The notes under the pieces were generated by a model. That model saw only the letters and a list, made by a program, of their open reading frames with translations, was not told where the DNA came from and made no database searches. A stretch of DNA of 64,000 bases from Nitrosopumilus sp. (lineage in GTDB: Archaea; Thermoproteota; Nitrososphaeria; Nitrososphaerales; Nitrosopumilaceae): contig CBDBLX010000002.1 in the NCBI GenBank assembly GCA_965207445.1, positions 448,001-512,000 of the forward strand, written 5' to 3'. The translations under genes and the position numbers were made by a program. This document shows, piece by piece, positions 1-64,000 of this stretch; the first letter of the stretch is position 1, and each line of letters opens with the position of its first letter.

Positions 1-120
1 CGATAAATGCGCGTTGTTTGTATGCATCTTTGTCAAAGATTTCTGCTGCCTTTTTTCTGCTTGGTGGTTTGCCACGGTTTGTATGACCTGCTGTGTGATT
101 GCGCTGTTTTATGTTCGGTT

Positions 121-1030
121 TCATGTTTGCATCAAATATTGTCTCGCAGTTTTGATCTGAATGTATCTCTTGTCTCCGTTGAATAAGCGTTTTTCAATCT
201 GTGTATAGTTTTTTACGAGAAAGTTGACCACATATGGAAGCATTAACGTGACACTTGCATTGCGTGGAGTTGTGTATGATGCAAGTATGATCTGGTGTCC
301 GTTTATTGAGTAATATGATATTTTAGGTACGTCTTGACGCGTGTCAGTTAAGTCGTGTAGTAAATGATTGGGTGTGTGAACCAAGATCTATGACTTATAT
401 GGTCATTAAAAATCACACCAAGTCAAGCGTCACGCAGATGCAGGATTCTATATACGCGCAGTGATGTGACCAAATACTAATATGTGATTTTATTATTGTG
501 TCCAAAGAGCTTGGTTCATACGATTGGGTCTTTCTTGTTTTTCGTACCTGTCAGTCTCTATACCACACTACTGTATCACAATCGTACCTGTAGGTTCTTT
601 TTTTACGTCTTGTTGACCGCCCTCAAAATCCTCGGATCCGTGCACAAGTATGCACTCTTTACCTTTTATTGGTACCGGATCTGTCCCCTATTTTTCAAGT
701 TTATTTAGACACATATTAGCAGTATATGCCAAAATAGAATCAAACCAGTCGAGATCAATTGTTTGCATATGTTTTGTTACCCAATTAATCAGGCTCCGAC
801 TCGTCAACTTGCTCATCATGCATATCTCCAAGATCATTTATCACGTCACGAAAAGGAATATTTTTTGCAACTTTTTAAAGGCACAAAAAATCCATCTTGT
901 CACGCGAGTGCACATACTTGCATCCTCCTCTATTTGTCTTCTTTTCCTTGGCACGGATGTGAATTTTTTCGTATCGCCGACATTCATGTCTTGCGCATAA
1001 AATCCTGCTCAGATTTGTGTGCCTGTTCGT
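121..1030 (-). pseudogene. Decayed ORF fragments, possibly a DDE transposase remnant, interrupted by a MITE
   Basis: Only short broken frames; MITE with 8-bp TSD inserted at 374-521; family assignment is weak. Confidence 0.25.
374..521 (+). mobile_element. ~148-bp MITE, copy 1
   Basis: Ends GTGTGAACCAA / TTGGTTCATAC; perfect 8-bp direct repeat GATTGGGT at 366-373 and 522-529; internal similarity to 31048-31196 and 32231-32378. Confidence 0.85.
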
Positions 1031-2009
1031 AATACGGCCAATAACTTTCGCGTCGCTTGTGCTGTTGCTCTGTCACTGTACAGTCTGCCTCTATAATCTA
1101 TTCTTATTTGAAACCCACACACTAAATTTACACAAACAACAAGCAGACGTCACATTCATCACAAGCCATGTATAGTAATGGGCGTCATTCTCTGTGTAGC
1201 ATAGTATGTTGTGGCAACCTACTACCATATGTTGTCATTCCACCACACTTTACAAACGATACGTCGATAATATTGGCTAGTCGACGTTGTTTAGCATCCC
1301 CTTTATTCATATTCTAATTATTCAATTGAGATGCCCCTATATACAATTTTTGATAAGCGCGCAGTTACGTTTATACATATGAGCTTACTGAATATATACA
1401 CATAAAACTCTGGCGATGTTTGCAGATGACTTTGCAAGTACGATGCAGGTGGCGATTTGATGAATTACGCACCAACCTCCATTTTCGTAAAAACTTTATA
1501 ATTTATCTGTCCTAATTCATATTGATCTTCTAATATCTCATTTTTTATATATGATCAGAAATATTAAAATATTCCCATATATTATACTTTCTATTTGATC
1601 CGATCAAATATGATCATTAACATTCAACGATATTGTAGATTATTCAAATAAAATCATATAAAACACATTGCTAACTACTGGCGCAGCCGGGTCAGGACAG
1701 TATTTCCCGTCACCGTGGGGGTGGGGATCCGGCGCGGTCGCGCGTGCAAGGATGCTTGACGTGCGGAGGTCGCGGCCCGTGCCGGGATGCGTCTGCTGCG
1801 ACTCTACCATATGCCGCGCGCAGGTCGGCCGCCGCGGCTCAAAACCGCGGCATTCTTCGCGCTGGCCTTTCGAATCGGCTGGAGTTCGGGCATCTCGCGC
1901 GTTCGGGCGCGCCGGGACGCGCGCGGATTACGGGGCAGAAAACCCCGAATCAGGCAGGGCCGCCGGCCCGATCGGACTGCTTAAATACACCATGCTCCCG
2001 TCACTATCT

Positions 2010-4112
2010 ATGGATAATAAGTCCGTCCTGCTCCCATGCCTGGCCGCCGCGCTTGTCGTTATTGCGATCGTGGCCACTCTACCCGGCGACGCGCACGCCC
2101 AGCAGGAGGTGCCGGCGGACTGGGCGTATGTCCCCGACGACCTGGGCCCCGGAGACACGTTCAGGCTGATGTTTGCGTCAACCGGGTACCACCAGACCCG
2201 GAGCAGCGATCCGACCCATTATCACGGTATCATAGAGGGCAGGGCCGCGTCCTCCGGGCTGGCTGCCTATAGTGACAGCTTCAACGCGCTGGTCAACACC
2301 GACTCCTACAACACCAACATCGTGGGCGTGCCAGGTCCGGACCTCATAGAGTACCGCATAAGCGACACGAGGATTGCAAACAACGTGATCGACCCCGGGC
2401 CTGCCATTCCAATATACTGGGTAAACGGACCAAGGGTCGCAGACAGCGGCACGCAGCTCATCTATGGGTCGTGGCAGACGGGTATCAGCGACGTTAGGAC
2501 TGAGCACGGCAGGCTCTTGTCGCCCGAGGCGTCCTACCGCCAGGGCCCGCACAACTATGACAACTTTTGGTTCGCCACTGGCATGTACGAAAGGGATGCC
2601 ATAACGGGCGGCGGGTACTATGCCCTCGGCGACTCCTACGTGGGTTGCACCTATTACAGCGGCGGCTACGGCGGCCCCGGACTGGGCGACCGCGTATGCA
2701 GCGAGCACGTGAGGGTGGGCCTCTTCGGGTTGTCCGACGTCTTTCAGGTCCAGCCTGACGGCCCGACGACTCCGCCATCCGGAGGGAATACATTAGTTTC
2801 CGCAACTGCATTCACTCAAGTCTACGAGAGGGGCGGCGACCGCGCCCGCGAGGGTGACACCATTAGAATTACAATCGATTTTATCCCACCCCCCACGTCT
2901 ACACTCGCGCTTAACATTACGCTCTCGCACACTGGAGAGACGCTTGATCCGCGAGTGGCGGGCACGCGCATCCTGGTAATCCCGGCCGGCACCTCACAGT
3001 TGGAGCTTCGGGTTCCCACAATCGACGACAGGACGTCAGAGTCGCTCACTGGCAACACGGTGACGATCACCCTAAACCCCGGCGATTACACCCTGAGCCC
3101 GCGCCCCTGGCAAAACGTTGCCACGGTGACCCTGCGGGACACCAACAACCTGAGCCAGTACAGCCCGCCCCCACCGACCACGGTATCCATAGGGCTGTCT
3201 GGCGGCGGCTCTGAGGGCGACCCAGTGTCCTTTGGCATCGGCGCGTCCCCCGCCCCGTTGCAACCCCTGCCGGTCAACGTTACATTATCCGGCACCGGCG
3301 GCGTGTTGAACGCATCCGACGCAGGCTGGCGCATCATAGTGATACCGCCGATCGGCTCGTACACCCTTGAGGTCCCGACCATAAACGACAACGTCATAGA
3401 CGACAACACGGTTACACTCACGATAAACCCTGGCGACTATAAGTTGGGACAGTTCCACACCTGGACCGTGAACGTGCAGGACGCCGGCACCAGCCAGGAG
3501 CTGATGCAGCCGCCCGTGTACGACAAGCTCATCCAGGCAGAGAATATGACGACAGTCGAGATAGATCCAGCGTTGGTCGCCAACGTGACCGCGATGGCCA
3601 ACCAGACGCAGCACGGCAACGCGCACGTGGACAGGTGGAACCGCGTTTTAGCTGCCTTTGGCGAGATCGACCACTCAAACCCGATGACAGCGGCAGAGGC
3701 ACAAACCAATGCAGAAAAGTACAGCAGCCCGCTGTGGCCTCTGATAGTCGACGTGCTTACATTGCTAGAGGCGGCAGCAGAACAGGACAATCCGCAGACG
3801 CCACCTGACACGCCACCTGACACGCCACCTGACACGCCACCTGACACGCCACCTGACACGCCACCTGACACGCCACCTGACACGCCACCTACTATAGACC
3901 AGGCGCTGATCAACAGCGTCAGGGAGCTGGCGGCACAGACGCACCACGGCGACGCGCACGTGGACAGGTGGAACCGCGTTTTAGCTGCCTTTGGCGAGAT
4001 CGACCACTCAAACCCGATGACAGCGGCAGAGGCGCAAACCAATGCAGAAAAGTACAGCAGCCCGCTGTGGCCGCAGATTGCAAAAGTACTGACACAGCTT
4101 GAGTCAAACTAA
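2010..4112 (+). CDS. Secreted/surface protein: signal peptide, lectin-like N domain, two Calx-beta/Ig-like repeats, PPDT linker, duplicated C-terminal helical domain
   Basis: TTAAATA box at 1981-1987 about 25 nt before ATG 2010; hydrophobic leader ending AHA-Q; repeated xEGDxV...L(R/E)VPTI(D/N)D...VT(I/L)T(L/I)NPGDY units; much higher GC than flanks. Confidence 0.75.
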   Translation: MDNKSVLLPCLAAALVVIAIVATLPGDAHAQQEVPADWAYVPDDLGPGDTFRLMFASTGYHQTRSSDPTHYHGIIEGRAASSGLAAYSDSFNALVNTDSYNTNIVGVPGPDLIEYRISDTRIANNVIDPGPAIPIYWVNGPRVADSGTQLIYGSWQTGISDVRTEHGRLLSPEASYRQGPHNYDNFWFATGMYERDAITGGGYYALGDSYVGCTYYSGGYGGPGLGDRVCSEHVRVGLFGLSDVFQVQPDGPTTPPSGGNTLVSATAFTQVYERGGDRAREGDTIRITIDFIPPPTSTLALNITLSHTGETLDPRVAGTRILVIPAGTSQLELRVPTIDDRTSESLTGNTVTITLNPGDYTLSPRPWQNVATVTLRDTNNLSQYSPPPPTTVSIGLSGGGSEGDPVSFGIGASPAPLQPLPVNVTLSGTGGVLNASDAGWRIIVIPPIGSYTLEVPTINDNVIDDNTVTLTINPGDYKLGQFHTWTVNVQDAGTSQELMQPPVYDKLIQAENMTTVEIDPALVANVTAMANQTQHGNAHVDRWNRVLAAFGEIDHSNPMTAAEAQTNAEKYSSPLWPLIVDVLTLLEAAAEQDNPQTPPDTPPDTPPDTPPDTPPDTPPDTPPDTPPTIDQALINSVRELAAQTHHGDAHVDRWNRVLAAFGEIDHSNPMTAAEAQTNAEKYSSPLWPQIAKVLTQLESN
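3798..3890 (+). repeat. 12-bp tandem repeat (ACGCCACCTGAC) x ~7.75 encoding TPPD
   Basis: Read directly in sequence. Confidence 0.95.
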
Positions 4113-5004
4113 GTGTAAATTTCGTGCCTAGATTTTCGCCATTCGTGTGAATTTTTTTGTCCCATCTGATCCAAATACTACAAGTTGGCATATTCGGTAT
4201 TAAACGAACCGTCAAAACTAGCTAGTGTCACAACCATACATAGAACTCTTCTGTGAGGCGCTGGACGCCTGCCTGCTGCTGGCGTAGGTGACTCTATTAC
4301 ACGAAAAGTCGATCCGCCTAGGTTGCAGAGCCAGTTGTCGGCTTGCCAGCATGAGTAAGCGTTGGATTGCGACGAGTTTATTTTTGCTCACGAGAACAGC
4401 CGGCCGCTCACTGAGGAGTAACTTGAGCTTATGCAACCCGACTTTGAGGAAGCCATGGAGCAGTGGCGCGCGGTAGGGTTGTGTATATGTGCGTGTTATT
4501 GTCATTGCATGATGCGTACGGTTTGATTGACAAATGTTTTCGAGCTGATTTGCGGTGTTGGTGCAGTTGATGTTCAGTTCGACTAACTTTATGTCATCTC
4601 TTTTCAAAGTTGCACCAAGTTCTCTAAGTTTACGATGGGGATCTCAGAGCGCGCAATCATCACTATTGTCTCTACACAACTCTCATCTTGGCTCGGTATA
4701 TGTAATATTTCAGCCTCTGTCTCTGCTGCTGCTGCTACTACTACTGCTGCTGCTTGTGCTTGTACCATAGGCCGTTGCCACTCATATATCATCTCATGGG
4801 GCGCCTTTTTTCACTTGTCCAGTGCGAATATGTTCTTTACAAAATGAACTATCTTTTTCTCAAAAAATAAAGAACACAAGATCAAATACATATTCGGATT
4901 ATTTTTTTGGGGAAATATCTAAAAACTAAGTGAAAATCTATTTTTGTTAGTAAGACGGTGATCACACATAATTAATTAAGATGCATAACTTTTCAAAGTA
5001 TAGA

Positions 5005-6144
5005 ATGAAGATTCGAATCTTTGATACTACCCTTCGAGATGGGGAGCAGACCGCAGGTGTATCACTGTCCCCTGAGCAAAAACTTGAGATTGCAAAAAGA
5101 CTTGATGCACTTGGAGTCGACGTCATTGAGGTTGGTTTTCCGACTATATCAGAAGGCGAACGTAAATCTGCGAGATTAATAACCCGTGAAGGATTATCAT
5201 CTGAAATTTGTGGAATGACGAGGCCTAACAAAAGAGATATTGACATTACTGCTGACACTGGGCTGAGTTACATCAATACGTTTGTTGCAACATCGGATAT
5301 TCACTTACAACATAACCAAAAAATGACAAAAGAACAGGCAATTGAGCAGGCAGTCGAGGCCGTAGAGTATGCAAAGTCAAGAGGTTTAAAGGTAGAGTTT
5401 GGAGCAGTGGATGCAACAAGAACTGAGCGAGGGTTTTTGAAAAAAATTCTGGGTGCAGTTGCAAAAGCAGGTGCATTTACAGTCACTATCCCTGATACTA
5501 CAGGATGTGCCACGCCCGAATACATGACGGAGATTACACATGATGCCGTATCTGCTGCTGCTACTGCTGGAACACCGGTGAGTGTTCACTGTCATGATGA
5601 CTTTGGATTAGCAGTGGCAAACACACTATCTGGAATCAAAGCAGGTGCTTTATGTGCACAGGTGACTATAAATGGGATCGGGGAGAGGGCAGGAAACGCT
5701 CCATTGGAGGAGATTGTCATGGCACTACAATATCTCCCACATAATCAAAAATACGAGACGGGAATAAGATCTGATTTACTATATGACACGTCCAGGTTTA
5801 TATCAAAGGCTACGGGAATGGATGTGCAGCCAAACAAGGCGATCGTAGGTGCAAATGCATTTAGCCACGAAGATGAAATACACACCGACGGTGTGCTAAA
5901 CGATCCTGAAACGTACGAGTCAATCAGTCCTGAAACTGTGGGCAGAAAACGACAAATACGCGTAGGGAAACACTCTGGAATTCTTGCACTAAATGCAATT
6001 TTAAACAAACACGGTATCAAACCAACAAAAGAACAGGCAACTCAAATTTTAGACATGGTCAAAATATCAGCTGATAAGGGGACAAGCATTACTGATTCAA
6101 ATCTACTTTTGATTGCACGTAGTGTTCTTACAAATGACAGATAG
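5005..6144 (+). CDS. LeuA/CimA/homocitrate synthase family (DRE-TIM) protein without C-terminal regulatory domain
   Basis: [29 protein letters not shown] motifs; ~379 aa. Confidence 0.85.
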
Positions 6145-6810
6145 ATTATAGTGATTGCAATAAATAGTGACATCTACTACTATGTTAACCTCATAGATAC
6201 CGCGCACAGAATTCAAGCAATCATATTTGAGATTGTGTATGGTTTAGATGATACATGTATTCAATTAAAAATAAAATATGAAATCAACAACTTGAACAAA
6301 AAATAGCTAGTAAATATAAAAAGCTAAATAAAAAAGATCATATCATAAATACACTAAAGCACCTTGCCAATACATTAAAAAAAGATAACTCAAACCTAAA
6401 AGAGAATAACACTGCTATGGAAAAACAAAGTCAAAAAAAAGATGCTGCCATACACAATTATGAGACAAAGCTCAACTTTATGAGAATGCCCATATACACC
6501 AATCATCAAAACAGGAAGCTGCGTGGACTAGATGTCTGAGATGAATTGTGTAAAAATATTGCTCTGTCGTCTGATGATAAGTCTAAAAGATGTATGATCT
6601 TATTGTTGTTATTATTATTATACCAAAATAGATTGGCTCACACTTATTTTTGCTATGATAATTGATTATACTTTGTTTTTGAGCTGTATAGTACAATTCA
6701 TGTCTGGGCACTCTGATAGTTATTAAAAAATTTTATATTTTTATTATTAATTATGAATTATTTTGATATAATTAATAACAATTAAATACTGATACTAGTG
6801 CGCTGTAAAT

Positions 6811-7068
6811 ATGACAAAATTGATCCAAGTAAATATTGATGCCAAAGAGGTTGGCAAGGATAAAGCACAAGAATGGGTGCATGAGATCACCGATGTCTGT
6901 ACTGATATGGAGATATCTGATGTAAACGTAACCGGGAAGAAGATCTCTTTTCAGACAGGTCTTTTAGGGATGGATGACATCACTGTTTTTGCGAACATTG
7001 GACAAAAGATCGACGAATATGTTTCCATGGCAAAAGTATTTTGGATTAAAGATATATCTTGCGGTTAA
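6811..7068 (+). CDS. Small hypothetical protein
   Basis: 85-aa ORF after a TATA-like TTAAATA; abuts the downstream feoB-like gene. Confidence 0.6.
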   Translation: MTKLIQVNIDAKEVGKDKAQEWVHEITDVCTDMEISDVNVTGKKISFQTGLLGMDDITVFANIGQKIDEYVSMAKVFWIKDISCG

Positions 7069-7084
7069 GCTGCTCATATTTTCT

Positions 7085-8722
7085 ATGACACACAAAAAAC
7101 GTTCCCGGTTTATGGTAGTTGGTAAAGCGGGCGTTGGGAAATCCCAACTGATCTCATCACTTACTCAAAAAGAGGTGGAGATTGACAATCTCAAAGGATC
7201 TACTGTTTGTGGGGAGTCTCATAGTCGAGAATTCACTTTTGTCGATACGTCTAAAATCGTATTTGATTCTGATAACAAAGTCACAAAAACTACAATATCA
7301 TCAATAAAGAAAAGTGATTATGTACTACTTGTTGCTCGTGCAACAAATCTAGATGAGGATCTAAAGTATCCACTCTCGTTGCTCAAAGATAAAAAAGGGG
7401 CAATAATAATAACAAATTGGGACAGAGTACATGACTCTGAGAATGTCGCCACTGCTCTCATACATCTAGAACAAAATCTGAGAATGCCAATAACTGCCAT
7501 CGATGCACGAAATATTACTGAATCTCAAAGAGGTAAAATTTTTGAGACATTGAGGAATCCACACACATTCTCAAAAAAGACACTTTACACGAAAATCTCA
7601 TTTAATCCAAAGCCAACAATCCTTGAGAGCGGACATGTGGGAATTGTAATTGGAGTACTACTTTTGTTGTTTCCTTCAATATTATCCGTTATTGGAGCCA
7701 ACTATTTTGCTGGTTTTGTTCATCCTATAATAGAAGATCTTTTGAGTGGGACAGTAAACGAATTAAGAACACTACCCTCTCCACTAATGGGCATACTTGC
7801 TGGAGACTACGGATTTGTCACTATGGGACCTTTTCTTTTTGTCTGGGCAGCTCCTGTGGTTGTTATATATGCATTATTACTTGGAATTTACAAATCCACG
7901 GGATTGCTGGATCGTACATCACTTGCAATTCATCCACTGGTAAAGAGAATTGGGGTAAGTGGAAAGGATGTGACCAAAATAGTGATGGGGTTTGGCTGCA
8001 ACGTACCTGCAGTTATTGGCAGCCGATCTTGCTCTGATTGTTCTAGAGGTACGGTCGTCTCTACAATAAGTTTGGGTTCGGCGTGCTCATATCAGTTTGG
8101 TGCATCAATTGCTGTTTTTGCTGCTGCTGGTATGCCATGGCTAGTAGTGCCGTTTCTGTTTTATCTAACTATAACTACTATAATTTACACTAGACTAGTC
8201 AGCACAAAGAATAACCGCTCTAAATTAAACATGCCGGTAATTGAGGGACAGACATTCTTTGAAAAGCCAACATTGGGTCCGATCTGGAGAGAATCAAAGC
8301 AAGATATGTTACAATTTTTCAAGACAGCATTGCCAATATTTTTTGCAATTACATTTGCCGCATCTATGCTAAACTGGGCCGGTGTTGTGGACTTTTTTGC
8401 AGACGGACTTGGTGCTATAATGGGTTTATTCAACCTACCTGAGGATGCTGCTCTTGCTGTAATTGCAGGTTCGATTAGAAAGGATGGATTACTATTACTT
8501 GCAGGACCTCATTTGGCAAGCTCACTGTCTGCAATGCAGATATTAACAGGTGTATATCTTGCAGGGACGCTGCTACCGTGTTTGGTGACTTTTATGACTA
8601 TAATACGTGAGATGTCATGGAGGTTTGCGCTCAAAATGGTGACAAAACAAGTTGTTGTTGTAATTGCGTTTACATTGTTATTGGCACACGCTGAAAAGGT
8701 TTTACACCTTTTTGGAATTTGA
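7085..8722 (+). CDS. FeoB-like protein (P-loop GTPase domain plus gate membrane domains)
   Basis: GKAGVGKS P-loop; MGFGCNVPAV and LLPCLVT gate motifs; many TM segments. Confidence 0.8.
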   Translation: MTHKKRSRFMVVGKAGVGKSQLISSLTQKEVEIDNLKGSTVCGESHSREFTFVDTSKIVFDSDNKVTKTTISSIKKSDYVLLVARATNLDEDLKYPLSLLKDKKGAIIITNWDRVHDSENVATALIHLEQNLRMPITAIDARNITESQRGKIFETLRNPHTFSKKTLYTKISFNPKPTILESGHVGIVIGVLLLLFPSILSVIGANYFAGFVHPIIEDLLSGTVNELRTLPSPLMGILAGDYGFVTMGPFLFVWAAPVVVIYALLLGIYKSTGLLDRTSLAIHPLVKRIGVSGKDVTKIVMGFGCNVPAVIGSRSCSDCSRGTVVSTISLGSACSYQFGASIAVFAAAGMPWLVVPFLFYLTITTIIYTRLVSTKNNRSKLNMPVIEGQTFFEKPTLGPIWRESKQDMLQFFKTALPIFFAITFAASMLNWAGVVDFFADGLGAIMGLFNLPEDAALAVIAGSIRKDGLLLLAGPHLASSLSAMQILTGVYLAGTLLPCLVTFMTIIREMSWRFALKMVTKQVVVVIAFTLLLAHAEKVLHLFGI

Positions 8723-8871
8723 TTAGATAATATTAAAAGACTGTTTGAAATTTTTGTACAATGATAATTTTTATGGTATTTGGTCTACTCTATATATCAA
8801 ATAAAGATGTGTGAAATATGTATTGAGTTTTGAATTATTATTACTTTACATGATATGTGACTCAATTTGAT

Positions 8872-9456
8872 TCACCCTAGAATAGCTGAAAATTTTTCAA
8901 ATAGATCGTGCCAACCCTCATCTAGTCTTTTATATGGTATATTGGGTGTATGTTTTTCCTCCAAGATACTGTCACGATACGATTCTCCACACACTGAATC
9001 TATCCATTTTTCATAATTCTCCAGCCATTTCATAGATTCAACAAGCATGTGCAGTATGTGATGCATCTGTTCTGGAGTCTTTGGTATGGTACGTTGTGGA
9101 AGCTGATCAGGGGACCATACATTTGGTATTAGTGCGCTGACTTTGATGAATTTTGGCTCAAATTCATGACGCCATAAAAACAACCCATCATTTTTTGTCG
9201 AAAACATCATTCCAAAACCCCACATGATTACTCGCCTGTCCTGTTTGCAAAATGAGTACTGACTACTCCCATCATCTGGATTCGGTGGCCTTTTTCTTGT
9301 AAACCCATACTTTAACAATAAATTTTCTTTGTGTTGTATGTCAATTCCTATACAGTACAACTGACTTGTAAACAATTTTTTCCATTTATTTTGAAGACGT
9401 TTGGGAATGCGTAGCATCTGTGATTGATCATTTTTCTTTTGTATGGAATCTTGCAC
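8872..9456 (-). CDS. Hypothetical protein
   Basis: 194-aa ORF with protein-like composition. Confidence 0.6.
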   Translation of the reverse strand: MQDSIQKKNDQSQMLRIPKRLQNKWKKLFTSQLYCIGIDIQHKENLLLKYGFTRKRPPNPDDGSSQYSFCKQDRRVIMWGFGMMFSTKNDGLFLWRHEFEPKFIKVSALIPNVWSPDQLPQRTIPKTPEQMHHILHMLVESMKWLENYEKWIDSVCGESYRDSILEEKHTPNIPYKRLDEGWHDLFEKFSAILG

Positions 9457-10014
9457 TCATATCATCTCCTGTTTATCATTGATGTACTTGTATCAAATAT
9501 CGTATACCTCAATTGACATCTCAGATTGACTACACTCACTCATTACATCTAAAATGCTTTGTCTGTATTCGGACTCTTGCGTTTTGTATTCATTGAACAG
9601 ATTTACTAGTAGTCCATGAATCACTTTTCTCTTTGATCTGATACTAAAAGTACTTGAATTCTCCATACTCGCGCTAGAAAATCTTTGTATATTAAGATTT
9701 TAATGAAAATTATTAATGAACATAAAATACCATTACTGTATAAAAAATATTCAATAAAATTATTTCATACTGTTATCTGTGTGTGATTTATTTATATAAT
9801 ATATATATTTATGATTAAAAATTACTATATATATTATATAAAATACATTAAATTTTGGTCATAACACAAAAAAAAGTTATTTTATACAAATTAAATGAGA
9901 TGCCACATCATAAACCCAAATTTTTGAAACTTGCATTATAATGGAGATACATTATTATTAATAATTAATAGAAATTTCATTAAGTTTAATAATACTGTTC
10001 TTATAATTAGTTTA

Positions 10015-11112
10015 ATGTTTGAAGCAATTATAGTAGGTGCAGGTCCATCAGGTATTGGTATATCAATAATACTACAAAAACTTGGGATAAATTTTACGAT
10101 TCTAGAAAGACATGATGTTGGCAGCTCTTTTCTCAAATGGCCAAAACAGATGAAATTACTGACACCTTCATTTTTTAGCAACACCTTTAAAATGACAGAT
10201 CTCAATGCAATAACCTATGACACCTCACCTGCACTCACACTACAAACAGAACATCCTAGTGGACACGAGTATGCAGCATACTTGAAAAACATCTCACAGC
10301 ATTTTGAACTACCTGTACAGAACAACGTCAATGTGAACTCGGTACTCACAACTGAAGAAGGATCTTTTATCCTAAATACTAGCAAGGGGAATATGGAAAC
10401 AAAGTTTTTGATCTGGGCTGCAGGGGAGTTTCAGTATCCAAAAAATAACTCGTTTCCAGGAGCTGAGCATTGCATTCACAATAGTCTAATCTCTGATTGG
10501 AGTGAGGTTCAAGGCGATAGTTTCTTTGTGATTGGGGGTTATGAAAGTGGTATGGATACTGCGATTAATTTAGCAGAACGTGGCAAGCGCGTCACTATAA
10601 TTGACAGTGAGAACTTGCTAAATAGCGATGATATAGATCCGAGCAGAACAATATCTCCGTATACAAAAGATAGACTGCGCAGGGTCAATTCTAACAATAC
10701 AATAGAGTTTCTTACTGGAAGGGCAACTAGGGTGGAAAGAGAACTAGATGGTGAGTATGTGATTTATACTGAAAAAATGAAAATTAGATCAAAGACAAAA
10801 CCAATCCTTGCTACTGGTTTTACAGGAAGCCTCTCAATGATCAAAAAATTGTTTCATTGGAAGGATGGAAAAGCACTACTGAACACTTTTGATGAGTCTA
10901 CTCGAACACCTGGGTTATATGTGACTGGACCATTGTTGCAACAGCATGATATGATCTTTTGTTTTATCTATAAATTTCAGCAGAGATTTGCAGTAGTTGC
11001 AAATCACATTGGAATAAAACTCAGCAAAGATGTATCGATAATCGAAGAGTACAAAAAAGAAGGAATGTTTCTTGATAATCTAGATAATGTAACTGATAAA
11101 TGTGCATGCTGA
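10015..11112 (+). CDS. NAD(P)/FAD-dependent oxidoreductase (flavoprotein monooxygenase-like)
   Basis: IIVGAGPSG FAD motif, VIGGYESG second dinucleotide motif, LATGF. Confidence 0.85.
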   Translation: MFEAIIVGAGPSGIGISIILQKLGINFTILERHDVGSSFLKWPKQMKLLTPSFFSNTFKMTDLNAITYDTSPALTLQTEHPSGHEYAAYLKNISQHFELPVQNNVNVNSVLTTEEGSFILNTSKGNMETKFLIWAAGEFQYPKNNSFPGAEHCIHNSLISDWSEVQGDSFFVIGGYESGMDTAINLAERGKRVTIIDSENLLNSDDIDPSRTISPYTKDRLRRVNSNNTIEFLTGRATRVERELDGEYVIYTEKMKIRSKTKPILATGFTGSLSMIKKLFHWKDGKALLNTFDESTRTPGLYVTGPLLQQHDMIFCFIYKFQQRFAVVANHIGIKLSKDVSIIEEYKKEGMFLDNLDNVTDKCAC

Positions 11113-11299
11113 AACTAATTTTCCCTTGGCATATGATTTGATGTTTTCTGCAAATTGATTTTCAATATGTAATAGCATACACAAATCAGTATCATTTTGT
11201 GCTATAATTGGTCTTGTTTGTATTGATGCTATTATCATATTAAGTAATGCTTAATTTAACATTAGGATATTATAAGTATACCTTGTATCAATTCATCTT

Positions 11300-12532
11300 A
11301 TGACAATTAGTCTTGTGTGCCGTGAGTGTAAAAAAACGTATGGCTCAGAGTTTCGTTATGTGTGTGATGAATGCTTTGGGCCACTTGATGTCATGTATGA
11401 TAATGTTGGTAGAATTGAGCGTAATACATTTACAACACGTGAGCAGACGTATTGGCGATATCATGAATTACTACCAATTGAGAACAAATCCAATATAATC
11501 AATATTGGAGCAGGAATGACTCCACTTTTGCGTGCTGACTCACTTGCAGAACAGTTAGGACTCAAAAATGTATATATAAAAAATGACTCTGTGAATCCTA
11601 CATTCTCATTTAAAGACAGGCCAGCAGGCGTGGCAGTATCAAAGGCAAAAGAGTTTGGTATGTCAAAGGTCGGATGTGCATCTACAGGCAATTTGGCATC
11701 TGCAACTGCTGCACATGCTGCAAAGGGAAATATGCCTTGCCATGTGTTTGCCCCTCACAGTATAGAGATGGTCAAGATAGCGCAAGCACTCTCTTATGGT
11801 GCTGACTTTGTTGCCGTTGATGGTACGTATGATGATGCAAATCGCATTGCAGCGCAAGCAGGTGACAGATTTGGCATTGGAGTTGTTAATATTAACATGA
11901 GATCATATTATGTAGAAGGATCCAAAACACTTGCATATGAGGTAGCAGAACAATTAGAATGGAATACACCTGATCACCTTTTAGTTCCCGTTGGTAGCGG
12001 TGCCATGCTCAATGCAATTTGTAAGGGATTCGAAGAGCTAGGCGCAGCATCACTACTGCACAACTCTGAGGATATATCACACATGAGAGTACATGCAGCA
12101 CAACCAAAGGGATGCGCACCTATAGTGGATGCATTCTCTAAAAACTCTGATACGGTATTTCCAGTCAAAACTCCTGATACTGTGGCAAAGAGTCTTGCAA
12201 TCGGTGATCCTGGTGATGGCAATTATGTCTTAAAACGTCTAAAACAGTACAATGGCGTTGCAATGGAGACTTCTGATGCTGAGATTGTTGATGCTATCTT
12301 GACACTTGCAAAGACTGAAGGAATATTTACAGAGCCTGCAGGTGGTGTTGCAATTGCCATGCTTCAAAAGATGGCAGAGCAAAAGATGATAGACCCCAGT
12401 GATACTGTGATATGTTATGTGACTGGTAATGGATTAAAGGCAACTGAGGCGATAATGGACTCACTTCAAAAACCCCGTGCCCTCAAAGCAGATGCTCAAG
12501 CAATAATTACAGAGGTTGAAAACCGTAGATGA
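11300..12532 (+). CDS. thrC: Threonine synthase (PLP)
   Basis: NPTFSFKDR PLP lysine, CASTGN, N-terminal Zn ribbon, VTGNGLK. Confidence 0.85.
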   Translation: MTISLVCRECKKTYGSEFRYVCDECFGPLDVMYDNVGRIERNTFTTREQTYWRYHELLPIENKSNIINIGAGMTPLLRADSLAEQLGLKNVYIKNDSVNPTFSFKDRPAGVAVSKAKEFGMSKVGCASTGNLASATAAHAAKGNMPCHVFAPHSIEMVKIAQALSYGADFVAVDGTYDDANRIAAQAGDRFGIGVVNINMRSYYVEGSKTLAYEVAEQLEWNTPDHLLVPVGSGAMLNAICKGFEELGAASLLHNSEDISHMRVHAAQPKGCAPIVDAFSKNSDTVFPVKTPDTVAKSLAIGDPGDGNYVLKRLKQYNGVAMETSDAEIVDAILTLAKTEGIFTEPAGGVAIAMLQKMAEQKMIDPSDTVICYVTGNGLKATEAIMDSLQKPRALKADAQAIITEVENRR

Positions 12533-13968
12533 GTGATATAGTATCGATAACTTTTGTTATTCCGTCTGTGTTAAATCCTGGTGGCGGCGGAGAAGAAAAG
12601 ATTCCAATTAATGTATCGTCATTGTCTGATGCATTTGCCAAAGTTGTAGATCTTCGTGGTCCTGATTTTGCAAGACGTGTAATGGAGCCTGATGGTAAGA
12701 CACCAAGACAACTAATCAATGTGTATGTAAATGGAAAGAATGCAAAGTTTGCAGGTGGAATGGATATGGCTTTGCAGGAAGGTGACGAGGTGTATATACT
12801 TCCTGCTGTTGCAGGTGGTGGTAATAGTGGCAGCAGTAGCAGCAGCTCTGTATCTGTATCTCAAGAGATTAATCACTCTGAAAATCAAACGATGGAACTA
12901 GACTCAAAAGATTTGGAGCGATTTTCACGCCAGGTCATGCTAGAGCAGATTGGATACAATGGCCAGTTAAAATTAAAACAAGCAAGGGTGTGTGTGGTCG
13001 GTTCAGGTGGGCTTGGAAATCCAATATGTGTTAGGTTGGCTACGATGGGTGTGGGACACTTGCGTATAATTGATCGTGATACAATAGAGTTGACTAACCT
13101 CCACAGACAGGTGCTCTTTGATGATGGCGATGTTGGCCAGGTCAAAGTAGAAGTTGCAGCGCGCAAGTTGCGTGCATTGGCGCCTGACTGTGATATCGAA
13201 CCCATTCCAATGTCAATTAGCGATGCAAATGCTGTTGATGCCATACGTGGTTGTGATGTTGTAGTTGATGCACTTGATAGTGTAAATGCTAGATATGCTC
13301 TGAACAAGGCATGCATAAAACTTGGCATTCCATTTGTGACTGGTGCTGCTGTGGGTGTCTCTGGACAGGTATTTACAATATTGCCAAAAAAGACTGCTTG
13401 CTATTATTGCATGTTTCCTGACTTAAATGAGGATGAGATGCCAACATGTAGTATCGAGGGTGTTCATCCATCTATACTGTCAGTGGTAGGTGGAATTGAA
13501 GTATCAGAAACTGTTAATATTATAATGGGCAAAGATCCTGTTTTATCTGAGCGCATACTTCACATTGATATTGAAGAGATGAACTTTAACAAGACTAGAA
13601 CGTTTCGTGCAGCAGAATGTCCAGTATGTGGGGATAACATACAAACAGAAAATGTCAAACTAGTACCTGAGAACACACAAAAAGCACAACAACTCATACT
13701 AGAAGAGTTGTGTGGCAGAAATAGAGGCAAGCGAACATTTGCAATCACCCCACCTGTCTCTTTTGATGTAGATGTGGATGCCATATCAAACATGGCACGA
13801 CAAAAGGGATTTTTGGTGGAGAATCAAGGAGACTTGGGGTTGTCGATGCGTACTTTAGAGTTCTCAGTTAGTGTAATGAAGAAAGGCTCTGCAGTGGTAG
13901 TAGGTGCAAAAGATGAACAAGGTGCGATCAATCTGTACAATGATCTGATTAAAAATACCCAAAACTAA
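12529..13968 (+). CDS. MoaD/SAMP ubiquitin-like domain fused to ThiF/MoeB adenylyltransferase
   Basis: N-terminal beta-grasp ending ILPAVAGG; RFSRQ, GSGGLG, TNLHRQ and CxxC motifs. Confidence 0.85.
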   Translation: MSDIVSITFVIPSVLNPGGGGEEKIPINVSSLSDAFAKVVDLRGPDFARRVMEPDGKTPRQLINVYVNGKNAKFAGGMDMALQEGDEVYILPAVAGGGNSGSSSSSSVSVSQEINHSENQTMELDSKDLERFSRQVMLEQIGYNGQLKLKQARVCVVGSGGLGNPICVRLATMGVGHLRIIDRDTIELTNLHRQVLFDDGDVGQVKVEVAARKLRALAPDCDIEPIPMSISDANAVDAIRGCDVVVDALDSVNARYALNKACIKLGIPFVTGAAVGVSGQVFTILPKKTACYYCMFPDLNEDEMPTCSIEGVHPSILSVVGGIEVSETVNIIMGKDPVLSERILHIDIEEMNFNKTRTFRAAECPVCGDNIQTENVKLVPENTQKAQQLILEELCGRNRGKRTFAITPPVSFDVDVDAISNMARQKGFLVENQGDLGLSMRTLEFSVSVMKKGSAVVVGAKDEQGAINLYNDLIKNTQN

Positions 13969-14060
13969 CTTTGCAATATTCCATTTAATATTACTATGAT
14001 ATCGTATTTAGAATTTATTTAATTATATAATTTTATAAAATATATTTAAATTAGTATGAT

Positions 14061-14657
14061 CTAAATTTGTACAAGTGTGAGTCTTGTCTCTACATTTGTT
14101 TTGATATGATCCTCTGGGATCATCTCAGGTGATGGTGGTGGTGGTGCATGTATTGACACATCAGCTATAACTCTGGCTCCAATCTCTGTCCATCTTTGTG
14201 ACATATTGCGCAGTTTTCGTTTATCGTCAATTACCGTCTCACTTTGGGCAGACCACTCACAACTCATAATGTATTTTTTTGCAACTCTGTGCATCTCGCG
14301 CATTCCACACAACATCGTATCATCTGGTAGATAATTTAGCAACCTATGGGTAAATATCATATCGACTGCCGAGTCTGCAAATGGCATGCAGGTGATCATT
14401 GCCATTACTCCTTGTATGTGTGGAATTGTGTTTTTTGCAGACTTGACTGCATTATAATTGGGATCAAGTCCACACGTGATTATACTATCTGGTACGAGTC
14501 TGAGGTCTATACCCGTACCACAACCTACTTCTAGTATACTTGTACAGTTCATCTCATTTATGGTGTATACTATTCTGCCTGCAAACTCTGCATCATATCT
14601 TAACTCGTTGAGATTTGCGTACTTGTCCCAAAACTCTTTGTCATATGTGTTTGTCAT
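14061..14657 (-). CDS. Class I SAM-dependent methyltransferase
   Basis: ILEVGCGTG motif I; PFADSAVD. Confidence 0.8.
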   Translation of the reverse strand: MTNTYDKEFWDKYANLNELRYDAEFAGRIVYTINEMNCTSILEVGCGTGIDLRLVPDSIITCGLDPNYNAVKSAKNTIPHIQGVMAMITCMPFADSAVDMIFTHRLLNYLPDDTMLCGMREMHRVAKKYIMSCEWSAQSETVIDDKRKLRNMSQRWTEIGARVIADVSIHAPPPPSPEMIPEDHIKTNVETRLTLVQI

Positions 14658-14668
14658 ATTGTAATCAT

Positions 14669-14812
14669 TTAATTAGTGCATTCACATTTACATTTTACCA
14701 TCGTGGTGTCAAATGTACAGTCATGCATGCCATCATCACTTGTACTACTTGCAACTGGAATCTCACCCATGCATTCACTATGCCTGTTTTTTTTACAAAA
14801 CCAACATATCAT
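14669..14812 (-). CDS. 47-aa Cys-rich protein, below the ORF-track cutoff
   Basis: Manual translation MICWFCKKNRHSECMGEIPVASSTSDDGMHDCTFDTTMVKCKCECTN; same strand between ilvE and the methyltransferase. Confidence 0.6.
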   Translation of the reverse strand: MICWFCKKNRHSECMGEIPVASSTSDDGMHDCTFDTTMVKCKCECTN

Positions 14813-14890
14813 TACTGTTTCTTCATTTACAGCGCAGCTTGTCATTGTACTGTATTATTATACACCATCTAAAAAACTAATCTTTGACAA

Positions 14891-15805
14891 TTAAATGAAC
14901 GTGAGCCACTGATCAAATCTCTTGTCTTGCCCCATTGTGGCTTTACCGTACAGTTTTTGTAATTGCTTGGTTATGTTTCCGATCTTGCCACTACCTATCA
15001 CTGCATTGTCAATATATGTGACTGATTTGACTTCTGCTGCTGTTCCTGCCATGAATACCTCTTGTGCTGTGTATAAATCATCTCTATAAAGATCATACTC
15101 TAATATATCCAAACCTTCTAACTTTGCAATTTGCATCACACTGTCTCTAGTGATGCCCCTAAGACATCCTGTTGAGAGTGGTGGTGTTAGTATTTTGTCA
15201 TCTCTATATATAAAGATGTTTTCAGCACTTCCCTCCGTTACTTTGCCATCTGCATTGAGCATGATTGCCTCATCATACCCGTTATCAAGTGCTTCCATTC
15301 TAGCAAGTGCGGCATTTGAATAATTTGCTGCTGCCTTTGCTTGTATTGGTTGTGAACGTGAGTCGATTCTAACCCAACTTGATACCTTACACTTGGCACC
15401 GGTAAACTTGCCTGCTTTTGACTCGCCCATCTTCCACGGCCAACACGATATCGATACATCAACTTTGTTCTTTGTGGGTGTGAGTCCCATCTCCCCATAT
15501 CCGTAATATGCTAGTGGACGAATATAGCACTCTTTGTGGTTTGATGCACGTATGGTATCAATTATTGCATCTGTTATCTGTTTTTTGGTATATCTCATCT
15601 TCATAGAGTATAATTTTGCAGAACGAAATAATCGTTCTATATGATCATCGAGTCTAAATATGGCAGGGCCGTTTGGTGTATTGTAACATCTTATACCTTC
15701 AAAAATGGATGTAGAGTAATGCAACGCATGCGTCAATACGTGTACCTTGGCATCTGCAAATGGAACTAGTTTACCATTCATCCATATCTTGCCTGTCTCT
15801 TTCAT
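14891..15805 (-). CDS. ilvE: Branched-chain amino acid aminotransferase
   Basis: HALHYSTSIFEGIR, EGSAENIF, LRGITR, GTAAEV. Confidence 0.95.
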   Translation of the reverse strand: MKETGKIWMNGKLVPFADAKVHVLTHALHYSTSIFEGIRCYNTPNGPAIFRLDDHIERLFRSAKLYSMKMRYTKKQITDAIIDTIRASNHKECYIRPLAYYGYGEMGLTPTKNKVDVSISCWPWKMGESKAGKFTGAKCKVSSWVRIDSRSQPIQAKAAANYSNAALARMEALDNGYDEAIMLNADGKVTEGSAENIFIYRDDKILTPPLSTGCLRGITRDSVMQIAKLEGLDILEYDLYRDDLYTAQEVFMAGTAAEVKSVTYIDNAVIGSGKIGNITKQLQKLYGKATMGQDKRFDQWLTFI

Positions 15806-15923
15806 AGCGGAGCCTCAACACATGCTAATTTAAAGAATTCAACTCGTGTGTGTGATGGTGGTGTTAAATTGATTAGTAGCGTCATACACAAAACTAGAAA
15901 TTATAATACTGCATATGTGATGT

Positions 15924-16127
15924 GTGGACTGGACACTTGGTATTACTGCAATTGTATTGTTGAGTATAGGTCTTGTAGGACAAGCAATTGAGATGCGTCG
16001 CATGCGTGTTGTACAGTATGGTGATGAAATGGGCTCACCTAACATATTTGTGCATCGTAATAACTTCAAATGGTATGCGCTAATTGGTGCTGCGATAATA
16101 CTTTGGTATGTGGCTGAGACGATCTAG
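15924..16127 (+). CDS. Small two-TM membrane protein
   Basis: Two hydrophobic helices. Confidence 0.6.
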   Translation: MDWTLGITAIVLLSIGLVGQAIEMRRMRVVQYGDEMGSPNIFVHRNNFKWYALIGAAIILWYVAETI

Positions 16128-16559
16128 TAATTGATCATTTTTATCTACTGTATGGTGCCAATCTCTTCAATAATTTTGTGTGGTTTTTAGAGTTTGGTGT
16201 GTATACTTGGCAAAAGTTTCTCATAAATGCATGTGCATCATATACTGCAACAGCTCTGAGATGTGGATCTTTAGAATAGTTTGCATATGTTTGATTTTAA
16301 TGATATGTATATTTACTTGGAACTATATAGATCAGCCATATATACTCAAATTACTAATACATATTATGCGTGTTTAGGGTAACGCCAGGGTTGAATCATG
16401 ATAAAGGCCCGAGAACAAACCCCAAATATGGCGGATAACGGAAAAACCGTTAACGCCAATTATTCTTTTAATTTTATGTAAAGTGTCTTGTGTGATTTAT
16501 GTTTGTGATTTATGTTTATGATTTATTATATATGATCTTGTATAATAGATTGCCAATTA

Positions 16560-18086
16560 TCATCTTAATGCTGTGGAATTAATTAACGTGATCTCATCGT
16601 GTATTGATGATATTGCTTTTGCGACATTGTCTTGTGTATCCTCTATTACGATAATGATCCTAGATGTCTCTTCTTGTGCATCAATATTTAATATGTTGAG
16701 TCCTGTTTCTCCTACACGTGCGCTTGTACGTGATGCCACTTGTTGTACACGCCACATTTCATCCCCGATCAAAGTTATGACACCGCGCCTGTATGTTATG
16801 GTCGCAAGAGGATCAAAACTCTTAAAATATTTTTCATTGTTTTTGATGTAATCTGCATCCAAGAATAGTATGCGGCTGAATTCTATCTCGTCTTTTGTGT
16901 ATGGTGACAGTATGACAAATTCGCTATACCTCTTGTCTTTTTCAAGTGATGCAAGTAATTTCTGAACTGCAGTAGTTTCTATTCTGAATATTGCACAGTT
17001 AGATTTACCTGTGACCATTTTAATGGGGTTCTCTGTTTGTTGTTTTTCTGGATTTTTAGTTCTAGTTATGATGGTGGTCTTTTCAGGTTTGTTGAGGTTT
17101 GTCACTATGATGGGCATGTCAACCCCGTTTTCTACCACCTCTTTGATGGCAACAGGATCTAATATCTTCATGCCAAACATACCGGCTAGTCTGGCCTCAT
17201 TATATGATAACTGGTCAACTTCACTTAGGTTATGTTTGACTATCTTTGGATCTGCTGATACAACTGCACTGTCTTTCTCAAAGTTTATTCTTGTATTGTA
17301 TTGTTTGTGGTATAGTATTCCCAAATCTACTGCTGTACGATCTGTTCCGCCGCGCTCATATGTTGTAATGATGCCTTGTTCTGTCTTGCCGATAAATCCG
17401 CCAATAGTTACGACCTCATTTGCATCTAGTATGGCGTGCATTGCAGTCATCTTTCTATTTGACTCTGTTAACAAAAAGTTTGCAGATTCGACATTGTTGT
17501 CAGTTATGATGGGCCAGTCCTCAATTTTCACAGAGTCAGCTTTTATACCATTATGAGTTAGTATGTATTTCATAATATGTGACATTAAGATCTCACCTGA
17601 AAATGCAAGTGACTTTGATCGGATCTCGCCTGTGAACTTTATGTCTTTGTTGTTGCTGTTGCTGTTGGCATTATCATCCTCATTATTATTATTGTTGCTG
17701 CCAATGATCGTATCGAGTGCACTTTGCACTTGTGCCAAGTTATCATCTACAAGTTTGTAACATTGCTGTTCTAGTTGCTCTGAGCCACTCAGGTACTTTT
17801 GTATTATGTTTGAGTATGTATTGCGTATTGAATCAAGTGAGACTTGAGATGCACGGTTTGGGTCTTGTGCATTTCTACCTTGCTCTAGCATCACATCTGT
17901 CAATGAACAAATCTTTGTGTTGTTATTATTGTGATCTGTGATTTTAGCAAGGGGTGCTGAGAATACTGCAATTACCTTTGTAGATTCTGCTTTTAACTCA
18001 TTTATGCGCTCTATGATTCTTGGTATGTACACTCCATCAGGACCAAGCGCACTACCACCGAACTTTGCTATTACTAGGTCAGTCAT
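16560..18086 (-). CDS. lysC: Aspartate kinase
   Basis: AKFGGS, ERGGTD, SADPK, LSYNEA; C-terminal ACT-like domains. Confidence 0.85.
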   Translation of the reverse strand: MTDLVIAKFGGSALGPDGVYIPRIIERINELKAESTKVIAVFSAPLAKITDHNNNNTKICSLTDVMLEQGRNAQDPNRASQVSLDSIRNTYSNIIQKYLSGSEQLEQQCYKLVDDNLAQVQSALDTIIGSNNNNNEDDNANSNSNNKDIKFTGEIRSKSLAFSGEILMSHIMKYILTHNGIKADSVKIEDWPIITDNNVESANFLLTESNRKMTAMHAILDANEVVTIGGFIGKTEQGIITTYERGGTDRTAVDLGILYHKQYNTRINFEKDSAVVSADPKIVKHNLSEVDQLSYNEARLAGMFGMKILDPVAIKEVVENGVDMPIIVTNLNKPEKTTIITRTKNPEKQQTENPIKMVTGKSNCAIFRIETTAVQKLLASLEKDKRYSEFVILSPYTKDEIEFSRILFLDADYIKNNEKYFKSFDPLATITYRRGVITLIGDEMWRVQQVASRTSARVGETGLNILNIDAQEETSRIIIVIEDTQDNVAKAISSIHDEITLINSTALR

Positions 18087-18221
18087 CTGTTGTTGTGTGT
18101 ATTGTATACGTCTATATGTTAATTGTTATGTTATTGGCATTTGATTGTGCCAAATTATTGTAGCATGGTCATAAATTTGACCTAAAATTATTTCTATTTT
18201 GAGCCTATTTGGCACATTGAA

Positions 18222-19310
18222 TCATAAACTTAAAATTAATTCTGCTGCTCTTTTGGCCCCACTTGTGTCTTTGTTTGAGATCGGTCTTCCTCTCTGTTCT
18301 GCAAGTTTTGCTATAATTATGTCCTCTAGTCTGTTTGCATCTGTTGCTGTCAATCCTCCATTTTCTGCTGCATTTTGTTCTTGTTCAAAATGACCTTTAA
18401 TGGGAATAAATATTGATGGAGTACCTGTTGATGCTGCCTCTTGTATGGTCGAGCGGCCTGCTAGTGATATTAGAATATCTGCTGCCAAAATGTATTCATG
18501 TAAATTACTAACATATTTTATTATCTTGATGTCTTTGTGTGTGTTATTGATGCTTTGTATGTTGATATTTTGTGTATTGATACTAGGGCCTAGTACAATT
18601 ATTGTGTATATTTTATGATCTTTTTTAATTACATCTATTGCATAAAGAGCCTTTTTTAACAAAAATATTCCTGCATCCGTACCACCTACTGTTACCAGTA
18701 TGGTTTTTTTATTATGTAGATTATAGATGTCGCGCAACTCTTCTCTTGTCTTACTAAATGTTCTTGTTATTGGTCCTAGTCTATGAATTTCATCTTTGTT
18801 GTCTTTTTGATTCTCTGGCATTATTACCATGTTGCATTGTTTTATCATACTGCACATTGACTTGTTCATTTTTGATTCTATTGCAGTGCCTGGCCATCTA
18901 TTTGCAAACTTTGTGTTTAAAATGTCAGTTACAAGAACGTTTTTTATTTTCATATTTTGTGCTATACAAAGTGCTGCAAAGTCCTCATCACTGACCACTA
19001 TGTCTGGACTATCTGACTCTATGATACTTTTTGCCAGCTTTTTACAGTTTTTGTAATATTGGTAATAACTCCACATCCATCTTATTGGACTTTGAAGATT
19101 ACCCGTAAACTGATCTATTTTAAATTTTGGCGGTACATACACATCACATACTGTGCCTATTTTTGTATCTGCAAGTAATTGTGCGGCGGCTTGGCCTGTA
19201 ATGAATTTAATTTCTGACTTTTTACTCAAATATGATGCAATTGCTGCGTCGCGTGTAGCGTGTCCTAGTCCGATAGGGCTTGTAAAAAAACTGATCTTTT
19301 TATTTGACAT
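18222..19310 (-). CDS. GT28/MurG-like glycosyltransferase
   Basis: GLGHATR, VTVGGT, AGRSTIQEA, HFEQEQNA. Confidence 0.8.
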   Translation of the reverse strand: MSNKKISFFTSPIGLGHATRDAAIASYLSKKSEIKFITGQAAAQLLADTKIGTVCDVYVPPKFKIDQFTGNLQSPIRWMWSYYQYYKNCKKLAKSIIESDSPDIVVSDEDFAALCIAQNMKIKNVLVTDILNTKFANRWPGTAIESKMNKSMCSMIKQCNMVIMPENQKDNKDEIHRLGPITRTFSKTREELRDIYNLHNKKTILVTVGGTDAGIFLLKKALYAIDVIKKDHKIYTIIVLGPSINTQNINIQSINNTHKDIKIIKYVSNLHEYILAADILISLAGRSTIQEAASTGTPSIFIPIKGHFEQEQNAAENGGLTATDANRLEDIIIAKLAEQRGRPISNKDTSGAKRAAELILSL

Positions 19311-19495
19311 GTGTGTTATTGGGCTAGTGTAAATTTTTAGCTTGTTATTTGTGTACGTAAACACTACACATTAATTATTGTGTTGTTTTTGTAAAATGTA
19401 TTTGAGTTTGTACATTTTGTAGTTGTTATTGTTGTTGATACGTGTACACGGACTTTTTCGTCAAGATTTAAATGCATTTTTACAGTCCTAATTTT

Positions 19496-19570
19496 GGGCT
19501 CATAGTCCAGATCGGTTATGACGTCGCCCTTACACGGCGAAGATCCGGGGTTCAAATCCCCGTGGGCCCA
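19496..19570 (+). tRNA. tRNA-Val (anticodon TAC)
   Basis: GGGCTCA...TGGGCCC-A acceptor; anticodon arm TCGCC-CT TAC AC-GGCGA; GTTCAAATC T-loop. Confidence 0.95.
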
Positions 19571-19724
19571 TTCCCATTTGGGTTCAGGTCCATTTGTGTT
19601 GCTTGTCTTTTTGTTATATGGCACGACCTTGCCGTGAGGTTGGTGCGTAATGGTTTCATTAAAGATCCGATAGTTTTCTAATATTTTGTATTCATAATAT
19701 GTGCTCAACTTTCTCCATTATCAA

Positions 19725-19764
19725 AACAAACCAAGATTGCATCAATCTTGTTTAGGGGTTGATG
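19725..19764 (+). repeat. Degenerate orphan copy of the hsdS QTKIASILSGVD repeat
   Basis: AACAAACCAAGATTGCATCAATC then TTGTTTAGGGGTTGATG, matching the hsdS repeats with few changes. Confidence 0.8.
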
Positions 19765-19843
19765 TAATTCTCGGTGGAGTTTCACGTGTCAAGATGCATG
19801 TAATACAATTAACCTTTTTAAAGTTCACGAGAGTACTAATGAC

Positions 19844-20056
19844 ATGGGCACAACAATACAAAAAAAGACATACACAGTTGTCCTAACCAAGGACTTGGAG
19901 GATGGTGGATTTGTAGGTACATGTGACGAGCTTCATGCAGTGTCCGAAGGTGATACGTTCGGTGAAGTGATGTCCAATATGCGAGAAGCAGTAGAACTTG
20001 CGGCCGAGGTGAGTGGCAACATAACTGACTTTAACATGCTAATAGTGGAGAAGTAA
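19844..20056 (+). CDS. hicB: HicB-family antitoxin (short, no DNA-binding domain)
   Basis: YTVVLTKDLEDGGFVGTCDELHAVSEGDTFGEVMSNMREAV. Confidence 0.85.
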   Translation: MGTTIQKKTYTVVLTKDLEDGGFVGTCDELHAVSEGDTFGEVMSNMREAVELAAEVSGNITDFNMLIVEK

Positions 20057-20281
20057 TGTCAAAATTTCCGCTAGTGTCGGGTAACCAGATGATGCGATAT
20101 TTGCAAAAAGGGATTTGTCATAACTCGGCAAAGTGGTAGTCACATAATACTACGTAATGTAGACCACGTCACAGTTGTACCTGTGGGAAACAAAAAACTC
20201 AGAATTGGAACTCAGTTTTCCATACTTTTGTATGCATGGATCGATAAAGACTTGTTTTCCAATGAATATGATCAAATTTAG
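20056..20281 (+). pseudogene. hicA: Frameshifted HicA toxin
   Basis: MSKFPLVSGNQMMRYLQK, frame change at ~20105-20112, then GFVITRQSGSHIILRN... Confidence 0.75.
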
Positions 20282-20323
20282 TACACAGGCATGTTAAATA
20301 GAAATTTTTTGAGCGTACGTCAC

Positions 20324-20395
20324 TTGATTAAGTCAGTACATAAGAAAAGCATGGTTTTGTTTGAAGTCTCAATCAAGTCTATGGCGACGAGCATA
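20324..20395 (+). pseudogene. Relic 5' end of a tyrosine recombinase
   Basis: LIKSVHKKSMVLFEVSIKS aligns by eye with MIKPIRQRSLILFEESIKS at 22947. Confidence 0.65.
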
Positions 20396-20776
20396 AGTCC
20401 GTGTACGCCATTTTTACACGATTTTATGCCTGAAAAGATCATATCAGTAGTTCAAAAAGTATAGCGGTGTTTGAGTCCGGATTCGGGTACATTGTCACTA
20501 TGTGTTGTTTGTAAGGTCAGTGACATGATTGCGAGGTAGAAAACATATGTATCATATATCTGATCAGGCAGGTTTGCAAGCCCGGTTCAGCGCGAGGTTG
20601 GTGCGTAATTGACATTTGGACTGCCTGTGACCCGTCTGTGAACTTGGTTTATTGAACATTCAATCTGCAGAAAACTGAAATCTATCTATAGTGCGTTTAG
20701 TTTTTGAATATGCAAGTGTGTTTTGGCAGACATAGATTATAGAACATGAAACGCGCAAGTGTGATAACAGTATCTA

Positions 20777-20986
20777 TCATTTGTATGATGGAGTTTTTTG
20801 CCCTTTTTCATGAGCGCAGATAAATCTGTTCAGGACGTTGATATTCCATGCAATCGATAGTATTTTGCCAAACCGCTTTCTGTTTTTGGCCAAACGCATG
20901 CGACGGTGATCAGACTCACTTGATGGTTTGATCTGCTCAGAGCAGTATCTGTACAGCGTAATTTCACATACTTCACTTGACTTCAT
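20777..20986 (-). CDS. Small hypothetical protein
   Basis: 69-aa ORF divergent from 21088. Confidence 0.4.
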   Translation of the reverse strand: MKSSEVCEITLYRYCSEQIKPSSESDHRRMRLAKNRKRFGKILSIAWNINVLNRFICAHEKGQKTPSYK

Positions 20987-21087
20987 GTTGTTGTATTATG
21001 CGATAACGTGGCATATATAACTATCGTAGAAACGTATAACATGCCAAGCTTTAAACGCAGTATCATCTGACACGATAACAACACACC

Positions 21088-21315
21088 ATGACGCTGAGCA
21101 TTAAGATTGCAAGGGGCAAAGAGTACCTGTACTTTCAGGCAGGCAAGGAGTCTCTGTATATCTGTCCCAAGGACAACCCTGCAAAGGTAAAGATGGAGAA
21201 CTTGACTAGGGCGCTTGAACATACACGGGAGAGGATGAATCACTATGCAGACTCATACGAAGAACTTCTTCAGTTATTGCCCTCCAAAGACCGTAAATCA
21301 TATTCAAGGAGGTAA
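21088..21315 (+). CDS. Small basic protein of mobile-element type (possible DNA-binding protein or directionality factor)
   Basis: KIARGKEYLYF beta-hairpin-like start plus helix; 6 nt upstream of hsdS. Confidence 0.55.
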   Translation: MTLSIKIARGKEYLYFQAGKESLYICPKDNPAKVKMENLTRALEHTRERMNHYADSYEELLQLLPSKDRKSYSRR

Positions 21316-21321
21316 GATATT

Positions 21322-22449
21322 TTGAACAAGTTGGATTCTAGGCAAGGTGTTCCTAAAGGGTGGGCCATGACCAAATTAAATGCCATTGGGCAGATCACTG
21401 GCGGTGGCACTCCGGATTCAACAAACTTGAGATATTGGGGTGGAGACGTACTTTGGGCAGTTCCAACAGACATTACAAAATTGTTAACAAACTATATTCA
21501 TGATACAGAAAGAAAAATCACAAAATTAGGATTGAAAAACAGTTCTGCAAAACTACTTCCTGCTGGGACTGTTTTAATTACCACTCGAGCTACAATTGGA
21601 GAATGCGCAATTACTGCCAAGTCCATATCTACAAATCAAGGATTTCAAAACATAACCTGCAATAACAACTTTGATAACTTGTATGTATTTTATATGATAA
21701 AATACAATACAAACAAACTATTGCGTATGTCGTATGGAACTACTTTTCTTGAAATTTCAAAATCTACAATTAAAAATATAAAAATTAAAATTCCAAAACA
21801 AAAATTTGAGCAAACTAAGATTGCATCAATCCTTTCGGGAGTTGATGCATTGATAGAGTTGACACAACAAATGGTTGATAAGACTAAGCAATTAAAGAAA
21901 GGACTCACGAAAACATTGTTAACCAGAGGGATTGGCCACACGGAATTTATAACGAAGATTCTGGGGAACGTTGCCGAATTCACAAGTGGAGAATTTTTAG
22001 CAACAAAAGATTACAACCGTGGCAAGATCCCTGTTTATGGTGGAAATGGGATTTCCGGACATCATAATAAGGAACTAATTGCATATGATACAATAATTTT
22101 TGGCAGAGTAGGCGCATATTGCGGTTCAATACATTTTTCAAATGGCAAATCTTGGGTCACTGACAATGCCATATTTATTAGAAATCTCTCGGAACATATT
22201 ATCATAGAATATCTTTACAGATTTTTATCCCATTTGAATATTCGACTTTTAGCTGAAGTATCTGCACAGCCAAAAATCACCCAAGACATTCTCACGCATA
22301 TTAAGATCCGGTTTCCAAGTATAGACAAACAACGTAAAATTGCATCAATCCTGTCAGGGGTTGACGCGGTCTACAGCCATCTTGTACATGTCAATATGCA
22401 CGTGAAACGGGCAATCTTTTTAATGTTCTTAAAGTCAGTAGTATCATGA
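21322..22449 (+). CDS. hsdS: Type I R-M specificity subunit, copy A (two TRDs, lacks normal C-terminal helix)
   Basis: VPKGW, GGTP, STNQGF, EQTKIASILSGVDA central repeat; sequence after the second IASILSGVDA is non-canonical. Confidence 0.9.
   Translation: MNKLDSRQGVPKGWAMTKLNAIGQITGGGTPDSTNLRYWGGDVLWAVPTDITKLLTNYIHDTERKITKLGLKNSSAKLLPAGTVLITTRATIGECAITAKSISTNQGFQNITCNNNFDNLYVFYMIKYNTNKLLRMSYGTTFLEISKSTIKNIKIKIPKQKFEQTKIASILSGVDALIELTQQMVDKTKQLKKGLTKTLLTRGIGHTEFITKILGNVAEFTSGEFLATKDYNRGKIPVYGGNGISGHHNKELIAYDTIIFGRVGAYCGSIHFSNGKSWVTDNAIFIRNLSEHIIIEYLYRFLSHLNIRLLAEVSAQPKITQDILTHIKIRFPSIDKQRKIASILSGVDAVYSHLVHVNMHVKRAIFLMFLKSVVS
21817..21854 (+). repeat. Inverted repeat A, left (38 bp)
   Basis: AAGATTGCATCAATCCTTTCGGGAGTTGATGCATTGAT; perfect reverse complement at 24632-24669. 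Confidence 0.95.
22339..22367 (+). repeat. Inverted repeat B, left (29 bp)
   Basis: ATTGCATCAATCCTGTCAGGGGTTGACGC; perfect reverse complement at 23987-24015. Confidence 0.95.
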
Positions 22450-22658
22450 GTACCACTATCCAGAAGAAGACATACTCGGTCACCATAACCAAAGATGATG
22501 AAGGACTTTTCATCGGGAGATGTGATGAACTACATGCAAATTCACAAGGTGAATCGTTTGGAGAGATTGTAGAAAACATGAAAGACGCGGTAGGACTTGT
22601 GGCCGAAGAAGTAGACAACATAGCAGACTTTAACATGCTTATAATAGAACAGAAATGA
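22446..22658 (+). CDS. hicB: HicB-family antitoxin
   Basis: Clear paralogue of 19844-20056. Confidence 0.85.
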   Translation: MSTTIQKKTYSVTITKDDEGLFIGRCDELHANSQGESFGEIVENMKDAVGLVAEEVDNIADFNMLIIEQK

Positions 22659-22891
22659 CAAAGACGCCCAGAATATCAGGTAACCAAATGACACGATATC
22701 TACAAAGAAAAGGATACGTTATAATTTGCAGAAAGGGAAGTCATATAATGTTAAGAAAAGAAGACGTCATTACAACTGTACCTGCTGGAATCAAAACATT
22801 AGGTATTGGAATACAATACGCCATCCTTACTGATGTCAGTATATCAAAAACAGAATTCATTAATGATTACGATTGTGGGTTGATAAAGTAA
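22655..22891 (+). CDS. hicA: HicA-family mRNA interferase toxin (intact)
   Basis: GYVIICRKGSHIML...TTVP with catalytic GSH; 4-nt overlap with hicB. Confidence 0.85.
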   Translation: MTKTPRISGNQMTRYLQRKGYVIICRKGSHIMLRKEDVITTVPAGIKTLGIGIQYAILTDVSISKTEFINDYDCGLIK

Positions 22892-22946
22892 CTGACAAAG
22901 GATACAGACATGGGTATAAAATAGAACTGTTGAAAGCATACAATAC

Positions 22947-23868
22947 TTGATCAAACCAATACGTCAAAGGAGTCTGATCTTGTTTGAAGAATCAATCAAG
23001 TCAAAATACACTAAAAGGAACTACACATCACACATAAATCAATTCAAAAGATTTACGAGTGTATCAAGCTTTGATCAATGGCTAGAAATTTCATCAAAAG
23101 ATTTGCAAGTAATGTTAGAAGACTATGCAATACATCTAAGACACACCGCCAATCCCAATTCCATACCATCGCTATTCAAGGGAATAAGACATTTTTTTTG
23201 TGATGAATCAGGTTGATCTCAATTGGCATGTGATATACAAAATGTTTCCACAAAAACAAAAAGTAGTAGATCTAAAGTCATATACCACAAATGATGTTCG
23301 TTCAATACTATCTCATGCGATCAGTCTTAGGGATAAAGCACTGATCCATTTTCTTGCGTCAACAGGCGCAAGAATAGGGGTATTTGATCATAACTTGTCA
23401 ATCAAACATCTAAAAAAAATGCCGGCCGGATGCACAGCAGTACTGCTTTATGCCGAGACGGTTGAAGAATACTGGGCGTTTCTCACCCGTCAGGCCACAC
23501 TAGCACTTGAAGTATACCATCGCTTGCGCAAACACAAAGGAGAAACATTTCATTCCAACACTCCCGTCTTTTCTACATTAAAATTTGGCCCACGCCAGCT
23601 TGGTTGGAGTGGCTCTCGGTCTGCAATATACAGAATCGTGTCAAAAAGTGGCATACGACTTAAGCAAGGTGATCGTTTTGACATTCAAGTGGATCATGGA
23701 TTTCGAAAACGATACAATACAATTCTCAAGCTTGAGAATTCAGTTAACTATAACATTGCAGAAAAACTTATGGGCCACAAAAATGGTTTGGATGGAGTAT
23801 ATTTTACACCATCCTTGAACGAATTATTTAGTGAGTTTAAAAAAGTGAGATCTAAATTAGAAGTTTAG
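22947..23868 (+). pseudogene. Tyrosine recombinase split by one extra T in a T8 tract (23192-23199)
   Basis: STGARIG, HGFRKR, LMGH, DGVY catalytic motifs; removing one T fuses 22947-23216 and 23200-23868 into ~306 aa. Confidence 0.85.
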
Positions 23869-23886
23869 TTAACACGTCACTTTTAG

Positions 23887-25191
23887 TTACACTTTTACAC
23901 GTATTTGTCCTGTTAGAAGCTTTTGCATAAGGCCTTTTTTCAATTCTTCCAGTTTTTTCTTATATTCCTGATTTTTTTGGATGTATGCGTCAACCCCTGA
24001 CAGGATTGATGCAATCTTGGTTTGTTCTGCTAATGTTGGTATGGGGAATTTGAAACCAACAAAGTTTTTTTGATACAAGTGGTTTATGGTAGAACCTGCT
24101 TTAAGTTTATTCAAGAATTTTTCAAAATAATCTGAAAATAATATGTAGTATAGAAACAGCGGTCTGTATTGATTATCAATTGGACGTATTACGAATACAC
24201 CACTATTCAAAGTCGCAGGTTTTTTTGGCAACGACACAAATGCAATCTTTCCTATTGTACCATCCTTCGTAACTAGAATATCTGCATTTTTCAATTGAAT
24301 ATTTGGATCTTGAATGTAACGATCTTTGTTTACGTAGACACAATTCTCCCAATCGATTTTGCCATTTTTAAAATCTGTACCTGTGACAAGGTGGTAATTC
24401 CCAGTAACAAGATATTCGGATGTGGTTAAACCTTGCCAACCGATCCTACCTTTTAAACTAGAATTCTTGCCAAGTTGCTGTGTTTTCCATTCTTTTGGAA
24501 TTTCAATCTTTTTGCCAAAAAGCCATTTTACTTTCTTAAACTTTTTGTGATTTATCCCTCGGGTCAACAACTGTTGCATCAATCCTCTTTTCAGATTTTC
24601 ATATTTCACTATGATCTGCTGCGTCTTCTCAATCAATGCATCAACTCCCGAAAGGATTGATGCAATCTTGGTTTGTTCTTGCAACGTGGGTAGTAATATT
24701 GGTAACTTTGAATACTGTTGTGCGTTAACATTTGGTTGCACGCCTTGCGTTAATTCAGAAGTTACCCATGTCCAGTATACGTCGCCGTGCGTATAATGAT
24801 GAAGAAAAACAGGCAATATCCTTTTCTCATTTAATTTAAATCGTATCAAATATCCTGCGTAAACACAAAGACCCTGATCTGAAGAAAACAAAAATGTCCT
24901 TCCAACAGAACCGGTTCGTGCAAAAAGAAAATCGTTTTGTTCAAGTACATATTGTTGATTGTTTGTTAATTTAGCAGAGACTTTTTCATCTTTCAACTGT
25001 CCTGCATCATTAATGTCGGTGATTCGTATATACCTAGCTAATTTTGAATCATATGGGAGTGCAGCATCCCCACTTCCATACTCTGGTTTTCTAGATGATA
25101 TGTCAATTAATTTTTGAATTTTCCACTCTTCTGGAATTTTAATCTCTTTGCCAAACAGCCATTTGACTTTTTTATACTTAGATTTATTCAT
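23887..25191 (-). CDS. hsdS: Type I R-M specificity subunit, copy B (complete)
   Basis: IPEEW-TRD-EQTKIASILSGVDA-KRGLMQQLLT-TRD-EQTKIASILSGVDA-KKGLMQKLLTGQIRV; directly downstream of hsdM. Confidence 0.95.
   Translation of the reverse strand: MNKSKYKKVKWLFGKEIKIPEEWKIQKLIDISSRKPEYGSGDAALPYDSKLARYIRITDINDAGQLKDEKVSAKLTNNQQYVLEQNDFLFARTGSVGRTFLFSSDQGLCVYAGYLIRFKLNEKRILPVFLHHYTHGDVYWTWVTSELTQGVQPNVNAQQYSKLPILLPTLQEQTKIASILSGVDALIEKTQQIIVKYENLKRGLMQQLLTRGINHKKFKKVKWLFGKKIEIPKEWKTQQLGKNSSLKGRIGWQGLTTSEYLVTGNYHLVTGTDFKNGKIDWENCVYVNKDRYIQDPNIQLKNADILVTKDGTIGKIAFVSLPKKPATLNSGVFVIRPIDNQYRPLFLYYILFSDYFEKFLNKLKAGSTINHLYQKNFVGFKFPIPTLAEQTKIASILSGVDAYIQKNQEYKKKLEELKKGLMQKLLTGQIRVKV
23987..24015 (-). repeat. 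Inverted repeat B, right
   Basis: Reverse complement of 22339-22367. Confidence 0.95.
24632..24669 (-). repeat. Inverted repeat A, right
   Basis: Reverse complement of 21817-21854. Confidence 0.95.
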
Positions 25192-25194
25192 GAT

Positions 25195-26676
25195 CTATAC
25201 CTTAAACTTTAGTTCTTTGAGATCTTGCCATACCTTGGATTCAAGTTTCGCACGTTCCTTGTCGAGTTTTTTTAAATCTGTAATTACATTTTGAATATCT
25301 ATTTCTTCCTCAGGTTCTGAAATGTCTACGTATCTGGGTACGTTAAGATTGAATTCATTCTCTTTTAATTCGTCATAATCTGCAACATGAGAATATCTGT
25401 CAATGTCCTTGAATGTATGAAATGTCTTTGTAATTTTTGTAATGTCTTGATCTCTTAACTTGTTTCTGTTTTTGCCTTCTTGGTATTCTTTTGCAGCATA
25501 AATGAATATCATCTTGTTCTTGCGTACTTTGGGTTTTTTGCGGTTTAGTATCATGACACATGCAGGAATACTCGTCCCAAAAAACAATTTTTCTGGAAGT
25601 GCAATTATGCCTTCTATAATGTCCTGATTTATCATATTTTCACGTATTTGGCCCTCGATGCCGCCCCTGAACAACACGCCTTGCGAGCATATGATTGCGG
25701 CCTGACCAGTGTTGTTAAGGTGAGAAAACATATGCTGGATAAAGGCAAAGTCTGCTTTGCCATTTGAGGGTGGTATGCCAAATTCAAATCTTCTGTGCGA
25801 ATCACTTTCGGCAGCCTTGTTGTCCCAATCCATTGAAAACGGAAAATTGGCAAGCACTCTGTCGTATTTCTTGATGCTGCCCTTGTCGATAAGCTGCGGA
25901 TTTGATAACACATCTCCATATGCAATTGTAAAGTGCGTGATTCCGTGCAAAACCATGTTCATCTTACACATTGCCAGATTGCCATAGTTTGACTCTTGTC
26001 CATCCAGCACCATGTTCCTTGGATCTCCTTTTTCTTTCTCTACGTGTTTTCTCGATATAATTAACATGCCTCCAGATCCGCATGTTGGATCGCATATGCG
26101 CATGCCTTCTTTTGGCTGTGTTATGTTCACTAGAAGACTTACAACCTCACGTGGTGTAAAAAATTCACCTCCCTTCTTTTTTGTTGCATCTGCAAACTGC
26201 TCTAGCAGATACTCATATGCATCACCAAATATGTCCTCTTTTTCAAGATCAGAATTTCTAAGCTGTGGCTCGTTGAAATGTGTGACAAGCTTTGCAAGCT
26301 TGTCATCAGGATATTTTTTGGGATCTGAATATTTTGTATTTGTAAGGACACCCTCAAGCTTTGGATTTGCTCTTTCAATCTCTTTGCATGTCTTGTCTAT
26401 CTTCTCACCTATTTTCTTACTTGTTGTCTGCAGCTTGCGCCACCTTGCATCTTTTGGAACAAAAAAGTCGTGAAAGATCTCCATATTTGCTTCCGTTTCA
26501 TTTTTCCCCTGTTTTCTAAGATTCTCTACATTTTCTTCGAATCTATCATTAAGGCGCTTGAGAAACAACAATGTCATTACAGGCTGCCTGTATTCTGAAG
26601 CGTCTAGGCTGCCACGCAAGATGTCTGATGCCTTCCAGAGATGGGACTTGAGTGTCTCTAGTGTTACTTTACTCAA
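25195..26676 (-). CDS. hsdM: Type I R-M N6-adenine methyltransferase
   Basis: GEFFTP, DPTCGSGGML, ANFPF, FNLNVPRYVD. Confidence 0.95.
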   Translation of the reverse strand: MSKVTLETLKSHLWKASDILRGSLDASEYRQPVMTLLFLKRLNDRFEENVENLRKQGKNETEANMEIFHDFFVPKDARWRKLQTTSKKIGEKIDKTCKEIERANPKLEGVLTNTKYSDPKKYPDDKLAKLVTHFNEPQLRNSDLEKEDIFGDAYEYLLEQFADATKKKGGEFFTPREVVSLLVNITQPKEGMRICDPTCGSGGMLIISRKHVEKEKGDPRNMVLDGQESNYGNLAMCKMNMVLHGITHFTIAYGDVLSNPQLIDKGSIKKYDRVLANFPFSMDWDNKAAESDSHRRFEFGIPPSNGKADFAFIQHMFSHLNNTGQAAIICSQGVLFRGGIEGQIRENMINQDIIEGIIALPEKLFFGTSIPACVMILNRKKPKVRKNKMIFIYAAKEYQEGKNRNKLRDQDITKITKTFHTFKDIDRYSHVADYDELKENEFNLNVPRYVDISEPEEEIDIQNVITDLKKLDKERAKLESKVWQDLKELKFKV

Positions 26677-26760
26677 TGCACCTTGGACTATACCTGGCTT
26701 AATAGCAGTTACCCTGAAACAAACTACAAAGTTTTTACGTATGAATTTCCCAATATAACC

Positions 26761-29748
26761 ATGTTCACTGTAGGCAAAGGTGATGAAGTAACAGAATCAG
26801 AGCTCCCCGCCTTGGAGCAACTCTATGCTATGGGGTATGAATATATGGACTCTGCAGACCTTGCAGGGGAGCGGCGTGACTGTGGTACGGTCCTTCTCTA
26901 TGGTAGGCTTGAAGATGCCATTAGGCGACTTAATCCAAATCTTGATGAGGATGGCATCAAAGATGCTTTGGCACAGATTGACGAGGACAACTATGCGCAC
27001 CACCTAGATATCGTAGATACAAATGAAAAGATCAGGGCCAAGCTTGTGGAACTGTCAGTTTCTGGTGGCTTGAATCCGATCACGGTGACACAAAAAACAG
27101 ATGATGGCCCAATCGACACGAGGGTTCGTATTTTTGACTTTGAAAATACACAAACCAATAATTTTTTGGTAACGAATCAGTTTCGCCTCAACGGATTTGA
27201 ACATTACATTATACCGGATATCGTAATTTTTGTAAATGGTATACCGTTGGTTATCATAGAATGCAAATCACCCGCAACACCGGATCCAATTCTTGATGCA
27301 GTAGAGCGAAAAAATTTTGCCAAATACCAGCAACAAAACCAGGGGTACGAACGCCTTTTCTTTTACAATCATTGCCTGATTGCCACATGTGGCACATTGG
27401 CCCGTGTTGGAACCATACGTGCAAGTGTAAATCATTTTGCAAAATGGACCACTCCGAACCCATTGACTAGTGAAGATGTTGAGAAAATGTGTGGGCGAAA
27501 ACCCCGCGAGCAAGAGATACTAATTGCAGGATTACTGTCAAAAGAAAACTTACTTGATCACCTTCAAAACTTTGTATTGTATGAAACACGAAATGCCAAG
27601 CGCATCAAAATGATTGCCAAGCATCAGCAATTTCGTGCCGTGAATCAATGCATAAAAAAGACATCGGTACCTGCAGGAGACAAGGGAGGAGTAATATGGC
27701 ACACCCAAGGATCGGGCAAATCATTTTCCATGCTGTGGTTTGCAACCCAGCTGAGGTACAAGTTTGACAACCCTCCAATACTCATAGTCACTGACAGAAG
27801 ACAACTGGACAAGCAGATTCACGACACGTTTAGAAAATGCGGCTTTCCTGATCCAATCAAGGCTATGTCTGGTGCTCATCTTTCTGAGCTACTCAAATAC
27901 CCTCATGGCAAGACCATCATGACAATAATTGACAAATTTGCAACTCCCACCAAATCATTTACCGATGAAAAGGTGATATGTCTGGTGGACGAAGCTCACC
28001 GAAGCCAGTACAAGATGAACGCTGCTCAAATGAGAATTGCAATGCCCAATGCCATATTCTTTGCCTTTACCGGCACGCCAATTACAAAAAATGAACAATC
28101 CCACACGTATCGGGTTTTCGGAGAACTGCTTGACAAGTACGGGTTTGAGGAATCCCAAAATGATGGCTCTACACTCCCGATCAAATACGATGGAAGAATG
28201 CCTCGTCTGTACGTGGAGGGTGAGAATTCAATAGATGAAATATTTGATAGAATATTCTCTGATCTTGATCCTTCTCTAAAAAACACACTCAAAAAACGAT
28301 ATGTGACCAAAACAAGTATTGCAGAGGCCCCACACAGAATCGCGCAGATAGTATCGGATTTGATCAACCATTACACGCAACACATAGAACCTAACGGATA
28401 CAAGGCGATGCTAGTTGCACCTTCAAGGGAGGCAGCAGTCACATACAAAAAGAGAATTGACGAGATGAGAGGCCCTGTCTCAAAGATAATTATGACATCA
28501 GAACCAGGCGAAGTGGGCAAGGACGGGACCAGTTGGGACGAATACCATCTTACATCTGAACAACGCAATATTGAATCTGAAAAATTCAAAAACCCCGACG
28601 ATCCGACCAAGATTCTCATAGTCGTTGACATGTTACTTGTAGGGTATGACGCTCCAATATGCCAAGTGCTCTATCTTGATCGCAGCATACGTGAACACAA
28701 TCTACTTCAGGCCATCGCACGTGTAAACCGGCCTTATGATGACACAAAGAAGTACGGATTGGTCGTGGACTATTCAGGGGTTATGTTGGATCTGCAAAAG
28801 GCCCTTGATGCATTTGATACAAAGGATGTGAGTGGAGCTCTGACACCCGTCTCTGAACTTCTTGCTATACTTTGTATGCGGCATGCAGAAACAATGTCTC
28901 TGTTTGACAGAGTCGATATTACTGACAAAGATCAGGTGCTTGAGCACTTTGGTTCTGAGCACAGTCGCGACTTGTTGGCGCGCAGATTTAGACTGTTTTC
29001 AAGCGCCTTGGATTCAGTTCTTCCAGGGAAAGAGGCAGAACCTTATATGGATGACTTTAAGGCTGTGGCCGTTGCATGGCAGACCGTAAAAACGTTTTAC
29101 ACTAATGATACATACAGTACCCATCGATATGCAAAAAAGATTCAGAAAATTATAGACAAGCATATACACTCCCTTGGCATATCTATACTTGTGGATCCAA
29201 CTGAAATAACACATGAGAATTTCTTGGTAACAGTATCAAAACACGTTCCCAAAAACAAACGAGCACAAGCTGCCATGATCAAGAATCGGGCAATACAGAT
29301 AATCAAAGAGATGATGGCAAACAATCCCGCATACTATGAAAAACTCTATGCGCGACTTAAAAGACTGATTTGTGATGAAGAAGCACGTAGACAAAAAAAT
29401 GCAGGGTACTTTACCAACCCCGAGGCATATGAGGAAATCTACAATGAGGCCCTTGCAGAAGAAAAAGAACGCAAGAAAGTATTTGGAGCATATCATGCTA
29501 CACAGTTTGAATTTTCACTATATGGACGGCTTAATGAAACTCTGGGCAGGGATGCCTCACTTGACCTTACAAAGAAAATATTTAAACAGATAAAACCATT
29601 CACTGAAATGGTGGATTACAAGCAAAATCCCGGCATAGAAAAGGACATTAAAAAAATAGTATATGAAACACTGTCAAGTCACATGCCCCTTGCTCAAATA
29701 AACGACATTATGGATGAGACTGTGACACTTGTGAGGGTTGTGTTATAA
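26761..29748 (+). CDS. hsdR: Type I restriction endonuclease R subunit
   Basis: PDIVIFVNGIPLVIIECK nuclease motif, WHTQGSGKS, DEAHRSQY, FTGTP, QAIARVNR. Confidence 0.95.
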   Translation: MFTVGKGDEVTESELPALEQLYAMGYEYMDSADLAGERRDCGTVLLYGRLEDAIRRLNPNLDEDGIKDALAQIDEDNYAHHLDIVDTNEKIRAKLVELSVSGGLNPITVTQKTDDGPIDTRVRIFDFENTQTNNFLVTNQFRLNGFEHYIIPDIVIFVNGIPLVIIECKSPATPDPILDAVERKNFAKYQQQNQGYERLFFYNHCLIATCGTLARVGTIRASVNHFAKWTTPNPLTSEDVEKMCGRKPREQEILIAGLLSKENLLDHLQNFVLYETRNAKRIKMIAKHQQFRAVNQCIKKTSVPAGDKGGVIWHTQGSGKSFSMLWFATQLRYKFDNPPILIVTDRRQLDKQIHDTFRKCGFPDPIKAMSGAHLSELLKYPHGKTIMTIIDKFATPTKSFTDEKVICLVDEAHRSQYKMNAAQMRIAMPNAIFFAFTGTPITKNEQSHTYRVFGELLDKYGFEESQNDGSTLPIKYDGRMPRLYVEGENSIDEIFDRIFSDLDPSLKNTLKKRYVTKTSIAEAPHRIAQIVSDLINHYTQHIEPNGYKAMLVAPSREAAVTYKKRIDEMRGPVSKIIMTSEPGEVGKDGTSWDEYHLTSEQRNIESEKFKNPDDPTKILIVVDMLLVGYDAPICQVLYLDRSIREHNLLQAIARVNRPYDDTKKYGLVVDYSGVMLDLQKALDAFDTKDVSGALTPVSELLAILCMRHAETMSLFDRVDITDKDQVLEHFGSEHSRDLLARRFRLFSSALDSVLPGKEAEPYMDDFKAVAVAWQTVKTFYTNDTYSTHRYAKKIQKIIDKHIHSLGISILVDPTEITHENFLVTVSKHVPKNKRAQAAMIKNRAIQIIKEMMANNPAYYEKLYARLKRLICDEEARRQKNAGYFTNPEAYEEIYNEALAEEKERKKVFGAYHATQFEFSLYGRLNETLGRDASLDLTKKIFKQIKPFTEMVDYKQNPGIEKDIKKIVYETLSSHMPLAQINDIMDETVTLVRVVL

Positions 29749-29750
29749 GC

Positions 29751-30275
29751 ATGAGTATAGGTTCGATTTTGAATGGTATTCCCTATACCATAGTGAGGAG
29801 TCGGCGTAGAAAGACCTCTCAAATTCGCGTGGGCCCAGATGGTGTTGAGATACGGATTCCATTTGAAAAACAGGATGCAGATATCATAAAGATGCTTGTT
29901 CACTACCGTAAATGGATCTTAGAGAAATATCAAAAAATTCAAGCCGATAGGATGCGCTTTAAGATTCGATTGAATACATTACACATCATACAACGTACTT
30001 CTGATCTTGCACACAAAATCGGTGTAACGCCAACTGGTATTCTTATCAAACATCTTAAAACAAGGTGGGGAAGCGCTACATCTGATGGCATCATTACCAT
30101 TAATTCTAGATTATTAAAGGCCCCGGACCATGTGGTTGACTATATAATAATTCACGAGCTCTGCCATCTTAAAGTACATGATCATTCTGGTACATACTGG
30201 AACCTTGTAGAGCACCACGCACCTAAATATACAAAAAGCAGAAAATGGCTTGAAGAATATGGCCAATATATTTGA
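29751..30275 (+). CDS. YgjP/M48-like zinc metalloprotease typical of hsdR operons
   Basis: KTRWGS, YIIIHELCHL (HExxH). Confidence 0.9.
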   Translation: MSIGSILNGIPYTIVRSRRRKTSQIRVGPDGVEIRIPFEKQDADIIKMLVHYRKWILEKYQKIQADRMRFKIRLNTLHIIQRTSDLAHKIGVTPTGILIKHLKTRWGSATSDGIITINSRLLKAPDHVVDYIIIHELCHLKVHDHSGTYWNLVEHHAPKYTKSRKWLEEYGQYI

Positions 30276-30644
30276 GTCTAACTACCAAGTTGTAACCGTT
30301 CTTTGGGATACAAGTGGCAGACGCGTTTGTATATTGTGCCCTTAAACACAAAAACAAAAATTCAGAGTTTGTGCCATACTGGGATATCATATACAACAAG
30401 CTTGTAAGAGATGAGAATAAAGTTGTCGTTGGATGCAAAGAATACTCAGAATGAATGTCAGGAATGTGTAGCCGAGAACCCTCCACTAACACACCCTATT
30501 AACGATACACCGCATCGCTTTTGACAATATTATTTGAGAGTAAGTGTGTAATAAGATTTCAATTTAGCCAAATACTTCACTTTCAATTGAGGAACAAACC
30601 CAATTCAGTAGTTTGCAATGTGCCCAATTTTAATGATCTTATTT

Positions 30645-31047
30645 CTAATTATGCAGTACGACAGATTTACTATGCCAAGTAACTATCGTGCTCCAATTCC
30701 CATGAAGCAGTCTTCTGATTAATCCGGCAATTGAATCCATAAATGCATCCATTGTGAATAATTTTTCATCTGCAAGTCCGCCGTAATTTTCGTACCTTGT
30801 CATTACTCCCAAGCCATATGACAACATTCCAAAAAATATCAACAGTAATCAAACCTACAAAGCGTTGCTAGTTGTCTTTGGAGTCGTGTTTTTTGTCACT
30901 ATATATCCCGCCTCTATTATCCAGCGCTTGCAACAAGTCTCTGGGATGGTTTTGATGAGTTTGCTTTTGTTAGTGATTTTCATATTTGTGGCAAATACTA
31001 CATACTGATCGACTATTTCATCAGTTTCTTTGGCATTGTTTTTTCTG
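30645..31047 (-). pseudogene. C-terminal remnant of an IS4/ISH3-like DDE transposase
   Basis: YVVFATN...KRWIIEAGY resembles the Y-xx-RW-x-IE signature; broken by stops and a MITE. Confidence 0.6.
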
Positions 31048-31196
31048 GTGTGAACCAAGCTCTTTGGACATAATAATGAAACCATATACTTGTATTTGGT
31101 CACATCCCTGCCTGCATATTGAGTACCGTACATGTGATACATTTGGCTAGAAGTTATTTTTGAATGATCATATCAGTCATGGAGGTTGATTCACAC
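31048..31196 (-). mobile_element. ~149-bp MITE, copy 2
   Basis: Ends GTGTGAACCAA / TTGATTCACAC; perfect 8-bp TSD TTTTTCTG at 31040-31047 and 31197-31204. Confidence 0.85.
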
Positions 31197-31465
31197 TTTT
31201 TCTGACGACGTAACGTGTCACCTCCCCCACCGCATCGTGCCTAAATAAGATCATACTAACATGAATATCATATTAGTGAACATATGTATCATCTGTGGAA
31301 GAACACGTCTCACAAGAATTATACGCGTCGATAATACTATGCGAGGCATTATGATTAACGTAATTTGAGATATTACTAGTACTCTAAACAAGTGACAAAA
31401 GTAAAGTTAACGTGGTTGAGCATTTACGTTTTCATTGTGGTGCATATACAGGGGGCATTTTATGG

Positions 31466-31571
31466 ACATGTGGATAAAACCAACCCTGTGAGGTTTACAT
31501 CTTGGTGCAATGACAACAAGTATAGTAGAAACTGCAACATGTGGATAAAACCAACCCTGTGAGGTTTACAT
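31466..31571. repeat. Two perfect 35-bp direct repeats separated by a 36-bp spacer
   Basis: ACATGTGGATAAAACCAACCCTGTGAGGTTTACAT at 31466-31500 and 31537-31571. Confidence 0.9.
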
Positions 31572-31582
31572 GTGTTATAGAT

Positions 31583-32230
31583 TCATGCTGAAAAGAGTCG
31601 CAACAATTCTATATTTGGATCTTTGTCTTGAGCTTTCCATGTCATCAGAACGCTTGCAATGACACAGTATCTTTTGGCCCCCTCCATCCCCCAAAACCAA
31701 AAACTTGAATTCCGTTTGAGTACAAATGGACGTATTCCTCGCTCTGCTATGTTATTTGTAAGTGACATCTCGGGGTATTGTACTGCAGTAAACAAGTGAT
31801 CGGAGCAGTTGAATAAATATCTGCCAGATTTAGCTCCACGGTCTAGTAATTGTTCACCGATAGTTTTCACAAGTTTGATGAGTCTGTTTATTTTAGTTGT
31901 GGGTGTGTCTGGTGGCAGTGTTTTTGTGTAGTGGTATATGGCCATAACTATTCCATACAGGTATGTTGCAGTCGGATCCTTTATCTTTACAGTGTTGTTT
32001 TTAATCTTGGTCTTTACATGCGCCCAGCATAATTGATACGTATCAAAGCAATTGTATGATGGTGCTGCATCACGTGTCACTTTCAAGTTGGGATACGGAT
32101 TGGCTTGTTTTACATCATCCATTGAGCGGGATGATGGGGCTTGATATTGAATCCATATTTTGTCGCCGATTGTAATTCCTAGCCTGCCACTCTTTTTGCC
32201 AATCTTTACTGGTGTGTCATCAATATTTTC
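31583..32230 (-). pseudogene. IS66-family transposase (TnpC-like) C-terminal fragment
   Basis: DDTP, YQLCWAHV, TNNIAERGIRPFVLKR motifs; 5' part replaced by a MITE. Confidence 0.75.
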
Positions 32231-32378
32231 GTATGAACCAATCTCCATGACTGATATGATCATTCAAAAATAACTCCTAGCCAAATGTATCGCATGCACG
32301 ATACTCGATATACGGACAGGAATATAACCAAATACAGGTATGTATTTCATTATTGTGTCCAATGAGCTTGGTTCACAC
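32231..32378 (+). mobile_element. ~148-bp MITE, copy 3
   Basis: GTATGAACCAA / TTGGTTCACAC ends; strong similarity to copy 2; no clean TSD. Confidence 0.8.
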
Positions 32379-32548
32379 GCTATTTTCAATACCAAACCTT
32401 TTCCCAATTCCTTCTTTCTGGGTACAACAGTCCACACACCTCGCCCATTCTCTAATATTATGTGGCTACCACTTTGACGTGTAGGGTAAAACCCCATCTT
32501 TTTTAATGCCTTGAGAACATCACGGTATCCAACAATGGGCAGGCTCAT
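32379..32548 (-). pseudogene. hicA: HicA toxin truncated by a MITE
   Basis: MGFYPTRQSGSHIIL...VVP...KGLVLKIA, then frame runs into MITE sequence. Confidence 0.75.
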
Positions 32549-32763
32549 ATCGACACAGTTATCAGATCCAATTCTGGATCATTTTTTTTGTTTTCTATAT
32601 GTTCTATACATAACATTATAGACTTTTTAGTATCTTCAATCGCCTCATCTCTAGTATTTCCTTGTCCATTGGCTTGTGGAATTTCTATACAGTAACCTAG
32701 ATAGAATTTATCATCTTTTTTAATTACAATACTGTAATTATTTTTTCTCAACATGTAGGTCAC
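32545..32763 (-). CDS. hicB: HicB-family antitoxin
   Basis: YLGYCIEIPQANGQGNTRDEAIEDTKKSI. Confidence 0.8.
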   Translation of the reverse strand: MTYMLRKNNYSIVIKKDDKFYLGYCIEIPQANGQGNTRDEAIEDTKKSIMLCIEHIENKKNDPELDLITVSI

Positions 32764-33062
32764 TATAACATTCTAGCATATAAAACATCATATCGCAATT
32801 ATTAATGTGTGTAAATAATATGTAAAAAATTTGTATGAATATCATGAAATAAAGTAAACGTGTGTATCTTGATAGACAACATTGTCACATCACAAGAGCT
32901 GAATGCAATTCCTCCAATACTGTTTCATGTCTATCTCCACACGTTTGATAAAATTTTATTCTGCCGCCCATCTGATTGAATGGAACATAATCGAGATCAT
33001 CAAGAGTTATTGAAACAGATGATCCTATATGTACTTTTATCTTTATAAGCCAGTAACCGTTC

Positions 33063-33143
33063 GTAACCGTTCAACATCTTCCCAAATTCATGCATAGATT
33101 CGCCGCCTAACGACTGGCGCAGACGCAGGGGTTGAACGGTTAT
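33063..33143. mobile_element. ~80-bp inverted-repeat-bounded element, possibly an IS66-end remnant
   Basis: GTAACCGTTCAAC ... GTTGAACGGTTAT; left end duplicated in tandem (GTAACCGTTC x2). Confidence 0.45.
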
Positions 33144-33541
33144 GTTAAAATTTACATGACTCACAATTCAGATTATCATACCTGCCACTTTACATCTAGA
33201 TATAATTAATTCTGGATTATCCTCTGTGATATCATTAATTGACCAGTGCAGGCGGGGCCTGTTTATGATCATCAATAATTGGACCTGAAAGCTTATGGAA
33301 TTAGGACAGTTTAATCAACGATACTTTTATACCCTATATTCCTACATTAAACAGGGACGAACTCACATGGCCAAAAAAATAACCAAAGAAGAGAAAGAAA
33401 AAATAATAGATGATCTTTTAAGCAAGCACTATAAGGTATACGATCGGCTGGCAGAACTGTAGATGTACTACCCCGCAATTCAGGACGTCAAACTTGTTAT
33501 TGAAAAGATAAACCGACGTTACAACATGAACGCTGTATAGT

Positions 33542-34399
33542 ATGTTTTTTAAAGAACGTGAAAAAGCCATTGAAAATTTTCAAAAATGCATAGAATTAGG
33601 CGAACAACCTCGGGCAGCAAGCGATCTGATCGCATATGAACTATTTCTACTACACAAGTATGAACAGGCGATAAAACAATGTGACAAAAACATACAACGT
33701 AATGAGAAAAATCCTACGCCCTATTGGATCAAGGGGGCATGTTTGACAGAAAAAGGTAGTTTAAACGAGGCAGAAAAGACTATGAAAGAGGCGCTGAATT
33801 TAGATCCTGACGACCCCGTGAATTCATCAGGTTTGGGAGTCATATTGTCAAGAAAAGGTGATGATGAGGAGGCGATAAAATATCACAAACGCGCCGTGTC
33901 TGTCGAACCGGAGTCAGTCGCATTCAGATTTAATTTAGCAAGAGCATGTTTTAAAATGAACCAAATGGACGAAGCCGAAGAGAACTATAAAGTAATTTTA
34001 GAAATAGATGAAAAGCATGTCGAGGCACTAAATGATTATGGAGAGTTGCTTTCAAACAAGGGAAAATATGGCAAAGCATTGGAATGTCTGAATAAGGTGC
34101 TTGATATAGAACCAATGCACGAGGCAGCACTGACAAATACCGGAATCCTGTATGTCGAAATTGGTGACTATGAAAATGCAATGAAATGCGCCGACAAAGC
34201 CATACGACTATATCCAAAAAAGACGCGTGTGTTGTATGACAAAGCTGTGATTTTAATGAAACAAAACAGGATTGACGACACACTGGACTGGATTGAAAAA
34301 ACGGTCAGGGTGGATAATGATGCAAAGAAAATGTTCTTAGAAGATCCTACGTTTGAAAGGATTAAAAACTCAGAATTGTTCAAAAAATTAACAGAGTAG
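33542..34399 (+). CDS. Tetratricopeptide repeat protein
   Basis: Several 34-aa TPR units (e.g. ALNDYGELLSNKGKYGKALECLNKVLDIEP). Confidence 0.9.
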   Translation: MFFKEREKAIENFQKCIELGEQPRAASDLIAYELFLLHKYEQAIKQCDKNIQRNEKNPTPYWIKGACLTEKGSLNEAEKTMKEALNLDPDDPVNSSGLGVILSRKGDDEEAIKYHKRAVSVEPESVAFRFNLARACFKMNQMDEAEENYKVILEIDEKHVEALNDYGELLSNKGKYGKALECLNKVLDIEPMHEAALTNTGILYVEIGDYENAMKCADKAIRLYPKKTRVLYDKAVILMKQNRIDDTLDWIEKTVRVDNDAKKMFLEDPTFERIKNSELFKKLTE

Positions 34400-34759
34400 C
34401 GCTTTTGCAGGATTCAAGGAAATGTTCTTTGTCACTCTATCCTAATAAATATATATATACATATATTTATCTGATTTTGGAAGTTTTAATATTTACGTAA
34501 TTTACCAGATCATTTAGTTACTAATTCAGGTGTGATATTTTCTGATTGTCGTTCTCCGGCTTTATTATGCATGACATCTAATTATTGAATATTTTTGCGC
34601 AGAGATATCTGTTAAAACTCTCTTGTGTGAGTTTTTTGTCGTGCCAGAATTTATGAGCATTGCTATAATCATATTGGCATTGAGAGTTGAGCAGTTACTT
34701 GTACAACACAATATGGAAAAATAAAGCGTTAAATACACTACATGTTGAATAATCTCTAA

Positions 34760-36043
34760 ATGAAATATCTAAAAAACTCAGCATTGATGTTTGCAATGGT
34801 TCTATCAGTTGCTGTTCTTTATACCGGTGGTGTGTCAACAGCACCTGGTAATAATTCTATGATTATACCTGACGTATTTGCTCAGACTTTGAATAATGAG
34901 ATTAAAATAGCATTTTTGAGTGACTTTGGACACGTTGATGCATTCAACTATGCTGTTGATAGTTTTAACCATGAACAGTCTACTATAACTAGTTCAAATT
35001 ATCAAATTACTAGTATGGTTGCAACTGTAAATAGCCGTACAGTTGTCTCTGAGATACAGCGACTAGAGGCAGCTGGGTATACGTACTTTGTAGGACCACT
35101 TACTAGCAGTGCTTCTAATGAGGCAAGACAATATGCCGATACAAAGTCAGATATGGTTTTACTCTCACCTTCATCAACTGCTGCATCTCTGGCTATTCCA
35201 AACGATAGTCTGTTTAGATTGGTACCAAGTGATGACAAACAAGTTCCAATTATCATGAACCGTATTCAAGATGATGGTAAAGAGCATGTTGTACTAGTGT
35301 ATAGAAATGATACGTGGGGAACAGGTATTCGAGATAATATTATACGCGACTATTCTGAAATGGTCTCACTAGATATCTTGTTGCATCCTGATGGTTTAAA
35401 CTCTGCTAGTGTTGCATCCCAAGCTACGGCCAAAGTTCAAGAACTAGTAACAGCATATGGCTCTGAGACTGTTGCAGTTGTATTGGTCTCATTTGAAACT
35501 GACACTATTGCTCTGATTGAGCACATTACATCTAATCAACAATACACTAACACACTTGATGATGTGATATGGTATGGTGCAGACGGCATTTCGCAAAATT
35601 CGGCTGTTGCAAGCAATACTCGAGTTGCATCCTTTCTTGTCTCAGTTGGCTTGACTGCCTCGCAATTTGGGACGGCACCAAATGCAATAAACCAAGTTAT
35701 CTCTGCACAAAACTTTGCTGATGGCGGCTATTCATTTGCCAATGGTGTATTTGATGCTGTATTTTTACTTGCTGATACTATAATCATAAAAGATGAGGCG
35801 TCTACTCGTAATGAGGTATACACCATAAAGTCATTATTACCTGATGTGGCTGCAGGGCTACAAACTCATGACCACCACCCTAATGATAGAACAATTGGCA
35901 TTGGTGCACTAGGTGAATTTACTCTAAATAGTGCAGGTGATCTAGCATCTCCTATCTTGTTTGTACCTTATGAGATGTATCAAAAATCAGACGGTACATA
36001 TAACTGGCGCGTAGTATCAGATATGGTCAAAGTCTGCCGCTAA
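34760..36043 (+). CDS. Orphan LivJ-type ABC substrate-binding protein
   Basis: Signal peptide; VGPLTS, LLSPSSTA, FRLVPSD, WYGADG motifs shared with the 57609 protein. Confidence 0.75.
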   Translation: MKYLKNSALMFAMVLSVAVLYTGGVSTAPGNNSMIIPDVFAQTLNNEIKIAFLSDFGHVDAFNYAVDSFNHEQSTITSSNYQITSMVATVNSRTVVSEIQRLEAAGYTYFVGPLTSSASNEARQYADTKSDMVLLSPSSTAASLAIPNDSLFRLVPSDDKQVPIIMNRIQDDGKEHVVLVYRNDTWGTGIRDNIIRDYSEMVSLDILLHPDGLNSASVASQATAKVQELVTAYGSETVAVVLVSFETDTIALIEHITSNQQYTNTLDDVIWYGADGISQNSAVASNTRVASFLVSVGLTASQFGTAPNAINQVISAQNFADGGYSFANGVFDAVFLLADTIIIKDEASTRNEVYTIKSLLPDVAAGLQTHDHHPNDRTIGIGALGEFTLNSAGDLASPILFVPYEMYQKSDGTYNWRVVSDMVKVCR

Positions 36044-36184
36044 ATATATCTTGTAAAATTTAGTTTTCTGTATATTTTCTCCGTTCACACATATTTTTCT
36101 ATCGTACTAACAATGGCATCACTAGAAGAATAATTTGCATTGGTGTATTTTTTTTTAATATGACTTGTTGTCGTTGTCGTTGTT

Positions 36185-39103
36185 TCAAGCATCCTTAACA
36201 TCTTGTAAATTTTCACTCTCTTGATTTGCTGATCTGAGTAGCATTAATTTCTCTTTAATTTTATCCACAATACTTGTATCTTTTTTATAGGCTGGTTTAT
36301 TATCTTTTAACAAATCGTCTATGAATTTTTTATAGTCTTGTTTCCACCCTAACACCTTTTGAAGATCTTCTTCAAACTTCGAATATACATTCCTCTTGGT
36401 CTTTGATATGACATATTCTATCTTACCTGTATTTATCGAACCTGTCACAGATGGATATATAATATATGTCTCAATTACATCTTCTGGTATGTTTTCTGCA
36501 CGTGATAACATCCTTTTGTATGCTGTAACTTGTTTGTTATGGCTAGTAGTTTTGTTTGAATCTTTCTTTGAGCTGGTTTTATAATCTATGATTACATATC
36601 CTGCATCGTGCTTGAAGACTGCATCGATCTTTCCTACAAATACTAGTTCTTCTATATCTCCTCCTCCTACTGTGTCATACTCTGTCATCTCTTTGATTGG
36701 AACATCATATTTCTTCTCTAATGCATGTATTTGCCATCCTGGATATTTTGCTCCTATCTCATCTAGTGCAGATTGGGCATTCTTTATTGCAATTTCGAGT
36801 TTCTCTTTAAAAGATATCCGCCGGTTATCTCCTCCTTGAGCGTCGCCCTCATAATTATCTCCAATATTATCATAATCTTGTATTGTAATATTTTGTGCAT
36901 TGGCATCTCCTTTTAGTATCTTGTGTATTTTATCGTGAAATATGGTGCCAAAATCTGAACTACTCTTTGCAGTATATGTATTGACACCAATTATGTTGTT
37001 TTGCATAAAATCCGGCGGCGATGTGTTGATCTTAGAGTATGATATGCGATCCATCTCCTTAAAGTAATCTGCAATTTTATTCTCTATCCATACACCCTCG
37101 ACACTTTTCTTTAACATTCCTTGCGACTCTTTTACTCTTCCTTGCACAAATAGTGAATAGGCTTCTGCAAGCATGTTGTCTGTACTATTTGTAGTTGACA
37201 TGTACACCTCTGGGTCTTTGTCAGCATCATCATGCACAACATTTACTATGTTTTCATCATCATCATCATCATCATTTATGATAAATTCTTTAATGTTTCT
37301 ACGATCTGTTATTACCACAAGCTCATTTTTTGCCCTTGTTAGTGCAACAAAGTGCTGTCTCATGTATTCTTGTTTTATCTCATCTTGCACATTAATTTCT
37401 AGAGACTGCAATATGGTTCTCTTCACTTTATCATAAATGCTAGTCTTTGTTACATTTTTTGGTATATATATGACCATGCCAAACTCTCGCCCCTTTGCCT
37501 TGTGTATACTACTGACTGTTATCTTTTTGTCCTTGTAATCATCATTACTTTTATTTTTGGACCTGGGTTCTACTTGTGGCTCTTCACAGATTGCAAGATA
37601 ATCAAACATCTCATCAAGCACTGGGGTATTCTTATCCAAATAATCCTCCATATTCTCCTTTATTGACACTGCTGCAACAAACCACTCTTCGCCTTTTGAT
37701 ATGCAGATTGGCAGTATCACACTTTTGAACAGCATATCCAAATCGCTGAACTTTAGATCAACGTCCCATGACTCTAATTCTTTGAGTTTATTATTATTAT
37801 CCTGTTCTGATCTTTTCTGTTGTGCAGTAGAGAACGCATCTGCCTCCCTTAATGTGTATGGTGAGAATATGGTCCATGCTGCACGAATTTTTTTATCCAT
37901 ATCATCATATAATAATCCCGCAAGAAATTTTATAATCTCAATTTTTGCGACAACCGTATCCTTTTTTGCTGATGTTGATGTGTGTTTTATGTCGTGTTTG
38001 TCAAAATATCTTGAAATTTCTGAAACCTGCTCATTTGTTCTTGCTAGTACGCCAATATCTTTTTCTGGACTATCTTTTATTGTTTGCAGTATATTTGAGA
38101 GCCAATTATTTGTTTTCAATATGATTGGCTTGTTTCCTGACCCTCGTGTTGATTTGAGGTTTAGCAAATTACTCTTTTCTGCCTCATCGATCTCGACGCC
38201 TCTCAGGTAGTGTTGTTTTGCATACTCGAGAATCTCACTTGTACTACGCCAATTCTCCAAAAGTTCCATACTTTTACATCTCTCTCTAAATCTTTCCACA
38301 TGTTTGGTAGAGCCTCCTTGGAATCCAAATATTGCTTGTTTCTTGTCACCTACCAAAATTATGTTCTGTGCCACTTTTTTTACAATATTTGACTCCATCT
38401 CATTCATATCTTGCATCTCATCGACTAGTACATACTCGTACTTTTTTTGGCCATATTCATCAAGAAATTTTATTAACATATCTGTATAGTCTATGCTATC
38501 TTTCTTTGTCTTCTCATATTCGTAATATGCATATGTGAGGTATTTTGTAAATGCTTTTAATTCTTCTAGTGTAGACTTTTCTTCTGAACTTGAATATATT
38601 TTTTCTATAACACCTGATACTTTTTTCGCATCTATCATTTCTGGAGTTATGCCAAAACTTTTGATGTATTTTATGGCATTTGCCGTATTTGGTACAACAT
38701 CTGAAATAATATAATTTTTTAAGTGATGTGTGGCGCCATTTTTAGTGAGACTACTAAATATTGAGAATCGTAGTAAATTATCATCATTTATCACTGATGA
38801 GATCAAACCATTGTCTACTAGATACTCGTGTGCGAAACTATGAAATGTGTGTATGTGGATATTTTTTACCTTTGAGTAATGTTTAGAGTCTACATGCTCA
38901 AAAATGGAATCATACATCTCATCTCTTGCCTTTTTTGTAAATGTAATGCACAGGATTTCATCTGGGTTTATGCAGTTTTCTAAGAGTTGTATCACTTTTA
39001 ATGCTAGTGTGGTGGTCTTTCCTGTTCCTGGATTTGCCGTCACGATGGACTCTTTGTCTGTTTCAATTATCTGTAATTGCTCTGGTGTTGGGTCTATTGT
39101 CAT
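36185..39103 (-). CDS. UvrD/REP helicase with C-terminal PD-(D/E)XK nuclease domain
   Basis: PGTGKT, VDEMQD, HKAKGREF, VALTRAK; GKIDAV...IIDYKT. Confidence 0.9.
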   Translation of the reverse strand: MTIDPTPEQLQIIETDKESIVTANPGTGKTTTLALKVIQLLENCINPDEILCITFTKKARDEMYDSIFEHVDSKHYSKVKNIHIHTFHSFAHEYLVDNGLISSVINDDNLLRFSIFSSLTKNGATHHLKNYIISDVVPNTANAIKYIKSFGITPEMIDAKKVSGVIEKIYSSSEEKSTLEELKAFTKYLTYAYYEYEKTKKDSIDYTDMLIKFLDEYGQKKYEYVLVDEMQDMNEMESNIVKKVAQNIILVGDKKQAIFGFQGGSTKHVERFRERCKSMELLENWRSTSEILEYAKQHYLRGVEIDEAEKSNLLNLKSTRGSGNKPIILKTNNWLSNILQTIKDSPEKDIGVLARTNEQVSEISRYFDKHDIKHTSTSAKKDTVVAKIEIIKFLAGLLYDDMDKKIRAAWTIFSPYTLREADAFSTAQQKRSEQDNNNKLKELESWDVDLKFSDLDMLFKSVILPICISKGEEWFVAAVSIKENMEDYLDKNTPVLDEMFDYLAICEEPQVEPRSKNKSNDDYKDKKITVSSIHKAKGREFGMVIYIPKNVTKTSIYDKVKRTILQSLEINVQDEIKQEYMRQHFVALTRAKNELVVITDRRNIKEFIINDDDDDDENIVNVVHDDADKDPEVYMSTTNSTDNMLAEAYSLFVQGRVKESQGMLKKSVEGVWIENKIADYFKEMDRISYSKINTSPPDFMQNNIIGVNTYTAKSSSDFGTIFHDKIHKILKGDANAQNITIQDYDNIGDNYEGDAQGGDNRRISFKEKLEIAIKNAQSALDEIGAKYPGWQIHALEKKYDVPIKEMTEYDTVGGGDIEELVFVGKIDAVFKHDAGYVIIDYKTSSKKDSNKTTSHNKQVTAYKRMLSRAENIPEDVIETYIIYPSVTGSINTGKIEYVISKTKRNVYSKFEEDLQKVLGWKQDYKKFIDDLLKDNKPAYKKDTSIVDKIKEKLMLLRSANQESENLQDVKDA

Positions 39104-39219
39104 TATAATTTCTCATTGCATTTTACCTTGAATATATGTTGTCAACATGTGATGTTTCATTTATTTTAAAATATACTTTTAATTAATAATGTATTATATG
39201 TGTGGAAATTTATTTTAAT

Positions 39220-39741
39220 TTATTGAATTTTACAACAACTCTTTGCCTGTAGTCCGCGTGATATCCACCATATTGAGAATATTAGCACACCTGCTGATAT
39301 TGCTTTTAGTTCCAAACCTTGCATTGGAAATATTGATAATCCGCCTACTGCACCAAGTATGACTGCAAGTGGTGCTGTGCATGCTGGACATCCTGGTGTA
39401 AATGCCGCAAAGACGCCACCTAGTATAGGTAGTGTATTTTTAGATGGTGTATTTGGTTTTTTTACCTGCAAGTTTGACATCATCTTTACCATTTTAATCT
39501 TGTATGCCATCATGGCAAAATTTACTCCTGCAAGTCCAGATATTCCTATGGTGAGTGCTATTGATATTGTCGTGTATGCTGGTATCGTTTTCATTATGGT
39601 ATCTAGATGTATGGGAAGCATTACCATTGTGAGTGTATAGTATATGATGCCAAGTCCAATACCACTTGTAATTGCTATTGTGGCGTATCGTTTTGTAAAT
39701 AATATTTGAGATATGACCTGAGATTTGGTCTGTGTTGACAT
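39220..39741 (-). CDS. Membrane protein with CPAC motif (possible metal transport)
   Basis: Four TM segments, GCPAC, terminal CC. Confidence 0.65.
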   Translation of the reverse strand: MSTQTKSQVISQILFTKRYATIAITSGIGLGIIYYTLTMVMLPIHLDTIMKTIPAYTTISIALTIGISGLAGVNFAMMAYKIKMVKMMSNLQVKKPNTPSKNTLPILGGVFAAFTPGCPACTAPLAVILGAVGGLSIFPMQGLELKAISAGVLIFSIWWISRGLQAKSCCKIQ

Positions 39742-39791
39742 TATTCTGTTTATGCTAAATCGTATATTTTACCTTGTTGTTTTGATATTAA

Positions 39792-40706
39792 TTAAAAGCC
39801 ACGTAGTCCTTGTGGACGTGCCACCTCTGGGTGTTGCCGTAACCAATCTATCTGTGAGAGCATGTCGTGCTTTTCGTGTGGAAATGTTCCTTTTATGGTA
39901 TATGCATTTGATCCGTGGTTTGCCCTAAATACGGTGCTACTTCCATCTTGTATCTCTATCTGTTTTACAATATCATACATTTCGTCTAATGACTCATCAT
40001 CATTTATTGTGATAAATGGCTCTGCAAATTTGTCATGAAACTCCTTTCGAATTCCTTCATCAAGGTGCAGTGTTAATGTCCCTATGTAGTGTGGCGCACA
40101 TGCACTTATCACATCTGCTGTACCTTTTGCATGCTCTTTAGAGTACTTTTTACCGCCCAATCCAAGTATTATCATACATGACATTACATACCCTGCGTCT
40201 TTTGCCTTGTTTACTGACTTTATGATGGTCTTTGCAATTGCCCCCTTTGTGACTTTTTTGAGTATTATATCCGAACCACTCTCTATTCCAAGATAAAACA
40301 TATCGAGTCCTGCCTCTCTCATACGTTGTAGGTCCTCTTTACTTTTTTTGAGTATATTCATTGGCATTGCATAACATGAGATTCGCTCTGTATGTGGAAA
40401 TTTTTCTCGTATGTATTGCGTTATTTTCATCATGTATTCTGTATCCAAGTTTAGTGCATCCCCGTCTGCAAGAAAGAATCGTTTAGCGTGTGGTTGATAT
40501 TTTGCCATCATGTCTATCTCATCTTTTATCGTTTGCCATGGTCTCTCTGTGTACTCTTTTGAGCGATACATGTCACAAAACGAACACTCATTAAAAGAGC
40601 ATCCCAGCGTAACTTGAAATATTACTGATTGCGCTTCTGATGGCGGTCTGTACAATGGCATATCATATGTCATCAATTTTATCACTTTCTGACTCTGACT
40701 AGTCAT
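39792..40706 (-). CDS. Radical SAM protein
   Basis: CSFNECSFC cluster motif; YRPPSEA; GIESG. Confidence 0.85.
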   Translation of the reverse strand: MTSQSQKVIKLMTYDMPLYRPPSEAQSVIFQVTLGCSFNECSFCDMYRSKEYTERPWQTIKDEIDMMAKYQPHAKRFFLADGDALNLDTEYMMKITQYIREKFPHTERISCYAMPMNILKKSKEDLQRMREAGLDMFYLGIESGSDIILKKVTKGAIAKTIIKSVNKAKDAGYVMSCMIILGLGGKKYSKEHAKGTADVISACAPHYIGTLTLHLDEGIRKEFHDKFAEPFITINDDESLDEMYDIVKQIEIQDGSSTVFRANHGSNAYTIKGTFPHEKHDMLSQIDWLRQHPEVARPQGLRGF

Positions 40707-40801
40707 TATAATTCTTTATGATTATTAAATTGTTGTGACAAATTCTCACGTTTGTTTCATTTTGGATAAAAGTAATTAACATACATTTTGTACTTTTTCA
40801 C

Positions 40802-41086
40802 ATGGAGCCTCCTTTACTAATTCTATCTATAATATCGCTTGCTAATATTGGCATACTGAGTGCACTTTTGTTTCTGTTTGGCCGCATGTATGCTGCCACA
40901 AAAGCACAACTTCCACTTGGTATGATTGTAGTGGCAATTAGCCTACTTTTACACAACTTTATAGGAGCAGCCGGATTCTTCTCACATGATATGCTTATAT
41001 CTGATTCTATATTTCCGTATATGCTGGGTGTAGGAATTACAGAACTTGTGGGTTTGATAATATTTTTAAAGATTACAGTTGACTAA
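40802..41086 (+). CDS. Small membrane protein
   Basis: Three TM helices. Confidence 0.65.
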   Translation: MEPPLLILSIISLANIGILSALLFLFGRMYAATKAQLPLGMIVVAISLLLHNFIGAAGFFSHDMLISDSIFPYMLGVGITELVGLIIFLKITVD

Positions 41087-41116
41087 AAAAACTTTATTTG
41101 AATGTAATTTTTGTGA

Positions 41117-41581
41117 ATGATGCGTATGCTACGCGATTACATACGGGTAAACATTAGCATGTTTGTTGCATTTGCAGTGGCGTTTCCTGCATCTGCTGTA
41201 GCAGCTGATGTATTATCTGACATGGAGCCTCATTTGAATGCGACATATGCGACCATAATAGATTATGTTGCATATTTGGGGACGTTTGGGTTTATGTTTT
41301 ATGTTACAAACCGACATAGATACAAAACTGATTTACGTTTTGATAACAGTGATGCTACTGGTACGACACGTTCTCGTATGCGATGTGATCTAAAAAAGAT
41401 CATCACATCACTTGGAATAGGTGAGATTGTGTATGGTGTGGTACGATGGGTGATGCAATATTACTTGCTTGAAGTGTGGCAGTATGAGCCTTATGTGTCA
41501 TCTGTGGTGGCTCAATCTGTTGCAGTTGTGATTTATGTAATTGTAATGAATTTTAGCATAAAAGCTACAAAACTCTACTAG
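41117..41581 (+). CDS. Membrane protein (GtrA-like topology)
   Basis: Four hydrophobic segments. Confidence 0.6.
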   Translation: MMRMLRDYIRVNISMFVAFAVAFPASAVAADVLSDMEPHLNATYATIIDYVAYLGTFGFMFYVTNRHRYKTDLRFDNSDATGTTRSRMRCDLKKIITSLGIGEIVYGVVRWVMQYYLLEVWQYEPYVSSVVAQSVAVVIYVIVMNFSIKATKLY

Positions 41582-41646
41582 TACATTGGTTGTTGGGGCC
41601 GGGCTGTAAATAAGATTAAAATTTCTTATCTGTGGTGTAATTAATT

Positions 41647-42126
41647 ATGATTCACATATACACTGATGGTTCTGGGCATCCGAAGAGCGGATTTGGGTGG
41701 TTTGTAAAAGAGACGAACAAATCCCACTATACACGTCTTGATGACCCCGTAACGAATAATCAAGCAGAATACATGGCTATAATTTCTGCACTGCAATATA
41801 TTGTACATGATCTATTAGATTCTGGTATCTTTTCTAATGATGATGATGTACATAATAATGATGGAAGTGATCATGATGATGGAAGTGATCATGATGATGA
41901 TGGAAATGATGATAATAGTAGTAATAATAATAATATAGTTATATGCAGTGACTCTCTGAATACTGTAAAGCAACTAAACCACCAATATGCAATAAATAAC
42001 ACGATATTACGTGAGCTTGCAATGCAAGCTTGGTCTGAGATGGCCAAACTAAATAAAAAATGTAAACTTGAGATTGTATGGATAAAACGGCAAGATAATT
42101 TAGCCGGAAAAATGCTTGGAAGCTAA
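41647..42126 (+). CDS. rnhA: Ribonuclease HI
   Basis: IYTDGS, TNNQAEY, SDS, WIKRQDN; contains Asp/Asn-rich insertion. Confidence 0.85.
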   Translation: MIHIYTDGSGHPKSGFGWFVKETNKSHYTRLDDPVTNNQAEYMAIISALQYIVHDLLDSGIFSNDDDVHNNDGSDHDDGSDHDDDGNDDNSSNNNNIVICSDSLNTVKQLNHQYAINNTILRELAMQAWSEMAKLNKKCKLEIVWIKRQDNLAGKMLGS

Positions 42127-42132
42127 CTTGTA

Positions 42133-42807
42133 CTATTTCTCAACTAACGTGTCTACAAATTCCTTGTGTAAGATGGGCATCTCTTGACACAAATATTTGA
42201 AGAACTTTACAAATTCATCTGTTTCATTTTTGATATATTCTATAATTGTATCGTACTCTTTTGCCTCATACCACTCTCCAACCTGTCTGCCACTTTGCTT
42301 TTTACCTGTCATCTTGTCAAGTCCTGAGTCTTTAAATTTTCCATTATTCATTAAAACCAAGATGGGGTGCATGTCGATCATGGGGCGATTCATCATTATG
42401 TTAATCTCTGGTAAATTATGCTCTTTTGTCTTGTAGTGTAGAAATTTATGCTCAAACAATAGGTTGTTTCCAATCAATACACAATCGAATTGATGTGTAC
42501 TTGTTATCATGGTTCCCCGTATGAGTCTACGTATTATTGTAGATTCGTCTTGTTCCCACTCTTTTAATATGACTACATCTCCCATAGCCTCTCCTGTGTG
42601 TGGGTTTATCTTTTGGTACTGGATTGTAATTATCTTGTTTGATTCTGGTTTTAATCCAGTCGTCTCTATGTCCAAATAATATGTTCCCAATGATACGTGT
42701 AATGGTTGCAGAGTCTTAAGTTTAGTGATTTTATATGTGTCAAAAACTTGATCATTTTTATCCTTTTTGTAATTTAACACGTGTACTGTTTTACTATATA
42801 AAATCAT
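42133..42807 (-). CDS. RNase H-like (YprB/DnaQ-type) exonuclease domain protein
   Basis: YLDIETTGL motif. Confidence 0.75.
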   Translation of the reverse strand: MILYSKTVHVLNYKKDKNDQVFDTYKITKLKTLQPLHVSLGTYYLDIETTGLKPESNKIITIQYQKINPHTGEAMGDVVILKEWEQDESTIIRRLIRGTMITSTHQFDCVLIGNNLLFEHKFLHYKTKEHNLPEINIMMNRPMIDMHPILVLMNNGKFKDSGLDKMTGKKQSGRQVGEWYEAKEYDTIIEYIKNETDEFVKFFKYLCQEMPILHKEFVDTLVEK

Positions 42808-42911
42808 TTAATCTATATCTGATAAAATGGCGATGATAAAACTTGTCTCTACCTCATGGACTGATCTTTTGTAATTCAACTGTGCAAAAAACAGATTTAT
42901 TGTCTAATTTG

Positions 42912-45032
42912 ATGCTCACAAATGTGGACCGCAACTCTTCGTTTCTGTCACCGAGAACCATTGCAGTAATTGGTGCATCTGATAAAAAAGGTAGTGTGGG
43001 TGCTACAATCACATCAAACATACTAAATGGCTTTACAGGCAAGGTGTATCCTATCAGTCCTACCCGGAATACTGTATTTGGTAAAAAAGCATACAAGTCT
43101 GTTCTTGATATGCCCTCAAAGGCAGATTTAGCAGTAATTGTCATACGAAATACCCTTGTGGCATCTGTCTTAGAAGAGTGTGGCCAAAAAGGAATAAAGG
43201 CCGCTATCATAATTACTGCTGGCTTCAAAGAAGTCGATGAAAAGGGAGCTGCTATGGAAAATGAGATAAAAGAGATTGCTACTAAATATGATATACGTGT
43301 AATAGGACCCAATTGCCTTGGTGTCATGAATCTTGACTCAAAGGTTATGATGAACTCTACATTTCTCAAAGTGACACCAAAATCTGGCGAGATTGCACTC
43401 GTGTCTCAGTCTGGTGCTATATGCGCAGCACTTGTAGAAGATGCAAGCGCACAAGGGATTGGATTTTCTGCTGTGGTCAGTTTAGGAAACAAAGCTGCCA
43501 TGAGTGAGGTTGATGTTCTTAAAATTTTGGCAAAACACAAACAGACCAAAGTTATAGTAATGTATCTTGAGGATATGGGTGATGGGCAGGACTTTTTACA
43601 GATCTGCCGTGATATTACAAAACGTCTCAAAAAGCCCATCCTTGTCTTAAAGTCAGGCCGTAGTCCTGAGGGCGCAAAGGCTGCAATGTCTCATACAGGT
43701 GCATTGATGGGTTCAGATGAGATATACGATGCACTGTTACAACAAAGTGGTGCTATCCGAGTTGACACTATGGAGGAACTGTTTGATTATGCCACTGCGT
43801 TCTCAAAGCAACCACTCCCAACAAAAGGCGACTTGGTTATAGTATCAAATGCAGGTGGTCCTGCTATAATATCTACTGATGCATGCTCAAAGTCAAACAT
43901 CGCAATGGCAGACATCTCAAGTGTACGCGCTAAAATTGACAAGGTTATACCACCATGGGGCAGCTCTCGAAACCCTGTTGATATTGTAGGTGATGCAGAT
44001 TATCAACGCTTTAGAGATGTGTTGGAATACGTGTTAAAACACCGCAATGTGGGATCTGTTATTACAATGTGTACCCCTTCTGGTACTCTGGATTATGATG
44101 GTCTGGCAAATGTTATTGTAGAGATGTCAAAAAAATACAAAAAGACAATGCTTGCAAGTTTGATGGGACTCGATGAGGGTACCACTAATCGTGATATACT
44201 TGCCACAGGTGATGTGCCATACTATACTTATGCTGAGGGAGCAATTAGAGCACTGAATGCAATGATTCGTTTTACCCAATGGACTACTACACCACATGAT
44301 GCACCAAAGACATTTCGTGTATCAAAGCCTACAGTACAACGTATCATTGATGAGGCTAGAAAGAGCGGACGTACTACACTGCTAGAAGATGAGGGCCGAG
44401 AGGTCTTGCGTGCATATGGACTACCATTACCAAAATCTGTCTTGGCAACTAGTGCAAAAGAGGCAGTAAATGCTGCATCAAAGATGGGATATCCTGTAGT
44501 AATGAAGATCTCTTCTCCTCAGATAATTCACAAATCTGATGCTGGTGGTGTTATGGTTGGATTAAAAAATGATGCAGAGGTGAGATCTGCATTTAACACA
44601 ATTACCTCTAATGCTCACAAATATGACCCAAAGGCCCAGATATATGGTGTACTAGTTGCAGAGATGGTGACAGGTGGCAAGGAGATGATTATAGGCTCAA
44701 AACTAGAGCCTGGATTCGGACCTGTTATTATGCTTGGACTAGGTGGGATATATGTGGAAGTACTAGGTGACGTCACGTTTAGACTTGCACCTGTAGGTTC
44801 TCATGAAGCAGAACAGATGCCACTTTTGTTGCGCACATCAAAGATACTTGAAGGTGTGCGCGGAGAAAAACCCTCTGATATTAATAAACTAGCTGAGTGC
44901 ATACAACGCCTGTCCCAACTGGTGACTGACTTTTCATCAGAGATAGCCGAGTTGGACATGAATCCAGTTTTGGTACTTGCAAGGGGCAAGGGATGTCGTG
45001 TTCTTGATGTGCGTATTGGGCTGATTACATGA
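42912..45032 (+). CDS. ADP-forming acyl-CoA synthetase, probably 4-hydroxybutyrate-CoA ligase of the 3HP/4HB cycle
   Basis: VIGAS, GPNCLG, SQSGA, SHTGAL, HKSDAGGV; adjacent to 4-hydroxybutyryl-CoA dehydratase as in Nitrosopumilus. Confidence 0.85.
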   Translation: MLTNVDRNSSFLSPRTIAVIGASDKKGSVGATITSNILNGFTGKVYPISPTRNTVFGKKAYKSVLDMPSKADLAVIVIRNTLVASVLEECGQKGIKAAIIITAGFKEVDEKGAAMENEIKEIATKYDIRVIGPNCLGVMNLDSKVMMNSTFLKVTPKSGEIALVSQSGAICAALVEDASAQGIGFSAVVSLGNKAAMSEVDVLKILAKHKQTKVIVMYLEDMGDGQDFLQICRDITKRLKKPILVLKSGRSPEGAKAAMSHTGALMGSDEIYDALLQQSGAIRVDTMEELFDYATAFSKQPLPTKGDLVIVSNAGGPAIISTDACSKSNIAMADISSVRAKIDKVIPPWGSSRNPVDIVGDADYQRFRDVLEYVLKHRNVGSVITMCTPSGTLDYDGLANVIVEMSKKYKKTMLASLMGLDEGTTNRDILATGDVPYYTYAEGAIRALNAMIRFTQWTTTPHDAPKTFRVSKPTVQRIIDEARKSGRTTLLEDEGREVLRAYGLPLPKSVLATSAKEAVNAASKMGYPVVMKISSPQIIHKSDAGGVMVGLKNDAEVRSAFNTITSNAHKYDPKAQIYGVLVAEMVTGGKEMIIGSKLEPGFGPVIMLGLGGIYVEVLGDVTFRLAPVGSHEAEQMPLLLRTSKILEGVRGEKPSDINKLAECIQRLSQLVTDFSSEIAELDMNPVLVLARGKGCRVLDVRIGLIT

Positions 45033-45069
45033 CTAGAATGTTTATACAGTGTTAAATTTATACAATGGT

Positions 45070-46605
45070 ATGGCCTCAAACGTCCTCAAGACGATTAGGA
45101 CAGGTGATGAATACATTGAGAGTCTGCGTGGGCGCAACATCAAGGTGTATCTGTTCGGTGAATTGATCGATGAGCCTGTGGATCATCCAATGATTAGGCC
45201 TTCGATAAATGCTGTTGCTGAGACTTATGATTTGGCAGTAAGAGAAGAGGATCTAGCATCTACTGACTCTGCGATTACAGGTTTGCGAGTAAATCGCTTT
45301 TTACACATTGCCGAATCTGCTGAAGATTTGGTTTTACAAAACAAGATGCAGCGAAAACTAGGACAAAATACAGGAACATGTTTTCAGAGATGCGTTGGGA
45401 TGGACGCGTTAAATGCCTTACACTCTACCACATTTGAGATTGATGAAAAACATAATACCACTTACCATAGTCGATTCTTGGAATTTGTAAAGATGGTTCA
45501 GCGTGAGAATTTAGTTATTGGTGGTGCGATGACTGATCCAAAGGGTGATAGAAGTAAGGGACCTTCTGAGCAAGAGGACCCGGATCTCTTCACTAGAATA
45601 GTAGATAAAGATGAGCGCGGAGTATATGTATCTGGCGCAAAGGCTCATCAAACTGGGTGCATAAACTCACACTGGATAATATTGATGCCTACTATACGTT
45701 TGACTGAAAATGACAAGGATTGGGCCATAGTTGGCGCAATACCTGCAGATGCTGATGGAGTCACGTACATTTATGGTAGACAGTCTTGTGACACTAGAAG
45801 TATGGAAGGTGGTGAAGGCATTGATTCGGGTAATGCAAAGTTTGGTGGACAAGAGGCATTAATCATATTAGACCGAGTGTTCATACCTTGGGAGCGTGTG
45901 TTTATGTATGGTGAGTATGAGTTTGCATCCATGTTAGTGGAGAGATTCACATGTTATCATAGACGCAGTTATGTTTGCAAGACTGGGTTAGGTGACGTCT
46001 TGATCGGCGCCGCTGCTGCTATTGCAGAGTACAATGGTGTCCCAAAGGTGTCACATATCAAAGACAAACTTGTTGAGATGACTCATCTAAATGAGACTAT
46101 ATTTGCATCAGGTATCGCATCCTCATATCAGGGACATCGTATGAAGTCTGGTGTATTTCTCAATGAGGATATGTTGGCTCAAGTGTGCAAACATAATGTA
46201 ACTAGATATCCGTACGAGATTGGACGGTTAGCCCAAGATATAGCTGGAGGACTTGTGGTCACACTTCCATCTGAGCGCGACTTGAAACATCCAGATGTTG
46301 GACCAATGCTCTTAAAATACTTGGCAGGGCGCAAGGACATTGCAGTAGAAGATCGGGTGCGAATGCTTAGGTTGATAGAGAATATGACGCTTGGACGTAA
46401 TGCTGTAGGGTATCTGACTGAATCTATGCATGGCGCAGGTTCTCCTCAGGCACAACGTATACAGATACAACGCCAGATGCAGCTAGAGTACAAAAAGAAT
46501 CTTGCAAAGAACCTGGCAGGAATCCGCACCGATCCAGATCAAGAGTCAAAAGAACAATCTGATTATTTTAAGAGAATATTCAAGACCAACGACTCGCTTT
46601 TTTAA
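45070..46605 (+). CDS. hcd: 4-hydroxybutyryl-CoA dehydratase
   Basis: TCFQRCVGMDA, AMTDPKGDRS, YHRRSYVCK, ESMHGAGSPQAQ. Confidence 0.95.
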   Translation: MASNVLKTIRTGDEYIESLRGRNIKVYLFGELIDEPVDHPMIRPSINAVAETYDLAVREEDLASTDSAITGLRVNRFLHIAESAEDLVLQNKMQRKLGQNTGTCFQRCVGMDALNALHSTTFEIDEKHNTTYHSRFLEFVKMVQRENLVIGGAMTDPKGDRSKGPSEQEDPDLFTRIVDKDERGVYVSGAKAHQTGCINSHWIILMPTIRLTENDKDWAIVGAIPADADGVTYIYGRQSCDTRSMEGGEGIDSGNAKFGGQEALIILDRVFIPWERVFMYGEYEFASMLVERFTCYHRRSYVCKTGLGDVLIGAAAAIAEYNGVPKVSHIKDKLVEMTHLNETIFASGIASSYQGHRMKSGVFLNEDMLAQVCKHNVTRYPYEIGRLAQDIAGGLVVTLPSERDLKHPDVGPMLLKYLAGRKDIAVEDRVRMLRLIENMTLGRNAVGYLTESMHGAGSPQAQRIQIQRQMQLEYKKNLAKNLAGIRTDPDQESKEQSDYFKRIFKTNDSLF

Positions 46606-46697
46606 ACCATATTTTTAAATTATATTTTTTACTTTTCCTACCTTTATGCTTCTTCGTTGTAATGGCAGTTGGTGTATTGACTATGGGGTATTTTCAA

Positions 46698-46800
46698 TAT
46701 GTTGTAAATGACGTATACTGTAAATGACTATGTTGTAAATGACTATGTTGTAAATGACTATGTTGTAAATGACTATGTTGTAAATGATGTATACTGTAAA
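46698..46800. repeat. Intergenic 15-bp tandem repeat (GACTATGTTGTAAAT)
   Basis: Four perfect copies plus degenerate flanking units between convergent genes. Confidence 0.9.
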
Positions 46801-46813
46801 ATAATGTTTATAA

Positions 46814-47653
46814 TCATTTACTATGTGAGTGTTTTTCATCTTTGTTTTTTGATTTATCGTCTTGCTCTGATGACGCATGGTTGTCTTTTACCTCTTTTTG
46901 CTCTGTTGAACTTGTATCTGTCTTGTGATCTTTTTGTTTGTTTATTGATGGTAATGAATCCGTAAGATATTCTAAATCATCGGTGTGTTTGTTATTTTTA
47001 TCTGAACTATCTTGTAATGTGTGCTTTGAATCTTTTGATTGTCTGTTGATATTATGGTCGTCTGGTTTGTCCAATGTCATATCTTTTATGTCGTTTTCTT
47101 GTGTGTCATCTTGCAATGTATCTGAAAACGTGACGTCGTTTTTTGATCTTGCTTTACTTAGAAAATGTTTTGATATCATTACTCCTATTATGATTGCAAT
47201 TATGATATAATTGACAGGTGGTTTTAGAGCTTGTGTCACATATCCTACTTGTGGAATTACAGTGACTACCTTGCCAATGTATTCGTTACTCGTTATAGGA
47301 AAGTCTGTTCCTGGAATTGATGCTCTATTTGCATCTCCTTTTGTTCGTATAGTTAGTGGGTCTTGATCTATTATGCTGACAATCCTGTGCACAATCACCC
47401 TATTGTGATCCGATGGTCTATCAAATACTATAACGTCACCTATTACAAGATCCTCAAATGGTATGTTTCCTTGCACTACCAAAATGTCATACACTTCTAG
47501 TTCTGGTACCATACTTCCACTTGCAACTACGTAAAAAGGATTTGTCATTCCAAATACAATGTACAATCCTACCCAGATTGCTAGTATTCCGATTGCAATT
47601 ATTGCAATGTCTCGTATAATATTTTTTGATATAGATTTTGATGATGTTGTCAA
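46814..47653 (-). CDS. Archaeal signal peptidase I (Sec11-type)
   Basis: VVASGSMVP, IVHRI, TKGDAN. Confidence 0.9.
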   Translation of the reverse strand: MTTSSKSISKNIIRDIAIIAIGILAIWVGLYIVFGMTNPFYVVASGSMVPELEVYDILVVQGNIPFEDLVIGDVIVFDRPSDHNRVIVHRIVSIIDQDPLTIRTKGDANRASIPGTDFPITSNEYIGKVVTVIPQVGYVTQALKPPVNYIIIAIIIGVMISKHFLSKARSKNDVTFSDTLQDDTQENDIKDMTLDKPDDHNINRQSKDSKHTLQDSSDKNNKHTDDLEYLTDSLPSINKQKDHKTDTSSTEQKEVKDNHASSEQDDKSKNKDEKHSHSK

Positions 47654-47689
47654 TTAACTATCTATCTAGATATGTACTACTAATATCAA

Positions 47690-48586
47690 TCATTGCAATT
47701 TAGCGCCACATTCTTCACAAAACTTTGAGTCGTTTTTGTTTATAAATCCGCATTTTTTACACTTGCCTGGCTCATCTTGTGGTGTTTTAACATCTGTTGC
47801 AACAGCACTAGTTGTTTGTTTGTCAGGTTCGCCAAGCAAGACAATTTCACCTACCTTTTTGACTTTACTCCATGGTATGATTGACTCTGTACCGTCATTT
47901 TGTGTAACTACAAGAACCATGGCATTTGCAGCATCCACTCCAACCTGCTTTACTGTTCCGATCTTTACTGCATTTTCATCATATACTATTCTTCCATTGA
48001 TTGTGCTTATCGGCGTGCTTGCTGACTCTGTTGTTGTGTGTTGTGTTTCTACTGGTTGTTGTAGTGATGGCGATTGCTGAACCTCTTCTGTTGGTTGAGT
48101 CTGTTGAGGTATTGACGTTTCAGTTGATTGCTGAACCTCTTCTGTTGGTTGAGTCTGTTGAGGTATTGACGTTTCAGTTGATTGCTGAACCTCTTCTGTT
48201 GGTTGTGGTGTAGATGGCGTGTTTGTGTCTACATTTGAGACTGCAGTTGTATCTATTGTCGGCTCTTCCTCTTTTTTAAATTCTCTATATTCTGCAATAG
48301 TATTACTACACGTCTTACAAACATATCTGCCCTTTTCCATCAGTATCAATCCTGGCGCGACTTCTTCATCAGGATTTTCATATTGTATGTTTGGTGCTCC
48401 TTCGTGTTCCTCATTACACATATTACAAAAATATTTTGATATCTTTTCAGTATCCATCCTACATAGTGGTGCTAAAAACAGATCTGGTCCTCCTATACTT
48501 GCTTTTGACTGTTGCTCATCAGTCAAAGTAGCAATAACGTAACCTCCTGAACCTCTTAATTTCTTTATTCTAAGATCTGTACTCAT
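47690..48586 (-). CDS. Zinc-ribbon/PRC-barrel protein with internal 54-bp repeats
   Basis: CxxC pairs; C-terminal CKKCG...FCEECG; QPTEEVQQSTETSIPQQT x ~2.5. Confidence 0.75.
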   Translation of the reverse strand: MSTDLRIKKLRGSGGYVIATLTDEQQSKASIGGPDLFLAPLCRMDTEKISKYFCNMCNEEHEGAPNIQYENPDEEVAPGLILMEKGRYVCKTCSNTIAEYREFKKEEEPTIDTTAVSNVDTNTPSTPQPTEEVQQSTETSIPQQTQPTEEVQQSTETSIPQQTQPTEEVQQSPSLQQPVETQHTTTESASTPISTINGRIVYDENAVKIGTVKQVGVDAANAMVLVVTQNDGTESIIPWSKVKKVGEIVLLGEPDKQTTSAVATDVKTPQDEPGKCKKCGFINKNDSKFCEECGAKLQ

Positions 48587-48999
48587 ACTTGAATATTATC
48601 TGTGTGTGGATTTAAGTATATGCGCAACCAAGATTTTTTGCGTTAATAGTCGGTAACTGGAATGTCATTGTCATTTACACGATAATAATGTGGTCTGTTA
48701 ATATTAACGTGATTGTATGGACTGCTCTAGACATGTTTCAATCCACAGGTATTGTAGATTCTTGTGTCAGAAACAGACCATCCGAACAAGATTGCGTATA
48801 ACTATTCAGTTTGTATCTTTTTGTAAGACATTCTGAATTATTACCTTGTTTGCCTATCTACAATTAACGCAAAAGTACCTCTTCAACACTACTCAAATTT
48901 GAGCACGAATTTGTATCTAATTTAGTACATTACACACACTCGTTCTCAAAAAACATAACCTTCTCAAGGTTTTTAGGTAACTGCGTTTTTTATCGTGTT

Positions 49000-49326
49000 A
49001 TGGGTACTATATCGGTAAAAGATGAAACTTCTTGGGATACTGAAGTAAACCAGTCTGAGATTCCTGTACTGGTGGACTTTTGGGCTCAATGGTGTGGTCC
49101 GTGTAATATAGTAAGTCCTGTAATAGAAGAGCTTTCAGAAGAGTATACTGGCAAAGTCAAATTTGTAAAGGTCAATATTGATGATGCAAGCATGCTGGCA
49201 TCAAAGCATCAAGTATATCAAATACCGACATTCCTTTTGGTAAAAAATGGTGAGGTTATTGCTCAACAGTCAGGCGCGTTATCCAAAGAATCCTACAAAA
49301 AACTCATCGACAAAGCTTTTGCCTAA
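49000..49326 (+). CDS. trxA: Thioredoxin
   Basis: WCGPC. Confidence 0.95.
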   Translation: MGTISVKDETSWDTEVNQSEIPVLVDFWAQWCGPCNIVSPVIEELSEEYTGKVKFVKVNIDDASMLASKHQVYQIPTFLLVKNGEVIAQQSGALSKESYKKLIDKAFA

Positions 49327-49472
49327 TCTGTTTATTATCATCTGTTTTTTACATCCGTGACTGTTGTTATTACTATATATTTATAAGCTCATATAATAAT
49401 ATTTTAATTCTTATTGTCAGTTCTATTTTTTGAATCCTAAAGTAATTAATACCGTTAAAACAAAGTTCGGTT

Positions 49473-50030
49473 ATGTCCTTTGGTGAAGTAGATACACTTA
49501 ACATGCTTTTTGATAAACTTAGTAGTCTTTTTGATGAATCACAAGGATACTATGAATCATTTCTTGATACCAACAATATGTACAAACAAGGACAATTATC
49601 TGACAAGGAATTTTTTCAAAAATTAGGTGATTATGTAGTTGCATATTCTGCACTCGAATTTCTGGCTATCAAGGTATTGTTTGAGGTCAAAAAATCTTTG
49701 AATACTGGTTCTGGTGCAACCGCATCACCGGGACTGATGCCTGGTATGATGTCACCGCAAGCTGGTGGGATGATGGGGATGCCACAAACTCCTCAAAGAA
49801 TGGGAACTGCTCAGAACCCTGTAGGTGGTCCTCCTGGAATAGTGTCTGCAAATGAGGCGTTTGGAAATGTTGGAACACTACCATCACCTGATCCTACGCT
49901 TATGCCACGCGGAAATCAACCTTCTTCTTCTTCTACTACTACAACACAAAATGCCGGTGTATGTCCCTCTTGTGGTGTTGCGCTGAGGCCAAATGCAAAG
50001 TTTTGTACTGGTTGCGGGAAAAAATTATAA
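49473..50030 (+). CDS. Zinc-ribbon domain protein
   Basis: C-terminal CPSCG...FCTGCG. Confidence 0.8.
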   Translation: MSFGEVDTLNMLFDKLSSLFDESQGYYESFLDTNNMYKQGQLSDKEFFQKLGDYVVAYSALEFLAIKVLFEVKKSLNTGSGATASPGLMPGMMSPQAGGMMGMPQTPQRMGTAQNPVGGPPGIVSANEAFGNVGTLPSPDPTLMPRGNQPSSSSTTTTQNAGVCPSCGVALRPNAKFCTGCGKKL

Positions 50031-50058
50031 TCACTTTTTAGAAATCATACAGCAGTGA

Positions 50059-50421
50059 TTAATCTAGTGTTATGCCACACTCTGGGCAGAATTTTGCAGT
50101 ATTTGATATGGCACTTCCGCACTCAAAACAGAATCTGTTTTTGTTATTGTCTTCTTGATGTGCGTTTCCATATGTAGCTGTACTGAGCACGGCACCTGAT
50201 GGCTCATACTTGTCATCATCTATCATAACGGGTGTAAAGTCTTGTTCTGTCATAAATGTCATCATTCGTGGAATCCCTTCGGATTTTTCACCTTTTGGGT
50301 CTGGTACTGTGTCCCCAAGCCAGAATGCAAATCTTGTAAGGGTTAACTCTGGAGTGGAAAATGCAAGTGTGTGCTTTGACATGTATTCTTGTGATGCTTT
50401 TTTCCCATCAAATACTTCCAT
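50059..50421 (-). CDS. Zinc-ribbon domain protein
   Basis: C-terminal CFECG...FCPECG. Confidence 0.8.
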   Translation of the reverse strand: MEVFDGKKASQEYMSKHTLAFSTPELTLTRFAFWLGDTVPDPKGEKSEGIPRMMTFMTEQDFTPVMIDDDKYEPSGAVLSTATYGNAHQEDNNKNRFCFECGSAISNTAKFCPECGITLD

Positions 50422-50609
50422 ACTATTCTTTACATTCTGCTTTGTATAAGTTTTACATTGATTGGTGTGTACCTATAATGTAAAAAATACCAATCACCTG
50501 ATCTTTTAATCTATACACTTTTTGTATGTATTCGGCCCACAAAGAGAGCCGGCAGCCAATTACATGTAGCGTAACACAGAAACTACTCCCTTGAATATGA
50601 TTATAAAAA

Positions 50610-50681
50610 TGGACCGGGGGGGAATTGAACCCCCGACTTCCTCGTTGCGAACGAGGCATTATACCACTAAACCACCGGCCC
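50610..50681 (-). tRNA. tRNA-Ala (anticodon CGC)
   Basis: GGGCCGG...CCGGTCC-A acceptor with G3:U70; CCTCG-TT CGC AA-CGAGG. Confidence 0.9.
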
Positions 50682-50780
50682 TTTGATTGACTTCAATTGA
50701 TCCGTTTTTATTCATTTACAACTGCTTGTGTAATTGACATTGTTGACAAAACATAATAGCATCATACCGTTTGTCAAATC

Positions 50781-52217
50781 ATGACTGTCCACGATACTGT
50801 AATTGTAGGATCACATGTTGTACTTTCTTCCTCTCCACTTTCTACCCAATATGCGCCACCGTCACAAATGTCTGATCTTAACATTGTAATTGATGATGGT
50901 GTCATATCTGATATCACAAAAGATGTGCCATCTGCTGACACTGTCATAAATTGTAAGGACGGTTCCGTTTGTATTCCTGGACCAATAGACCCTCATGTTC
51001 ACTATGGTGTGTATTCACCTATTGATGTAGCGGCTAAAACAGAGTCTCATGCAGCAGCTATTGGCGGTGTTACAACTATGATGCGAATGCTTCGACTACC
51101 TGACAAATTTGAAAAATCCCTTCCCCGTCAGCTTGATGCAATGTCTACTAACCATTATATTGATTATTCCATACATGCATCTATCTTTACTAATGACCAG
51201 ATAAATGGTATGGAATTCTGTACACGACACAATGTCACATCATTCAAACTATACATGAATCTTGGAGGTGAGGTGGGACATGTGTTTATGGACATGCTAC
51301 CTGAATCTGACAATTTGTCCCCGACACATGTAGATGTAAATGATGATATTATACGTAACACTGTAAAGAAAGCTGCTCAGTTGGGTTGCCCTGTACTAGT
51401 CCATGCAGAGGATTATGAGATGTGTGGTTGTGGAATCAAAGATGCACAAAAAAATAATCTTGATGGATTGTCAGCATGGTCTGCAAGCAGGCCCCCTAAA
51501 TCTGAGGCAAAAGCTATACAAACTATATCTAAATTCGGCCGTGAATATGATTGTGTAATCTATTTTGTACATATTGGCTCTGCTACTGCACTACAACAAA
51601 TACAACAAGAACGAGAATTGGGAACTCGTATCTTTGTGGAAACTTGTCCCCACTATTTGCAGTTGACACATGAGGAGCAACAAGGGTATCTGGCCAAGGT
51701 TATGCCTCCAATCCGTGCATGCGCTGATCGTGATTCAGTATGGCAGTCTGTTATAGATGGCACCGTTGATACTATTGGAACTGATCATGTTGCAAATCAA
51801 CTAGGACTAAAACTAGGAGGCGATGACGTTTGGGACGCTTTGGCGGGGTTTCCTGGCATCGGGACGTTTGTCCCATTACTATTACATGAGGGTGTTAACT
51901 CTGGTAAAATTACACTACTTGATTTTTCACGAATTACAAGTTATAACACTGCGCGTATATTTGGACTTGCAAACAAGGGACAGATTGCAATAGGATGCGA
52001 TGCTGATATCACAATTTTAGATATTAAACTAGAGAAAAAAGTCACAACTGAGTTATTTGGTGGATTTTCTGATTATTCGGTGTATGAAGGAATGATGCTC
52101 AAAGGATGGCCCATTACCACAATGGTACGTGGGCAGGTTGTTTCTGATGATTTTGAGGTAGTTGGCACACTTGGACATGGTGATATAGTGCAACGTGATG
52201 CAAATTTGCTGTCTTGA
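50781..52217 (+). CDS. Dihydroorotase/dihydropyrimidinase-family amidohydrolase
   Basis: PGPIDPHVH, HAED, ETCPHYL, IGTDH. Confidence 0.85.
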   Translation: MTVHDTVIVGSHVVLSSSPLSTQYAPPSQMSDLNIVIDDGVISDITKDVPSADTVINCKDGSVCIPGPIDPHVHYGVYSPIDVAAKTESHAAAIGGVTTMMRMLRLPDKFEKSLPRQLDAMSTNHYIDYSIHASIFTNDQINGMEFCTRHNVTSFKLYMNLGGEVGHVFMDMLPESDNLSPTHVDVNDDIIRNTVKKAAQLGCPVLVHAEDYEMCGCGIKDAQKNNLDGLSAWSASRPPKSEAKAIQTISKFGREYDCVIYFVHIGSATALQQIQQERELGTRIFVETCPHYLQLTHEEQQGYLAKVMPPIRACADRDSVWQSVIDGTVDTIGTDHVANQLGLKLGGDDVWDALAGFPGIGTFVPLLLHEGVNSGKITLLDFSRITSYNTARIFGLANKGQIAIGCDADITILDIKLEKKVTTELFGGFSDYSVYEGMMLKGWPITTMVRGQVVSDDFEVVGTLGHGDIVQRDANLLS

Positions 52218-52414
52218 TTTAATTTAATTAAATGATTTTATGCTGTATATGATGATTATATATTAAGACGACTAGATAATTATTTTTAGATGGATTCATG
52301 TTAAAGTGGTTTTTACTGTAGGTGATCTTTAAATGTATTATATGCATTTATTGTGAGACTTGCAATTTTTTTGTTATGTAGATTTGTTTAATATGTGAAT
52401 ATATCCTATTTGTG

Positions 52415-53191
52415 TTATATTTGAAAGTCAGGATCAGATTCATTCTCAGGATCTAGTGTTATATGTTTTCTATTCAGTACTATCTCTTTGAATTTACCGT
52501 GTTTTCCTGCTTTGTAGATTACATCCGGTTTTTTTGTAAATATGCCTGATTCTATTACACCCGGTATCTGTTTTATTACTCTGGTTATCTTTTTAGGATT
52601 TGTTATGGTTTCAAATACACAGTCCAAAATTATATTTTTGTTTTCTGTAAATATTGGGTATCCTGAATCTTGTATTCTTAAAATTGGTTTTCCTCCCATA
52701 CTAGAAATTTCTCTTTGTACTAGTTTTCTTGCTAGATGGTGGACTTCTACTGGGATTGATCTTGTAATGTGTTGTACGAACTTTGTAGAATCTGCCATTA
52801 CTATAATTTTTGACGCCATGTTAAACAATATGTTCTCACGCAAAAGTGCTCCGCCTCCACCCTTTATTACATACCCTTGTGAATCTATTTGATCTGCGCC
52901 GTCAAATACAATGTCTAATCTATCTATTTGATCTGCCTGTATGAGGGGCAACATATCCCCCACTTCATTTTCAATTATAAGTTTGATCTGTAGTGACGTT
53001 GGCACTCCAATAATATTTTGTTTATTGTTCTTTACTAGTAGTGCTATCTCCTTTGCAACTGCACTTGCAGCACGTCCGCTACCAAGACCAACTAGCACTC
53101 TATTTGCATTTGGATTGATATACTTTATGGCATCTTTTGCCATTGCTTTTATGGCCTTGTCATATTTTGTTGATGTTTTTGATTGTGCCAT
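52415..53191 (-). CDS. rpiA: Ribose-5-phosphate isomerase A
   Basis: GLGSG, FDGAD, IKGGGGALLRE. Confidence 0.95.
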   Translation of the reverse strand: MAQSKTSTKYDKAIKAMAKDAIKYINPNANRVLVGLGSGRAASAVAKEIALLVKNNKQNIIGVPTSLQIKLIIENEVGDMLPLIQADQIDRLDIVFDGADQIDSQGYVIKGGGGALLRENILFNMASKIIVMADSTKFVQHITRSIPVEVHHLARKLVQREISSMGGKPILRIQDSGYPIFTENKNIILDCVFETITNPKKITRVIKQIPGVIESGIFTKKPDVIYKAGKHGKFKEIVLNRKHITLDPENESDPDFQI

Positions 53192-53192
53192 G

Positions 53193-54471
53193 TTATTCTG
53201 ACTCCGCACGATCGAGCTTGGCAAGTGTTTCTTTAATGTTCTTCATAATCCCTCTAATCTCTTTTTCATCTTCATCATCTTCATTCTCATCAATTTCTGG
53301 TTGTGGTTGAGTTGGTTGTGGTTGAGTTGGTTGTGGTTGAGTTGGTTGTGGTTGAGTTGGTTGTGGTTGAGTTGGTTGTGGTTGAGTTGGTTGTGGTTGA
53401 GTTGGTTGTGGTTGAGTTGGTTGTGGTTGAGTTGGTTGTGGTTGAGTTGGTTGTGGTTGAGTTGGTTGTGGTTGAGTTGGTTGTGGTTGAGTTGGTTGTG
53501 GTTGAGTTGGTTGTGGTTGAGTTGGTTGTGGTTGAGTTGGTTGTGGTTGAGTTGGTTGTTGAGTTGGTGGTTGAGTTAGTTGGTTGTGGTTTGGTTTATC
53601 TTGGTTTGTTTATTTTTGGTCTGTACTGTTGGGTTGCTTTTTGATCTATTTTTCTCTGAATTGGTTCTGGTGTGGCTCTGACCTGTCTTCTGACATTTTG
53701 TATTTCTGGGTTTATGATTACTCTTTTTGGTTGTTGTTGTGTATTACTGGCAGGAGGTTGCTGCTGAACAGGTACAAGTATATCTGTTGCAGTCGACTGT
53801 GTCTTTTTTGGCTTTGGCGTGTCATATGGTGTAAACTTTGAACTTGACGGAATGCTTGTCAGTGTTGTGATCTCAAATGAACCTGGCGAATGTAAGCCAA
53901 CCCTTGGAATATTTGGTGTGGGTGATATTGTCTCTGCATCTTTTGTAGCATGTGATGTTGTTTGTGCTTGCGTGTCTTTTGTTGAATTTGTTAATTTTGA
54001 TCTTGCTATCTCTGTTGATGCTTTTTCATCTTTTTTCGATTCTGATAATTCTTGTGTTGCTTTGATGTCTGCAACTTTTGTTGCAATGTCATACATCTTT
54101 GTATCTAGGCTTGATAGTTTCTGATCCATCAAAGTGACAAGCCCATCACCCACAGGGCCTAAATCTGGATGATTTTTTGAATCTTCTAGCTTTTCTAGTC
54201 TTGCCATTACAATACTTAACTGATGTTGATACCTTGCTAGCAATTTTTCTTTATGTTCCCTTGGCATCGTCTCCCATTCTTTGGATTGATACAGTCTTGT
54301 TACGGTCTTTGCAAGTATCTCTTTTTCTATCTTGAGTGTCTTTATCTGATTTTGAATTTGTGAGCTTGCACTTAATGTAAGTAATTGATGAGTATTTTTT
54401 GTTCTTGCCCTAACTGCTACTGCTGTGGCGATTCCTGCCAACGAGCTTAATAAAAGAGCAACCTCTTGCAT
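53193..54471 (-). pseudogene. Membrane-anchored coiled-coil protein with PQPTQ repeat, frameshifted near 53600
   Basis: ORF 53596-54471 stops just before the repeat; the +1 frame continues (PTQPQ)n-EIDENEDDEDEKEIRGIMKNIKETLAKLDRAESE* and ends beside the rpiA start. Confidence 0.6.
53299..53553. repeat. 15-bp tandem repeat (GGTTGTGGTTGAGTT) x17
   Basis: Read directly; degenerate units continue to ~53590. Confidence 0.95.
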
Positions 54472-54639
54472 TTACGTATACCACTTTATCCACGAGTACT
54501 TTCTAAGTTTCGCATCTGGAAATCCACAACTAGAGCATCTGCCGCTTCGTTTATGTAATGAATTTTTACCGCAACGTCTGCATCTGATATGGACTTTTTT
54601 CTTTGTAAAGCCTCCCATTGATGTGGTACCTTTGACCAA
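54472..54639 (-). CDS. rpl37e: 50S ribosomal protein L37e (below ORF-track cutoff)
   Basis: Manual translation [41 protein letters not shown]...; downstream of Lsm. Confidence 0.9.
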
Positions 54640-54661
54640 CCTTACATCACATCCTCATTCA

Positions 54662-54898
54662 CTAATTCTGGGATGGAGGTGGTGATATCATTACAACATT
54701 GTCACCTCTAACTACAATTGATCCTAAACTCTTCGCCTCGCCTTCTGCTGGCATTTCCTCTGAGTCATCTAATAGTAGATTCATGTGTTGATCAAAACCC
54801 CGCAGGTTTCCCCTAATTGTCTTGTTTCCTTTTAGTTTTATCAGCACAAGTTGATTGATATTTTCATCAAGCACTTTTACTGCCATATCGACTGACAT
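54662..54898 (-). CDS. Sm-like archaeal protein (Lsm)
   Basis: GFDQHMNLLL and VVRGDNV Sm motifs. Confidence 0.95.
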   Translation of the reverse strand: MSVDMAVKVLDENINQLVLIKLKGNKTIRGNLRGFDQHMNLLLDDSEEMPAEGEAKSLGSIVVRGDNVVMISPPPSQN

Positions 54899-54956
54899 AT
54901 TTCTGATTTTTTGGCCTCATAACTAGTATATTAAAATTTCATTGATCAATATATGA

Positions 54957-56420
54957 TCAATAAATTGATATATTTTTCAACTCAAGCAAAATATCTGTAT
55001 ACTGTTTTACTATTTTTTCTGTATCTACTTGGGTTGGCGCCTCAGCATATACACGTATTGCAGGCTCTGTACCACTTGGCCGAATTAGTACCCACCTATC
55101 CCCTATATCTGACAAAATTATTTTGAGTCCATCTCTGTCATCTGATACCTCAAGTGTACTGTGCAGATGTGCCATTACATCATTTTGGTCATTGAATGCA
55201 CATCTGACCTTTGTCTTTGCTGTATATGTGGGGGGTAGTAATTTTGTGTGTTCTGAGAGTGTCATATTTTTTGAGTGTGCTAACATATCGAGCACAAGTG
55301 CTAGTGTCATGCATCCATCCCGCACCGCATTATGTGGTCCATACATGAATCCTCCATTCTCTTCATATCCTATGATTGCACCTGTATCCCTCATACATTG
55401 AGACACCTCAACACTTCCAATCTTTGTTCGTATAACATTGGCCCCAAAATGACCTGCTACTTTTTCTATTGCTGAGCTAGAATTCAGACATGTTGCAATT
55501 TTTATACCTGTGGTATTGTCTTTTGTATTTTGTATATTTTTTTTAAGTGTGTTTTTTTGTAGTATATGTTTTACTAGTACAAGTGCAGAACGATCACCTA
55601 TAACAATTTGACCATTTTCATCACAAAACATACTTCTATCTCCATCACCATCAAATGCCACTCCGAGATCAGCATTGTTTTCTAACACTGCATGCGATAG
55701 TTGTGACAAATTTTCTGGGGTTGGTTCTGGGCCCCGACCTGGGAATTCTCCATCTATTGAATCATTTATAGTCACATATTTGGCTTTTAATTTTTCACAC
55801 AATTGCATTGCGTGTGGACCTTGTACGCCATTTCCTGAGTCAATTACAATTTTGATCTTTTTTTCTGATATTGTATCGTGATCTATTTTTGATATTATGT
55901 CGGGTATATATGCAAATGATTCATTTTTCTTTACAATTGTACCCCATCTGTTATTTGGCTTTGTATGTATGTTTTTAGCATGATACATTTTTTCTATCTC
56001 TCTCTCATATTTTCGTGGTATCTCTATACCATCTGATGCAACGACCTTTAATCCATTATACTCTGGTGGGTTATGTGAAGCTGTGATCATTATTCCTCCT
56101 ACATAATCTTGTGGAAATTTTTTTATCTCATATTGGAGGCAAGGCGTTGAGATCATGCCTGCAATCGTACAATTAATGCCTGCATAACTTAATGATGCTG
56201 CAATGGCATTGCATATGAGATGTCCTGTACTTCGTCCATCATATCCTACAAGTATGGATTTTCTTGTATTTTCATTTTTGATTGTCATATGTGTTCCAAT
56301 CGTTGATGCCATCTCAGAGATGAATTCCAATGTAAAAAAATCATGTTCCAATATTCCTCGTATGCCGTTTGTTCCAAAGTACGTATTGTTGCCCATTATC
56401 ACTTTTTTTAATACTGACAA
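54957..56420 (-). CDS. Phosphoglucosamine mutase / phosphomannomutase family
   Basis: FGTNGIRG, TASHNP, FDGDGDR, RPSGTEP. Confidence 0.9.
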   Translation of the reverse strand: MSVLKKVIMGNNTYFGTNGIRGILEHDFFTLEFISEMASTIGTHMTIKNENTRKSILVGYDGRSTGHLICNAIAASLSYAGINCTIAGMISTPCLQYEIKKFPQDYVGGIMITASHNPPEYNGLKVVASDGIEIPRKYEREIEKMYHAKNIHTKPNNRWGTIVKKNESFAYIPDIISKIDHDTISEKKIKIVIDSGNGVQGPHAMQLCEKLKAKYVTINDSIDGEFPGRGPEPTPENLSQLSHAVLENNADLGVAFDGDGDRSMFCDENGQIVIGDRSALVLVKHILQKNTLKKNIQNTKDNTTGIKIATCLNSSSAIEKVAGHFGANVIRTKIGSVEVSQCMRDTGAIIGYEENGGFMYGPHNAVRDGCMTLALVLDMLAHSKNMTLSEHTKLLPPTYTAKTKVRCAFNDQNDVMAHLHSTLEVSDDRDGLKIILSDIGDRWVLIRPSGTEPAIRVYAEAPTQVDTEKIVKQYTDILLELKNISIY

Positions 56421-56452
56421 TAGATAAATTTGTGTTCTATATAATGTGTGAC

Positions 56453-56540
56453 GCGGGAGTTGCCAAGCCTGGTCAAAGGCGTAGGGCTTAGGACCCTATC
56501 TTTTAGGAGTTCGTGGGTTCAAATCCCACCTTCCGCACCA
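56453..56540 (+). tRNA. tRNA-Leu (anticodon TAG), CCA encoded
   Basis: GCGGGAG...CTTCCGC-ACCA; TAGGG-CT TAG GA-CCCTA; long variable arm. Confidence 0.95.
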
Positions 56541-56848
56541 AAATTACCCATTCATGTATTTTATAATTATATTTTTAAATAAAATATGTGCGACATTAAA
56601 CTCATAATTGTTAATAGTTTTTAAAATAATTATTACTCGAATAAATTTCAATCTCTATTGTTTGTTGGCAAATAATAAGTTCAAACTTGCACATTTATGA
56701 GAATTGCACAACCTAAACTTAACTGTCTAATTTATTGTCATATGTATACTTGGATTAATTTTATTTTATACGTTGGTGTTGGATATAAAGTACTTGAAAT
56801 AAAACAACACAATCAAAAAAGTGACTAAAAATGGATGTTATATATTAC

Positions 56849-57311
56849 TGCAAAAAAGGTGTGAACCAACCTGTTTTGGCATAATAATAAAATCATACAC
56901 ATTTAAGATTTATCATCAGACAACGGACCAATGATTTCACACAATTTATCTCAGACATTTAGTCCCCGTAGATTCCACGTCTCAACACAACTAAGTTTAA
57001 CACAGAGACTTTCTGCCCCTTGCAATTCTTTAACTTACTAGCTATTTTTTGCTCAAGTCACTAAATTTTCTTTTTCATATTTTATTTTTAATTTAATACA
57101 TACATCATCTGCTTTGTCTGGCCTTTTTGACTCATAGTGTTGGTAAAAAAATTTGATTATACAAATGTATTTATTATTTCCAATAATTTAGATAAATTAA
57201 TTTAAATATAAAAAAATACAATCATTACAAAACCTCAAAATCCAAATTATCTTTCATATTCAAATTTTAAATGATATATTAGTCAGGAAGGTTGGTTCAC
57301 GCATTTTTGCA
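56849..57311. mobile_element. AT-rich ~450-bp segment bounded by inverted repeats related to the MITE ends
   Basis: TGCAAAAAAGGTGTGAACCAACCT ... AGGTTGGTTCACGCATTTTTGCA. Confidence 0.5.
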
Positions 57312-57608
57312 TACTATAAATGAATATATTTTTGACTTTTCCTAGAGGAATAGTTACGCACCGCATTTGAGATCATGCCATGCATATATCAAAAATGATC
57401 ATAGGTTATTTACAACTGATTCATGACCTTGATCTGGGTTAAGATTTATGAGCGTCGCTATACTCTTGCGTCTGTTGTCGCCTCCTTTGCCCCTACGCAT
57501 TCAGTTTTGATCGGTCTCACTCTAGATGGATTCTTGCCAATTTCCATAAAATAAACGCGAATCAAAATTTACGAAATTGTTATAAATACGTGTTTTGAGA
57601 GTTAATTA

Positions 57609-60600
57609 TTGAATAAAGGAGCATTATATGGTATTATTGGTGCTGCAATTGCAATTGGTATTGGTATTGCTGTAGTTGCATCTATGGCACCTGTTGACGA
57701 TCAACCAGCACTTCCTACTGTTCCAGTGGATCCACCTCTAGATGATGCTCCTCCTGTTGATGATACTTCTATTGATGATGTCACATCTGATGTAGCACTA
57801 GTTGATGTTGGTGTCTTGTTGCCTGCAACAGGTGATTTGACAAGCCATGGAAACGAGAACAAACTTTCACTAGAACTATCAGTTGAAGATTTCAATCAAT
57901 ATCTAGAAGATAAAAATGCTGACTGGCGTATGAACCTTGTAATAGAGGATACCCAATCTGATCCAATCGTTGCACTAGAAAAAATTCAATCCCTCAACTC
58001 TAAAGGAATTAAATATGCACTTGGTCCAGAATCTAGTGCAGAGACTCGCAACATTATGTCATATGCAGATTCTAATGATATGATTATTCTCTCACCCTCC
58101 TCAACGTCACCGAAACTTGCAGTTGCAGACAACATATTCCGCTTTGTACCTGATGATACAATACAAGGCAAGGTAGTCGCAGCACTACTTGCTGACAAGG
58201 GAATAAAGGTCGTAGTGCCAATATATAGAGGCGATGTATGGGGTGATGGACTGTTTGAGTCCACACAAATGTCATTTGAAGAGATGGGTGGTATTATAGC
58301 TGATCCTATACGCTTTTCACCTGAAATTACCACATTCTCTACTGAAGCTCAAACCTTATCTGTTAGTATAGATCGACTCCACCAAGATTATGCAGCCGGT
58401 GAAGTTGGTGTATTTGTAATTGGATTTGATGAAATTGTACACCTGTTTAACTCTGCACTTGAATATGATAACCTAAACAACGTACCGTGGTTTGGTGCTG
58501 ATGGTAATGCTGGTGCAAGTACAATCGTTGATGACCCACGCTCTGCAGAGTTTACAACTAATGTTGGATTTATTGCGACACAGTTTGCAGCATCTGACAA
58601 CGAGGTATTTGAGATGGTAAGATCAGACTTTGAAGCACACACTGGGAAAACCCCAAGCAACAACTATGTCTATTCATCATATGACAGTCTGTGGGTCTTG
58701 GGACTCTCAATGGAAAAAGTTGGATTTAATGCACTTGACATAAAGGAACAACTTCCAGCAACTGGACTAGAGTATACGGGAGCACTTGGTACTGTTATAC
58801 TAAATGATGCAGGAGATTTGGCCATTTCAGACTATGAGTTGTGGTCTGTTATAGATGGTGCGTGGGAGCCTACTGCTAGATACAATGCCGCAACTGGTGA
58901 GATTGTAGGTTATGATGATGGAATGATGATGATGGATGGACAAATGATAGTTGATGTTGGTGTCTTGTTGCCTGCAACAGGTGATTTGACAAGCCATGGA
59001 AACGAGAACAAACTTTCACTAGAACTATCAGTTGAAGATTTCAACCAATATCTAGAAGATAAAAATGCTGACTGGCGTATGAACCTTGTAATAGAGGATA
59101 CCCAATCTGATCCAATCGTTGCACTAGAAAAAATTCAATCCCTCAACTCTAAAGGAATTAAATATGCACTTGGTCCAGAATCTAGTGCAGAGACTCGCAA
59201 CATTATGTCATATGCAGATTCTAATGATATGATTATTCTCTCACCCTCCTCAACGTCACCGAAACTTGCAGTTGCAGACAACATATTCCGCTTTGTACCT
59301 GATGATACAATACAAGGCAAGGTAGTCGCAGCACTACTTGCTGACAAGGGAATAAAGGTCGTAGTGCCAATATATAGAGGCGATGTATGGGGTGATGGAC
59401 TGTTTGAGTCCACACAAATGTCATTTGAAGAGATGGGTGGTATTATAGCTGATCCTATACGCTTTTCACCTGAAATTACCACATTCTCTACTGAAGCTCA
59501 AGTCTTGTCCAATAGTATTGACAGACTCCATCAAGATTATGCAGCCGGTGAAGTTGGTGTATTTGTAATTGGATTTGATGAAATTGTACACCTGTTTAAC
59601 TCTGCACTTGAATATGATAACCTAAACAACGTACCGTGGTTTGGTGCTGATGGTAATGCTGGTGCAAGTACAATCGTTGATGACCCACGCTCTGCAGAGT
59701 TTACAACTAATGTTGGATTTATTGCGACACAGTTTGCAGCATCTGACAACGAGGTATTTGAGATGGTAAGATCAGACTTTGAAGCACACACTGGGAAAAC
59801 CCCAAGCAACAACTATGTCTATTCATCATATGACAGTCTGTGGGTCTTGGGACTCTCAATGGAAAAAGTTGGATTTAATGCACTTGACATAAAGGAACAA
59901 CTTCCAGCAACTGGACTAGAGTATACGGGAGCACTTGGTACTGTTATACTAAATGATGCAGGAGATTTGGCCATTTCAGACTATGAGTTGTGGTCTGTTA
60001 TAGATGGTGCGTGGGAGCCTACTGCTAGATACAATGCCGCAACTGGTGAGATTGTAGGTTATGATGATGGAATGATGATGGATGATGGTATGATGATGGA
60101 TGATGGAATGATGATGGGTGAACCAATGGTAGTTGATGTTGGTGTCTTGTTGCCTGCAACAGGTGATTTGACAAGCCATGGAAACGAGAACAAACTTTCA
60201 CTAGAACTATCAGTTGAAGATTTCAACCAATATCTAGAAGATAAAAATGCTGACTGGCGTATGAACCTTGTAATAGAGGATACTCAATCTGATCCAATCG
60301 TTGCACTAGAAAAAATTCAATCCCTCAACTCTAAAGGAATTAAATATGCACTTGGTCCAGAATCTAGTGCAGAGACTCGCAACATTATGTCATATGCAGA
60401 TTCTAATGATATGATTATTCTCTCACCCTCCTCAACGTCACCGAAACTTGCAGTTGCAGACAACATATTCCGCTTTGTACCTGATGATACAATACAAGGC
60501 AAGGTAGTCGCAGCACTACTTGCTGACAAGGGAATAAAGGTCGTAGTGCCAATATATAGAGGCGATGTATGGGGTGATGGACTGTTTGAGTCCACACAAA

Positions 60601-62447
60601 TGTCATTTGAAGAGATGGGTGGTATTATAGCTGATCCTATACGCTTTTCACCTGAAATTACCACATTCTCTACTGAAGCTCAAGTCTTGTCCAATAGTAT
60701 TGACAGACTCCATCAAGATTATGCAGCCGGTGAAGTTGGTGTATTTGTAATTGGATTTGATGAAATTGTACACCTGTTTAACTCTGCACTTGAATATGAT
60801 AACCTAAACAACGTACCGTGGTTTGGTGCTGATGGTAATGCTGGTGCAAGTACAATCGTTGATGACCCACGCTCTGCAGAGTTTACAACTAATGTTGGAT
60901 TTATTGCGACACAGTTTGCAGCATCTGACAACGAGGTATTTGAGATGGTAAGATCAGACTTTGAAGAACTCACTGGGAAAACCCCAAGCAACAACTATGT
61001 CTATTCATCATATGACAGTCTGTGGGTCTTGGGACTCTCAATGGAAAAAGTTGGATTTAATGCACTTGACATAAAGGAACAACTTCCAGCAACTGGACTA
61101 GAGTATACGGGAGCACTTGGTACTGTTATACTAAATGATGCAGGAGATTTGGCCATTTCAGACTATGAGTTGTGGTCTGTTATAGATGGTGCGTGGGAGC
61201 CTACTGCTAGATACAATGCCGCAACTGGTGAGATTGTAGGTTATGATGATGGAATGATGATGGATGATGGTATGATGATGGATGATGGAATGATGATGGA
61301 TGATGGAATGATGATGGGTGAACCAATGGTAGTTGATGTTGGTGTCTTGTTGCCTGCAACAGGTGATTTGACAAGCCATGGAAACGAGAACAAACTTTCA
61401 CTAGAACTATCAGTTGAAGATTTCAACCAATATCTAGAAGATAAAAATGCTGACTGGCGTATGAACCTTGTAATAGAGGATACTCAATCTGATCCAATCG
61501 TTGCACTAGAAAAAATTCAATCCCTCAACTCTAAAGGAATTAAATATGCACTTGGTCCAGAATCTAGTGCAGAGACTCGCAACATTATGTCATATGCAGA
61601 TTCTAATGATATGATTATTCTCTCACCCTCCTCAACGTCACCGAAACTTGCAGTTGCAGACAACATATTCCGCTTTGTACCTGATGATACAATACAAGGC
61701 AAGGTAGTCGCAGCACTACTTGCTGACAAGGGAATAAAGGTCGTAGTGCCAATATATAGAGGCGATGTATGGGGTGATGGACTGTTTGAGTCCACACAAA
61801 TGTCATTTGAAGAGATGGGTGGTATTATAGCTGATCCTATACGCTTTTCACCTGAAATTACCACATTCTCTACTGAAGCTCAAGTCTTGTCCAATAGTAT
61901 TGACAGACTCCATCAAGATTATGCAGCCGGTGAAGTTGGTGTATTTGTAATTGGATTTGATGAAATTGTACACCTGTTTAACTCTGCACTTGAATATGAT
62001 AACCTAAACAACGTACCGTGGTTTGGTGCTGATGGTAATGCTGGTGCAAGTACAATCGTTGATGACCCACGCTCTGCAGAGTTTACAACTAATGTTGGAT
62101 TTATTGCGACACAGTTTGCAGCATCTGACAACGAGGTATTTGAGATGGTAAGATCAGACTTTGAAGAACTCACTGGGAAAACCCCAAGCAACAACTATGT
62201 CTATTCATCATATGACAGTCTGTGGGTCTTGGGACTCTCAATGGAAAAAGTTGGATTTAATGCACTTGACATAAAGGAACAACTTCCAGCAACTGGACTA
62301 GAGTATACGGGAGCACTTGGTACTGTTATACTAAATGATGCAGGAGATTTGGCCATTTCAGACTATGAGTTGTGGTCTGTTATAGATGGTGCGTGGGAGC
62401 CTACTGCTAGATACAATGCCGCAACTGGTGAGATTGTAGACTATTGA
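57609..62447 (+). CDS. Membrane-anchored LivJ-type substrate-binding protein with four tandem near-identical domains
   Basis: N-terminal TM anchor; ~375-aa domain repeated from ~57801, 58950, 60132 and 61332; overlaps livG start. Confidence 0.9.
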   Translation: MNKGALYGIIGAAIAIGIGIAVVASMAPVDDQPALPTVPVDPPLDDAPPVDDTSIDDVTSDVALVDVGVLLPATGDLTSHGNENKLSLELSVEDFNQYLEDKNADWRMNLVIEDTQSDPIVALEKIQSLNSKGIKYALGPESSAETRNIMSYADSNDMIILSPSSTSPKLAVADNIFRFVPDDTIQGKVVAALLADKGIKVVVPIYRGDVWGDGLFESTQMSFEEMGGIIADPIRFSPEITTFSTEAQTLSVSIDRLHQDYAAGEVGVFVIGFDEIVHLFNSALEYDNLNNVPWFGADGNAGASTIVDDPRSAEFTTNVGFIATQFAASDNEVFEMVRSDFEAHTGKTPSNNYVYSSYDSLWVLGLSMEKVGFNALDIKEQLPATGLEYTGALGTVILNDAGDLAISDYELWSVIDGAWEPTARYNAATGEIVGYDDGMMMMDGQMIVDVGVLLPATGDLTSHGNENKLSLELSVEDFNQYLEDKNADWRMNLVIEDTQSDPIVALEKIQSLNSKGIKYALGPESSAETRNIMSYADSNDMIILSPSSTSPKLAVADNIFRFVPDDTIQGKVVAALLADKGIKVVVPIYRGDVWGDGLFESTQMSFEEMGGIIADPIRFSPEITTFSTEAQVLSNSIDRLHQDYAAGEVGVFVIGFDEIVHLFNSALEYDNLNNVPWFGADGNAGASTIVDDPRSAEFTTNVGFIATQFAASDNEVFEMVRSDFEAHTGKTPSNNYVYSSYDSLWVLGLSMEKVGFNALDIKEQLPATGLEYTGALGTVILNDAGDLAISDYELWSVIDGAWEPTARYNAATGEIVGYDDGMMMDDGMMMDDGMMMGEPMVVDVGVLLPATGDLTSHGNENKLSLELSVEDFNQYLEDKNADWRMNLVIEDTQSDPIVALEKIQSLNSKGIKYALGPESSAETRNIMSYADSNDMIILSPSSTSPKLAVADNIFRFVPDDTIQGKVVAALLADKGIKVVVPIYRGDVWGDGLFESTQMSFEEMGGIIADPIRFSPEITTFSTEAQVLSNSIDRLHQDYAAGEVGVFVIGFDEIVHLFNSALEYDNLNNVPWFGADGNAGASTIVDDPRSAEFTTNVGFIATQFAASDNEVFEMVRSDFEELTGKTPSNNYVYSSYDSLWVLGLSMEKVGFNALDIKEQLPATGLEYTGALGTVILNDAGDLAISDYELWSVIDGAWEPTARYNAATGEIVGYDDGMMMDDGMMMDDGMMMDDGMMMGEPMVVDVGVLLPATGDLTSHGNENKLSLELSVEDFNQYLEDKNADWRMNLVIEDTQSDPIVALEKIQSLNSKGIKYALGPESSAETRNIMSYADSNDMIILSPSSTSPKLAVADNIFRFVPDDTIQGKVVAALLADKGIKVVVPIYRGDVWGDGLFESTQMSFEEMGGIIADPIRFSPEITTFSTEAQVLSNSIDRLHQDYAAGEVGVFVIGFDEIVHLFNSALEYDNLNNVPWFGADGNAGASTIVDDPRSAEFTTNVGFIATQFAASDNEVFEMVRSDFEELTGKTPSNNYVYSSYDSLWVLGLSMEKVGFNALDIKEQLPATGLEYTGALGTVILNDAGDLAISDYELWSVIDGAWEPTARYNAATGEIVDY

Positions 62448-63193
62448 GTCTTTTAACAGTAACTGGATTAAAGAAATCCTTTGGTGGTATAGCTGCCCTA
62501 GCCGGTGTTAATGTGGACTTGATTCCAAATAGGATTAATCTCTTGATTGGTGCAAATGGTTGTGGCAAATCAACTCTAATAAATACAATATTTGGGTTAT
62601 GGCCTCCAGACGCTGGTACTGTCACACTTCGTGGTAAAGATATCACCGGACTGCCTCCAGACCAGATATATCATGGTGGAATAATGCGTACATTTCAGAT
62701 TCCAAAACACTTTGCTGGTCTATCTGTCATGGAGAATATGTTAATGGCTCTTCCTGATCCTGGGGAAAAATTCCGTAAAGCACTATTACCTTCACAATGG
62801 AGGGCAAATGAAGCTCGCCAAACAAAAAAAGCACTGAAAATATTGGAATCTTTGGAACTGTTGCATCTAAAGGACTCGTTGTCATTTGAAGTTTCTGGAG
62901 GGCAGATTAAACTATTGGAACTAGGAAAGACTCTGATGACTAATACTGATATTATCATGCTCGATGAGCCTATTGCAGGAGTAAACCCTACTCTTGCAAA
63001 CAAAATATTCTCAAAGATTAGAGATATGTTAGATGAGAATATTACATTTCTTATTATTGAACATCGTCTAGACATTGCTTTAAAATACTCTGATCATGTA
63101 TTTGTTATGGATCATGGACGGATAGTTGCAGATGATCATCCTGACCACATACTTGAAGACAAAGTTGTGCAAGAGTCGTACCTCGGAAAGTGA
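62444..63193 (+). CDS. livG: Branched-chain amino acid ABC ATPase
   Basis: GANGCGKS, RTFQ, SGGQ, LDEPIAG, IEHRL. Confidence 0.85.
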   Translation: MSLLTVTGLKKSFGGIAALAGVNVDLIPNRINLLIGANGCGKSTLINTIFGLWPPDAGTVTLRGKDITGLPPDQIYHGGIMRTFQIPKHFAGLSVMENMLMALPDPGEKFRKALLPSQWRANEARQTKKALKILESLELLHLKDSLSFEVSGGQIKLLELGKTLMTNTDIIMLDEPIAGVNPTLANKIFSKIRDMLDENITFLIIEHRLDIALKYSDHVFVMDHGRIVADDHPDHILEDKVVQESYLGK

Positions 63194-63954
63194 TGAATAT
63201 AATGAGTGTGTCAAGTCCAATTATGAGTGGTAAGAGTGGTTCTACTGCTGAAAAAATAGATACAAGCACCGCAGTCAAGATATCAAATTTAGTATGTGGT
63301 TATGGAAAAAATCAGGTTTTACACGGGGTGGATTTTGAAGCCAACATGTCACAGATAACTGCTATTGTAGGATCAAACGGCTCTGGTAAAAGTACATTGT
63401 TAAAATCTCTTTTTGGACTTTGCGATGTGAAATCTGGCTCTATCAATGCTCTGGGTAAAGATATAACACATATTCCAACACATGCAATTTTACGGTTTGG
63501 AATATCATACATGGCACAAAGAAAGAATGTATTTCAAAATCTCACACTCAAAGAGAACCTTTCAGTAGTGGCAGGTACAGGTGATGCAGAACGTGCCATG
63601 GAACAATTCCCTGAACTAGTACCTTTCCTTGATCGTGTATCTGCAACCCTTAGTGGCGGACAAAAACAACTCCTTGCAATGGCAATGATGTTAGTATACA
63701 AACCTAAAATCATGCTCTTTGATGAACCTACTGCTGCATTATCTCCAAAGAATTCATCAGTTATAATTGAAAAGATAAAAAAACTTAACGCAGCACACGA
63801 CAGCTGCATCATACTAGTAGAGCAGAATGTAAAGGCTGCACTCAAAAACTGTGACAAGGTATACTTACTTGCAAGTGGTAATGTTGTGTATAGTGGTGAT
63901 CCGGCAACTTTGCTTGCTGACAAAGATCTTGCCTCAAAGTATCTTGGGATGTGA
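63190..63954 (+). CDS. livF: Branched-chain amino acid ABC ATPase
   Basis: GSNGSGKS, LSGGQ, DEPTAALSP, VEQN. Confidence 0.85.
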   Translation: MMNIMSVSSPIMSGKSGSTAEKIDTSTAVKISNLVCGYGKNQVLHGVDFEANMSQITAIVGSNGSGKSTLLKSLFGLCDVKSGSINALGKDITHIPTHAILRFGISYMAQRKNVFQNLTLKENLSVVAGTGDAERAMEQFPELVPFLDRVSATLSGGQKQLLAMAMMLVYKPKIMLFDEPTAALSPKNSSVIIEKIKKLNAAHDSCIILVEQNVKAALKNCDKVYLLASGNVVYSGDPATLLADKDLASKYLGM

Positions 63955-64000
63955 TGATGTGAATGTCGATAATACTCTTTGATGGTCTCATATATGGATC

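Follow-up and report, generated by a model that had tools for sequence, protein, structure and literature searches.

The window analysed here, a stretch of 64 kb from a Nitrosopumilus genome, an ammonia-oxidising archaeon, carries a Type I restriction-modification locus in which two convergent hsdS genes enclose a hicB-like gene, a HicA gene and a tyrosine-recombinase gene, with intact hsdM and hsdR adjoining. The Type I set is complete: HsdM, HsdR and both HsdS subunits all match their Pfam families over the full length. The features of the region are the following:

19495..19571, plus strand: tRNA-Val (TAC), called by ARAGORN, at the left edge of the region
19716..20379, plus strand: decayed second copy of the module (degenerate B-type site, hicB-like ORF, frameshifted hicA, recombinase remnant)
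21088..21315, plus strand: ORF of 75 aa with no assigned family, immediately 5' of hsdS-A
21322..22449, plus strand: hsdS-A, 375 aa (TRD A1, central helix, TRD A2, site B, 26-aa non-helical tail)
21817..21854, plus strand: repeat A, left arm, central site, 38 nt, with the dyad ATTGCATCAAT-N10-GTTGATGCA
22339..22367, plus strand: repeat B, left arm, C-terminal site, 29 nt
22368..22445, plus strand: "tail" DNA, a conserved region 5' of the hicB-like gene
22446..22658, plus strand: hicB-like ORF, 70 aa, named only by its position 5' of hicA and its size
22655..22891, plus strand: hicA (Pfam HicA_toxin)
22947..23868, plus strand: XerA-like tyrosine recombinase gene, split
23887..23986, minus strand: sole piece coding for a C-terminal helix, inside the B-B' segment
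23887..25191, minus strand: hsdS-B, 434 aa, complete (TRD B1, central helix, TRD B2, C-terminal helix)
23987..24015, minus strand: repeat B, right arm (B')
24632..24669, minus strand: repeat A, right arm
25195..26676, minus strand: hsdM, full length (Pfam HsdM_N and N6_Mtase)
26683..29748, plus strand: hsdR (Pfam HSDR_N, SWI2_SNF2, ResIII, T1R_D3-like)

An earlier note on this DNA had described two facing hsdS genes with four different TRDs, and the domain searches bear this out: Pfam Methylase_S matches twice in each gene, and the four TRDs are unrelated, with pairwise identities of 20-31%. The complete gene, hsdS-B, lies immediately 3' of hsdM, and hsdS-A has its non-helical tail in place of a C-terminal helix. 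Homologues of the 75-aa ORF occur 5' of hsdS or hsdM in two related loci (L035 and L047), and a paralogue lies elsewhere in the genome. In the decayed module copy, the degenerate B-type site (19716-19762) is 89% identical to B', the hicB-like ORF occupies 19844-20056, and the recombinase remnant is short.

Exact look-up returned both inverted repeats where the note had placed them, one of 38 nt after TRD1 and a different one of 29 nt after TRD2, each a perfect reverse complement of its partner. The first base beyond every repeat end differs between the arms. At A, identity drops from 38/38 to 56/95 over the next 95 nt, which still code for homologous helices, and only 19 of the 60 nt on the 5' side are identical; at B, the borders are unrelated sequence. 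The divergence claimed just outside the repeats is thus confirmed. The peptide KIASILSGVDA is encoded four times, with four synonymous sites separating A-type from B-type copies, and partner arms match at all four. From this genome's codon usage, the chance of identical independent codings of the shared peptide is crudely estimated at ~6e-7 for A and ~2e-5 for B. A 16-mer of A recurs in the rest of the 2.6-Mb genome only in one unlinked orphan hsdS fragment (97% identical to A over 33 nt), and a 16-mer of B has no further occurrence; a degenerate site pattern, applied to the whole genome, fits one orphan fragment besides the four arms and nothing else. The note had also raised mere coding conservation across unlinked hsdS genes; one full unlinked hsdS gene (G000:C2, about 103.8-106.2 kb) is of a different family, has the peptide AIAKILSDLD and lacks the site, and a motif search in the other unlinked gene, on C1, gave no such region. 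Judged from the sequences, the identity of the repeats is more than chance or coding conservation would give.

When inversion was simulated at either repeat pair alone or at the two together, the reading frames of both hsdS genes stayed open, yielding HsdS pairs of 375/434, 381/428, 425/384 and 419/390 aa in the four states. Inversion at A exchanges the second TRDs in frame, and inversion at B hands the single C-terminal helix to the other hsdS gene because the helix piece lies inside the B-B' segment; the products are exactly those that the note had predicted for each event.

The recombinase gene is read as two ORFs (22947-23216 and 23200-23868) because the T-run at 23192-23199 has one T too many. 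This run has eight T here; seven would give a single frame, as they do in relatives (L035, L040, L057). Run X1 confirmed the T8 allele, with a gap-free contig (depth 11.2) that has no deletion, and the frame-restoring T7 allele is present in contigs of three of the four runs of the same sample. No other intact copy was found in this genome, which has two matches only, the broken gene among them. The Phage_integrase profile PF00589 is narrowly missed by the fragment in the window (26.1 bits against a cut-off of 27.1), and three intact relatives also stay below it (19.5, 25.5 and 20.1 bits). A profile of 18 family members nevertheless matches archaeal XerA structures (5hxy, E 6.5e-7; 4a8e, E 1.2e-3). 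For structure prediction, a relative that heads the alignment, the L040 protein, stood in for the broken gene; in this AlphaFold model (pLDDT 86.1), the recombinase is predicted to have the two-domain fold of XerA, Cre and lambda Int, with Foldseek probabilities of 1.00 to XerA, Cre, XerH, IntI and lambda Int (E 2.3e-8 to 1.5e-4). Across the 18 sequences, R132, R243, H267 and Y275 never vary, H240 is conserved in at least 90%, and the equivalents of all five lie in the C-terminal fragment encoded in the window; by the motif of tyrosine recombinases (R, H-x-x-R, H/W, Y), these residues are putatively catalytic. The score of 46 bits against the NCBIfam XerA_Arch cut-off of 220 indicates that the protein is not XerA itself, and by sequence it falls into a separate, divergent XerA-like clade. 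The identification of an internal tyrosine recombinase stands on the XerA profile, the fold of a relative and the conserved residues, with the gene frameshifted here.

Between repeat B and the recombinase gene lies the module that the note had called hicBA. Its HicA half is matched by PF07927, marginally, scoring 27.1 bits where the cut-off is 27.0; its HicB half has no Pfam or NCBIfam match, even with E up to 10 in Pfam. The tail DNA contains a T/A-rich box, some 27 nt 5' of the hicB-like ATG, that recurs in 16 of 18 aligned loci. The stop codon of the hsdS-A tail overlaps that ATG. What hsdS-A reads as its last codons is probably the promoter of the hicB-like gene. The site is situated about 75-90 nt 5' of this gene in 13 of the 18 aligned loci, orphan contexts without a partner hsdS included.

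The design recurs in related genomes. Of 201 Nitrosopumilaceae genomes, 92 gave a match to the recombinase, in many cases with several copies. Among 33 loci with this recombinase, 16 contain hsdS homologues and one more (L058) has another restriction-modification specificity gene. The recombinase gene lies between the arms of perfect inverted repeats (18-287 nt) in 8 of these loci, and in five more such repeats are found next to it. Three loci from different genome records (L040, L046 and L047) have two hsdS genes, one helix and nested repeats, laid out as a tail-ended hsdS on the plus strand, hicBA, the recombinase and a helix-ended hsdS on the minus strand. L053 and L024 have the repeats on either side of hsdM, and there the tail-ended gene is the hsdM-linked one, i.e., the other state predicted for the window. 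This recurrence counts in favour of the note's interpretation, which is supported in part. The recombinase is a pseudogene in L026 and L032/L065.

Within loci, the partner arms of central sites differ at 0, 1, 0, 0 and 1 of 30 nt, compared with a mean of 5.54 mismatches in 30 nt between loci (100 pairs), and in L040 and L057 derived amino-acid changes are common to both central arms. C-terminal partner arms differ at 1, 1, 2, 1, 1 and 2 positions against a between-locus mean of 2.89 in 30 nt, and by this measure they are not much more alike than sites of different loci. The alignments indicate that partner arms co-evolve within loci. Central and C-terminal sites tend to differ in their Leu codon: 12 of the 15 central ones have CTT, and 15 of the 16 C-terminal ones have CTG. 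Exceptions are the tail site of L046, the central sites of L057, the central site of L036 and the orphan fragment, an A-type site adjoining a tail. A and B have their dyad arms in common and differ mainly in the 10-nt centre. A tyrosine recombinase requires matching site centres, so that A should not cross with B, and the synonymous centre difference retained between central and C-terminal positions suggests two sites that do not react with each other.

Taken together, the locus is a well-supported candidate for an inversion switch, and it is probably, in our estimate, an hsdS shufflon or inverton of a type conserved in Nitrosopumilaceae. In the mechanism that we propose, a XerA-like recombinase encoded within the invertible DNA would act on two nested, in-frame site pairs. 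Pair A would exchange the second TRDs between the convergent hsdS genes. Pair B would flip the cassette that comprises the hicB-like gene with its promoter, hicA, the recombinase gene and the helix piece, and would thereby select which gene ends in the single C-terminal helix, the other receiving a meaningless tail and probably losing its function. With A and B kept from recombining with each other by their differing centres, four in-frame states would result: the hsdM-linked gene would be B1-B2 or B1-A2, complete or tail-ended, and the other gene A1-A2 or A1-B2, with the opposite ending. Because the extra T inactivates the recombinase, the switch is probably locked in this strain, in the state with a complete, hsdM-linked B1-B2 gene.

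The only public runs with the locus consist of k=31 contigs from one sample, which break at the repeats and in which A is unbridgeable and B is confounded by co-occurring strains. Neither at A nor at B did they show an alternative orientation; the sole inversion-type junction in these contigs of a mixed-strain sample, from 22328 to 24487, lies outside the repeats. No near-identical recombinant HsdS was found in the protein and metagenome collections searched. An ancestral switch that worked once and survives here as a relic, its recombinase dead and its repeats merely still intact, would fit the confirmed T8 allele and the missing second recombinase copy, the pseudogenes in relatives, and the two decayed modules, one in the window (19716-20379) and one at G000:C2:1581138-1581768. 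We nevertheless think this unlikely, if far from negligible, since both repeat pairs are still perfect, the remaining genes are intact, and the T7 allele in the same sample implies either a recent loss or one that a change in the homopolymer can undo. Such a relic would, moreover, bear on the present state only and leave the nature of the system unchanged.

Two other explanations dispense with programmed inversion. The site, the hicB-like gene, hicA and the recombinase gene could form an integrative element that targets conserved hsdS sequence, the repeats being attachment or target sequences and inversion incidental or absent. The similar distance of the site from the hicB-like gene in most aligned loci, orphan contexts included, would be expected of such an element, as would copies adjoining the tRNA-Val gene and a distant orphan half-hsdS and the several recombinase copies in many relatives. 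Integration predicts direct repeats, however, whereas this locus, like L040, L046, L047 and L057, has inverted arms nested in two genes; the cassette carries the sole C-terminal helix piece, in antisense, which is sensible only for a toggle; and insertion cannot account for pair A, which lies outside the cassette. We regard a mobile cassette as improbable. The repeats could also be kept identical by homologous recombination, gene conversion or coding constraint, the recombinase serving some other purpose: no other HsdS peptide is as conserved as the one they encode, C-terminal sites are alike even across loci, and the orphan fragment is nearly identical to A although unlinked. The abrupt fall of identity inside homologous helices, the synonymous A/B differences kept across loci, the hsdS homologues in about half of the recombinase loci and the lack of a site in the unlinked full hsdS gene make this very improbable.

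An inversion switch remains our preferred reading, and it can be extended, tentatively and with less confidence, to the family: Nitrosopumilaceae may widely carry a two-layer restriction switch in which one XerA-like recombinase would act on two natural, orthogonal sites in synonymous hsdS positions, combining a TRD swap with a helix on/off layer that would also change how the toxin-antitoxin and recombinase genes are oriented towards the hsdM operon, and the same clade may flip the specificity end of an Eco57I-type enzyme (L058). The locus belongs to a family conserved in these nitrifiers of global importance, and a compact recombinase with short, well-defined sites makes the question directly testable. 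If the two-layer switch is real, one of the most abundant archaeal groups would have phase-variable methylomes and virus defence.

In host-associated bacteria, programmed hsdS inversion has been studied thoroughly. One large survey left archaea unscanned by its own statement (PMC9881135), and archaeal invertons have been termed minimally investigated (PMC10028968). The note's claim that there is no characterised archaeal example holds for the literature searched, in which none was found, but archaeal candidates, including methanogen and Archaeoglobus entries, have been on record by computation since 2020, in a supplement to Atack et al. whose main text has none of the five archaeal terms looked for (PMC7394358). 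Among them, S1/S2.NmaSCMORF606P of Nitrosopumilus maritimus SCM1, with a 39-bp inverted repeat, is likewise a Nitrosopumilus Type I pair of hsdS genes with a common repeat; unlike A and B, this repeat is 5'-terminal in the genes, at gene positions 6-45 (PMC7394358).

SpnIII/ivr (cod) of S. pneumoniae is a Type I locus with several hsdS genes and the tyrosine recombinase CreX/PsrA (PMC4948785, PMC7672463). It resembles the present locus in its inverted repeats inside the coding sequence at TRD boundaries and in its locus-encoded tyrosine recombinase, and its in-frame TRD exchange, which gives several specificities, is like the exchange predicted here. The differences are that our host is an archaeon and switching is proposed from sequence, that both hsdS genes here have their own 5' ends and the second lacks a 3' helix, carried instead on the invertible cassette, and that the cassette includes a hicA pair and a XerA-like recombinase below the Pfam cut-off. 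In the hsd loci of Mycoplasma pulmonis, facing hsdS genes reportedly recombine at short intragenic sites to give chimeric specificity subunits (Dybvig et al., 1998). That system is bacterial and shares with ours the facing genes and short intragenic sites, but its layout is closer to L053 and L024 than to the window. Archaeal XerA gave the best profile and fold matches, but the recombinase forms a separate clade, found with hsdS homologues in 16 of its 33 loci and, in L058, with another specificity gene. Engineered heterospecific lox and FRT spacer variants have common binding arms and different centres and recombine only with their own kind; the same behaviour is predicted for A and B by analogy, with the proposed difference being natural and set in synonymous codon positions. 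If the site classes are truly orthogonal, they would be natural heterospecific recombination sites hidden in coding sequence.

The locus in the window holds a convergent pair of specificity genes and two pairs of inverted repeats, laid out as follows.

21088-21315, plus strand: 75-aa ORF, no family match
21322-22449, plus strand: hsdS-A, 375 aa, matched twice by Methylase_S (Pfam)
22446-22658, plus strand: hicB-like ORF, 70 aa
22655-22891, plus strand: hicA
22947-23216 and 23200-23868, plus strand: recombinase gene, two overlapping frames
23887-25191, minus strand: hsdS-B, 434 aa, matched twice by Methylase_S (Pfam)
25195-26676, minus strand: hsdM, full length
26683-29748, plus strand: hsdR, full length
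21817-21854 / 24632-24669: repeat A (central site), 38 nt, perfect inverted, flanking bases differ
22339-22367 / 23987-24015: repeat B (C-terminal site), 29 nt, perfect inverted, flanking bases differ

The four TRDs (A1 and A2 in hsdS-A, B1 and B2 in hsdS-B) are 20-31% identical to one another, which bears out the earlier note's reading of a convergent hsdS pair with four different TRDs, and the perfect 38-bp and 29-bp inverted repeats that it described are present, with differing bases around each. The canonical C-terminal helix closes hsdS-B, and hsdS-A terminates in a 26-residue hydrophobic tail directly after site B. The placement of a recombinase and hicBA between the two hsdS genes stands as far as positions go, but the recombinase gene is split and the hicB-like gene, like the 75-aa ORF, has no usable match in Pfam or NCBIfam. 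The 75-aa ORF (21088-21315) has a DNA paralogue (85% identical) at G000:C2:1004571-1004868 and homologues upstream of hsdS or hsdM in the related loci L035 and L047, and could act as a small regulator of the RM operon. Upstream of the locus, a 508-aa ORF (16560-18086) carries long Asn-rich low-complexity inserts.

The genome (G000; 2.61 Mb in two contigs, completeness 96.4%, contamination 5.5%) shares its genus with 36 others, and the loci found in relatives through the recombinase belong nearly all to Nitrosopumilus, Nitrosopumilaceae, Cenarchaeum, Nitrosotalea or Thaumarchaeota/Nitrososphaerota, the exception being one short contig binned as a Hyphomicrobiaceae MAG. Based on the genus placement and these taxa, the host is an ammonia-oxidising archaeon, and its initial assignment to the Archaea is confirmed.

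Three inverted versions of the locus were scripted from the coordinates and translated from two fixed start codons, and every frame was open in all simulated states.

Table. Reference and simulated states (state: plus-strand gene; hsdM-linked gene; product lengths)
Reference state: A1-A2-tail; B1-B2-helix; 375 / 434 aa
B inverted: A1-A2-helix; B1-B2-tail; 381 / 428 aa
A inverted: A1-B2-helix; B1-A2-tail; 425 / 384 aa
A and B inverted: A1-B2-tail; B1-A2-helix; 419 / 390 aa

In simulation, inversion at A swaps the second TRDs in frame, repeat B decides which gene gets the C-terminal helix, and four TRD pairings arise (A1-A2, A1-B2, B1-B2 and B1-A2), all as the earlier note had proposed. The DNA of the tail can be aligned to sequence that precedes hicB-like genes in other loci: 16 of 18 sequences have a T/A-rich box (consensus TTTTAATA) at the same column, ∼27 nt ahead of the ATG, a recombination site lies 75-90 nt upstream of the hicB-like gene in 13 of the 18, and the stop codon of the tail overlaps the hicB-like start codon. 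Going by the archaeal TATA consensus, we take the box to be a promoter element. The tail is not a protein feature; we infer that it arises where the hsdS frame runs on through the promoter of the hicB-like gene.

Several observations bear on whether the repeats reflect coding conservation alone. Past the 3′ end of the 38 identical bases of A, 56 of the next 95 nt are identical, though they still code for homologous helices, and in the 60 nt preceding A the figure is 19; at A, then, the DNA beyond the repeats does diverge, as had been noticed at the outset. The peptide KIASILSGVDA has four codings, in which A-type and B-type sites differ at four synonymous positions and partner arms agree; a crude estimate, using codon usage from 513 long ORFs of G000, puts the chance of two independent codings coinciding at ∼6e-7 for A and ∼2e-5 for B. 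Across the 2.6-Mb genome, the degenerate site pattern occurs only in the four arms and one orphan fragment. Equal identity among unlinked hsdS genes, which the earlier note had named as a sign of mere coding conservation, was not seen: the unlinked full hsdS on contig C2 has neither site nor peptide, and a motif search of the one on contig C1 found no conserved region of that kind, although these genes are a weak control because the C2 gene belongs to another family and lacks both peptide and site.

The arms were further compared, over 30 nt, across ten loci that share the window's Type I family. Within a locus, the two central arms have 0, 1, 0, 0 and 1 mismatches; central arms of different loci have a mean of 5.54 (100 pairs, range 1-11). 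Derived changes present in both central arms of L040 (Ser to Gly) and of L057 (SGV to ANI) show sequence exchange between the arms of a locus. For C-terminal partners (1, 1, 2, 1, 1 and 2 nt) the contrast is weak, since the 114 pairs from different loci average 2.89 mismatches. A central site and a C-terminal site of one locus have on average 4.56 mismatches (minimum 2). Of 15 central sites, 12 encode the Leu within the site by CTT, and of 16 C-terminal sites, 15 use CTG, the exceptions being the tail site of L046 (CTT), the central site of L036 (CTC) and the central sites of L057 (CTG); the orphan fragment, an A-type site adjoining a tail, is an exception to the site classes. Each site is a dyad, ATTGCATCAAT-N10-GTTGATGCA, and three of the four differences between A and B fall in the 10-nt centre, suggesting that A and B have common binding arms and incompatible centres. 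Such centres would keep A from recombining with the right arm of B or with its direct-repeat partner in the same gene.

The recombinase scores 26.1 bits against Pfam Phage_integrase, and three intact relatives score 19.5-25.5, all below the cut-off of 27.1; NCBIfam XerA_Arch, XerD and XerC were matched far below their cut-offs, and the single sequence found no match in the PDB. A profile of 18 family members matched archaeal XerA in the PDB (5hxy, E 6.5e-7; 4a8e, E 1.2e-3), and an AlphaFold model (pLDDT 86.1) built on the L040 protein, the first sequence of the alignment, matches XerA, Cre, XerH, IntI and lambda integrase. R132, R243, H267 and Y275 are invariant in the 18-sequence alignment and H240 nearly so; by the tyrosine-recombinase motif, we take these five to be the catalytic residues. 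Among tyrosine recombinases the protein is a divergent one, nearest to XerA yet distinct from it.

Aligned with its relatives, the window's two recombinase fragments meet exactly at GIRHF|(F)VMN, and the frame break consists of one extra T in the run at 23192-23199 (T8), which is T7 in L035, L040 and L057 and T5 in most others. Sequencing run X1 contains a gap-free contig with T8 (depth 11.2, no deletion), and contigs with one T fewer occur in runs X2 (4.7/12.8), X3 (25.4/73.6) and X4 (12.1/23.5), five linked SNPs lying on one of them; this strain thus truly carries the frameshift, and a frame-restoring allele is present in the same sample. A tblastn impression of a window-like frameshift in L023 and L054 was discarded, since coordinates and alignment place both parts in one frame.

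Searched with the recombinase profile, 92 of 201 Nitrosopumilaceae genomes had a match at E ≤ 1e-20 (78 of the 143 of high quality; 19 of 27 genera), a tally that takes in three unpublished genomes (G137, G152 and G153), all matching; weaker matches may be other tyrosine recombinases. Homologues of hsdS were found by tblastn in 16 of 33 recombinase loci, 10 of the 33 being contigs of <11 kb. Perfect inverted repeats of 18-287 nt straddle the recombinase gene in eight (L036, L040, L042, L045, L046, L047, L057 and L058) and lie beside it in five more (L037, L039, L043, L048 and L053). The window's design (tail-ended hsdS, hicBA, recombinase, helix-ended hsdS, then hsdM) recurs in L040, L046 and L047, each with two or three nested repeat pairs, the L046 contig stopping before hsdM; L040 and L047 come from complete Nitrosopumilus chromosomes whose recombinase is intact. 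Orientation in relatives was to be compared according to the earlier note: in L053 and L024 the hsdM-linked hsdS is tail-ended, and the gene adjoining hsdR, on the opposite strand, is the helix-ended one. This is the state predicted after a B-type inversion, although the two loci have further differences from the window. Longer repeats occur in a second Type I family (HsdM ∼26% identical; L042 and L045), and their core keeps the same arms and spacing, ATTGAATCAAT-N10-ATTGATGCA. Outside hsdS, a same-family recombinase (51% identical) in L058 (6759-7071 / 9287-9729) is flanked by perfect inverted repeats, 100 and 214 nt long. These fall within the C-terminal coding part of a gene for an Eco57I-type methyltransferase (1157 aa) and within a 269-aa opposite-strand partial copy; upstream is a helicase/PLD nuclease gene, and downstream are TIR and OLD-like genes.

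Alternative-orientation junctions, which the earlier note had suggested seeking in reads, were sought in k=31 contigs of the sequencing data with the locus (four runs, one sample, one study). The contigs break at both repeat pairs. Around A, one ends at 21846 and one starts at 21825, breaks that any 38-nt repeat forces in k=31 contigs. Two loose ends at A, considered as new TRD partners, proved to be the genome's own orphan fragment (G000:C2:1581415-1581498). Around B, contig ends fall at 22365 and 24015 and contig starts at 23986 or 23998; these are not the positions that an inversion mixture predicts (22367 for the left end), and the breaks are accounted for by co-occurring strains and by related hsdS genes that the sample contains. 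An opposite-strand junction, 22328 to 24487, occurs in all four runs (depths 2, 3.9, 12.2 and 11.8; shorter side 38 nt) and fuses the end of TRD A2 in frame with the beginning of TRD B2, but it lies off the repeats, 10 nt before B and ∼150 nt beyond the right arm of A, at a depth like that of variant-strain contigs of the same runs. Among the best 120 of 5047 matches to HsdS-A (E ≤ 1e-10, "shorter" length class excluded), there was no near-identical recombinant HsdS: apart from the window's own protein none exceeded 71% identity, and the best non-self match listed (71%) has the same tail design; JGI metagenome contigs likewise yielded none, with nine loci all at ≤45% identity. At 20800-20966, summed contig depth is 15-30x that of neighbouring DNA in all four runs, and this segment seems common to many other sequences in the sample.

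Decayed copies occur in the same genome. Directly after tRNA-Val, at 19716-20379, lies a second copy of the module. Its B-type site is degenerate, its hicB-like ORF shares 61% identity with the first one, its hicA is frameshifted, and of the recombinase a short remnant is left. About 1.1 Mb away, an orphan half-hsdS (G000:C2:1581138-1581768; L021 5150-5505) holds one TRD and an A-type site that matches A at 32 of 33 nt and changes Gly to Arg; it also has a hicB-like gene and a tail resembling the one on hsdS-A, and it lacks a recombinase.

The available parts of PMC7672463 and PMC9881135 describe bacterial surveys, the latter stating that archaea were outside its scan, and the hsdS examples in the accessible portion of a 2026 review are all bacterial. 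PMC10028968, as far as its accessible text goes, reports 12 putative invertons from 42 long-read data sets of archaea (36 Euryarchaeota, 6 Crenarchaeota) and calls chromosomal invertons minimally investigated in Archaea. In the archaeal RM reviews PMC10609329 and PMC11033074, inversion, recombinase and phase variation are absent in the hsdS-switch sense from the text available. The main text of PMC7394358 contains none of the archaeal terms looked for; its supplement lists archaeal hsdS with inverted repeats, including S2.NmaSCMORF606P of N. maritimus SCM1 (39 nt) and genes of Methanobacterium, Methanobrevibacter and Archaeoglobus. The earlier note knew of no characterised archaeal example, and we found none in the literature, where subscription-only papers and further supplements may hold one, but this must be set beside these archaeal candidates. 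The observation itself is real, and in this strain the putative switch may be locked. The locus is best read as a candidate archaeal member of the hsdS-inverton kind, distinctive in its XerA-like recombinase clade, the shared C-terminal helix as an on/off layer, the hicA pair on the cassette and the two site classes.
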